In this document: piece by piece, positions 1-37,246 of the stretch
Numbering within the stretch: position 1 is the first letter of the stretch
Layout of the letters: every line of letters starts with the position of its first letter
Source of the DNA: Pseudomonadota bacterium
GTDB taxonomy: Bacteria > UBA10199 > 2-02-FULL-44-16 > JAAZCA01
NCBI GenBank assembly: GCA_043798915.1
Contig: JAZDOG010000078.1
Coordinates: 1-37,246, forward strand
Direction: 5' to 3'
Length of the DNA: 37,246 nucleotides
The notes under the pieces: model-generated
Seen by the model: only the letters and a program-made list of their open reading frames with translations
What the model was told of the DNA's origin: nothing
Databases searched by the model: none
Position numbers and translations under genes: made by a program

Positions 1-260
1 AAAATCGTGATTATTGCGCAGGATGAGATTGCCGAAATGATCTGGATGTGCGATAAGGTGTTCAGTGGAAACGCTTATTACATCAGTATTAGCGCCCATT
101 ATCATTCGCACGGAATCCAGACAATTCGGAGGTGGTCATGATGACGCTCATGGATGGGATCGAGCAGCGTGCACATAAAACGTGCCCGCTACTCAACGGC
201 TGCGTATCGACCCCCGGTCGCATGCATGGCGGCGACCAAAATTGAAATCCTTGGAGGACG

Positions 261-304
261 AAAAAAAGAATGGGAGGGCAAAAAACGCCCTCCCATTCTT
301 TTTT
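261..304 (-). terminator. Intrinsic terminator downstream of the tRNA-Lys/tRNA-Glu pair (possibly bidirectional)
   Basis: Inverted repeat AAAAAAGAATGGGAGGGC / GCCCTCCCATTCTTTTTT with A and T tracts on either side, abutting the tRNA-Glu 3' end. Confidence 0.8.
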
Positions 305-305
305 G

Positions 306-378
306 CGTCCCCACGGGGATTCGAACCCCGGTCGCCGCCGTGAAAGGGCGGTATCCTTGGCCTCTAGATGATGGGGAC
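306..378 (-). tRNA. tRNA-Glu (TTC), CCA not encoded
   Basis: Reverse complement GTCCCCA...CCGCC-CTTTCAC-GGCGG...GGTTCGAATCC...TGGGGACG folds as a cloverleaf with anticodon TTC. Confidence 0.95.
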
Positions 379-460
379 GAAAATTTTCGTTAGAAAATTT
401 TCTCCGATACACGATATTCGATATACGGTCTTAAATGTCTATGATTTTTTCGGCACTCAG

Positions 461-533
461 TGAGCCGCCCGGGATTCGGACCCGGGACCCCATCCTTAAA
501 AGGGATGTGCTCTGCCAACTGAGCTAGCGGCCC
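461..533 (-). tRNA. tRNA-Lys (TTT), CCA not encoded, atypical T-loop TCCGAAT
   Basis: Reverse complement GGGCCGCTAGCTCAGTTGGCAGAGCA-CATCC-CTTTTAA-GGATG...CCGGG-TCCGAAT-CCCGG-GCGGCTCA. Confidence 0.92.
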
Positions 534-558
534 GCTCAGGGCCGAAAAAATCCGGGTG

Positions 559-587
559 AAGCTAACAGAGCGGTATTTCTATGTCAA
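559..587 (-). promoter_or_regulatory. sigma70-type promoter for tRNA-Lys/tRNA-Glu
   Basis: Minus strand TTGACA-17 nt-TAGCTT, 25 nt upstream of tRNA-Lys. Confidence 0.65.
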
Positions 588-607
588 CGCGGTGAATGTT
601 TTTTTAT

Positions 608-636
608 TTGACAAGAACACCCCGATTCCAGAGACT
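608..636 (+). promoter_or_regulatory. Putative sigma70 promoter for the histone gene, divergent from the tRNA promoter
   Basis: TTGACA-17 nt-GAGACT preceded by a T-rich tract. Confidence 0.5.
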
Positions 637-670
637 ACCCCCTCGATTTGATAACCCAGGGAGGGTATGT

Positions 671-850
671 ATGGCGAACGAGACATTGGTGGTGGTGTCG
701 AAGGTGAAGGAGTACGTGAAGGGCAAGGGTCTGCAGACGTCAGAGACCGCGGTCGACGCGCTGTCGAACAGCGTCCGCGAACTCCTCGACAAGGCCGCCG
801 AGAGGGCGAAGGACAACGGCCGGCAGACGATCAAGGACAGAGATATCTAG
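671..850 (+). CDS. Bacterial histone (single histone fold, Bd0055/HBb- or Leptospira-like), 59 aa
   Basis: MANETLVVVSKVKEYVK...AVDALSNSVRELLDKAAERAKDNGRQTIKDRDI: LVVxSKVK N-terminus and RxTIxxxD L2-alpha3 histone-fold motif; GGAGAGGG upstream of ATG 671. Confidence 0.9.
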   Translation: MANETLVVVSKVKEYVKGKGLQTSETAVDALSNSVRELLDKAAERAKDNGRQTIKDRDI

Positions 851-870
851 TAATAGCTTGGGAATGCCAG

Positions 871-908
871 GAGGGCCCCGCCATCATGCGATGGCAGGGC
901 TCTTTTTT
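871..908 (+). terminator. Intrinsic terminator after the histone gene
   Basis: GC-rich hairpin GAGGGCCCCGCCATC-ATGC-GATGGCAGGGCTC followed by TTTTTT. Confidence 0.65.
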
Positions 909-930
909 GTGCCTGCCCCGTGCTGCCGGG

Positions 931-1593
931 TCAGAGTCGTCTCTCTATAGATGATACCCTTCCATCAAGCTGCGGGCCGCCGCGATGGCGGTCGTAGAAG
1001 CGCGGGCGGGGGAGGATTGCGGCAAGGAACGCGGCTTCGTGTCTGGTGAGGCCGGCCGCTCCCTTGCCGAAATAGTGTTTGGCCGCCGCCTCCGCGCCAT
1101 AGATCCCGTCGCCCCATTCGACGACGTTGAAGTATAGCTCGAGGATGCGCTCCTTGGGCAGCTCCCGCTCGAGTTTTAAGGTGATCAGCAGCTCCTTGAA
1201 CTTCCTGAAGAGGGTCTTGTCGGGGCTCAGATAAAGGTTTCGCGCCAGCTGCATCGTGATCGTCGAGGCCCCGCGGGAGAACCTGCGCCGCTGCCAGTCG
1301 ACCTTTGCGGCCTTTTTTATCGCCTCCCAGTCGAAGCCCGGGTGCTCGAAGAACTGGTCGTCCTCGGCTATCACCACCGCCTGCCTCAGATACTCCGATA
1401 TGCCGGATAACGGCACCCACTTGAAAAACACCTCGTCCCGTCCGGAATCCTCCATAAATGGCGTTTGTCCGGGTTTGAGCCACCGCAGGTGCATCACGGC
1501 GGGCGTGCTGATGCTGGTCGAAAACAGCGAAAACCAGGAAAGCCCTACGATTGCAGCGGCTGCGAAGCCGATATGTCGTTTAGTTATTCTCAT
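931..1593 (-). CDS. mtgA: Monofunctional biosynthetic peptidoglycan transglycosylase
   Basis: GT51 motifs EDDQFFEHPG, GASTITMQLARNL, RKFKE, KERILELYFN; N-terminal hydrophobic anchor; no transpeptidase domain. Confidence 0.92.
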   Translation of the reverse strand: MRITKRHIGFAAAAIVGLSWFSLFSTSISTPAVMHLRWLKPGQTPFMEDSGRDEVFFKWVPLSGISEYLRQAVVIAEDDQFFEHPGFDWEAIKKAAKVDWQRRRFSRGASTITMQLARNLYLSPDKTLFRKFKELLITLKLERELPKERILELYFNVVEWGDGIYGAEAAAKHYFGKGAAGLTRHEAAFLAAILPRPRFYDRHRGGPQLDGRVSSIERRL

Positions 1594-1668
1594 CCAGCAT
1601 AGTTAAACATAATATCGAAGATTGTTCAAACGGCTTGAACTGCCCGCTGGTTTTTGTATAGTCCCACC

Positions 1669-2226
1669 ATGGGCGTCAAGGCAGACCGTTGGATCAGGAC
1701 GATGGCCTTCGAGCGGGGCATGATCGAGCCCTTCGAGGAATCGCAGGTACGCACGGGAATCTCCTATGGGCTCGGCTCCTATGGCTATGATTTCCGCATC
1801 GGCCGGACCTTCAAGATATACGAGCCCGCGGCGAGCGGGGTCATGGATCCCAAGAACTTCGCCCATGTCCATTTCCGCGACTTCGAGGGGGACATCTGCG
1901 AGATACCGCCGGGCAGCTACGCGCTCGCCCAGACCGTCGAGTACTTCAGGATCCCGCGCGACGTGGTCACGATCTGCGTCGGCAAATCCACCTACGCCCG
2001 CTGCGGCGTGCACATACACGTCACGCCGTTTGAGCCGGAGTGGGAGGGGCACGCGACGATAGCCATCTCCAATGCGACGCCGCTGCCGGCCCGCGTATAC
2101 GCGGGGGAGGGCATCGGGCAGATCCTCTTCCTCGGCGCTGACGAGTCGTGCGCGGTTTCGTACGCCGACAAGAAGGGCAAATATCAGGCGCAGAAGGAAA
2201 TAACCGTCGCGAAGGGGAGAGGCTAA
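1669..2226 (+). CDS. dcd: dCTP deaminase
   Basis: [42 protein letters not shown] motifs. Confidence 0.93.
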
Positions 2227-2229
2227 GGC

Positions 2230-2688
2230 ATGCACGAGAGCCGCGTCTATTATAACATCTTTGAGGCGAATGCCCAGATCCCAAGGCTCGAGCACCTCTT
2301 CGCCGAGCTGGCGAAGATACAGCGGCAGGTCAACGCCCTCTCCCGCAGGGCCCTTGAACTCGGCGTGGAACTCAGCTTCGACATCGACGCCGAGGCCTGC
2401 AACAATCTCCATCCGCTAAAGGGGCAGCTCGCGGACAAGATGAAGGCATTTTCGGAAGAGTATTCCGATAAGCTCCACGAAATTGCGGCGCTCGGGGTCA
2501 TAGTCGACGACCTCGACATGGGGATCGTCAACTTCTATTCGTGGATCGACGGCCGCGAGATATTCCTGTCGTGGCAGTACGGCGAACCGGAGATAGCGCA
2601 CTGGCACGCGGTGACCGAGAACGCCATTGCCCGCCGCCCCTTGAAGAAGCTTGTCTCCTCCAGGCCGGCAGAGGCGAGTCTGCACTGA
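2230..2688 (+). CDS. DUF2203-family protein
   Basis: EANAQIP N-terminal helix and DLDMGIVNF...FLSWQYGEPEIAHWH...RRP C-terminal signature. Confidence 0.75.
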   Translation: MHESRVYYNIFEANAQIPRLEHLFAELAKIQRQVNALSRRALELGVELSFDIDAEACNNLHPLKGQLADKMKAFSEEYSDKLHEIAALGVIVDDLDMGIVNFYSWIDGREIFLSWQYGEPEIAHWHAVTENAIARRPLKKLVSSRPAEASLH

Positions 2689-2690
2689 TT

Positions 2691-3215
2691 ATGTCCTATC
2701 TCATCGACCGAAATACGAAGATGACGCTTTTGGAGCGGCTCTATCTCCCTGAGATCATCCGCGGCATGTGCATCACGGGGCTGCATTTCTTCCGCAACTT
2801 GATCCACATGGACCGCAGGATCACCATAGAATATCCGGAGCAGGAGAAACGCATCCCGCCGGGCTACCGCGCGGAGCACCGCCTGATGAAGAGGGAGGAC
2901 GGCTCGATACGCTGCACCGCATGCATGCTCTGCGCTACGATATGTCCCGCGGGCTGCATCGAGATAGAGGCGGAAGAGGTCGCCGATCCTTCGATCGAAA
3001 AGCGGGCGAAGCGCTACACCATCAACGAGTTGCGCTGTGTCTTCTGCGGTTTCTGCGTGGAGGCCTGTCCCTGCGATGCGATAAGGATGGATACGGGGAT
3101 GTTCAAGAACGCGAGCTTCGACCGGTCATCGATGATCTACCACAAAGAATTGCTCCTTGCGAATCATCCCGATAACTCAAGCCCGCTGTCGGTGGCGCTG
3201 GGTGGGGGGGCGTGA
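2691..3215 (+). CDS. nuoI: NADH-quinone oxidoreductase subunit I (2x[4Fe-4S])
   Basis: [18 protein letters not shown] and [12 protein letters not shown] ferredoxin motifs. Confidence 0.9.
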
Positions 3216-4168
3216 TGAAAGATTATTACCATATCCTCGGCGTGCCCAGGGGGGGCTCGGAGGAAGAGATCAAGAAGGCCTATCGCCGGCTCGCGAAGCA
3301 GCACCATCCCGACGTCAACAAGGGCGACAAGCAGGCAGAGGAGCGCTTCAAGGAGATATCCGAGGCCTACAACGTCCTCTCCGATCCTGATCAGCGCAAA
3401 AAATACGACATGTTCGGCTCCGCTGCCGAAGGGATGGGGGGAGGCCCCGGCTTCAGGTGGGAACCCGGTGCGCGCGGTGCTGGCGTCAATGGCGCAGACA
3501 TGGGCGATCTGGGGGACCTCTTCAGCGAGCTCTTCAACATGGGCGGTGTGCGAAGGGGAGAATACAGCCAGGCTTGGGGCCGCGGAGCTTCTGCAGGTCC
3601 GGGGCGCAGAACCTCGCGCGAGGCGCCTGTCAACGGGCAGGACACCTACGCGGACATTGAAGTCAGTTTCGATGAGGCGATCGCCGGGACGGAGAGAAAG
3701 ATTTCAGTCAGGCGCGGTGACAAGACAGAGAGGCTCACGGTCAAGATCCCTGCCGGCGTCGACAACGGCTCCAAGGTGCGCATTGCCGGCAAGGGGCAGG
3801 AGGGCTTCGGCGGCGGGCGTGCGGGCGATCTCTATCTCCGCATCCACGTCACGCCGCATCGCGATTTCTGGCGCGAGGATGCCGACATCTACACGGAGGT
3901 CCCGATCACCGTGTACAATGCGATCCTCGGCGCTTCAGTCGAGGTGCCGACGCTTGCCGGCCATTCGCACATGAAGATCCCCTCCGGGACGGAGAGCGGG
4001 CAGAAATTCCGCATCCCCGGCAGGGGCGCGCCGTCGCTCGAGAAGAAGGGAAAGACGGGAGACCAGTACGTGATCGTGAAGATCATTCCGCCAAAAAAAC
4101 TTTCGGCCGACGCGCGAAAGACCTTCGAGTCTCTTGCGAAGGAATTTCCGTACGAACCGAAAGAATAA
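3212..4168 (+). CDS. Class II DnaJ/CbpA-type co-chaperone (start 3212 GTG or 3215 ATG)
   Basis: [14 protein letters not shown]-domain motif, G/F-rich linker, DnaJ C-terminal domains, no zinc finger. Confidence 0.9.
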
Positions 4169-4184
4169 AATCAGGAGGATTCAT

Positions 4185-5363
4185 ATGGCTCGCTCAGTTA
4201 TTGTATCCGCAGCACGCACGCCGGTGGGGAGTTTTCAGGGAAAGCTCTCGTCGTTCAAGTCCACCGAACTCGGCTCCTTTGCCATCCGCGAGGCAGTGAA
4301 GAGGTCCGGCATCGACGCAAGGGAGGTGGGCGAGGTTATCATGGGCTGCGTGTTGCCGGCCGGCCTCGGACAGTCACCCGCGCGCCAGGCTTCGCTCGGC
4401 GCCGGCATTCCAAAAGAGGTGAGCGTGCTGACCATCAACAAGGTCTGCAGCTCGGGGCTCCGCTCAGTGATGCTCGCCGACCAGCTCATCCGTTCCGGCG
4501 ACTGCCAGATCGTCGTAGCCGGCGGGATGGAGTCGATGACGAACTCGCCGTATCTGATGCCAGGCGCGCGCGGTGGCCTCCGGCTAGGCGACGCGAAGAT
4601 CGTCGACAGCATGGTCCTCGACGGTCTCTGGGACATATACACAAACCAGCACATGGGCAGCTGCGCGGAGCTCTGCGCAGAGAAATACGGCTTCACCCGC
4701 CAGATTCAGGATGCGTTCGCGGAAAGGAGCTACAAGAAGGCCCTCGCTGCGATCGAATCCGGCGCGTTCAAGGACGAGATCGTCTCGGTCCCGGTCCCGC
4801 AGAAGAAGGGCGAGCCTGTCATGTTTGACACGGACGAGGAGCCGGGGAGGGTGAAGTTCGACAAGATTCCAACGCTCAAGGCGTCCTTCAAGAAGGACGG
4901 GACGGTGACCGCCGCGAATGCGAGCTCTATCTCCGACGGGGGCGCGGCGTTCGTGGTGATGTCCGAGGAGCGCGCCAAAAAGGCCGGGCTGAAGCCCCTG
5001 GCCTCGATCGTCGCGCACGCGACATTTTCACAGGAGCCGGAGTGGTTCACGACGGCCCCGGTCGGCGCCATGAAGCGGACGCTGGAGCGCGCCGGGCTCA
5101 AGATATCCGACGTCGACCTCTTCGAAATCAACGAGGCCTTCTCGGCCGTGACGCTTGCCGCGATCAAGGAATTCTCGCTCGACGTGGGGAAGGTCAACGT
5201 GGGCGGCGGCTCGGTCGCCATCGGCCATCCGATCGGCGCATCGGGCGGGCGCATACTCACCACACTCCTCTACGCGATGAAGCACCGCGGCGCAAAGAGG
5301 GGGCTCGCGACGCTCTGCAACGGCGGCGGTGAGGCGACGGCCATGATCGTTGAGGCATGCTGA
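4185..5363 (+). CDS. Acetyl-CoA C-acetyltransferase (thiolase)
   Basis: INKVCSSG nucleophile, NEAF, GHPIGASG, CNGGG; AGGAGG SD. Confidence 0.93.
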   Translation: MARSVIVSAARTPVGSFQGKLSSFKSTELGSFAIREAVKRSGIDAREVGEVIMGCVLPAGLGQSPARQASLGAGIPKEVSVLTINKVCSSGLRSVMLADQLIRSGDCQIVVAGGMESMTNSPYLMPGARGGLRLGDAKIVDSMVLDGLWDIYTNQHMGSCAELCAEKYGFTRQIQDAFAERSYKKALAAIESGAFKDEIVSVPVPQKKGEPVMFDTDEEPGRVKFDKIPTLKASFKKDGTVTAANASSISDGGAAFVVMSEERAKKAGLKPLASIVAHATFSQEPEWFTTAPVGAMKRTLERAGLKISDVDLFEINEAFSAVTLAAIKEFSLDVGKVNVGGGSVAIGHPIGASGGRILTTLLYAMKHRGAKRGLATLCNGGGEATAMIVEAC

Positions 5364-5380
5364 ATTTGAGAGGGACTGAC

Positions 5381-6154
5381 ATGCAATTCAAGAACATCAT
5401 AGTCGAGAAGGATGGCAGCACTTGCACGATCACGATCAACCGCCCCGAGGTGCGAAACGCACTCAATCTGGAGACGGTGGGTGAGATCGGGGCCGCGGTA
5501 AAGCAGGCGGGCGGCGACAAGGGCGCGAGGGCGGTCATCATCACAGGCAGCGGAGAGAAGGCCTTTGTCTCCGGAGCCGATATTGCTGCGATGCGCGACA
5601 TGAAGGAAGCGGAGGCGAAGAGATTTGCGGAGGCAGGGCACGCCTGCATGCGGGCTATCGAATCGTGTCCGAAGCCGGTCATTGCTGCCGTGAACGGCTT
5701 CGCGCTCGGCGGCGGGACGGAACTGACGATAGCATGCGATATCGCCTTCGCAGCTGACACGGCCAGGTTTGGGCTGCCGGAGGTGAAGCTCGGCCTCTAT
5801 CCGGGGTTTGGCGGCACTCAGCGCCTGCCGCGCCTCATCGGTTCTATGCGCGCGCGCGAGCTCATCTTCACCGGCCGGATCATCGATGCGAGGGAGGCCC
5901 TTGAGTGGGGCATCGTCAGCCGCGTGGTGCCGCAGGCGGAGCTTATGCCTGAGGCGCGAAAACTTGCGGCCGAGATCGCGGGCAATGGCCCTGTTGCTAT
6001 CGCCGCGGCAAAGAGCCTCGTGGTCAGGGGCATGAACCTTGGTCTGGAGAGTGCGCTCGACAATGAGAGGATTGAGTTTGCAAGGCTCTTCACCACAGCC
6101 GACCGGATCGAAGGGCTCACTGCATTTCTGGAGAAGCGGAAGCCGAACTTTTAA
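5381..6154 (+). CDS. Enoyl-CoA hydratase/crotonase
   Basis: AFVSGADI, AVNGFALGGGTEL, PEVKLGLYPGFGGTQRL. Confidence 0.92.
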   Translation: MQFKNIIVEKDGSTCTITINRPEVRNALNLETVGEIGAAVKQAGGDKGARAVIITGSGEKAFVSGADIAAMRDMKEAEAKRFAEAGHACMRAIESCPKPVIAAVNGFALGGGTELTIACDIAFAADTARFGLPEVKLGLYPGFGGTQRLPRLIGSMRARELIFTGRIIDAREALEWGIVSRVVPQAELMPEARKLAAEIAGNGPVAIAAAKSLVVRGMNLGLESALDNERIEFARLFTTADRIEGLTAFLEKRKPNF

Positions 6155-6192
6155 GGGAAGTGACGAGAATTGTCACAAAAACCGGAGGGATC

Positions 6193-7503
6193 ATGCGGAA
6201 TGTGTATGCTGTGGCGGCAGGAGTCTCGAAGTTCAAGAAGGCGAGGCCAGACAAGACGTTTCAGGCGATCGTGAAGGAGGCGGTCGATGCGGTGGTCACA
6301 GACCTCGGCCTTCCATACAAGAAGTTCGTTGAGCTCGTGGACGGGTCGGTGGCGTCATATTTCTCCGACCACTTCACGCGTCAGCTGATGGCCGGCATCA
6401 TGGTGCAGGATTATCTTGGCCTGTGCCCCAAGCCCAGCCACAGGGTGGAGGGTGGCGGCGCGACCGGCGGCATCTGCCTGCAGGAGGGATACAAGAACAT
6501 CGCCTCCGGCCTCATGGACGTCTGCCTCTGCTACGGCTTCGAGACGATGAGCCATGTGAACACATGGAAGGGCAACGAGTTTATCGCGCTGGCGAGCGAT
6601 ATCTCATTCGATTTCCCGGTCGGCGGTTTCTACACCGGCTATTATGCGATGATGGTCGTGCGCCATATGCAGGAGTTCGGCACGACCGTCGAGCAGATGG
6701 CTCACGTGTCGGTCAAAAATCATGCCAACGCATTTCACAACCCGTATGCGCAGAAGCGGCAGCGCCTTTCGATCAAGGACGTGCGCGAGGCGCCGATGAT
6801 CTCGTGGCCGCTCACGCGCCTGGACATCTGCGTGATGAGCGATGGCGCTGCGGCGGTGGTCGTGGCTTCGGAGGAGGGCGTTGCCAAGCTAGAAAAGGCT
6901 GCCGGGCGCACGCTCCCGAAGGTGAAGATCACCGGCATCGGCCGCGGCACGGATGCGATGAGGCTCTCGGACCGGCCACACCTCAAGGTTCCGCTTCTGC
7001 CCAACGAGTCCGCCTCCGATTACAAGGATCTCGATTACCCGGGCGTCCATTCCTTCCGAGCCGGAAGGATGGCCTCGCTTCATGCGTACAAGCACGCCGG
7101 CATCACGGACCCTCTCAAGGAGATCGACTTCGTGGAACTCCACGATGCATACACCTCTTCGGAGATTCAGACTTATGAGGACATGGGCCTTTGCAAGTAT
7201 GGCGAGGGAGGGGAGTTTGCCGCCTCGGGAAAGACGTTTGTGCCCGGGATCGAATACGGCCTGAAGCTCGCGCATGAGCCTGTCTGTCCTGTGAATCCCT
7301 CGGGCGGCCTCATCGCGTGCGGTCATCCGGTGGGCGCTACGGGCCTGATGCAGGCGGCATTCGCCATGTGGCAGCTCATGGGTTCGATCGAGACGCACTT
7401 TGGCGACCCGGCGCTGCAGCTCAAAAATCCCAAGCGCGGCGCGATCCACTCGCATGCCGGGACCGGCACCTATGTCACGGTTTCGATACTCGAGAAGGAG
7501 TGA
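6193..7503 (+). CDS. SCP-x/archaeal-type thiolase-fold protein lacking the nucleophilic Cys
   Basis: VEGGGATGG in place of the CxSG motif, SDGAAA, ELHDAYT, VNPSGG...GHPVGATG; GGAGG SD; DUF35 gene downstream. Confidence 0.85.
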   Translation: MRNVYAVAAGVSKFKKARPDKTFQAIVKEAVDAVVTDLGLPYKKFVELVDGSVASYFSDHFTRQLMAGIMVQDYLGLCPKPSHRVEGGGATGGICLQEGYKNIASGLMDVCLCYGFETMSHVNTWKGNEFIALASDISFDFPVGGFYTGYYAMMVVRHMQEFGTTVEQMAHVSVKNHANAFHNPYAQKRQRLSIKDVREAPMISWPLTRLDICVMSDGAAAVVVASEEGVAKLEKAAGRTLPKVKITGIGRGTDAMRLSDRPHLKVPLLPNESASDYKDLDYPGVHSFRAGRMASLHAYKHAGITDPLKEIDFVELHDAYTSSEIQTYEDMGLCKYGEGGEFAASGKTFVPGIEYGLKLAHEPVCPVNPSGGLIACGHPVGATGLMQAAFAMWQLMGSIETHFGDPALQLKNPKRGAIHSHAGTGTYVTVSILEKE

Positions 7504-7508
7504 AAAAT

Positions 7509-7589
7509 TCTCCCTCCCCTTGTGGGAGGGAGTCAGAGGGAGGGGGCCCCTCACCCTGACCCTCTCCCACGAGGGGAGAGGGAAAAGAG
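7509..7589. repeat. REP-like palindromic element (inverted pair of ~36-nt units)
   Basis: TCTCCCTCCCCTTGTGGGAGGGAGTCAGAGGGAGGGGG followed by its imperfect reverse complement CCCCTCACCCTGACCCTCTCCCACGAGGGGAGAGGG; related copy at 27281-27403. Confidence 0.8.
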
Positions 7590-7634
7590 GTTGATGTATC
7601 AGAAAACTCACTATTATTAACACGAGGATATTAT

Positions 7635-8168
7635 ATGAAAAACAAGAACTTAAATAGAAAAGTTGAAGAAACAAGTGAAGGAACTGTCCTCTTTAATGTG
7701 CCATATCCCAAAAACCCAGAGGCTCTCAAGGGTATGTCGCCTATCATTATAAAGCAGCCCTACCAGATAGACTACATCCACAGCTACGGTCAGGATTCCC
7801 CCTGGTTTGCGGCGCTGGCCAACGGCAAGCTCCTCGCCAGCCGATGTTCCGCCTGCGGCAAGGCGTGGCCCACGCCGCGCGGGGCCTGCACGGAGTGCGG
7901 CGGCGAGACCGACTGGCTGGAACTCCCGCTTGAGGGAAAGGTGCACACCTTCACCGTCTGTCACTTCGGTGCCGAGGCGTTTCTGGATCAGACGCCGTTT
8001 GTCCTCGCGATGATCGAATTTCCGCAGACGCAGACGCTTCTGCTCACACGGCTCATGGGCGTGGATCCGCATGAGGCCACCCTCAACTGGGTGGGGATGA
8101 AGGTGCATGCGAAATTTCGCCGCAATTCGCAGTTCAATCCAACTGATGTGTATTTTGTTCCAGCATAG
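7635..8168 (+). CDS. DUF35 Zn-ribbon/OB-fold protein (thiolase partner)
   Basis: RCSACGK...PRGACTECG zinc ribbon, GKVHTFTV, GMKVHAKF OB-fold strands. Confidence 0.88.
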   Translation: MKNKNLNRKVEETSEGTVLFNVPYPKNPEALKGMSPIIIKQPYQIDYIHSYGQDSPWFAALANGKLLASRCSACGKAWPTPRGACTECGGETDWLELPLEGKVHTFTVCHFGAEAFLDQTPFVLAMIEFPQTQTLLLTRLMGVDPHEATLNWVGMKVHAKFRRNSQFNPTDVYFVPA

Positions 8169-8183
8169 GAAGGGTGCAGAAGG

Positions 8184-9185
8184 TTATCTGTGTCTGCTGG
8201 CTGCCTGGGGGTTCTTCTCTATGAACTCGATGAATCTCTTCATGAGTTCCGGGTCCCAGTAGCCGTTCTCGGTCTCTTCCTTCAGCGTGCGGATCGTCTC
8301 GTCGAACGAGAAGGCGTTTTTGTAAGGCCGCTCCGTCGACATCGCATCGAACGCGTCGATGATCTGGAAGACGCGGGCGAGGTAGGGGATCGAATCGCCC
8401 ACGATGCCGTCGGGATAGCCCATGCCGTTCCACCTCTCGTGGTGGTGGCGGATGATGGGGGTGACGTCAGAAAGCGACCGGAGCGGAAAGCATATCTCTT
8501 CGCCGACGACCGGATGCGTGCGCATGATCTCCCACTCATCCTCCGTGAGCTTGCCGGGCTTGAGGAGTATCGAATCCGGTATGCCTATCTTGCCAACGTC
8601 GTGCAGGATGCTCGCGCGCTCGAGCGAGCGTATCGACTTTTCGTCCAGGTCCAGGAATTTGCCGAACTGCTGTGAGAGGCGGATCAGCCTGTCGCAGTGG
8701 TCGCCCGTTGTCGTGTCCTTCGCCTCGACCGCGCGGGCAAGCGAGAGGACCACCGACTCGGCGTGATCGAGGTCGTCGTTGAGGCGCTTCACCTGGCCGA
8801 GGGCATGGACGCGGGCGATGAGTTCCAGCCTGTCGATTGGCTTCGAGATGAAGTCGTCGCAGCCGGCCTGTATCCCCTTGATCCTGTCATCGCGCTCCTG
8901 GAGGGCGGTGACGATGACGATGGGGACGAGCCTCGTCGTCTCGCTGCCCTTCAAGCGCCTGCAGACCTCGAAGCCGTCCATCCCCGGCATCATGACGTCG
9001 AGCAGGATCACATCCGGGAGCTTCTTCCATATCTTGTCGATCGCCTCCTGTCCGGAGATCGCCCGTTCCACGACGCAGCCATGTGGCGTGAGCATCTTCT
9101 CGATGACGAGGAGGTTCGTCGTGTCGTCATCGACCGCCAGGATGGTGAGAGGTTCGGCAAACTTTGGGAGATTTAGATTTTCCAT
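8184..9185 (-). CDS. Response regulator with HD-GYP c-di-GMP phosphodiesterase domain (RpfG-like)
   Basis: REC domain (AVDDD, LLDVMMPGMDG, SKP) plus LHDVGKIG, HHERWNGMGYP, RPYK. Confidence 0.93.
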   Translation of the reverse strand: MENLNLPKFAEPLTILAVDDDTTNLLVIEKMLTPHGCVVERAISGQEAIDKIWKKLPDVILLDVMMPGMDGFEVCRRLKGSETTRLVPIVIVTALQERDDRIKGIQAGCDDFISKPIDRLELIARVHALGQVKRLNDDLDHAESVVLSLARAVEAKDTTTGDHCDRLIRLSQQFGKFLDLDEKSIRSLERASILHDVGKIGIPDSILLKPGKLTEDEWEIMRTHPVVGEEICFPLRSLSDVTPIIRHHHERWNGMGYPDGIVGDSIPYLARVFQIIDAFDAMSTERPYKNAFSFDETIRTLKEETENGYWDPELMKRFIEFIEKNPQAASRHR

Positions 9186-9291
9186 AGGGGGCTATGTAAA
9201 TGATATCAGCGCGGAGGTCAAGAAAGCTGTCGGATTGGCGGGCCACTATGGCCTTGAAAACGCCTGATGGCAGGGTATAGGATGCCCGCCT

Positions 9292-10278
9292 ATGGCGGCA
9301 AAAGGCAAAACGCGCGCTTTGTCTCTCCTCTCGGGCGGTCTGGACAGCCTGCTCGCTGTTCGGGCGCTTCAGGAGCAGGGGATCGAGGTCATCGGCATCA
9401 CCTTCACCAGCCCGTTCTTCGGTTCCGCGAACGCGGAGCAGGGGGCGGTGCAGCTTGGGATCGAACTCATTATCCAGGATATCACCGACGATCATCTGCC
9501 GGTCGTGAAGAATCCTCCGCACGGCTATGGCAAGTGCCTGAATCCCTGCATCGATTGCCATGCGCTCATGATCCGCAAGGCGGGCGAGGTCATGAGGCGC
9601 GACGGCTTCGACCTGATCACCACCGGCGAGGTCCTGGGCGAGCGGCCTATGTCGCAGAACATGCAGGCTCTTGGGACGGTGGAGCGCGACTCCGGTTGCA
9701 AGGGGTTTCTTCTGCGCCCGCTCTCGGCGAAGCTGCTGCTGCCCACGTGGCCGGAGATCGAGGGACAAGTCGACAGGGAGCAACTCTTCGCAATCGAGGG
9801 ACGATCTCGCAAACCGCAGATGGTCTTGGCAAAGAGGTTTGGCATCAAGAGCTATGTGCAGCCCGCGGGCGGTTGCCTGCTCACCGACCCGGCGTTCTGC
9901 GCGCGGCTCTCGGAACTCTGGGGCGCGAATCCGGATGCGAGCGTAGAGGACATAAGACTGCTCCGCCTCGGGCGGCATTTCCGCCTTCCTTCGGGTGCAA
10001 AGGCGATCGTCGGGCGCGACATGAACGACAACGAAAGGATCGCTGCAAAAGCGGTCAGCGGAACAGCTCTCCTCTCAGCGGAATCCGTCCCGGGTCCAGT
10101 GGTGCTCCTCGTCGAGGGGAGCGGCCGTGAGGACATCGAAATTGCCGCGAGGCTCTGCGCGAGTTTTTCGGACCACGGCGAGGGCGAGGTGGGCATGGAT
10201 GTTCAATCGGGCTCCGGTACTGAGCGGATTGCGGTTCATCCATCGCCGCGCAGCGAGTTCGACGTCATGAGGATATGA
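9292..10278 (+). CDS. PP-loop ATPase, putative tRNA sulfurtransferase (ThiI/MnmA-related) with C-terminal NFACT-R/DUF814-like region
   Basis: SGGLDS PP-loop, NPCIDC, TGEVLGERPMSQ, PAGGCLLT, GRHFRL. Confidence 0.75.
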   Translation: MAAKGKTRALSLLSGGLDSLLAVRALQEQGIEVIGITFTSPFFGSANAEQGAVQLGIELIIQDITDDHLPVVKNPPHGYGKCLNPCIDCHALMIRKAGEVMRRDGFDLITTGEVLGERPMSQNMQALGTVERDSGCKGFLLRPLSAKLLLPTWPEIEGQVDREQLFAIEGRSRKPQMVLAKRFGIKSYVQPAGGCLLTDPAFCARLSELWGANPDASVEDIRLLRLGRHFRLPSGAKAIVGRDMNDNERIAAKAVSGTALLSAESVPGPVVLLVEGSGREDIEIAARLCASFSDHGEGEVGMDVQSGSGTERIAVHPSPRSEFDVMRI

Positions 10279-10288
10279 GAGGTCTTAA

Positions 10289-10810
10289 ATGCGCACTAAC
10301 TACGATATCCTGGGTATAACACCGCAGGCGCCGGCCGAGATAGTGAGCGCCGTCTATCGGGCGTGGATGAAGGCGCTGAAGGTGCATCCGGACCTCGGTG
10401 GCGACGAGGAGCTGGCCAAGGAGATCAACGCCGCATATGATATCCTCCGTGATCCGGGGCGCCGGGCGGTTTACGATGCTGAATTGAAGCGCAGCGCCAG
10501 TTCGCCCCTAAACCACGGGGCACGGCGGGCTCCTCGCTCCGAGGTGGATTCGCCGATCGCCTATTGTCAGGCCGCTACGCAGGAATGGCATTCGGCGCGC
10601 GCAGTCGACGCGAGCGTCCTGGGACTCAAATTCGTAACTGACGAAGAACTCCTTGTCGGGATGCATCTTGCCGTTGCATTTCCGGGCAGCACGTCGCCGG
10701 CGGTCGAGGCGGACGTCCGATGGGCGAGGGCAGCTAGCAACGGCTTTGAGGTCGGCGTTGAATTCTTCGAACCGGTGCCAAACATTCTGAATCGTTTGAG
10801 GGCAACCTGA
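10289..10810 (+). CDS. J-domain + PilZ domain fusion protein
   Basis: NYDILG...VHPD...INAAYDILRDP J-domain; RRAPR (RxxxR) and DASVLG (DxSxxG) PilZ motifs, ending in VRW...VGVEF. Confidence 0.82.
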   Translation: MRTNYDILGITPQAPAEIVSAVYRAWMKALKVHPDLGGDEELAKEINAAYDILRDPGRRAVYDAELKRSASSPLNHGARRAPRSEVDSPIAYCQAATQEWHSARAVDASVLGLKFVTDEELLVGMHLAVAFPGSTSPAVEADVRWARAASNGFEVGVEFFEPVPNILNRLRAT

Positions 10811-10834
10811 TAGGGGGTGCTCAAGGCTTTATTG

Positions 10835-10863
10835 TTGACAGACATTCACCCATCGGGTACGTG
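10835..10863 (+). promoter_or_regulatory. Putative sigma70 promoter for tRNA-fMet
   Basis: TTGACA-17 nt-TACGTG upstream of the tRNA. Confidence 0.5.
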
Positions 10864-10894
10864 CAGCCGCAGTTTCCATGAAAACTCAATATAT

Positions 10895-10971
<77 letters not shown>

Positions 10972-11011
10972 AAAACAAAAGGTCCGCGTCGTTTGCGGGC
11001 CTTTTGTTTTT
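10972..11011 (+). terminator. Intrinsic terminator after tRNA-fMet
   Basis: AAAACAAAAGGTCCGC / GCGGGCCTTTTGTTTTT hairpin with T tail. Confidence 0.75.
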
Positions 11012-11160
11012 GTTGTGGGGATGTGTGAATAAAACTGGTGGTTCTCAACCCATCTCTCCCCGCCCGAAACTGGCAAAACAGGTTTTTCGGGCAAAAAAAT
11101 GACCTCTGAGGCACTTTTTACTTGAAAGTGGTGCCCCTATCATTATATACAGCCCGCCCT

Positions 11161-11814
11161 ATGAAAAACCAAAACGCGTTTATATTCGATCTGGATGGCA
11201 CTGTAGTAAACCCCGGCACGGCGATCCCCCGATGTATCAACTATGCCCTTAAAAAACAGGGGATCAAACCCGTTCCGATCGAGCGCCTGAAGCGGTACAT
11301 CGGCTTCGGCCTCGAGTCGATCTTCGCGGATATCACCAAGCGCAAGGACAAGCGCTTTCTCAAGGCGTGTGTCGATTGCTATCGCGAGCGCTTCCACAAG
11401 GAGGGCATCGCCGAGCATCGCCTCTATCCGGGCATCGTGGGGCTGCTCGAGGCGGCGTCGAAGCAGGGTTCTCTCGTCGTCGCGTCGATAAAGCCCAAGG
11501 TCTCCTGCGACATGGTCCTGGACCATCTCGGCATCAAGCCGTTCTTCACGTCCGTCTATGGCAGCGAGCTCTCCGGCAAGTTTGGCAACAAGATGGACCT
11601 CCTGAAGCACGTCATGAAGACCGAAGGGATCAAGAGGGGCGTGGTCATAGGCGATCGCGGCATCGACATGGAGGCGGCCAGAAAGTGCTCCTGCGTTTCG
11701 ATCGGCGTCTCCTACGGCTATGGCACGAAGGAGGAGCTTGCGGCGGCTGGCGCCGACAGGATCGCCGAGACCGTGGGCGAGCTGCGCCAGTGTTTGCTCA
11801 GCAATCACACATGA
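11161..11814 (+). CDS. HAD-superfamily hydrolase (phosphoglycolate phosphatase/nucleotidase-like)
   Basis: FDLDGT motif I and IGDRGID motif, GVSYGYG. Confidence 0.88.
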   Translation: MKNQNAFIFDLDGTVVNPGTAIPRCINYALKKQGIKPVPIERLKRYIGFGLESIFADITKRKDKRFLKACVDCYRERFHKEGIAEHRLYPGIVGLLEAASKQGSLVVASIKPKVSCDMVLDHLGIKPFFTSVYGSELSGKFGNKMDLLKHVMKTEGIKRGVVIGDRGIDMEAARKCSCVSIGVSYGYGTKEELAAAGADRIAETVGELRQCLLSNHT

Positions 11815-12611
11815 CGGCGTCATACGAAGACAAGGTGAAAAACTTGAGGCGGCGCCTCCGTGAATTGGAGAGCGCCGTCGTTGCTTTTTCGGGCGGCGTC
11901 GATTCGTCCGTGCTGGCTGCCCTGGCGCATGAGGAGCTTGGGGCGCGGATGATAGCTGCCACTGGAGTATCGCCCGGTCTCCCTCAAGTCGACAGACTCT
12001 CCGCCCAGTCCCTTTGTCTGGAGCGGGGCATCCCTCATCGCTTCGTGGAGACCCGCGAGTTTGACGATCCAACCTTTACGGCGAATCCTGACGATCGCTG
12101 CTATCATTGCAAACGGCACCTGTACAATCGTTTCGTCTCCATGGCGGATGAGCTGGGCTTCGGATTTGTCGTCGAGGGGACGAACGCCTCGGATCTTGCC
12201 GGACACAGGCCCGGCCATCGCGCGTCGCGGGAGAACCCGCGCGTCGCCACGCCGCTCATCGAGGCTGGCTTCACCAAGGATGAGGTGCGTATGCTCGCCA
12301 GGAATCTTGGCCTCGCGGCCGCAGACAAGCCGGCTTCAGCCTGTCTCTCGTCGCGCGTGCCGGCGGGAACAAGCCTCGATCCTGTATTGCTCGCGAGGAT
12401 CGACAGGGCGGAGGAATCGCTCAGGGCTGTCGGTGCGGCGCAGGTGCGCGTGCGCCACCATGGCGATCTCGCGCGCATTGAGGTGGGCGGCCGCGACCTG
12501 GAACTCGTCCTCGAACAACGCATCGTGATTTCGGAACGCATTCGCTCGCTGGGATGGAAGTTCGTCGCGCTGGACATCGACGGATACCGCACCGGCGGCA
12601 TGAAGGAGTGA
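11811..12611 (+). CDS. larE: Nickel-pincer nucleotide sulfur transferase LarE
   Basis: AFSGGVDS PP-loop, RCYHCK, RPG, KPASACLSSR, VRVRHH; adjacent to larB. Confidence 0.9.
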   Translation: MTASYEDKVKNLRRRLRELESAVVAFSGGVDSSVLAALAHEELGARMIAATGVSPGLPQVDRLSAQSLCLERGIPHRFVETREFDDPTFTANPDDRCYHCKRHLYNRFVSMADELGFGFVVEGTNASDLAGHRPGHRASRENPRVATPLIEAGFTKDEVRMLARNLGLAAADKPASACLSSRVPAGTSLDPVLLARIDRAEESLRAVGAAQVRVRHHGDLARIEVGGRDLELVLEQRIVISERIRSLGWKFVALDIDGYRTGGMKE

Positions 12612-13381
12612 CGCCTGCCGTGGATTCCAGAAACATCAAAGAGATACTCGAGCAGGTCGTGTCCGGCAGAAAGAGCCAGGCTGAGGCGCTTGATGCCCTG
12701 AGGGACCTCCCTTTCGCCGACATGGGGGTAGCCAAGCACGATCTCCACCGCGCATTGCGCAACGGTTTCTCGGAGGTGATACTCTGCGAGGGGAAGAGGC
12801 TGGAACATCTCCTGCACATCGTCGCAGAGATGGCCGGGCGCGGGGTGAATCTCTTCGGCACGCGAGCCGAAGAATCGGCGGCAAACGTCATCGTCCAAAA
12901 ATTCCCGAAGGCCGACTATGATCCGGTAAGCCGCACATTCAAGCTGATGAATCGACCCGTCCTGCCGCTTCCGGGGAGGCTTGCGATCCTCTGCGCTGGC
13001 ACCGCGGATCTCGGTGTCGCCGAGGAGGCCAGGCGCACGGCGGAGTTCTTCGGCGTCGAGGCCACAAAACATTACGATGTCGGGGTCGCCGGCATCCACA
13101 GGCTCTTCGCCTGCGTCGATTCTCTGCGCGAGGTCGATGCGGCGATAGCGGTCGCCGGCATGGAAGGGGCGCTGCCGAGCGTCGTCGGCGGCCTGATATC
13201 CGCTCCGGTCATCGCCGTGCCCACGAGCGCCGGATACGGGGCGAACCTGGGCGGGATAGCGGCGCTGCTCGCGATGCTCAACAGTTGCTCGGAGGGCATC
13301 ACGGTCGTCAACATCGACAATGGCTTCGGAGCGGCCTGCGCCGCACTGAGGATCATGCGCACGAACGCGCGACCGAGATAA
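12608..13381 (+). CDS. larB: Nickel-pincer cofactor biosynthesis carboxylase/hydrolase LarB
   Basis: AGTAD, DVGVAGIHRL, AGMEGALPSVVGGL, PTSAGYG, NSCSEG, VNIDNGFGAA; GTG start overlapping larE stop. Confidence 0.92.
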   Translation: MTPAVDSRNIKEILEQVVSGRKSQAEALDALRDLPFADMGVAKHDLHRALRNGFSEVILCEGKRLEHLLHIVAEMAGRGVNLFGTRAEESAANVIVQKFPKADYDPVSRTFKLMNRPVLPLPGRLAILCAGTADLGVAEEARRTAEFFGVEATKHYDVGVAGIHRLFACVDSLREVDAAIAVAGMEGALPSVVGGLISAPVIAVPTSAGYGANLGGIAALLAMLNSCSEGITVVNIDNGFGAACAALRIMRTNARPR

Positions 13382-13385
13382 CATC

Positions 13386-14327
13386 ATGCGGACACCTGTA
13401 GTCTGGCTTACGCTCCTGTTTGTGATGGGCGTCCTGTGGGCCGGATCCAACTCGGTAGTGAAGATGGGGCTTGGCTCCATCGATCCGCTCGCGCTCGTCT
13501 TCTGGCGCTTTGCTGTGGCGTTCGCCGTCCTTGCAATCTGGATCGCCATCAAAAGGTATTCGTTGAGGATCGGACGCGGCGACCTCCTTCGCATCGGCGG
13601 GGCTGGGCTTCTGCTCGCCTCTTCAAACCTCCTGTGGGTGGCCGGCATCGGGATGTCCCGCGCATCGGATGCCTCGCTCCTGTACGTCTTCGAGCCGGTC
13701 TGGGGGATCCTTCTCGCCAGCATCATCCTGAAGGAGAAATTGCGCGCGACGACCATCGTTGGCCTCCTGTTCGTTCTCCTGGGGCTGGCAGTTCTCTCCG
13801 GTTTCAATGCCGGGGCGTTTGGCTTGAAGGCGAGCGGCTCTGCGGTGGGAAACCTCCTGGTCGTCGCAGGCCTCATCTGCGAAGGATTATACTCGATTGT
13901 GCTGAAGCCCTTGGCGGCTCGCGTGTCCGCACCGGTCGTCACTGCCGGCAACCTCGCGGTCGCAGCCGCGGTCACTGCGATTCCGATGGGACTTCGAGGC
14001 GGTTTTTCGGTTCCATCCGGCGCCGGCGCTCTTTTTTCGATCGCTTACCTGTCCATCATCTGCACGGTGATAGGCTACACGCTGTGGGTGGCAGTGATGA
14101 AACATGCACCGGTCGGGCTGATGCTCTTCACCGTCTTCATTCAGCCAATCGCAGGCCCGCTCATCGCTGCGGGCTTTCTCGGCGAGCATCTCGACGCGCA
14201 CCTTCTGTTAGGAGGTGCGCCGCTCATCATCGGCATGTTCATAGCGGTCGCCGGGCATCTGCGCGGCGAGCGACGCAATGCGGCGATGTCGAATGCTGTT
14301 GCAATATCGATCGCTGGGGGAGTCTGA
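13386..14327 (+). CDS. DMT/EamA-family transporter
   Basis: About ten hydrophobic helices in two repeats; LKEKL and FLGEHL motifs. Confidence 0.85.
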   Translation: MRTPVVWLTLLFVMGVLWAGSNSVVKMGLGSIDPLALVFWRFAVAFAVLAIWIAIKRYSLRIGRGDLLRIGGAGLLLASSNLLWVAGIGMSRASDASLLYVFEPVWGILLASIILKEKLRATTIVGLLFVLLGLAVLSGFNAGAFGLKASGSAVGNLLVVAGLICEGLYSIVLKPLAARVSAPVVTAGNLAVAAAVTAIPMGLRGGFSVPSGAGALFSIAYLSIICTVIGYTLWVAVMKHAPVGLMLFTVFIQPIAGPLIAAGFLGEHLDAHLLLGGAPLIIGMFIAVAGHLRGERRNAAMSNAVAISIAGGV

Positions 14328-14380
14328 AAAAATTCCGATCACTCAATTGAATATAATTATGCATAATATTTAAAAAAAGT

Positions 14381-14409
14381 TTGACTCTGCTCGAACAGTT
14401 CTTTATAAT
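14381..14409 (+). promoter_or_regulatory. Near-consensus sigma70 promoter for the Lys-rich microprotein
   Basis: TTGACT-17 nt-TATAAT with an AT-rich UP-like tract upstream. Confidence 0.8.
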
Positions 14410-14463
14410 TTAACATGAAATTGGGGAAGGATGGGAAAACAACCTTTTTCAAAGGAGGGGGAA

Positions 14464-14544
14464 ATGGTTAAGAAAAAAAAGGCAAAGAAGGCGAAGAAAA
14501 AGGTAGCGAAGAAAAAGAAGAAGGCTTCCAGGAAGTGCAGATAG
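14464..14544 (+). CDS. 26-aa Lys/Ala-rich basic microprotein (histone H1-tail-like), below the ORF-track cutoff
   Basis: MVKKKKAKKAKKKVAKKKKKASRKCR; AAAGGAGG SD, tandem TAG TAA stops, own promoter and terminator. Confidence 0.75.
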   Translation: MVKKKKAKKAKKKVAKKKKKASRKCR

Positions 14545-14573
14545 TAACAAAGAGATTAGAATTTGCTGGATCG

Positions 14574-14603
14574 AAGGAGGGCCCGAGCGGCCCTCCTTTT
14601 TTT
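14574..14603 (+). terminator. Intrinsic terminator after the microprotein gene
   Basis: AAGGAGGGCC-CGAGC-GGCCCTCCTT followed by TTTTT. Confidence 0.85.
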
Positions 14604-14617
14604 ATATACCGTTCAAG

Positions 14618-14686
14618 CAAGTGATGGGACAGGTAAGGGGTCGAGCGGCGAGCCGAAGCGAGACCCCTTACCTGTCCCATCACTTG
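14618..14686. repeat. Perfect 25-bp inverted repeat with 19-nt spacer (MITE/REP-like)
   Basis: CAAGTGATGGGACAGGTAAGGGGTC (14618-14642) is the exact reverse complement of GACCCCTTACCTGTCCCATCACTTG (14662-14686). Confidence 0.85.
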
Positions 14687-14796
14687 TGCAGTCTCCCCGC
14701 AAAGCCCGGCATGCCGACGTTTACATTTTGCCTTGTACCACCAGTGCGAATGTGTTAATCGCGCAGCAATAAATGCGACGGCGAAGGAGGTAGAGA

Positions 14797-15348
14797 GTGT
14801 CAGCATACGTTCCGAGCAAGATTTTTCTCACGAAGGGCGTCGGACGCCATCGCGAAAAGCTGCAGAGCTTCGAGATGGCCCTTCGCCATGCGAGGATCGC
14901 TCAGTTCAATCTCGTCAGGGTGTCGAGCATCTTCCCGCCGGCGTGCCGGATCATACCGCGCAACGAGGGCGTGATGAGGCTTCGGCCCGGCCAGGTTGTG
15001 CACTGCGTCCTTTCCGACTGCGCCACCAACGAGCAGCATCGCCTGATAGCATCCTCCTGCGGCCTCTCGATCCCCAAGAACAGCGAATATCATGGCTATC
15101 TCTCCGAGCACCACGCCTTCGGTCAGAACGAGAAGCAGGCCGGCGACTATGCCGAGGATCTGGCCGCCGAGATGCTCGCCACGACGCTGGGCGTGGTATT
15201 CGATGCCGATAAATCGTGGAATGATCGCAAGGGCACGTGGACGATCTCCGGAGAGATCGTGAAGACCCTCAATATCACGCAGTCAGCGCTCGGCGACCGG
15301 TACGACCAGTGGACCACGGTGGTTGCCGGTGCAATCTTCGTCCCATAA
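14797..15348 (+). CDS. pdaD: Pyruvoyl-dependent arginine decarboxylase
   Basis: SFEMAL, NLVRVSSIFPP self-cleavage site, GYLSEHH, WTTVVAG; AAGGAGG SD; agmatinase downstream. Confidence 0.88.
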   Translation: MSAYVPSKIFLTKGVGRHREKLQSFEMALRHARIAQFNLVRVSSIFPPACRIIPRNEGVMRLRPGQVVHCVLSDCATNEQHRLIASSCGLSIPKNSEYHGYLSEHHAFGQNEKQAGDYAEDLAAEMLATTLGVVFDADKSWNDRKGTWTISGEIVKTLNITQSALGDRYDQWTTVVAGAIFVP

Positions 15349-15349
15349 A

Positions 15350-16222
15350 ATGCTTCTCTCAAATTTTTTAGGTCTCTCCGAAAAATATTCCGCATACGAC
15401 AAGGCGCGTGTCGCCGTGCTGCCCGTCCCTTACGAAGCGACCGTGAGCTATGGCCGCGGCACAGCCAAGGGCCCAAGCGCGATCATCGCTGCGTCATCTC
15501 AGGTCGAGTTCTATGACGAAGAACTCGGGTGCGAGCCCTATGAGGCCGGCATTGCGACGCTTGAGCCGCTCATGGTCGCCGGCCTGGCGCCTGCCGCCAT
15601 GCGGGGAAGGGTTGTGCCAGCCGTGAAGAAAATAATCTCGGACGGCAAGCTGCCGTTTGTCCTGGGAGGCGAGCATTCGATCACTCCGGCTGTCGTCCTG
15701 GCCGTGCATGCCGTGCACGGCCATGTCACCGTGGTGCAGTTCGACGCCCATGCGGATCTTCGGCAGGAATATGAGGGCGAACCGATGAGCCATGCCTGTG
15801 CCATGGCTCGCGTGCGCGATATCTGCCCCGTGGTTCATCTTGGAATACGCAACATATCCAAAGAAGAGGCCAAATTGGCCTCGCGCGAGAAATTTCCGAT
15901 CTTCTACGCCAAAGATATGCATCGTTCCGACGACTGGATGGAGGAGGCGATCAAAGCGATCGGAACGGAGAAGGTCTACGCCACGATCGATGTCGACGCC
16001 TTCGATTCATCCGTCATGCCGGCGACCGGAACACCGGAGCCAGGCGGCCTTGGCTGGTATCAGGTTGTCGATTTTCTGCGCCTGTTGTGCAGGAGGAAGA
16101 GGGTGGTCGGATTCGACGTGGTGGAACTGGCGCCGCTCGACGGAATGCGCGCCTGCGACTTTCTCGCGGCAAAACTTGCCTACAAATGCATCGGTTATTG
16201 GCAGACGGGAATCAACTGCTAG
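15350..16222 (+). CDS. speB: Agmatinase
   Basis: GGEHS, FDAHAD, DVDAFD, TGTPEPGG ureohydrolase motifs. Confidence 0.92.
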   Translation: MLLSNFLGLSEKYSAYDKARVAVLPVPYEATVSYGRGTAKGPSAIIAASSQVEFYDEELGCEPYEAGIATLEPLMVAGLAPAAMRGRVVPAVKKIISDGKLPFVLGGEHSITPAVVLAVHAVHGHVTVVQFDAHADLRQEYEGEPMSHACAMARVRDICPVVHLGIRNISKEEAKLASREKFPIFYAKDMHRSDDWMEEAIKAIGTEKVYATIDVDAFDSSVMPATGTPEPGGLGWYQVVDFLRLLCRRKRVVGFDVVELAPLDGMRACDFLAAKLAYKCIGYWQTGINC

Positions 16223-16410
16223 TGGATGGTGTCTCCGAACCTCTTCGTCAGCGAGCTGATCGCCTCGCCGCGCTCGATAAGCCTCGTCGCTACATCCCAC
16301 TCGAAGCTCTCGACGTTGACACCGGTCTCGATCAGGAGACAGGCGAATCTCTCGCTGTCGACGTCGCCCCCGATCACTTCCAAGCACAACGCCCTCAGTG
16401 CGGGATCCAT
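16219..16410 (-). CDS. Small acidic hypothetical protein (63 aa)
   Basis: MDPALRALCLEVIGG...FGDTIH; G-rich SD-like GGGGG before ATG; stop overlaps the speB stop. Confidence 0.5.
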   Translation of the reverse strand: MDPALRALCLEVIGGDVDSERFACLLIETGVNVESFEWDVATRLIERGEAISSLTKRFGDTIH

Positions 16411-16716
16411 GATTTCCCCCGGTCCTGGATCCGCCTCCCTGCCCCCGTCCAATACAAAACATTGGACAGGACCCCCATCGGCAGGGGGGCTTACTACGAA
16501 TATAACTACTTGAAATGCATGTGCTTATTTACAGACCGCATTGACCTATAATTTACCATAATTTAACTACATTTTATTCCTATATCACATCAAGTCAAGT
16601 AAAAGTGCTAATATTTTAACATATTGTGGTATCTTAAGCGGTGTGTTCATTCACTATTTCCCTTGAGCAGGTCCGATGTATCTGATAACGCGATATCTCT
16701 CGGTTTTTCCTGTTAA

Positions 16717-18216
16717 ATGAGGCAAATGAATATACCCCGGTTGCTCAAAATCCTGTCGGCCGTGTTGATCCTTCTGGTGCCGCCGCTTTATGCGGAGGGC
16801 TATGATCTTTCGCGGCATGTGACCGAGTTCAAACTCGCAAACGGCATGAGGTGGCTCATCGTGAAGCGCACCCAGGCGCCGGTCTTCTCCGGGGTCGTCA
16901 TGGTGCGCGTCGGCGGCGCGGATGAGGCGGATGGCAAGACCGGCCTCGCCCACATGTTCGAGCACATGGCTTTCAAGGGCTCGGAGAGGATCGGCACGCG
17001 CGATTGGGCAAAGGAAAAACCGATCCTCGCGGAGATAGAGCGTGTGGGGGCTGAACTCACAGGGCAGCAGCAGAAAGCCAGTCCTGACGCATCGCTTGTC
17101 GCTGACCTCTCCAAACAGCTTGCCGATCTTCAGCGGCAGGCCGACGCCTTCCAGGTGAAGAACGAGATATGGGAGGTGCTGGTGAGAAACGGCGCCAGCG
17201 ATCTCAACGCATACACGACGAAGGATTTGACAGCCTTCCATGCGAGCCTTCCCATCAACTGGCTTGAACTGTGGGCGCGCGTGACAGCCGACATGGTCTT
17301 TGATCCGGCATATCGGGAGTTCTACATCGAGCGCAAGGTCGTCGCTGAAGAGAGGCGTTCCTCGGTCGAGAACAATCCCGACGGTCAGATGGGTGAAAAG
17401 CTGCTCGCGGAGGCGTTTGAGGGCGGCCCATACCACTGGTCGACGATAGGATTCGAGAAGGACATCCTGGGGCTCACTATCGGCGACGCGCGCGCATTTC
17501 ATGACCGCCACTACGTCCCCGGGAACATGGTGGGAGTTCTGGTCGGAGATCTCAATATAGAAGAAGCCAAGAGGATAATCGGGCGCAACTTTGGCGTGCA
17601 TCCGGCGCGGCCGGTGCCGCCGTCGCCTTCAGGGCCCGGAAAGGAGCGGGGCGATGTCTCGGAGGGCTTCTCCTTCGGCGCCGCGCCATCGCTGGTCGTC
17701 GCATACCACAAGCCCACGCTCCCCGACCCGGTCGAGTATTCGTTCGACGTCATCAATGCCCTGCTCTGCGGGGGGAGGTCCAGCCGCCTGCAGAAGCGCC
17801 TCGTCTATGAAAAGAGGATGGCGGGCGAGATATACTGCATGGTGAGCTATCCTGGATCGAGGCTTAAAAACCTCTTCATGATATGGGTCGAGCCGCTCAA
17901 ACCTCACTCGCCAGCGGACCTGATGAAGGAGGTCGAGGCGGAGATCGAGCGTCTGCGGAGCGAGCCCGTGGACGAGGCCGAGCTCTCGCGCGTCAGAAAG
18001 CGCGTAACGGCAGATCTCATCTTCACGCTGGACAAGAACATGGGGCTCGCCGAGGAGCTTGCGCAGTTCGATACGGTCTTCGGCGACTGGCGGCTGCTGG
18101 CCGACTATCCCAAGCGCATAGCTGAGATCGATTCCGCAAACGTGATGGCGGCGGCGCGCAAATATCTGGACGATTCGAACCGCGTTGTGATCAAGAGGCA
18201 CAAGGGAAAGAGATGA
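16717..18216 (+). CDS. M16-family zinc peptidase, catalytic subunit (start may be 16726)
   Basis: Signal peptide; GLAHMFEHMAFKG (HxxEH), NAYT, ERKVVAEERR. Confidence 0.92.
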   Translation: MRQMNIPRLLKILSAVLILLVPPLYAEGYDLSRHVTEFKLANGMRWLIVKRTQAPVFSGVVMVRVGGADEADGKTGLAHMFEHMAFKGSERIGTRDWAKEKPILAEIERVGAELTGQQQKASPDASLVADLSKQLADLQRQADAFQVKNEIWEVLVRNGASDLNAYTTKDLTAFHASLPINWLELWARVTADMVFDPAYREFYIERKVVAEERRSSVENNPDGQMGEKLLAEAFEGGPYHWSTIGFEKDILGLTIGDARAFHDRHYVPGNMVGVLVGDLNIEEAKRIIGRNFGVHPARPVPPSPSGPGKERGDVSEGFSFGAAPSLVVAYHKPTLPDPVEYSFDVINALLCGGRSSRLQKRLVYEKRMAGEIYCMVSYPGSRLKNLFMIWVEPLKPHSPADLMKEVEAEIERLRSEPVDEAELSRVRKRVTADLIFTLDKNMGLAEELAQFDTVFGDWRLLADYPKRIAEIDSANVMAAARKYLDDSNRVVIKRHKGKR

Positions 18217-19595
18217 AATTCTCTGTAAAAAACTTTTGCACCATGCTGCTGGCTGCTGCGGCGCTTTTTGTGGCGCCTCCTGCATCTGCAGCCAATTTCT
18301 TGAACGGCCTCGAGAAGGGAGGCCTTCCGCGCGTCACGCCGCCGCCCGTGCGCGTGATCGCCCTCGACAACGGGATGACCTGCTTTCTGTTGGAGGATCA
18401 CACGCTGCCCATGGTGCAGATGAAGGTCGTCGCGCGCGCGGGCAGCATATATGATCCAGCCGACAAGGTCGGGCTCGCCGAGCTCGCAGGCATGCTCATG
18501 CGCAGCGGCGGCGCAGGCGGGCTTTCGCCGGACGAGTTCGATGCCGCGGTGGATGCGATAGGCGCCAAACTTGCCTCCGGCATCGGCCTGGAGATGGGCG
18601 ATGCCTCGCTCGCGGTCCTCACGGGCGACCTCGAAAAGGGCGCGGAGCTGCTCTTCGACATGATATTCAAGCCGCGCCTCGACGAGGGGCGGCTCAAGGT
18701 CTCCCGCATGAAGATCGAGGAGCGCCTGCGCCGCGAAGAGGACGAGCCGGACGAATTCACGGCAAAAAGCTTCAGGCAGCTCACCTACGGCAAGGAGAAC
18801 CCGTGGGCCAGACGACCGGACAACAAATCGCTGGGGCGCGTCTCGGTGGAGAATATCCGCACCTTGCATGGCAACTTCTTCAAGACTGGAAATCTCATGC
18901 TCTCCGCCGCGGGCGATTTCAAGACAGACGAGCTCGTGGCACTCATCCGCCGTCTGACAAAGGATGCCCCCCGCGGGACAGCTGAGATTCCTGCTGTGCC
19001 GGAGGTGAAGCTGGAATTTGAGCCGCGCGTCGATCAGATCGTCCGTCCTCTCACGCAGTCCTTCATTCGCATGGGTCATCTTGGCGTGCGCCGCCACAAC
19101 CCGGACAGGTTTGCGCTGCTCCTGATGAGCGACATCCTCGGCGCGAACAACTTCAAAAGCAGGCTCATGGAGGACATCCGCACGAAGCGGGGGCTCGCCT
19201 ACAGTATATGGAGCGATGTGTCGCCGGCGACCGACTATGGGCTTTTCACGATCGGCGTCGACACGAAGGCCGGACAGGCATCCGCGGTGATAGACCTCAT
19301 CCGCGGACATCTCAAGCGGCTCTCCGGCGGCAACGACGTGGCGGGCAGCGAACTCTCCTTTGCCAAACAGTCGGTCCTCTCGCGGCTGGTCTTCGAGTTC
19401 GACAGCTCGTTCAAGGTGGTAGACCGCCGGGCCATATTCCGCTTCTACGGATATCCGGACAACTACTGGCAGGTTTTTCACGACCGCATAGCGCGCGTCA
19501 GGGTGGCTGACGTGGAGGATGTCGCTCGCCGATATCTCCACCCCGATGGGCTCAATATCGTGGTTGTGGGGCCTAAGGTCGAGGGGTTAAAGTAG
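18213..19595 (+). CDS. M16-family peptidase, non-catalytic partner subunit
   Basis: Signal peptide; no HxxEH; SRLMEDIRTKRGLAYS R/Y pair; ATGA overlap with the catalytic subunit. Confidence 0.88.
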   Translation: MKFSVKNFCTMLLAAAALFVAPPASAANFLNGLEKGGLPRVTPPPVRVIALDNGMTCFLLEDHTLPMVQMKVVARAGSIYDPADKVGLAELAGMLMRSGGAGGLSPDEFDAAVDAIGAKLASGIGLEMGDASLAVLTGDLEKGAELLFDMIFKPRLDEGRLKVSRMKIEERLRREEDEPDEFTAKSFRQLTYGKENPWARRPDNKSLGRVSVENIRTLHGNFFKTGNLMLSAAGDFKTDELVALIRRLTKDAPRGTAEIPAVPEVKLEFEPRVDQIVRPLTQSFIRMGHLGVRRHNPDRFALLLMSDILGANNFKSRLMEDIRTKRGLAYSIWSDVSPATDYGLFTIGVDTKAGQASAVIDLIRGHLKRLSGGNDVAGSELSFAKQSVLSRLVFEFDSSFKVVDRRAIFRFYGYPDNYWQVFHDRIARVRVADVEDVARRYLHPDGLNIVVVGPKVEGLK

Positions 19596-19617
19596 CCGAC
19601 AGTTTAAGAGACAGATC

Positions 19618-21324
19618 ATGATACAGCAACGGATAGAAAAACTTGTTCGCGATGCGGTCGATTTAAGCCGCGATGACGGCGTGTTTGCCTTCGAGGGAGA
19701 GATAGAGGTTGAGATCAGCGTCCCGCGGGCTGGCGCCCACGGAGATTTCGCGACGAGCGTGGCGCTGGCGCTGGCCGGCAGGGCAGGCAAGAAGCCGCGC
19801 GAGTTGGCGGATGCGATCGTCGCAAGGATTCGGAAGGGCGCGCCTGAGATCGAAAGCGTCGCAATCGCAGGGCCTGGCTTCATCAACTTCGTTGTCCGGC
19901 CCGGCTTCTACCTCGAGGTCCTCCACGAGATCCACGCTGCGGGCGACAAATTCGGCAGGCTCGATATCGGCAAGGGTAAGAAGCTGCAGGTGGAGTTCGT
20001 GAGCGCAAATCCCACGGGCCCCCTGCACATAGGCCATGGCCGGGGCGCGGTCTACGGCGACGTGCTGGGGAACGTGATGGCCGCGGCCGGCTACGAAGTG
20101 ACCAAAGAGTACTACGTCAACGACGCCGGCGGGCAGATCAGGACGCTCGGGCGCTCGGTGTGGCTGCGTATGAAGGAACTCCGCGGTGAGAGGATAGAGT
20201 TTCCGCAGGAGTGCTATCAGGGCCATTACATCGTGGACATCGCCAGGGAGCTGAAGGTCGCCCGTCATTCAAAACTCGAGTCGATGAACGAGGATGAGGC
20301 GATCGAATTCTGCGGCGAGTTGGCCGGCGACAGAATCCTTGCGGAGATCAAGCGAGACCTGGCGGAGACCGGTGTCATCCACGACACCTATTTCTTCGAG
20401 CAGAAGCTCCACACCGGTTCCGACGTCGAGAGCGCGATAAACTACCTCAAGAGCAGGGGGCACATCTACGAGCAGGATGGCGCGCTCTGGTTCCGCTCGA
20501 CCGCCTTCGGCGATGACAAGGACCGCGTTCTCAAAAAGGGGGACGGCCAGCTCACATATTTTGCGGCCGACATCGCCTATCACAAGAACAAGTACGAGCG
20601 CGGCTTCGACCGCGTCATCGACGTCTGGGGGGCCGACCACGGTGGCTATGTGGCCAGGATGAAGGCAGCGGTCGAGGCCCTCGGGTACGACGCCGCTTCC
20701 TTCGACGCGGTCCTCATCCAGCTCGTCAACCTCGTGCGCGGCGGCGAGGCCGTTTCCATGTCGACCCGCTCGGCGACCTACGAGACGCTGGAGGATGTGC
20801 GCAGGGACGTCGGCCGCGATGCCTGCCGCTATTTCTTCCTGATGCGCTCGCACAATGCGCAGCTCGATTTCGATCTCGAACTGGCCAGAAAGACCACGCC
20901 GGACAACCCTGTTTTTTATATTCAGTACGCGCACGCGCGGATCTGCAGCATCTTCAGGAAGGCGGCCGAGCAGGAGCTCTACCCGCCCGAATCGTCGGAT
21001 GTCGACGTGTCGCTCCTGAATCTTCCGGAGGAACCGAAGCTTGCGCGCATGCTCTGCGATTATCCCGGGATCATCGGCGAGTGCGCCCTTGAGCTCGAGC
21101 CGCACAAACTCGCGTTCTATCTCCTTGAACTGGCGAGGATGTTTCAGTCATATTATAGCAAGGGGAGGGCCGACAGCCGTTACATGGTTGTCTCCGACGA
21201 TGGCCCCAGGGCGAGGGCAAAGCTCTATCTCTTGAAAAATCTGCAGATTGTGTTACAGAATGGCCTGAAGATACTTGGGGTTTCCGCACCGCCCGAGATG
21301 TCTCGAGAGGAAGAGGATGTCTGA
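19618..21324 (+). CDS. argS: Arginine--tRNA ligase
   Basis: EFVSANPTGPLHIGHGRG, WGADHGGY, YIQYAHARI, GVSAPPEM. Confidence 0.97.
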   Translation: MIQQRIEKLVRDAVDLSRDDGVFAFEGEIEVEISVPRAGAHGDFATSVALALAGRAGKKPRELADAIVARIRKGAPEIESVAIAGPGFINFVVRPGFYLEVLHEIHAAGDKFGRLDIGKGKKLQVEFVSANPTGPLHIGHGRGAVYGDVLGNVMAAAGYEVTKEYYVNDAGGQIRTLGRSVWLRMKELRGERIEFPQECYQGHYIVDIARELKVARHSKLESMNEDEAIEFCGELAGDRILAEIKRDLAETGVIHDTYFFEQKLHTGSDVESAINYLKSRGHIYEQDGALWFRSTAFGDDKDRVLKKGDGQLTYFAADIAYHKNKYERGFDRVIDVWGADHGGYVARMKAAVEALGYDAASFDAVLIQLVNLVRGGEAVSMSTRSATYETLEDVRRDVGRDACRYFFLMRSHNAQLDFDLELARKTTPDNPVFYIQYAHARICSIFRKAAEQELYPPESSDVDVSLLNLPEEPKLARMLCDYPGIIGECALELEPHKLAFYLLELARMFQSYYSKGRADSRYMVVSDDGPRARAKLYLLKNLQIVLQNGLKILGVSAPPEMSREEEDV

Positions 21325-22150
21325 TTATATGCGCAACCGGCGGGGCGAGGAGGGGGACAGCTTCTTCTGCCGTTTCACCTTCGGGCAGTTCTTCGCCCTC
21401 CTTGTGCTCGAGGTCTTCACTCTCTTCTTCGTCTTCTATCTGGGCGCGAGATACGGCCGTGAGTTTCTGGGGTTGGGAAAGAGCGGGCTGGCGGTTGCGA
21501 GCGAATCGAAGGGCGAGACAGCGGAGGCCGATGCCCCGAAGGTGGCGACGACCGACGACCCCGAGGCTGCACAGATGGCCAAGGACCTCATTGCAAAGGC
21601 CCAGACCCCTGAGCTCAAGGATCGGATCAGCAGGATGTTCGAGGGTGCAAAGCGCCAGCCGGAGGCGAAGGCGCCGCCTGTGGTGGGTATGAACCGCGAA
21701 GACGAGGTTAAAACGGGCGAGGTCCTGGATGCGAGGCCCTCCGAGCAGGGCCGTGCGGAACGCCCTGAAGCCGTCCCCCGCGAGGCGCCGGTTGATAAGG
21801 CAGAGGCTCAGACAGCCGAGCATGCGTCGGCCGAGAGGCAGTCCCGGAACGAGGGAGAGGGCAAGGCCTCCTCTGACACGAGCGTCGTCCGCGTCAAGTC
21901 CGTCGAGAACGCGAGGTACTCGGTGCAGATCGGCTCCTATCCGCAGATGGGCGAGGCGACGCGCATCGTCGATAAATGGAAGGGCAAGGGCTATCCGGCT
22001 TATGTCATGATCGCCGACATCCCCGACCGCGGCCGCTGGTACCGCGTCAGGATCGGCGGCTTCGGCACGCGCGAGGATGCCACCCGTTACCTCAAGGAAT
22101 TTCAGTCGCGCGAGAGCGTCGAGGCGCTGATCGTGATGAATGAACAGTAG
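21317..22150 (+). CDS. Membrane-anchored SPOR-domain protein (FtsN-like)
   Basis: N-terminal TM helix, low-complexity linker, YSVQIGS...[13 protein letters not shown] domain; follows argS. Confidence 0.85.
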
Positions 22151-22155
22151 ACCTC

Positions 22156-23952
22156 ATGCCCCAATCCCACATCCGAAATTTCTGCATAATAGCCCACATC
22201 GATCACGGCAAGTCCACGCTCGCTGACCGGCTTTTGGAGCTCACGGGCGCCCTCTCCCAGCGCGAGCACCGCGAGCAGTTCCTGGACAAGATGGACCTCG
22301 AGCGCGAACGCGGCATCACCATCAAGGCGCAGAGCGTGAGGCTCTCATACACTGCGAAGGACGGCATAATATATCAGCTGAACCTCATCGATACGCCGGG
22401 ACATGTCGATTTTCATTACGAAGTCGACCGTTCGCTCGCCGCATGCGAGGGGGCGCTGCTGGTCATAGACGCCACTCAAGGAGTGCAGGCGCAGACGCTT
22501 GCCAATGCGCTGGTCGCGATGCGCGGCAAGCTCACGCTGGTCCCGGTCATCAACAAGATCGATCTGCCGAGTTCGGACGTCAAGGCGGCGAAGGAACAGT
22601 GCGAGGAGGTTCTGGCCCTCCCGGCCGACAATGCGGTGGCCATCTCCGCAAAGACGGGCGAAGGTGTGCCGGATGTCCTTGAGGCGATAGTCAAACACCT
22701 TCCACCGCCTCGGGGGAATCCTGCGAGCCCCTTGCGCGCGCTCATATTCGACAGCTGGTTCGACAGCTACCAGGGTGCTGTCGCACTGATACGGGTGGTG
22801 GACGGGAGCCTCAAGGTCGGTCAGCACATAAGGCTCATGAACGTCGACAAGGAGTTCGAGGTCCTGAAAATAGGGGTAACCGATCCACACCCGAGCGATG
22901 TGTCTACACTCGCGACGGGAGAGGTGGGCTTCGTCATAGCGGGCATCAAAGAGGTGAAGGACACGCGCGTAGGCGACACGATAACCGATGCGGCAAACCC
23001 TGCGCCGGAGCCCTTGCCGGGATTCCAGGAAGTGAAGCCGATGGTCTTCGCCGGCCTCTACCCCACGGACCCCGGACAGTATGACGACCTCCGCGAAGCG
23101 ATGGAGAAGCTGCGTTTGAACGACGCGTCTTTCTCCTATGAGCCGGAGACGTCGACCGCGCTTGGGTTTGGATTCCGCGCCGGATTTCTCGGTTCGCTTC
23201 ACATCGAGATCATCCAGGAGAGGCTGGAGCGCGAATACAACCTCACACTTGTTTCAACTGCGCCGACCGTCGTCTATGAGGTCATAACGACCAAAGGGGA
23301 CATGGTCCGCGTCGACAACCCGGCGAAACTTCCGGAACCACAGAACATCGCAGAGATAAGGGAGCCGTATGCGCTCGCGTCGATACTTCTGCCTTCAGAT
23401 TGCCTCGGCGGCATAATGAAGCTGGGGCAGGAGAGGCGCGGCGAGCAGGTGCATCTTGAATATTTCGGCTGCGACAGGGTGATGATAAAGTATGAACTTC
23501 CGTTCTCGGAGATGATGTTTGACTTTTTCGACCAGCTCAAATCCATTTCGCGCGGATACGCGTCGCTGGACTACGAGATAGTCGGCTATCGTCCGGCTAA
23601 ACTTGTGAAGTTGAACGTCCTCATCAACGGCGATCCGGTGGATGCGCTCTCGGCGATCGTCCATCGCGGGGACGCGCAGGTAAAGGGCAGGGAGCTCGTG
23701 CACAAGCTCCGGGCCCTCATTCCGCGCCAGCAGTACGACGTGGCGATACAGGCGGCGATAGGCGGCAAGGTGATCGCCAGGGAGACGGTGAAGGCCCTGA
23801 GGAAGGACGTGACGGCCAAGTGCTACGGCGGCGATGTCACGCGCAAACGCAAACTCCTCGAGAAACAGAAAGAGGGGAAGAAGCGGATGAAGAGGGTGGG
23901 ACACGTCGATATTCCGCAGGAAGCGTTTTTGAGCGTGCTGAAGGTGAAATGA
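22156..23952 (+). CDS. lepA: Elongation factor 4 (LepA)
   Basis: [49 protein letters not shown]. Confidence 0.98.
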
Positions 23953-23965
23953 TGGAGGGGGATAA

Positions 23966-24712
23966 ATGAGCGACGGATCTCAGGTTAAGCTGAAGAAAAA
24001 GAAAAGCACGTTCAGGGAATATGTCGAGGCGCTGCTGACGGCGGTCCTCATTGCGCTCGTCATCCGAGCCTTCGTCCTCGAGGCCTTCAAGATACCCTCC
24101 GGGTCGATGATACCGACGCTCTCGGTGGGCGACCACATCTTCGTCAACAAGTTTATCTACGGCCTGCGCATCCCATTCACGAAGCATCACTACTTCCAGA
24201 TGAGGGAACCCAAGCGCGGCGAGGTGATCGTCTTCATTTTCCCGGTCGATGAGAGCAAGGACTTCATCAAGCGCGTGATCGGCCTTCCAGGCGACAAGAT
24301 ACACGTCGAGGGGGATGGCGTCTGGGTGAACGGAGTGGAGCTTCCGAGGCTCCCGCTCGAAGTCTCCCAGCTGTCGGGCGACAAACAGAGGCTCCTCGTG
24401 CGAAACGGCAAACAGCGCACTATCCCCTATGCAGTCGGCTGGCGCGATTTCGATTTTTTTGAGGAGCAGACGGGGGAGGTCAATCACGTCGCCCAATATG
24501 AGCACATGATGGAACGCGCACCCTTAGACGCGGTCGTTCCGCCCGGTCACTATTTCGTGATGGGCGACAACCGCGACAACTCCGCCGACAGCCGCGAGTG
24601 GGGTTTCGTGCCGGCCGGAAACGTCAAGGGCAAGGCGATGTTCGTCTGGCTCTCGCTCGACCGCGATCATGGCGGGATCAGGTGGCATGAGTTTGGCAGG
24701 TGGATTGAGTAG
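23966..24712 (+). CDS. lepB: Signal peptidase I
   Basis: IPSGSMIPTL, FIKRVIGLPGD, MGDNRDNSADSR; follows lepA. Confidence 0.96.
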   Translation: MSDGSQVKLKKKKSTFREYVEALLTAVLIALVIRAFVLEAFKIPSGSMIPTLSVGDHIFVNKFIYGLRIPFTKHHYFQMREPKRGEVIVFIFPVDESKDFIKRVIGLPGDKIHVEGDGVWVNGVELPRLPLEVSQLSGDKQRLLVRNGKQRTIPYAVGWRDFDFFEEQTGEVNHVAQYEHMMERAPLDAVVPPGHYFVMGDNRDNSADSREWGFVPAGNVKGKAMFVWLSLDRDHGGIRWHEFGRWIE

Positions 24713-24714
24713 TC

Positions 24715-26454
24715 TCAAAACGTCCGGTAGACGATGATCCTCTTATTCTCAAGCGAAAGAAGCGTCTTTCCTATTTCTTCTTCCTTCTTGCCCAGGATAA
24801 CCGCGATCTCTGAGCTGCTCAACTTGCCGCTGCAGTAGTGGAAGAGGTCGCTCTCATCCTCGGAGAGGAAAATCTCCAGTGCGGGGATGCAGTATCGTCC
24901 GCCCTCATCAACATTGAACATGCCCACCCTGGCAGGGATCAAATCCCTGAAATTCTTCCCCGCTCTGGGGGTGAACTGGGAAAAGCGCTCTGCCTTGAGG
25001 TGTATCGCTTCCAACCAGTTCTTGAAATACGACTTCCAGTCCTTCACGTCGAGAAAGAGGAGGGAGGGATGGATGTTTCCCAGCGTGTCATGGAGGTGCC
25101 TGAGCCGCTTCATCGATTGTCCGTCGGTTGAGAGCACCCGTTTGCTGGTGGCGGCCAGCGCTTCATTCGTCATCTCTGACTTGCGGCGGATGATATCGTT
25201 GCGGGAGAGAGACTCCGTCTCCGTGACGCAGTTGTCGAAGCCCACCGACGTGTAAAGACGCGGATCGAGGAGGGTGAGGCCGTAGCGCTCCGGGCGCATG
25301 AATATGTCAGTGGCCGGCATCGGATTCAGATATTCGAACCTTGTGCTCAGAAAGCCCCTGCTCACCTCGAGGAGTTTTGCGGCTAGCTTGTGCGTGTTGG
25401 AGAGCGTTTGGTCCGATTCGAACGGCCCGCCGACGATGAAGCCTGCGTGCGTGAGGATTCCCTCGCCCGCGCATGCCGCGACGAGCCCGACCGAATCTTC
25501 AGTGACGATGTTTTTCCTGTAGGCCTTGATGACCTTCTGGTCGCCCGATTCGACGCCGAACTGCAGGAAGGCGCAGCCGGCCTCCCTCATCGTCTTGAGT
25601 ATCGATGGCCTCCGGGCGAGCCGGTCGACGCGCCCTTCGGCGTACCAAAAGAGATCGCTGCCGCCGCCGATCTTCTTTATCTCCCGGCAGAACGCCTCGG
25701 TCCGCCGGATATTCGCTGTGAAGGTGTCGTCCACGATGACGAAATAATTGCCTCCGTGCTGCTTTCTTATGGCTCTGATGTCCTCGATCACGCGCGCCAC
25801 GCTTCGCGATCGCACGGAAAAACCCAGCGTGCCGGCTGCGCAGAAGGCGCACCGGTATGGGCATCCTCGGCCGGTGCTGACGGCAAAACCGTAGGGGATC
25901 TCTTTGTGTCCCTCCACCACGCTGTAGTCCGGCGATGGGAGCGAATCCAGGTCGAGTAGCGGAGGGGGCGGGGTGCGGACGATCTTCTTGCGGCGAAGAA
26001 ATGAAATCCCCTTCACGCCGGAGAGTTTCGATTTATGCAGAAGCTCCGCGCAAGGGGTCTCCCCCTCTCCCCTGACGACCACATCGGGGGCAGTCTCCTT
26101 TAGGGATTCTTCGTCGCACACTGTCGCGTGGGCTCCCCCGATGGCGATCCTCGACGATGGCGAAACCGTGCGCACGACCTCGATCAGATGGCCGACTGCA
26201 AAGATCGTGTCGGTGTATGCGCTGAAACCGATCCAGGCCGGGCGCGCCTCGCTCAAATAGTCTGCGAACCAGCCGAGCGAAAACTTCACATCTCTGGTGT
26301 CCACGACGCGCGAGCGAAAACCCTGCGCGTTCAGATACGTCGCAATCTGGATGAGCCCCAATGGAGGGAGGAACACTTCGAAAGGGAGGGGAGAGGTGCC
26401 CGCATCGGTATGCACAAACAGAAAATCCAGCCCTTTGCGGCTAGATTCTATCAT
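24715..26454 (-). CDS. B12-binding radical SAM protein with C-terminal winged-helix (PqqD/RRE-like) extension
   Basis: PPLGL, GGAHAT, GEGE cobalamin-binding region; RGCPYRCAFC CxxxCxxC; DDTF, GVESG; C-terminal CSGKLSSSEIA...LLSLENKRII. Confidence 0.88.
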   Translation of the reverse strand: MIESSRKGLDFLFVHTDAGTSPLPFEVFLPPLGLIQIATYLNAQGFRSRVVDTRDVKFSLGWFADYLSEARPAWIGFSAYTDTIFAVGHLIEVVRTVSPSSRIAIGGAHATVCDEESLKETAPDVVVRGEGETPCAELLHKSKLSGVKGISFLRRKKIVRTPPPPLLDLDSLPSPDYSVVEGHKEIPYGFAVSTGRGCPYRCAFCAAGTLGFSVRSRSVARVIEDIRAIRKQHGGNYFVIVDDTFTANIRRTEAFCREIKKIGGGSDLFWYAEGRVDRLARRPSILKTMREAGCAFLQFGVESGDQKVIKAYRKNIVTEDSVGLVAACAGEGILTHAGFIVGGPFESDQTLSNTHKLAAKLLEVSRGFLSTRFEYLNPMPATDIFMRPERYGLTLLDPRLYTSVGFDNCVTETESLSRNDIIRRKSEMTNEALAATSKRVLSTDGQSMKRLRHLHDTLGNIHPSLLFLDVKDWKSYFKNWLEAIHLKAERFSQFTPRAGKNFRDLIPARVGMFNVDEGGRYCIPALEIFLSEDESDLFHYCSGKLSSSEIAVILGKKEEEIGKTLLSLENKRIIVYRTF

Positions 26455-27215
26455 CCTCGCATGCCCTTGCGCGATCTCCGGATATTCTTGAGTTCCACCT
26501 TGGCGACGCCCTTCAGCTCGGCCGGAGCCGTCGATCCGCCGCGCGCCTTTTCGATCTGCTTCAAACCCCTGGCCTTCGCTTCCACGCGGCTGGTTGGCTC
26601 CGACGAGAAATGTGAGGCTTGGAGCGCCGCCTTGGCTGTGGCGGCGTCAACCTGCGCCTCGCTGATCCCCTTCTCCATATCGGCGCCTTTTTCGCGGAGC
26701 ATGTGATCGAGCATGATCTCGAGGTTGCGCAGGGGGGAGGGATTTTTTTCGAGGAGCGTCTTGATGCGCTCTTTCGCCGGCCTTCTCACCAGGATGAGGC
26801 CGTCATCCTGGCGGAAGTCCTTTTTGAGCGTGTCGAAGAATTCCTTGAGCTTGTCGGGGGCAATCGAGCATGACGGGGCGATCGAGGCAAAGATCAGATC
26901 GTCCAGCCCCTCGTCGGTGTATCTTCCCTCGTTGATCTCCATAGCTTCGAAGGGGATTCGCACCTCGCCCTTGTAGCGGTATTCGTCCAGTGCAATGAAG
27001 TCGTCGTGACCCAGGAGATAGAATCCGTCTCCCTGCCTGTAGGGCTCGAAGACGGCCACCCAAGCTTCGCGGTTGTAGCGTTCGGTGTCGACGAAGCCCA
27101 ACTCCCAGAGCTGCTCGACGTCGGCCCAATGATAGCGGATCCGGCCGTCGACGGTCTTCTCCAGCGTCTCCCAGAGGTGCTCCATCACGTTGAAATGTGA
27201 AAGCTCAAACGGCAT
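26451..27215 (-). CDS. Hypothetical protein (254 aa), translationally coupled to the radical SAM gene
   Basis: GGAGG SD, ATGA overlap with downstream gene, protein-like composition; no family recognised. Confidence 0.8.
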   Translation of the reverse strand: MPFELSHFNVMEHLWETLEKTVDGRIRYHWADVEQLWELGFVDTERYNREAWVAVFEPYRQGDGFYLLGHDDFIALDEYRYKGEVRIPFEAMEINEGRYTDEGLDDLIFASIAPSCSIAPDKLKEFFDTLKKDFRQDDGLILVRRPAKERIKTLLEKNPSPLRNLEIMLDHMLREKGADMEKGISEAQVDAATAKAALQASHFSSEPTSRVEAKARGLKQIEKARGGSTAPAELKGVAKVELKNIRRSRKGMRG

Positions 27216-27237
27216 ACCCGAACCTCCGATCTTCCCG

Positions 27238-27266
27238 ATTTTACGGGTGTATCAGGGCCCTGTCAA
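27238..27266 (-). promoter_or_regulatory. sigma70 promoter for the hypothetical/radical SAM pair
   Basis: Minus strand TTGACA-17 nt-TAAAAT. Confidence 0.75.
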
Positions 27267-27280
27267 AAGAAAATCAGCGA

Positions 27281-27403
27281 CTCTTTTCCCTCTCCCCTAG
27301 TGGGTCGGCTCGCGCACACACTCGCCGACACTTCAATTTTGCGGGGCCCTCCGTTCGGAGGGCCCGAGACCGCCGAAGGTCGAAGAGGGTCAGGGTGAGG
27401 GGG
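27281..27403. repeat. Second copy of the REP-like unit, interrupted by a 79-nt hairpin-rich insert
   Basis: 27281-27304 and 27384-27402 together match the reverse complement of 7547-7589 with one mismatch. Confidence 0.8.
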
Positions 27404-27404
27404 A

Positions 27405-27821
27405 TCAGGATAACTTCGGATTTCCGTAGCTGTAGGATGTGCGGTCGAATGTCTGTTTTAACGCTTTGGTGTCTATCTTTGCGGTCGCCGCGGTCTTCCT
27501 GGATTCCTTTGCCTCCGCCGTTGCGGTTTTCAAATTGTCCTCGGCCTTTTTGTGATCCTCCGCGGCCTTGTTATATTCCGCGGTTCCATTCGCGATGATC
27601 TGCTGTTTCTCTATGTCAGCCGCGGACTTGTCGAGCGAGTCCTGTGTGGACATCTCGGCCAGGTGTTCCTGATGGTCGTACTGCGCGATGGTCATCCTGA
27701 GCTGCGATTCCATCTGGTCCTTGGCGGCTGCGTACTGTATGCCGGAGCCGATGGCGCTGCTGGTCATCTGTCCGGCGCCCATCAGCACGCTGCCCATTCC
27801 TGTCTGTCCTGCCCCTGTCAT
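27405..27821 (-). CDS. Hypothetical Gly-rich N-terminus/coiled-coil protein (138 aa)
   Basis: GGAGG SD; MTGAGQTGMGSVLMGAG... then Q/A/K/E-rich helix; ends RTSYSYGNPKLS. Confidence 0.8.
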   Translation of the reverse strand: MTGAGQTGMGSVLMGAGQMTSSAIGSGIQYAAAKDQMESQLRMTIAQYDHQEHLAEMSTQDSLDKSAADIEKQQIIANGTAEYNKAAEDHKKAEDNLKTATAEAKESRKTAATAKIDTKALKQTFDRTSYSYGNPKLS

Positions 27822-27854
27822 GGCGTCCTCCCTTGCGTTGCCGTGTTCAAACCA

Positions 27855-28469
27855 TCATGCGGCGATCGACGGCATCCCCATGTCCCACCCGCGCCGGGTG
27901 AAGGCATCGGATACGGAGAGTATCTTCGCGCGGTCCGCCTTGCCCTGTACTTCGATCGCCAGCAGCTGCCGCTTCGTCGCCCCCTCGAGGCTCGCCAACT
28001 TCTCCTCGTGCCTCATCTGATCGGTGTGCATCTGCTGCTGGACATAGATGGCATTCTGCTGGACATCGAGTTGCCTCATCGCAACCTTCGTCTGGTAACC
28101 GGCGATCGTGTCCTGTGTGTCGTAGTATTTGAGCGCTACGGTCATCTGGTTGTTCATCGAGGTCTTCGAGAGGTCCCAGTTGAGGAACGAGTTGACCATG
28201 TTCGAGACCATGCCGAAGGCCTGGAGGCCCTGCTGGGCGTATCCGAGGTTGGCGGTCTGCTTATCGTCGAGTTTCGCCCCTTGTATCTGCATATTGATCC
28301 CGCCGCCAACGCTTGGCGCGGAGACCGGGAGCATCTGCGGCTGAGACATGCCGATTCCGCCACCATAGCCGTATCCCGGATAGCCACCGTAGCCTGCGGA
28401 ACCATAGGGACTTTGTCCGTACGGCGATCCTGTCTGCTGATATGGAACCTGCTGGCCTGCGCTTAACAT
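27855..28469 (-). CDS. Hypothetical G/Y/Q/P-rich N-terminus, amphipathic helix and Gln/Met-rich coiled-coil protein (204 aa)
   Basis: AAGGAGG SD; ends RRGWDMGMPSIAA. Confidence 0.82.
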   Translation of the reverse strand: MLSAGQQVPYQQTGSPYGQSPYGSAGYGGYPGYGYGGGIGMSQPQMLPVSAPSVGGGINMQIQGAKLDDKQTANLGYAQQGLQAFGMVSNMVNSFLNWDLSKTSMNNQMTVALKYYDTQDTIAGYQTKVAMRQLDVQQNAIYVQQQMHTDQMRHEEKLASLEGATKRQLLAIEVQGKADRAKILSVSDAFTRRGWDMGMPSIAA

Positions 28470-28497
28470 ATTGGTTCCTCCTTCCTTTAAGGGACGC

Positions 28498-28923
28498 CTA
28501 TGTGGACGATGGCGTACCCTTGTTGTACCCCGTGTTCTGCGACCTCAAACTCGGTTTCGATGTCTGTTCTACGTTGTGGACGGAATTGATGTTCGCCTCC
28601 TGCCTCTTTCTCACTGCATCGCGATTCGTCTTCTCCGTGAGCAGGCGTTCATATGCGGAGGCGGAGGCGAACGCCGAGCGCGTCTGCCTCAAGTTTTTGA
28701 GTGTAATCGCCTTGTTGATTTCCGACAGTCCCTTCGCGCGCGCATCCGACTTGTTGTTCTGTTCCTTCTGCAGATTCTCCATCTTGCGTGCATTATCTTC
28801 CGCCGAGTTCTTCTGATCGACGGAGACGCCGACCGTCACAGCAGTCGTAATGATCGAAGCGATCACGCTGATGACGGTACCAGATACGCAACACATGATG
28901 CCTATGACGCCCAGCGTGAACAT
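28498..28923 (-). CDS. Hypothetical protein with long N-terminal hydrophobic segment and coiled coil (141 aa)
   Basis: AAGGAG SD favours ATG 28923 (MFTLGVIGIMCC...); ends NTGYNKGTPSST. Confidence 0.8.
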   Translation of the reverse strand: MFTLGVIGIMCCVSGTVISVIASIITTAVTVGVSVDQKNSAEDNARKMENLQKEQNNKSDARAKGLSEINKAITLKNLRQTRSAFASASAYERLLTEKTNRDAVRKRQEANINSVHNVEQTSKPSLRSQNTGYNKGTPSST

Positions 28924-28946
28924 TGGAATATCTCCTTCCATCATTA

Positions 28947-28977
28947 TTATCGGCAGCGGGGGGGTCGAAAGTTGCGT
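28947..28977 (-). promoter_or_regulatory. Putative sigma28 (FliA/WhiG)-like promoter
   Basis: Exact GCCGATAA -10 box 23 nt upstream of ATG 28923; upstream GCAACTTT only partly resembles TAAAGTTT. Confidence 0.5.
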
Positions 28978-29065
28978 CTATCCTAAAAAAAAGGCAGCTG
29001 ACAGCTGATAGCTAGTATGAGCCTTGATTAACTTCAGATGATTATGCTAGTCCTCACGGCATCTT

Positions 29066-31678
29066 ATGCCACAGGGTGCTCCAAATGACGCCGCCACCCC
29101 GATGCTTCGCCAGTACCTGAGGATCAAGGCGGAGCATCCGGATGCCATCCTGATGTTCCGGCTCGGAGATTTTTATGAAATGTTCTTTGAAGATGCTGAG
29201 ATAGCTTCAAAACTATTAGATATAACTTTAACATCGCGAAACCGTAATGATCCAAATCCCGTTCCGCTATGCGGTGTTCCATATCATTCCGTCGAGCCTT
29301 ATATCGCCAAACTCCTGGAGTCCGGCAAAAAGGTGGCGATCTGCGACCAGGTCGAGGACCCGAAGTTTGCTAAGGGTGTGGTCAAACGAGAAGTGACTCG
29401 GGTCGTGACCCCCGGGGTGATCCTCGATGGCCTGGGGGTCGAAGCCGGAAGCCACAATTTTCTGGCTGCGGCTTTTTCGCACGGCGGCTCGATCGGCATG
29501 GCGATTGCCGATGCCTCCACCGGCCTCTTTCAGGCGGCACAGTTTGCGACATTGGAACGGCTCATCGAAGAGATGGGGCGCGTCGAGCCCAGGGAGATAC
29601 TTCTGCCGGATGAACTTCGCGGTGAGGGGTCGCTCGAGGGCCTTCTCCGCCGCTTGCTTCCCGCAGCCCTCTTCACCCGCGTCGCGGACAGCCAGTTCGA
29701 TGCGACGACGCTCATGAGGCTGGAGGGAGCGGCGGAACTTGTGGCGCGATCCCCGGCAGCGGCGCGGGCGGCCTCCGGCATCCTCGCTTATCTCGACTCC
29801 ACGCAGAAGGGCGCGAGCGGCCACATCATGATGGTCGCCCCGTATGCGGGCGAGAGGGTGATGCGGCTCGACGAATCCACGAAGAGAAACCTTGAGCTGC
29901 TGCGCACGATGCGCGAGGGGAGCCGGCACGGCTCGCTCATCGAGGCCCTCGACAGGAGTTCGACCGCCGTCGGCGCGCGCAAGCTCAAGAGCTGGCTCCT
30001 CTATCCGCTGACCCACCCCGCCGAGATCAACTCACGCCTGGATGCCGTCGAGGCAGTGAACGGCGAGGCGCGCCTGCTCCGCGATCTGCCTTCGTCTCTG
30101 AAGCGGATCTCCGACATGGAGCGGATAACGAGCCGCGCCTCGGCCTGTCTGGCGCACGCGCGCGACCTCGCCGGTCTCAAGGAATCGCTCGAGGCTGTGG
30201 CCGATCTCAAGAAAATTCTTGAGGGGAGTTCAGGCCTCCTGGCCCTCCTTGCAGGCAGCATCGATCCGCACGCGGGGCTCTCCCGCGCGATAGGAGAGAG
30301 GCTCGTAGACGATCCTCCTCTTTCGCTCAAGGAGGGCGGGCTCATACGCACCGGCTTCTCGCCGGAGCTGGACGAGATGCGCGACATAATCGCTCACGGC
30401 AAGGACTTCATCGCCGGCCTCGAGGCGAAGGAGAGGAAGGCGACCGGCATCGGCTCGCTCAAGATCCGCTACAACAGGGTCTTCGGTTACTACATCGAGG
30501 TGACGAACGCCCATCGCGAAAAGGTCCCAGAGAGCTACATCAGGAAACAGACCCTGGCGAACGCCGAACGATACATCACGCCGGAGCTCAAGGAATATGA
30601 GGAGAAGATCCTCGGCGCCGAAGAGAAGGGCCGCGCGCTTGAGCAGGAGATATTCTGCGAACTCAGGTCCCAGGTCGCCGCCGCCGCGGGAACGCTCTTG
30701 GCAACGGCGGATGCGATCGCCACACTCGACGCGCTCACCTCGCTGGCACTCATCGCCGCCGAATACGACTACAGGAGGCCCGAGGTCGACGGCGGAGATG
30801 TCATCGACATACGCGACGGCAGGCATCCGATAGTCGAGCGCGCAAACCCCACGGAGCGCTTCGTCCCCAACGACGTATTCCTGGGGGAAGAAAAAAATCT
30901 CCTGATGATCACCGGGCCCAACATGGCCGGCAAGTCCACCGTCATGAGGCAGACGGCCTTGATAGTGCTCATGGCGCAGATGGGCTCGTTCGTGCCGGCA
31001 TCGAGCGCAAGGATAGGCGCCGTTGACCGCATATTCACGCGTGTCGGGGCCTCCGATGCGCTCTCTCAAGGGCAATCAACGTTCATGGTCGAGATGTCGG
31101 AGGCGGCGACAATCCTCCGCGAGGCGACAGAGAAGAGCCTCATCGTCATCGACGAGATCGGGCGGGGGACCTCCACGTTCGACGGGCTCTCGATAGCATG
31201 GGCGGTGGCCGAGGACCTCCACGACCGCGTTCGCGCGCGCACGATGTTCGCCACGCACTACCACGAGCTCACGGAGTTGGCGCTCACGAAGCCCCGCATC
31301 AGCAACATGCACATCGCGGTCAAGGAGTGGAACGGGGAGGTGATATTCCTGCGCAGGCTGCTCTCGGGCGCCACGTCGCGCAGCTACGGCCTGCAGGTGG
31401 CCCGCCTCGCCGGGTTGCCGGAGGTGGTGATCGACCGGGCGCGCGAGGTGCTCTCAAACCTCGAGTCCGGCGAACTCGACGAGGTGGGGAAACCCCGGCT
31501 CGCCAGCTCGCATCGGAAGGGTGAGACCGCGAAGGAAGCGGCGCAGTATCACCTCTTCACCCAGCCGCTCCAGAACGATGTGGCAAAGAAACTCTCGGAG
31601 ATCGACACGCGCACGATGACCCCGCTCGAAGCGCTGAATATCTTGCATGAGCTTGCGGGTATGATTAAGCCATCATAA
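29066..31678 (+). CDS. mutS: DNA mismatch repair protein MutS
   Basis: TPMLRQY, GDFYEMF, GPNMAGKST, STFMVEM, DEIGRGTSTFDG, ATHYHEL. Confidence 0.98.
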   Translation: MPQGAPNDAATPMLRQYLRIKAEHPDAILMFRLGDFYEMFFEDAEIASKLLDITLTSRNRNDPNPVPLCGVPYHSVEPYIAKLLESGKKVAICDQVEDPKFAKGVVKREVTRVVTPGVILDGLGVEAGSHNFLAAAFSHGGSIGMAIADASTGLFQAAQFATLERLIEEMGRVEPREILLPDELRGEGSLEGLLRRLLPAALFTRVADSQFDATTLMRLEGAAELVARSPAAARAASGILAYLDSTQKGASGHIMMVAPYAGERVMRLDESTKRNLELLRTMREGSRHGSLIEALDRSSTAVGARKLKSWLLYPLTHPAEINSRLDAVEAVNGEARLLRDLPSSLKRISDMERITSRASACLAHARDLAGLKESLEAVADLKKILEGSSGLLALLAGSIDPHAGLSRAIGERLVDDPPLSLKEGGLIRTGFSPELDEMRDIIAHGKDFIAGLEAKERKATGIGSLKIRYNRVFGYYIEVTNAHREKVPESYIRKQTLANAERYITPELKEYEEKILGAEEKGRALEQEIFCELRSQVAAAAGTLLATADAIATLDALTSLALIAAEYDYRRPEVDGGDVIDIRDGRHPIVERANPTERFVPNDVFLGEEKNLLMITGPNMAGKSTVMRQTALIVLMAQMGSFVPASSARIGAVDRIFTRVGASDALSQGQSTFMVEMSEAATILREATEKSLIVIDEIGRGTSTFDGLSIAWAVAEDLHDRVRARTMFATHYHELTELALTKPRISNMHIAVKEWNGEVIFLRRLLSGATSRSYGLQVARLAGLPEVVIDRAREVLSNLESGELDEVGKPRLASSHRKGETAKEAAQYHLFTQPLQNDVAKKLSEIDTRTMTPLEALNILHELAGMIKPS

Positions 31679-31746
31679 ACATCACACCTGCCCGATTCAT
31701 TTCCCCAGTTGAACCCCGCTAAATCTGGTGCTATTATGCTGCCACT

Positions 31747-33459
31747 ATGAAAAAGTTCATATTCGTTTTCATGTCGATCCTGGCGGTGGGTTTCACGGCC
31801 AGCGCGGCTTTGGGGGTCGGAGGGGCGGAGGAGGAGTACCTCAAGGCCAAGTCCTGCTGGGGCGAGCTCAAGGTGACGCCGGCGAAGGCGAGGGAGCGCA
31901 AGGCGTGGGAGCACTGCGTCGGGCTCTTCGAGGGCGTCCATAAGCGTTACCCGGAGGGCGAGAGGGGTGCGCAGGCGCTCTTCTCCGCGGGCCGGCTCAT
32001 GGTGGAGATCTACGGCAAGTTCCACAAGGATGAGGATGTCCAGGCAGCCATCAAGTTCTTCAATCAGCTCGTCCGCGATTATCCCAAGGATTCGCTCGCG
32101 GATGACGCTCTCTTCCAGATCGGCCGGCTTCGCCGCGATCCGCTCAAGGACGACGACCGCGCGAAGAAGGCCTTCGAATACATAGTTGCGAACTACCCCA
32201 ACGGCGACATGGTGGCGAAGGCAAAAAAGGAACTCGAATCGCTGGGCGGCGCGGCTTCGGGCGACGAGCCCCAGGCGGCCGCGGATGACGAAGAGGGCCA
32301 AACCAAAGCCCCGGCGGGGCAGAAGGATAACTCGCCGTTCGACAACACCGTGGCAGGGCCGCGCCTCGGCGCAATCCTGAACTCAATAGAGGTGAACAAG
32401 GGCGAGGCCGCCACCACGGTTTCTCTCGTCCTCGACAGAAAGGCGGCATATTCTCTGGACTTCACCCCGCTCGGCCCTCACACGAAGTCGCCTCCGCATC
32501 TCGATGTGCTCCTCACATACACGAAGCCAGGCCCCGCGATAGTCAAAGAGATGTCGGTCGGCTCGGTCTACCTTGCGAAGATCGAGGTGAAGAAGAGCCT
32601 CCTGGACGGGGGAACCCGCCTTGTCTTCCAGATGGCGCCAGATGCCGCCTATGATGTCCAGTCGAAGGGAGAGAAGATCACGCTGCGCTTCAAGCCCGCT
32701 GGCTCGCCTGACCTCGCCCCTGCGATCAAGGGCAAACCGGTGAAGAAGGTCGCGGCGCCTCTGAAGGGGAAGGTGATGGCAATCGTCATCGATCCCGGGC
32801 ACGGGGGCTCCGACACGGGGGCGATAGGTCCCTCCGGCCTGAAGGAAAAAGATGTGGCGCTCGCGATATCGAAGCGCCTTGCGGCTAAGCTCAAAGAAGC
32901 GATGGGCGCGACTGTATATATGACGCGCGACAGCGATGCGACGCTCACCCTCGAGGATAGAAACGCATTCGCAGTCGCGAAGAAGGCCGACCTCTTCATA
33001 TCCGTCCATGCGAATGCCTCGGAGAGCCGCAAGATGTCGGGCATCGAGACCTACTTCCTCAACAACGCCAGCGACGCGGCCGCAGCCAAGCTTGCAAAGC
33101 GCGAAAACCGCGCCACGAAGAAGAAGCTCTCCAACGTAGAGCATATCCTGTCGACGATGCTCCAGAACTACGATGCCGCCGAATCGGAGCTGCTCGCCTC
33201 GGATGTCCAGAAGTCGCTCACGGCCCGCATGGGCAGGCGCTATGAAGGCATACGCAACAGGCGTGTCCGCTCCGCGCTCTTCTATGTGCTGGTCGGCGCC
33301 AAATGCCCGGCGATCCTCGTCGAGTCCTCGTTCATCTCCAATCCCAAAGAGGAGAAACGCCTCAAGGACCGCGTCTATCAGGCCGAGCTGGCCGGCAGCA
33401 TCTCCGACGGCGTTCAGAAATATTTCAAGTCGGGCGAAAGAAGGATGGTCAAGCTGTGA
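31747..33459 (+). CDS. N-acetylmuramoyl-L-alanine amidase (Amidase_3) with N-terminal TPR region
   Basis: Signal peptide; TPR-like YPKDSLADDAL; IDPGHGG, EKDVAL, FISVHANA, AILVE. Confidence 0.92.
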   Translation: MKKFIFVFMSILAVGFTASAALGVGGAEEEYLKAKSCWGELKVTPAKARERKAWEHCVGLFEGVHKRYPEGERGAQALFSAGRLMVEIYGKFHKDEDVQAAIKFFNQLVRDYPKDSLADDALFQIGRLRRDPLKDDDRAKKAFEYIVANYPNGDMVAKAKKELESLGGAASGDEPQAAADDEEGQTKAPAGQKDNSPFDNTVAGPRLGAILNSIEVNKGEAATTVSLVLDRKAAYSLDFTPLGPHTKSPPHLDVLLTYTKPGPAIVKEMSVGSVYLAKIEVKKSLLDGGTRLVFQMAPDAAYDVQSKGEKITLRFKPAGSPDLAPAIKGKPVKKVAAPLKGKVMAIVIDPGHGGSDTGAIGPSGLKEKDVALAISKRLAAKLKEAMGATVYMTRDSDATLTLEDRNAFAVAKKADLFISVHANASESRKMSGIETYFLNNASDAAAAKLAKRENRATKKKLSNVEHILSTMLQNYDAAESELLASDVQKSLTARMGRRYEGIRNRRVRSALFYVLVGAKCPAILVESSFISNPKEEKRLKDRVYQAELAGSISDGVQKYFKSGERRMVKL

Positions 33460-36113
33460 AATCTTCAAAACCAGCCTCGGTTCCAGACGGCCCGGCCGGC
33501 GATCCGACAGGGGCGGTGCGCCGCTTTATGGAGGCGAGGCTCCGCTGGTTTTCATCCGCTGTCGGCGAAGGCGCGGATGCGCTTGAAGTCTGCCGCGAAC
33601 ACTCCGCGATGATCGACGGGATGGTGAAATTCCTTTTCAAGGCCGAGGAGGACCGTCACTCCCATCATGGGCGAACGGCAGTGCTGGCGCTGGGCGGCTA
33701 CGGCAGGGAGGAGATGGGGCTCGCGAGCGACATAGATATCCTCTTCCTCCATGAATCGGCGAGCGACGACTTCATACGGGGAGTCACTGACGCCATCCTG
33801 TATCCCTTCTGGAACAACGGCGTGGAGATCGGCGGCGCCACGCGCACGCTCGACGACTGCCGTTCCATGATCGAGTCGGACGCAAAGGCCCTCACCGCGA
33901 TGATGGATGCGCGCCTTGTCTGCGGAGACATCTCCCTCTACAACTCTCTCATGGAGATCGTGAAAGATCACTTCGCGTCTCCCGCCCAGCGCCGGAAGTT
34001 CATTGAGGCGAAGATCGGCGAACATTTTGACAGGCTCGGAAAATTCGGTGACTCCATCTATCTGCTCCAGCCCAACGTCAAGGAGGGGGAGGGAGGGCTC
34101 CGCGACTATCACACCCTCCTTTGGGTGTCGCGGGCGGCGGATCCGAAGCTCGCCGCCAGTGAGGCCGCCCAGAAGGCTCTCCCCGATGCCGCAGGGAGGG
34201 CCAAGGTCGATGCGGCGTTTGCGTTCATCTGGCGCGTCAGGCATGCGCTGCACCTGATCGAGGGTAAGAAGGCCGACAGGTTGAGCGATTCGCTGCAGCG
34301 GCAGGTCGCGCTTTTTCTTGGTTTTGTTGACGCGGATGGTGCGAGCGCCGAGGAGGAGCTGATGTCTTTCTACTACCGGCACGCTATGGAGCTGCACCTC
34401 CGTTGCCGCCGCGCCATGGAACGCATCAGGTTCGCCGTCTGCCGTCCTTCAAGAGGGGCCGCGGCAGCTGCGTGGTTTCGCCGGCGGCTCTTTGGCAGGA
34501 ATTTTGTGAGGACCGGGCACGGGACATTTTCGTTTCGCCGCGGTTCTTTCAGGGAGAACCCGCTCTGGGAACTCCTCGTTTTTTCGGAGGCCAAGCGCCG
34601 CCGCCTTCCTCTGGATACAGAAGCAAAGGAGGTGATCGCGAGCCGCCCGGTGCCTGTCGACGATGCTGCGCGCGCGAAACCCGCCGCGGGAAAAACCATG
34701 AGGGAGATATTTTCGGGCGCCCTCCATCTGGACCGGACGCTCTGGGAGATGCATGAGTGCGGCCTTCTCACCGCATGGTTTCCGGAGATGAAACCGATGA
34801 TGTACCGCATTCAGCACGACGGCTATCACTTCTACACTGCGGGGACGCATTCCATCCGTGCCGTGGGGGAGCTGGGCCTCCTCGCCGGGAAGAAGGGTTT
34901 GAGGAACTTTCCCGTGGCCGCAAAGGCGATCAGTGAAGTTCGCCGCCCGCACGTCCTTCTCCTTGCGACGCTCTTTCACGACGTGGGCAAGGGGAGGGGG
35001 GGCGACCATGCCGAGATCGGGGCAAAGCTGGCGGAGGAAATAGCGCTCAGAATCGGGTGCAGCGGGCGGGATGCGGAGGACGTGGCCTTCCTCGTCCGCT
35101 CGCACCTGCTTATGGCGATGCTGGCATTCAGGCGCGATGTCTGCGACGAGGGTCTGGTCGAGCGCTTCGCGCAGTCGAACCGGTCGCCTGAACTCCTCGC
35201 GATGCTCTACCTCCTCACATTTGCGGATTTGAGGGCGATCGGCCCCAATGTCTGGAGCGAGTGGAAGGGCGGGCTCCTGGCGGAGCTCTACCAGAGGGCC
35301 GAGATGTGCCTGGCGCCCGGCGGGATGAATGCCGGCGCGCGGGAGGCGAAGATGGAGCGGCAGATCGAGGCGGTCCGCCGCTCGCTCGGCGCGGATTTCT
35401 CCGTTTCGGAGATACGGGAGTTTCTGGCCGCGCTCCCGGAGAGGTATGCCTTCTCCACAGATTCTCAGACGATCGCGGCGCATATCGTGATGGCCCGCGG
35501 GATCGAGCTGAAGCCCGTCGCGACAGTCGAGCGCCAGGTGCCTGGCCGCGGCTGCACCGAATTTTCCGTGGTCACGCGCGATGCCCCGGGCCTCTTCGCG
35601 CGGATGGCCGGCGCCCTCACCGCAAACGGAGCCAACATCCTTGAGGCGCAGCTCTACACGACTGCCGGGGGGCTGGCCATCGACCTCTTCCTTGTCACCG
35701 ACGCCGTGGGCCAGCCGCTTGAGGACGCCCATCGGTGGGAGAAGATACGCGCCGACCTGACGGCCATGATAGCCGGGGGCGAGGATGTGGACCGGATCGT
35801 CGGCGGCAGGTTCAAGCGGAGGCTCCTGGGGTGGTCCCCGCGCCAGCACCCGCCGGAGATCCTCGTGGACAACGATGTCTCGGCCATCGAGACCGTCGTG
35901 GAGATATCGGCAGATGACAGGCGGGGGCTTCTCTACACGATCGCGTCGGCCTTTCACGAGCTCTCCTGCACGATCGAGCGCGCAAAGATCACAACGCATG
36001 TCGACCGGGTCATCGACGTCTTCTATATTAAAAAATCCGGCGGGGGAAAGGTCGTCTCGCCCGAAGAGGTTGGGCGCCTGCGCGGGTCTCTCTTTGATGC
36101 CCTGGAGGAGTGA
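33456..36113 (+). CDS. glnD: [Protein-PII] uridylyltransferase/uridylyl-removing enzyme
   Basis: ALGGYGR...SDID NTase, PNVKEGEGGLRD, LFHDVGKG HD domain, two ACT domains (DAPGLF, DRRGLL); GTG start overlapping the amidase stop. Confidence 0.94.
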   Translation: MKSSKPASVPDGPAGDPTGAVRRFMEARLRWFSSAVGEGADALEVCREHSAMIDGMVKFLFKAEEDRHSHHGRTAVLALGGYGREEMGLASDIDILFLHESASDDFIRGVTDAILYPFWNNGVEIGGATRTLDDCRSMIESDAKALTAMMDARLVCGDISLYNSLMEIVKDHFASPAQRRKFIEAKIGEHFDRLGKFGDSIYLLQPNVKEGEGGLRDYHTLLWVSRAADPKLAASEAAQKALPDAAGRAKVDAAFAFIWRVRHALHLIEGKKADRLSDSLQRQVALFLGFVDADGASAEEELMSFYYRHAMELHLRCRRAMERIRFAVCRPSRGAAAAAWFRRRLFGRNFVRTGHGTFSFRRGSFRENPLWELLVFSEAKRRRLPLDTEAKEVIASRPVPVDDAARAKPAAGKTMREIFSGALHLDRTLWEMHECGLLTAWFPEMKPMMYRIQHDGYHFYTAGTHSIRAVGELGLLAGKKGLRNFPVAAKAISEVRRPHVLLLATLFHDVGKGRGGDHAEIGAKLAEEIALRIGCSGRDAEDVAFLVRSHLLMAMLAFRRDVCDEGLVERFAQSNRSPELLAMLYLLTFADLRAIGPNVWSEWKGGLLAELYQRAEMCLAPGGMNAGAREAKMERQIEAVRRSLGADFSVSEIREFLAALPERYAFSTDSQTIAAHIVMARGIELKPVATVERQVPGRGCTEFSVVTRDAPGLFARMAGALTANGANILEAQLYTTAGGLAIDLFLVTDAVGQPLEDAHRWEKIRADLTAMIAGGEDVDRIVGGRFKRRLLGWSPRQHPPEILVDNDVSAIETVVEISADDRRGLLYTIASAFHELSCTIERAKITTHVDRVIDVFYIKKSGGGKVVSPEEVGRLRGSLFDALEE

Positions 36114-36334
36114 GTTCTATGATCTGGTATATTATTTCCATAATTGCCCTGATTGCAGCACTCGCGCTGCTGGTGACGACGCGCCTCAGGGACCGGCGCT
36201 ACGAGCGCATGAAGACTTCGGAGGCCATGGGGGAGCAGGTGCGGGCGGAGATAGAGGAGGAGCGCCGCGGCCTCGAAGAGCGGCATGAAAAATTCCGCGC
36301 CGCCCTCCGGCAAGCCGGCTCAAAGGGGACATAA
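36110..36334 (+). CDS. Small single-pass membrane protein with coiled-coil tail
   Basis: IWYIISIIALIAALALLV TM helix followed by an E/R-rich helix; overlaps the glnD stop. Confidence 0.6.
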   Translation: MSSMIWYIISIIALIAALALLVTTRLRDRRYERMKTSEAMGEQVRAEIEEERRGLEERHEKFRAALRQAGSKGT

Positions 36335-36412
36335 TAGTTTTTGGGACCCCTAATAATCAGGTTGAGCTGCCGGTCAAAAGCTGCTAATCCGTGGAGCCGT
36401 TCGTAAATCACC

Positions 36413-36757
36413 ATGGCAAAGATAAAGATCTGCAAAGAGCCTGACTGCCAGAACGCCGCAACCACGGAGGGGTACTGCCGCCTCCACTACCTGCGCAACT
36501 GGAAGCATATCAAGGAAGATTCCCGCCGCCGCGCCGCCAAGAAGCTCAACAGATATATCGATCATGTTATTCAGAAACACCCTGACAGGTACATCGATGT
36601 GATAAAGAAGGACCTTCGCTCGCCCCTCTTCGACCGCTATGTCGAGGAGACCTTCGGCTGCGAGGAAGGGGAGGACGGGCAGGTCCTGGACGAGCCGAGC
36701 TACGAAGAGGAGATCGAGCAGCTCATCAGGCAGCTCAAGGTTGAAAAGGGATTTTAA
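36413..36757 (+). CDS. Hypothetical protein with N-terminal C-x4-C...C-x2-H putative zinc finger and acidic tail
   Basis: CKEPDC...GYCRLHY, basic middle, acidic C-terminus. Confidence 0.75.
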   Translation: MAKIKICKEPDCQNAATTEGYCRLHYLRNWKHIKEDSRRRAAKKLNRYIDHVIQKHPDRYIDVIKKDLRSPLFDRYVEETFGCEEGEDGQVLDEPSYEEEIEQLIRQLKVEKGF

Positions 36758-36775
36758 CAAAAGGGGGAGATCGCT

Positions 36776-37246
36776 ATGGAGAGACGCGCCTTCACGCCGT
36801 ATGTGCCGGAGAAGACTGACCTGCGCGAGTTTACGCTGCGCGCCCTGCTCCTGGGCCTCATCATGACGGCCGTCCTCGGCGCGGCAAACGCTTATCTGGG
36901 CCTCAAGGCCGGCATGACCATCGCCGCCACGTACCCGGCCGCGGTCATAGGCATGGCGGTCCTGCGCATCTTCAAGGGCTCGATCCTCGAGGAGAACATG
37001 GCCCGTACCGTGGGCTCCATCGGCGAGTCGATCGCGGCAGGCGCGATATTCACCTTGCCCGCGTTCTTCCTCGCGAAGGTCTGGCCCGAGTTCGGGGGCA
37101 CCGACCACTATCTGGTTGCCACCGCCATCATGCTCCTGGGCGGCCTCCTTGGCATCCTCTTCGTCACGATGCTCAGGCGCGTCATGGTCGAGGACGCGGA
37201 ACTCCCGTATCCCGAATCGGTCGCCGCAAGCGAGATCCACAAGGCG
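36776..37246 (+). CDS. OPT-family oligopeptide transporter (runs off the window end)
   Basis: Manual translation MERRAFTPYVPE...EFTLRALLLG...ANAYLGLKAGMT...ENMARTVGSIGES...LPYPESVAASEI; GGGGGAG SD. Confidence 0.92.
   Translation, partial: MERRAFTPYVPEKTDLREFTLRALLLGLIMTAVLGAANAYLGLKAGMTIAATYPAAVIGMAVLRIFKGSILEENMARTVGSIGESIAAGAIFTLPAFFLAKVWPEFGGTDHYLVATAIMLLGGLLGILFVTMLRRVMVEDAELPYPESVAASEIHKA

Follow-up and report, generated by a model that had tools for sequence, protein, structure and literature searches.

Among the described systems closest to the gene analyzed here are chlamydial Hc2 (HctB; PF07382) and BpH1 of Bordetella, which bind nucleic acid by charge and vary in size through Lys-rich pentamers (PMC2848022). 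Hc2 has a length of 165-237 aa and BpH1 of 182-206 aa, with conserved flanking regions and about two basic residues per pentamer. ScvA and Hq1 of Coxiella burnetii are described as small basic proteins that bind DNA, and PMC4766238 voices the idea that such proteins may supplant the nucleic-acid-stabilizing role of polyamines in the small-cell variants of this bacterium. In the plastid protein SWIB-4, an H1 motif lies next to a SWIB domain, and the protein binds DNA and compacts nucleoids (PMC4154389); a SWIB protein of Waddlia binds along the genome (PMC6426960).

The gene described here lies in a stretch of 37,246 nucleotides (hereinafter, the window). It occupies an AT-rich gap between the gene for an EamA-family transporter (13386-14327) and pdaD (14797-15348); the GC content dips to 0.345 in this gap, compared with about 0.6 in the flanks. 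As judged by comparative sequence analysis, this is a real, conserved, never-annotated gene of an uncultured bacterial lineage, with conservation extending over the entire unit that consists of promoter, ribosome-binding site, ORF and terminator. The same comparison places it in a family of free-standing microproteins (hereinafter, K-ORFs) that extends across the phylum, with members of 15-145 aa made of Lys/Val/Ala(/Arg/Thr) repeats.

As in Hc2 and BpH1, the K-ORF sequences consist of short Lys-rich repeats spaced by Ala, Val, Thr or Pro, and length varies as repeats are gained and lost (the 33 orthologs have 21-145 aa, in units of 4-7 residues). In contrast to the larger proteins, the K-ORF products comprise only 15-145 aa as a whole (26 in the window), with three to six Lys per unit of 5-7 residues and no flanks, and none of the four K-ORFs compared with PF07382 matches this family. 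Given the lack of an HC2 match and of the size and flanks of Hc2, the microprotein would work like Hc2 and BpH1 but is not a member of that family. With the C-terminal tail of linker histone H1 and with protamines, it shares the character of a disordered polycation, the K/A/V/T/P composition and a presumed condensing role. Unlike linker histones H1/H5, it lacks a globular winged-helix domain, being of low complexity throughout, with no Pfam match; unlike protamines, it is Lys-rich, not Arg-rich; and, unlike both, it is bacterial and encoded by a free-standing gene. The likeness to ScvA and Hq1, which extends to very small size and basic character, is limited in that these two proteins are stage-specific in a developmental cycle, whereas no such cycle is known for the lineage with the K-ORF.

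Because the sequence is of low complexity, homology to any of these proteins cannot be shown, and database searches have to be read in this light. Four K-ORFs (26, 91, 78 and 89 aa) matched no family in Pfam or NCBIfam at E-values up to 0.01. A homology search with the 78-aa ortholog, a type of search that is uninformative for low-complexity sequences, retained none of 8000 scored candidates at an E-value of 1e-3, and exact-sequence lookup of 10 orthologs (including those of 78-91 aa) among approximately 15 billion predicted proteins found none, although the long ones may have been called from another start. In the Atlas, the closest cluster with a name, in which 15% of the members contain PF07382 (HC2), was reached with a score of 0.91 and is a lead only. 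A literature search, with subscription journals mostly outside its coverage, returned no description of stand-alone bacterial polylysine micro-genes.

Anatomy and conservation of the unit

The expression signals listed in the preliminary description of this DNA, namely a promoter, a Shine-Dalgarno sequence, an ORF with a double stop and a GC-rich hairpin with a U-tract, are all present in the sequence. The sigma-70-type promoter TTGACT-17-TATAAT (14381-14409, + strand) agrees with the consensus in 11 of 12 positions, with the -35 element at 14381-14386, a 17-nt spacer and the -10 element at 14404-14409. In the alignment A1 (12 sequences), TTGAC and TATAAT show little or no variation, and the promoter is detected by a regular expression in 26 of the 33 orthologous loci. 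Only 35 sites with at least 11 of the 12 consensus positions exist on both strands of the 2.34 Mb genome, and a promoter scan of 13800-15400 found two sites, compared with 0.9 +/- 0.9 in shuffled sequences. Abutting the -35 element is an AT-rich stretch that ends in AAAAAAAG (14340-14380, + strand); its A-tract is nearly invariant in A1, and the stretch is predicted to function as an UP element.

From the position of the -10 element, the transcription start can be placed at about 14417, so that the predicted 5' leader (14417-14463, + strand) would be approximately 47 nt long; it contains a U-rich tract and, ahead of the ATG at 14464, the ribosome-binding site AAAGGAGGGGG (14451-14461). A ribosome-binding site is found in all 33 orthologs. 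No conserved structure was detected in the leader alignment, where none of the seven predicted pairs covaries. Downstream of the ORF, an intrinsic terminator (14573-14606, + strand) consists of a GC-rich hairpin with 11 pairs (seven of them G-C) and a 5-nt loop (14573-14599) followed by a T-run, with 25 nt between the tandem stops and the stem. The terminator scan of 13800-15400, which found one site compared with 2.0 +/- 1.6 in shuffles, is by itself not above chance; all 33 orthologs nonetheless have a hairpin (dG -13.7 to -34.4) with a T-run, 44-70 nt past the stop, although the stems are unrelated in sequence.

The ORF itself (14464-14547, + strand) consists of 26 codons and the tandem stops TAG (14542-14544) and TAA (14545-14547). 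The encoded peptide, MVKKKKAKKAKKKVAKKKKKASRKCR, contains 15 Lys and two Arg among its 26 residues and no acidic residue, for a net charge of +17; the Lys codons are 11 AAG and four AAA. An alternative 37-aa reading from the ATG at 14431 was rejected: this start has no properly spaced ribosome-binding site, and the relatives lack the upstream ATG.

Conservation of this arrangement was traced across metagenome-assembled genomes, the only type of genome included in the comparison. With PdaD as the anchor, the 17 closest public loci were compared, and 12 of them have a same-strand Lys-rich ORF just upstream of pdaD. One anatomy is common to 11 full-length orthologs and the window, with the promoter (TATACT in place of TATAAT in one of the 12), a ribosome-binding site of the GGAGG type that precedes the ATG by 5-8 nt, the ORF and the terminator. 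The search for short Lys-rich ORFs upstream of pdaD in relatives, suggested in the preliminary description, thus found them, with the frame and the Shine-Dalgarno sequence conserved. R1, a model that describes the promoter, the leader and the start by sequence alone, matches 20 of the 22 genomes of the order, including all 17 high-quality ones, the two genomes without a match being 78% and 81% complete. Across the phylum, R1 matches 36 of 93 genomes (families f1-f4, f7, f10-f13 and f19, and one genome of f18), and each of the 33 top-hit loci fetched from these genomes has a Lys-rich ORF of 21-145 aa after the match. The recurrence of the same ordered unit in 33 of 33 fetched loci is the decisive evidence that the unit is more than a product of chance. 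The codon pattern KKK[VA]xKKKK yielded 84 matches in 29 of the 93 genomes, compared with a single match for the reversed control, and added two complete units that R1 had missed, of 19 aa (f14) and 15 aa (f5), which adjoin scpAB or rarA-like genes; accordingly, the 36 genomes out of 93 are a minimum. Members of the family are 15-145 aa long, their repeats have a period of 4-7 residues that depends on the lineage, and the only conserved positions are those of the start, M-[VAP]-K-K-[KR]-K, so that the first five or six residues are alike.

Composition and codon usage of the orthologs point to constraint on the peptide. The 1350 residues of the 33 orthologs include 57.3% Lys, 12.6% Val, 10% Ala, 8.5% Arg and 5% Thr, and there is not a single D, E, N, Q, F, W or Y among them. 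A single A-to-G transition in a Lys codon would yield Glu, and yet no Glu occurs in 1350 codons. Lys is often swapped for Arg, encoded by 41 CGN and 74 AGR codons; the use of CGN implies that the basic charge is kept even where purine richness is lost. Codons for Val, Ala and Thr are free to vary at the third position, with all variants used, and 31 of the 33 ORFs have stops in the +1 frame. The longest run of A does not exceed eight nucleotides in any of the 33 ORFs, and in 29 of the 33 this maximum lies below that of shuffles with synonymous Lys codons (mean 6.0 versus 7.8; Wilcoxon p about 1e-5, a value that overstates independence given that the relatives are not independent). Runs of about 11 A's or more cause ribosomes to slide, and the short runs seen here are consistent with selection against slippery poly(A). 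At the codon level, these patterns show that selection acts on the charge of the peptide and on smooth translation, and the polylysine ORF appears to be translated. Of the original proposal, a stand-alone, unannotated unit for a translated polylysine microprotein, the unit is borne out by the conserved frame and signals, and translation is suggested by the same sequence comparisons.

The strong promoter and terminator bracket approximately 190 nt, which is the size of a small RNA, and an Rfam search of 14200-14900 yielded a weak CsrB-like match (16.8 bits versus the gathering score of 71), so that a non-coding, purine-rich small RNA with an incidental ORF has to be considered. In the same search, no Rfam family reached its gathering score, with an L20-leader match falling far below, and, as noted above, the leader shows no conserved structure. 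The frame-specific constraints, that is, no in-frame GAR or GAY among 1350 codons, Arg encoded by CGN and the conserved spacing between the ribosome-binding site and the ATG, argue against a purely non-coding RNA, which we consider highly improbable.

Another alternative, already raised in the preliminary description as an eL41/bS22-like role, is a ribosome- or rRNA-associated peptide that, in the manner of eL41, bS22, bL37 or bTHX, would fill an rRNA groove or the inter-subunit space. The 26-aa form resembles these polybasic ribosomal microproteins in size and charge, its expression signals are strong, and rRNA is the most abundant polyanion of the cell. The family as a whole does not have the appearance of a component with a fixed binding pocket: the 15-145 aa range disfavors such a role, as do the variable repeat period and the few conserved positions, aromatic residues are missing, and the basic residues are mostly Lys, not Arg. 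A phmmer search with the 26-mer against all PDB chains, ribosome structures included, gave no match at E-values up to 10, which counts for little because low-complexity queries score poorly. Altogether, a ribosomal role appears unlikely.

Neighboring polyamine genes

Downstream of the unit, pdaD encodes a pyruvoyl-dependent arginine decarboxylase (14797-15348, + strand; PF01862, PvlArgDC, 194.7 bits) and is followed by a speB-like gene of the agmatinase/arginase family (15323-16222, + strand; PF00491, 219.7 bits); the further flanking genes identified by Pfam include EamA and an AIR-carboxylase-like LarB. Close to pdaD lies the motif CTTGTA-N13-TGTGTTAATCGCGC (14732-14764, + strand), which is conserved among pdaD loci: the strict form CTTGT-N10-16-TATGTTA..GCGC is present in 19 of 28 such loci, and six more contain near variants recognized by eye. 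The motif, which is probably the promoter or operator of pdaD itself, is present in all three pdaD loci of family f19, none of which has a K-ORF upstream. Between the unit and pdaD, outside the conserved unit, there is also a perfect hairpin with a 26-bp stem (14617-14687, dG -58.8, no strand assigned). It is absent from the spacers of the relatives, and Rfam gives only miRNA families far below their gathering scores; membership in a palindromic repeat family was rejected on present evidence, there being no second full copy in the genome.

In 24 of the 33 loci, pdaD is located downstream of the K-ORF on the same strand, and the upstream neighbor varies between EamA and LarB; the gap between the K-ORF and pdaD is 96-252 nt in 12 measured cases and about 750 nt in one locus (L118). 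Of the other nine loci, two end at contig edges (L092 and L095) and seven have no pdaD downstream. The latter include five f19 genomes, in which the unit lies beside larB and is followed, in four of the five, by a convergent basic micro-ORF; pdaD is on other contigs in four of these genomes, and the fifth, where no pdaD was located, is 67% complete. In genome G010, genes for DUF4870 and DUF2752 membrane proteins follow the unit and pdaD is on another contig. In genome G048, no pdaD was found, and speA, the gene for the PLP-dependent biosynthetic arginine decarboxylase that is non-homologous to PdaD, begins about 210 nt after a K-ORF of 145 aa (NF003763, 401.8 bits versus a cut-off of 369, over the 289 residues before the contig end). 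An in-place swap of pdaD for speA would explain this arrangement without any functional tie. Counting the speA case, an arginine decarboxylase adjoins 25 of 35 units (the 33 loci and the units of 15 and 19 aa). At least eight units have no adjacent decarboxylase, namely those of the five f19 genomes, G010, G022 and G056, and searches of the latter two genomes for pdaD found none.

The order of promoter, short ORF, terminator and biosynthetic genes, with the unit placed before pdaD in 24 of the 33 loci, is that of a classic attenuator, in which slow translation of the poly-Lys stretch would modulate the terminator and control read-through into pdaD-speB; polybasic nascent chains and polyamines both affect translation. 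The comparison of the loci shows that the unit persists without pdaD beside it and indicates that it is not a pdaD leader: the f19 genomes retain the whole unit with no pdaD downstream, and so does G010, whereas pdaD keeps its own upstream motif in loci that lack the K-ORF. Furthermore, with ORFs of 21-145 codons, the distance from a stall site to the terminator would not be constant, the terminator stem begins 31 nt past the stop codon, no conserved alternative pairing was seen by eye in the 12 spacers, in the minimum free energy fold or in the leader alignment, and slippery A-runs are avoided, not favored. Taken together, the f19 loci, the motif of pdaD itself, the variable number of codons, the strong terminators and the avoidance of A-runs render a classic leader or attenuator very unlikely.

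The recurrence of a decarboxylase as the neighbor, above all in the speA case, may reflect a looser functional tie to polyamine metabolism. The peptide could inhibit or regulate arginine decarboxylase in the manner of an antizyme or, alternatively, could be a second polycation that is managed together with polyamines in a charge-homeostasis module. Basic ribosomal proteins of E. coli have reportedly been described as 'antizymes' of ornithine and arginine decarboxylases. The supplanting of polyamines by small basic proteins, an idea voiced for Coxiella (PMC4766238), goes in the same direction. So do the retention of pdaD on the same strand, at 96 to about 750 nt past the K-ORF, while the upstream neighbor changes, and the presence of speA after the 145-aa K-ORF where no pdaD was found. 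This interpretation has to accommodate the units, at least eight, that have no decarboxylase next to them, including two in genomes where pdaD was not found at all; replacement of pdaD by speA in place would preserve the neighborhood without a functional link, and the separate promoter and terminator signals argue against co-transcription. A direct partnership with polyamine metabolism is, accordingly, quite improbable in our estimate.

Histone-fold and SWIB-like proteins

The window also contains, at about 671-850, a gene for a bacterial histone-fold protein, as the preliminary description had stated and as matches to solved chains confirm: the best is PDB 9qt0_A (2.1e-10), followed by 8fvx_A and 8cmp_A at about 8e-9, with an overall range of 2e-10 to 9e-9. 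The histone matches of this gene in Pfam and NCBIfam are sub-threshold. The histone is present in 72 of the 93 genomes of the phylum, that is, in 31 of the 36 with the unit and in 41 of the 57 without it. The histone is more widespread in the phylum than the K-ORF and is not specifically tied to it; the co-occurrence of the two does not exceed what phylogeny predicts.

Apart from the K-ORF, a single frame of the genome begins with MVKKKKAKK, that of a 66-aa gene on another contig (C33). The C-terminal 46 residues of its product match PF02201 (SWIB/MDM2) with 24.9 bits for the whole sequence and 25.8 for the domain alone, at the cut-off of 25. Orthologs of this gene are present in 41 of the 93 genomes, and 27 of the 28 aligned ortholog domains match PF02201 at E-values up to 0.01, although the matches cover only positions 8-37 of the 74-position model. 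When these SWIB-like domains were combined into a profile, it matched the solved chain 1v31_A in the PDB with an E-value of 0.0028. The N-terminal tails of the SWIB-like proteins, 4-93 residues long, are composed of repeats of the K-ORF type. Thus, the C33 gene and its orthologs, which join a K-repeat tail to a SWIB-like domain, resemble SWIB-4 and the chlamydial and Waddlia SWIB proteins, whereas the K-ORF consists of the tail only and the bacterial SWIB-like domain is partial, with scores at the cut-off.

Within individual genomes, the two types of lysine-rich sequence share peculiarities. Rare repeat units are common to the K-ORF and the SWIB tail in G012 (KKKKIV) and in G014 (KKKKKVV), and both are enriched in Arg and Thr in G009. 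The lengths of the K-ORF and of the SWIB tail are correlated (Spearman 0.75, n = 23, with two start codons corrected by eye). In the PdaD tree, in which only two of the 19 inner branches are starred, most of the long forms fall into one weakly supported clade; the number of independent contrasts is only one to three, which puts significance out of reach, so that the correlation is to be taken as a pattern and not as demonstrated co-evolution. The longest identical nucleotide runs between the K-ORF and the SWIB tail, with the control maximum in parentheses, are 38 (32) in G012, 32 (32) in G013, 20 (38) in G014 and 11 (21) in G000. Only G012, of the four genomes, exceeds the synonymous-shuffle control, which weakly suggests gene conversion between the two sequences.

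Function of the peptide

The interpretation that we favor, with about even confidence, is that of an autonomous, strongly signaled gene for a polycation that has no fold and binds nucleic acid by charge, similarly to the tail of H1. By analogy with the systems described above, the most likely function of such a peptide is that of an electrostatic nucleic-acid counter-ion. Charge alone would bind it to the phosphate backbone of DNA and probably also to RNA or polyphosphate, in an action akin to that of the linker histone H1 C-terminal tail, chlamydial Hc2, Bordetella BpH1 and protamines, and the resulting neutralization of charge would help to compact the nucleoid. The peptide would act alongside the histone-fold protein, the SWIB-like protein with its K-tail and the polyamines produced by the neighboring pdaD-speB genes, and its total charge would differ between lineages as repeats are gained or lost. 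Because rRNA and polyphosphate would attract a free polycation no less than DNA does, the nucleoid is only one possible target.

A more specific scenario, tentative and on the whole rather unlikely, casts the microprotein as a 'peptide polyamine', that is, a ribosomally synthesized oligolysine that is one arm of a polycation-homeostasis module, encoded beside PdaD or, after displacement, SpeA, and, at the same time, a free-standing form of the Lys tail of the SWIB-like protein. Under this scenario, a core histone, a tailed SWIB protein, a linker-like polycation that consists of the tail only, and polyamines would jointly set the charge of the nucleoid, which would be tuned by the number of repeats.

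The ORF is shorter than the length accepted by gene callers, and for this reason annotations do not show a component whose expression signals are among the strongest in the genome. If made in quantity, the electrostatic counter-ion that we favor would be a major counter-ion of DNA or RNA in a histone-bearing lineage and a minimal natural model for charge-driven condensation of nucleic acids. The recurring place of its gene beside the genes of polyamine synthesis offers a concrete link between a peptide and the small-molecule polycations.

Genes and small ORFs around the K-ORF units and pdaD

A second family of basic micro-ORFs, encoding 27-33 amino acids with the pattern MYKK[KR]K..KK.[HQ]RKKK.GKK...LRYRG, accompanies some of the K-ORFs (the conserved stand-alone lysine-rich microprotein ORFs). 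A start-codon pattern search identified this family in 6 of the 93 genomes of the phylum set, namely, in five of the six genomes of family f19 and in the only one of f17. In three f19 loci, the second micro-ORF is convergent with the K-ORF and lies less than 100 nt from the K-ORF stop codon (L120:1735-1815, minus strand; L122:1280-1360, plus strand; L125:1755-1835, minus strand); in L117 (2120-2218, minus strand), it is located approximately 460 nt away.

The gene neighborhoods include several further arrangements. In genome G048, the usual place of pdaD, downstream of larB and a 145-aa K-ORF, is occupied by speA, the gene for the PLP-dependent biosynthetic arginine decarboxylase (L123:1920-2786), and a search of this genome for pdaD found none. 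In a single instance, in G022, the condensin accessory genes scpA-scpB are followed directly, on the same strand, by a 15-aa K-ORF unit (L178, approximately 4626-4680, minus strand). Two distant pdaD loci contain basic ORFs of about 45 aa that abut pdaD (L034:2049-2201 and L037:2850-2996) and are unlike the K-ORF, with the pattern ..KKKxKLSKKEK..LKKxG.

The spacer between the K-ORF terminator and pdaD

In the window, this spacer contains a perfect hairpin with a 26-bp stem (14617-14687; dG -58.8) that has no counterpart in the spacers of the relatives and occurs in full only once in the genome; at the same place, locus L004 carries a different long insert. Closer to pdaD, there is a conserved motif, CTTGT-N10-16-TATGTTA..GCGC (14732-14764), which occupies the equivalent position in 19 of the 28 pdaD loci. 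The motif shows no obvious fit to good sigma-70 -35/-10 spacing and may serve as a weak promoter or as an operator.

Other genes of the genome and cysteines in the K-ORF products

Like the K-ORF, the histone-fold gene of the window (671-850) ends with TAG TAA; it carries a TTGACA box and a terminator-like hairpin of its own. Elsewhere in the same genome, contig C33 (6890-7090, plus strand; L082:1891-2088) encodes a 66-aa protein with an N-terminal polylysine tail of 20 residues and a half-SWIB-like domain at the C-terminus, with orthologs in 41 of the 93 phylum genomes and tail lengths ranging from 4 to 93 residues. As a single sequence, this protein matches NCBIfam models of chlamydial topoisomerase I/SWIB fusions, in their SWIB portion.

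Several K-ORFs encode cysteine-containing C-terminal tails, with the endings ..KCR, ..SCR, ..RCCR and ..KCCAKKKR, and two start with MxCKKK (window 14536-14541; L011, L017, L095 and L118). These cysteines might be involved in disulfide cross-linking or metal binding.

Follow-up and report, generated by a model that had tools for sequence, protein, structure and literature searches.

The 37,246-nucleotide window (the whole stretch of DNA analysed) contains three adjacent minus-strand ORFs, A, B and C, that each end in an aromatic-Gly-Pro tail near the stop codon, as the initial annotation had described. Gene C (28498-28944, 148 aa, ending in ...RSQNTGYNKGTPSST), gene B (27855-28469, 204 aa, ending in ...FTRRGWDMGMPSIAA) and gene A (27405-27821, 138 aa, ending in ...FDRTSYSYGNPKLS) are separated by intergenic gaps of 28 and 33 bases. 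The tails read Y-S-Y-G-N-P-K-L-S in A, W-D-M-G-M-P-S-I-A-A in B and Y-N-K-G-T-P-S-S-T in C, and the stop codon follows 3-4 residues past the motif in all three. The motif codons, computed from the ORFs for A and C, lie on the minus strand at 27417..27434 in A (Y130-P135), 27870..27887 in B (W195-P200) and 28510..28527 in C (Y140-P145). Position 28923, which the initial annotation gave as the end coordinate, is the second ATG of C; because a ribosome-binding site, GAAGGAGA, precedes it, this ATG is more likely to be the true start.

A GC-rich hairpin (27344..27365, minus strand; 9-bp stem, GAAC loop, no U tract) lies 40 bases past the stop of A. It is followed by a sigma-70-like promoter match at 27238..27266 on the minus strand (TTGACA, 17 bases, TAAAAT; 11/12, a match to the consensus only), just upstream of a conserved 254-aa protein with no database family, here called p254 (26451..27215, minus strand). 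The p254 stop is overlapped by 4 bases by the start of a B12-binding radical SAM enzyme (24715..26454, minus strand), which matches the Pfam families B12-binding and Radical_SAM and falls below every NCBIfam cut-off.

Paralogy and architecture of A, B and C

The three proteins had been described as dissimilar, and they are indeed not alignable by eye; as profiles, however, they are. Using hhalign, A and B aligned with a probability of 98.6% (E 6e-16, 155 columns), and A and C with 95.9% (E 6e-9). The direct B-C alignment was weak (55.6%, E 1e-4), and these two are joined through A and through an iterated profile. Controls with reversed sequences gave E values of 0.004-0.08, and removal of the motif columns left A-B at 97.7% and A-C at 75.6%. 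When the iterated profile was run against the 24,035 ORFs of the genome, A, B and C were the sole matches (E 1e-24 to 1e-27; 0.049 for the runner-up), and no further paralogue of the family was found in the window's genome. These comparisons show, at the level of sequence profiles, that A, B and C arose as paralogues within a single lineage-specific family and have since diverged, the very case that the initial annotation had named as speaking against its reading. Their paralogy implies that the motif was inherited and kept by selection rather than acquired convergently.

A word-indexed search with B returned 3 relatives only, and an exhaustive profile search was needed to find the 119 present among 1.84 billion representatives. 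None of A, B, C and p254 matched a family in Pfam, NCBIfam or PHROGs, Pfam at E values up to 1 gave no family for A, B or C, and neither the p254 profile nor the B profile gave anything significant when searched against PDB sequences. The triad was found in 18 of 41 relatives.

The paralogues show a common architecture, in which a hydrophobic segment is followed by one long helix and then by the tail. This first segment is hydrophobic or glycine-rich in all three, and that of C is a genuine membrane anchor at the N-terminus. In A, this segment is glycine-rich and moderately hydrophobic, and a helical region and the tail follow. B starts with M-L-S-A-G-Q and continues into a disordered region rich in Q, P, G and Y. 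C consists of an N-terminal transmembrane helix (19-residue Kyte-Doolittle maximum of 2.0-2.8 in 17/17 homologues), a charged helical region and the tail. The AlphaFold2 model of B, built from 79 sequences, comprises a single helix over residues 69-186 (pLDDT 86-98), beyond which the last 18 residues form a flexible tail (pLDDT about 62). Judging from the model, such a long helix can hardly stand alone, and we infer from the profile alignment that A and C share the build of B.

The phiX174 H pilot protein (4jpn) likewise has a very long helix behind a hydrophobic, glycine-rich segment. Long-helix virion proteins of this kind were the sole structural-database hints for the B profile, at a non-significant E of 2.4, and the language-model neighbours of B in the ESM Atlas were viral minor proteins with scores of 0.75-0.82, below the 0.9 bar for a lead. 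Unlike the genes of H-type virion proteins, the triad genes belong to the chromosome and keep synteny with mutS throughout an order.

Conservation of the C-terminal motif

Within the ORFs of the window's genome, the pattern [YWF]xxGxP occurred in 139 of 49,001 internal 14-residue windows, and the chance of finding it at the C-terminus of three given adjacent genes, calculated from this internal rate, is about 2e-8. The motif is retained in homologues across genera. In the 17-sequence alignments made for each gene, the motif glycine was present in 17/17 rows of A, of B and of C, and proline was the majority residue (0.88, 0.76 and 0.88 of rows, respectively). The glycine of B, G198, was invariant in a 20-sequence alignment and also in 79 diverse B relatives, in which it and Met1 are the sole invariant residues. 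The 20-sequence alignment likewise confirmed the Arg that had been noticed shortly upstream of the motif, since R192 is invariant in it. Among the 119 B-family cluster representatives, 69 carry the full motif within the last 16 residues and 18 more have G-x-P with the aromatic residue at another spacing; four end exactly at Ar-x-Ar-G, and the remainder mostly carry Ar-x-Ar-G without proline. The four have no x-P part at all, and hence the proline is dispensable. Stop-codon read-through behind these four endings was ruled out, as their stop codons proved genuine, with the next gene coming directly after.

Most homologues have 0 to about 10 residues past the motif, a few C-type tails being longer, and insertions of up to about 8 residues before it make its distance from the helix end variable. 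The family consensus is R-x(1-3)-Ar-x-x-G-x-P, located 0-10 residues from the end. The expectation that the motif is conserved while the upstream sequence drifts was thus borne out by the homologue alignments. As far as sequence conservation can tell, the motif is the part of the family under the strongest selection, and its role as a conserved functional C-terminal element is supported.

One conceivable function lies within the family itself, the motif serving as a cap or register-setting element that ends a hetero-oligomeric coiled coil and needs no outside receptor. The motif stands at the same end of the long helix in every paralogue, and tandem multi-copy sets have arisen repeatedly (two triads at locus L012, three copies at L042, and two each at L076 and L079). 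The tail, however, lies outside the helix and is predicted to be flexible, its spacing from the helix end varies with the insertions, and it is also kept in single-copy lineages, which makes an assembly element of this kind rather unlikely. Still further down in probability, and the least probable of the functions we weighed, is a degron, by which the tail would direct the proteins to a cytoplasmic protease for turnover. The C-terminus of many close B homologues is ...P-x-I/L-A-A, which resembles the end of the ssrA tag, but only near relatives of B have this A-A ending, A and C lacking it, and the invariant residues are the Gly and the Arg rather than the last residues.

The initial annotation had proposed a signal marking the substrates of a machine encoded elsewhere, and had named genome-wide enrichment at C-termini as a check on it. 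Outside the triad, the C-terminal motif occurred in 5 of 2,123 ORFs of this genome, against 6.0 expected and 5.5 +/- 2.4 in shuffles. This lack of C-terminal enrichment in the window's genome indicates that the motif is not the mark of a substrate class. When the 33 motif-bearing ORFs among 9,989 were ranked by coding score, the triad genes stood 1st, 2nd and 5th, and the rest appeared chance-like. Two further motif-bearing ORFs, on contigs C16 and C99, had no family-profile match and looked like antisense artefacts.

The resemblance to established C-terminal signals is confined to position, as type VII, sortase LPXTG, PEP-CTERM and type IX CTD signals also lie at or near the C-terminus. By inspection, the motif fits none of the type VII, sortase, exosortase or type IX signals, in agreement with the initial annotation. 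A literature search likewise turned up no paper containing YxxGxP, YxYGxP or WxxGxP, and papers with YxYG were on unrelated subjects. In type VII substrates (WXG100), a helical hairpin of about 100 aa carries W-x-G at its centre and Y-x-x-x-D/E at the C-terminus; the tails have no D/E at +4, and B is one 118-residue helix without a central WxG hairpin. Sortase and exosortase tags (LPXTG, PEP-CTERM) consist of a motif, a hydrophobic helix and a basic tail, the last two of which are missing here, with only 3-4 residues past the motif in the window. The type IX CTD is a folded beta-sandwich of about 80-100 aa; the C-terminus of B is a flexible tail with no beta domain, and no Pfam or NCBIfam match was obtained.

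Recognition of the C-terminus as an export or sorting signal, by a secretion machine encoded elsewhere such as a flagellar type III gate, is a very improbable reading. It would suit A and B, which lack a signal peptide and have a conserved N-terminus, M-I-S-A-G-Q, followed by a disordered region, and the genome does encode one FlhA and five T2SS-type ATPases. Against it, C is membrane-anchored, no other credible motif-bearing protein is present in the genome, and a T6SS sheath was looked for there and not found. Nor is there any co-distribution: FlhA, the flagellar-type export gate, is present in 91 of the 93 genomes of the phylum and B-profile matches in 31 of the 93. With FlhA so nearly universal, its distribution does not discriminate.

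p254 as a candidate partner

The conserved gene next to the triad is a likelier partner than a machine encoded elsewhere. p254 is present in 79 of the 93 genomes of the phylum, and its 117 homologues (40-67% identity) include none with a name. The model (pLDDT 80.9) shows a globular domain at residues 1-190, after which come a long helix and a basic, disordered tail with the terminus K-G-M-R-G. A fold search with this model gave no clear match (Foldseek best E 0.72, best VIA Z 5.0), the ESM Atlas gave no usable match, and Pfam scans of each of 46 p254 members found nothing consistent. The fold searches gave no hint of a peptide-binding groove. The model contains four helix-short strand-helix units, and EF-hand proteins made up 8 of the first 10 and 12 of the first 15 Foldseek rows, all at E 0.7 or worse; no EF-hand Pfam match at E values up to 10 was found in the window p254 or in any of the 46 members.

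In 13 of 15 related loci, p254 comes after the triad, either directly next to it or at a distance of up to 3.3 kb. It is also carried by 28 of the 31 genomes with a B-profile match, and of 73 p254 loci across the phylum, 36 have a family member no more than 4 kb away. Counting against a docking link, p254 is set apart from A by the hairpin and its own promoter-like site, it lies on another contig in one genome (G002), and 51 genomes have p254 without a B-profile match.

The net charge of the family tails covaries inversely with that of the p254 globular domain (Spearman -0.72 over 37 loci; -0.45 for the 16 loci of the window's order and -0.52 for the 21 others), although the loci are related to one another and the p-values therefore make the link look stronger than it is. 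This covariation is not specific to the tail, as the 60 residues before it covary with the p254 charge as strongly (-0.79). Co-folding of p254 residues 1-200 with B residues 140-204 offers weak support, at 0.48 (runs 0.65, 0.00 and 0.48) versus 0.01 for the best of three controls. Of 157 solved complexes, 116 reached the co-folding mark, as did 2 of 215 mismatched pairs, and the range at 0.60 or under held only 18 of the 157 solved complexes and both passing mismatches. The p254-B runs had a contact agreement of at least 0% and a partner pLDDT of at least 35, returned no interface and did not place the contact at the motif itself.

Taken as a whole, the best explanation, to which we give a little less than an even chance on the present, indirect evidence, is that the paralogue tails dock on p254, the partner of a membrane-attached helical bundle. 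A, B and C would form this bundle, and the tails at its membrane-distal end would act as a short linear docking motif for the p254 globular domain, so that the three genes could recruit between one and three p254 molecules to the membrane. In loci that carry one, the B12-radical SAM enzyme may act on the bundle-p254 complex. Between the two roles, the tail is most likely a docking tag for the neighbouring p254 rather than a general export signal. Of the shared signal first proposed, a docking or assembly role survives as the best reading, whereas a substrate class is not supported and a general export signal is far less likely.

Two kinds of known system offer parallels. Encapsulin cargo-loading peptides and similar C-terminal targeting peptides are read by a co-encoded protein, and here too a short conserved C-terminal peptide occurs on several proteins of a locus and is proposed to dock on a neighbour-encoded protein. 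The carriers here are paralogues rather than unrelated enzymes, however, the motif sequence differs, and p254 shows no capsid-like or any other known fold. The SSB tail and the FtsZ C-terminal peptide are C-terminal hub-binding tails, which resemble the present tails in having a flexible linker followed by a short invariant partner-recruiting tail, with few residues under selection. They share no sequence likeness with the motif, which is carried by membrane-attached long-helix proteins of one uncultured phylum and has a candidate partner.

The radical SAM neighbour and the lineage-specific module

The recurrence of B12-radical SAM genes beside p254 leaves room for a role of the motif in modification. 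The tail could be the recognition or modification site of the B12-dependent radical SAM enzyme, which would methylate or cross-link the aromatic/Gly motif, with p254 as a substrate-presenting adaptor that resembles a RiPP recognition protein but acts on whole proteins; we consider this improbable. Besides the overlap of the radical SAM start with the p254 stop in the window, 19 of 73 loci have a B12-radical SAM homologue no more than 3.2 kb from p254, against about 3% expected by chance (calculated from the 10 such ORFs in the 2.34 Mb genome of the window). Of the 8 copies of a second, 460-aa enzyme type, 7 are situated at most about 5 kb from p254, and distant loci have the order family member, radical SAM gene, p254, with tiny gaps. 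However, an orthologue of the window enzyme is present in 6 of 41 relatives, compared with 18 of 41 for the triad, and the 460-aa type turned up in none of the 22 genomes from the window's order, even though conservation of the motif is strict in that order. Identity between the two enzyme types is only 22%. Pfam shows only Radical_SAM and B12-binding in the window enzyme, and cyclophane synthases are known as SPASM-type rather than B12-type enzymes. Moreover, the same neighbourhoods hold MeaB-like (27/73) and HMGL-like (18/73) genes, so the linkage may reflect an old gene cluster around p254 and not the motif. The radical SAM enzyme is an accessory rather than a constant member of the module.

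Two reports (PMC11499958, PMC11851443) describe radical SAM enzymes whose targets are aromatic three-residue motifs, and the cyclophane (triceptide) precursors likewise combine an aromatic three-residue core (aromatic-x-x) near the C-terminus with a radical SAM gene in the locus. They are short peptides, whereas the carriers here are structural-looking proteins of 120-200 aa, and the window enzyme is B12-binding, has no SPASM found by Pfam and is missing from most motif-bearing genomes. Identification of A, B and C as RiPP precursors of radical SAM cyclophane synthases was rejected on the carrier lengths of 138-204 aa, the B12-binding and Radical_SAM domains as the only ones in the enzyme, and its orthologue in only 6 of 41 relatives.

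A broader version, which appears similarly doubtful, would be a phylum-wide, protein-scale, RiPP-like maturation system. A membrane-anchored coiled-coil protein, triplicated here, would present an Ar-x-Ar-G/P tail that is captured by p254 and modified by the B12-dependent radical SAM enzyme, in an old cluster with a MeaB-like B12 chaperone GTPase. In that event, a structural membrane complex would undergo a new post-translational modification, with the tail as its substrate site.

The triad and p254 are a real lineage-specific module without a known family. With no family in Pfam, NCBIfam, PHROGs or among solved structures, p254 in most genomes of the phylum and an invariant glycine, it points to a core piece of the cell biology of the lineage. 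The case also carries a caution, in that dissimilar proteins sharing a motif may be old paralogues. The six-residue peptide and its candidate neighbour-encoded receptor provide a precise experimental handle. Should the recurrent B12-radical SAM neighbour prove to act on the tail, protein modification of a new kind would be at hand; otherwise, the family would illustrate how a short linear motif can be maintained when its gene is triplicated.

Gene layout of the lepB–mutS interval

Between lepB and mutS, five genes lie close together on the minus strand: C (28498–28944), B (27855–28469) and A (27405–27821), together the triad; p254 (26451–27215; 254 aa); and a gene for a B12-binding radical SAM enzyme of 579 aa (24715–26454), whose start and the p254 stop overlap. 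A ribosome-binding site precedes the second ATG of C, which suggests that its true start is at 28923. A sigma-70-like consensus match immediately precedes p254, and downstream of A lies a GC hairpin that lacks a U tract, so p254 may be transcribed partly on its own. The order mutS, then C-B-A-p254, was seen repeatedly in the 15 loci fetched. The complete genome G003 (locus L012, 7608–11006) holds two full C-B-A triads in tandem, followed by a single p254. A 304-aa open frame on the plus strand (27552–28466) spans B and part of A and exceeds the real genes in length; it replaced them in a longest-ORF gene call, and automatic annotation could err likewise. A, B, C and p254 had no match in Pfam, NCBIfam or PHROGs. 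The radical SAM enzyme showed B12-binding and Radical_SAM domains in Pfam and scored far under all NCBIfam cut-offs.

Paralogy and the C-terminal motif

ORF translation confirmed the three ends reported in the initial annotation, which contain YSYGNP (A), WDMGMP (B) and YNKGTP (C), all of the form [YWF]xxGxP (Ar-x-x-G-x-P; Ar, aromatic). Profile alignment with hhalign matched A with B (98.6%, E 6e-16, 155 columns), A with C (95.9%, E 6e-9) and B with C (55.6%, E 1e-4), and reversed-alignment controls gave E values of 0.004–0.08. With the motif columns removed, A–B remained at 97.7% and A–C at 75.6%, and the B–C match was lost. A profile built from C gathered A, B and C in four iterations; against the 24,035 ORFs of the genome it recovered only these three (1e-24 to 1e-27; next best 0.049), and no further paralogue of the triad was found in the source genome. 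The three proteins share a hydrophobic segment (a clear membrane helix in 17 of 17 C homologues, weaker in A and B), one long helix (residues 69–186 in the B model, pLDDT 86–98) and a flexible tail. These comparisons show that A, B and C are old paralogues, whose common motif is thus inherited.

Homologues of B were detected in 18 of 41 related genomes, and in 11 of the 12 genomes of the source's family. Nearly all A, B and C homologues in the 15 loci end in Ar-x-x-G-x-P and a few further residues, and the motif glycine is present in 17 of 17 sequences in the separate alignments of A, B and C. Only R180, R192 and G198 are invariant among 20 B sequences, and only M1 and G198 among 79 diverse relatives. 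An exhaustive profile search with B gave 119 representatives. The full motif falls within the last 16 residues of 69 of these, another 18 show G-x-P at a different spacing and four have Ar-x-Ar-G as the exact end; most of the remainder retain Ar-x-Ar-G without the proline. Four homologues (L015, L017 and L019 for B; L022 for A) end exactly at Ar-x-Ar-G, and the stop codons directly after the glycine are true stops. Because of these four ORFs, the core of the motif is taken as Ar-x-x-G, with the proline frequent yet dispensable; they could also hint that a C-terminal glycine is what counts, or that longer forms are processed after it. Of all 88 family matches, 47 carry Ar-x-[Ar/L/M]-[G/P] within their final 30 residues, whereas one carries it in the 30 residues before these. 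Distant families have acidic versions of the tail (e.g. Y-D-Y-G or Y-E-Y-P-E-P), and their members are single or independently duplicated (three copies in locus L042, two each in L076 and L079).

Two further features were observed at the ends of these proteins. B (27855–27869) and its close relatives finish in P-x-[IL]-A-A, which is absent from A, C and distant B relatives and is similar to the terminal part of the ssrA degradation tag. The N-terminus M-[ILMF]-S/A-A-G-Q (28452–28469 and 27804–27821) is conserved in B homologues and in many homologues of A, followed in B by a disordered Q/P/G/Y-rich stretch.

The motif had been proposed as a candidate sorting or assembly signal on dissimilar proteins. 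In the last 14 residues it occurred in five of 2,123 non-overlapping ORFs, a set that excludes the triad itself, overlapped by the spurious 304-aa ORF, whereas internal windows predicted 6.0 and shuffled termini gave 5.5 ± 2.4; it is therefore not enriched at C-termini across the genome and is no general signal. Among unfiltered ORFs, 33 of 9,989 bear it; the triad ranks first, second and fifth by coding score, and the others look like chance. The initial interpretation is thus right in part: the motif is a selected C-terminal element, but its carriers are diverged paralogues and it is local to one module. Separately, an FlhA-type export gate is encoded in 91 of the 93 genomes of the phylum, several with two or three copies.

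The p254 protein and its genomic neighbourhood

We found 117 homologues of p254 (40–67% identity), none functionally named; the few with a named source come from metagenome bins called only 'bacterium', 'Deltaproteobacteria bacterium', 'Proteobacteria bacterium' or 'Pseudomonadota bacterium'. Its profile matched 79 of the phylum's 93 genomes, and 59 of the 63 that are of good quality, commonly in multiple copies. The model (pLDDT 80.9) comprises a globular part of helix-short strand-helix units (residues 1–190), then a long helix and finally a basic, disordered tail, with no clear match in fold searches; the top Foldseek rows look EF-hand-like, a lead only, as EF-hand profiles gave no match. 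The disordered tail, in the C-terminal third (26451–26660), contains two conserved short motifs: S-x-F-S-x-x-P-T, with S201, F203 and P207 at least nearly invariant, and the terminal K-I-R-R-S-R-K-G-M-R-G, with R247, R253 and G254 invariant. Distant paralogues have S-x-[FY]-[STV]-x-G(-P), which is similar to Ar-x-x-G, the core of the tails in the triad.

The neighbourhood of p254 (26451–27215) recurs across the phylum within 3–4 kb (loci L024–L083). MeaB-like GTPase genes lie nearby in 27 of 73 loci and HMGL-like enzyme genes in 18, of which 12 are separated from p254 by fewer than 50 bases; in the source genome both sit on other contigs. In 19 of the 73 loci, p254 has a B12-radical SAM homologue no more than 3.2 kb away, vs about 3% expected by chance, calculated from 10 such ORFs in the genome, and seven of eight copies of a distinct 460-aa type (22% identity to the 579-aa type) lie within about 5 kb. 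This enzyme may modify the tail motif, but that is not the favoured interpretation: most motif-bearing genomes do not have the enzyme, the 579-aa type has an orthologue in only six of 41 relatives, and the 460-aa type was found in none of the 22 genomes from the window's order. Given the distribution of both types and the co-occurring MeaB-like and HMGL-like genes, the enzyme goes with p254 and not with the motif.

Evidence for association of the triad family with p254

In 13 of 15 loci p254 comes after the triad, either next to it or no more than 3.3 kb away; one exception ends at a contig edge and the other has p254 on another contig. Both a B-profile match and p254 are present in 28 of the 31 genomes with a B match, and, across the phylum, 36 of 73 loci have a family member no more than 4 kb from p254. 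Co-folding of p254 (1–200) with B (140–204) gave a weak signal, 0.48 (runs 0.65, 0.00 and 0.48) vs 0.01 for the best of three controls, with run agreement of at least 0% and partner pLDDT of at least 35; the prediction returned no interface. Of 157 solved complexes 116 passed the mark, as did two of 215 mismatches; those passing it at scores of 0.60 or lower were just 18 of the 157 complexes, plus both passing mismatches. Tail charge varied inversely with the charge of the p254 globular part (Spearman −0.72 over 37 mutually related loci; −0.45 inside the window's order, n = 16, and −0.52 outside, n = 21). This covariation argues for association of the family with p254 but does not single out the motif as the point of contact, because the 60 residues preceding the tail covary equally strongly (−0.79).

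The inheritance of the motif leaves the question of why it is the best-kept part of these paralogues. Conserved adjacency, co-occurrence, weak co-folding and charge covariation shift its probable reader from a machine encoded elsewhere, as initially annotated, to the neighbourhood of the triad: the likeliest reader is the adjacent p254, not a distant secretion machine.
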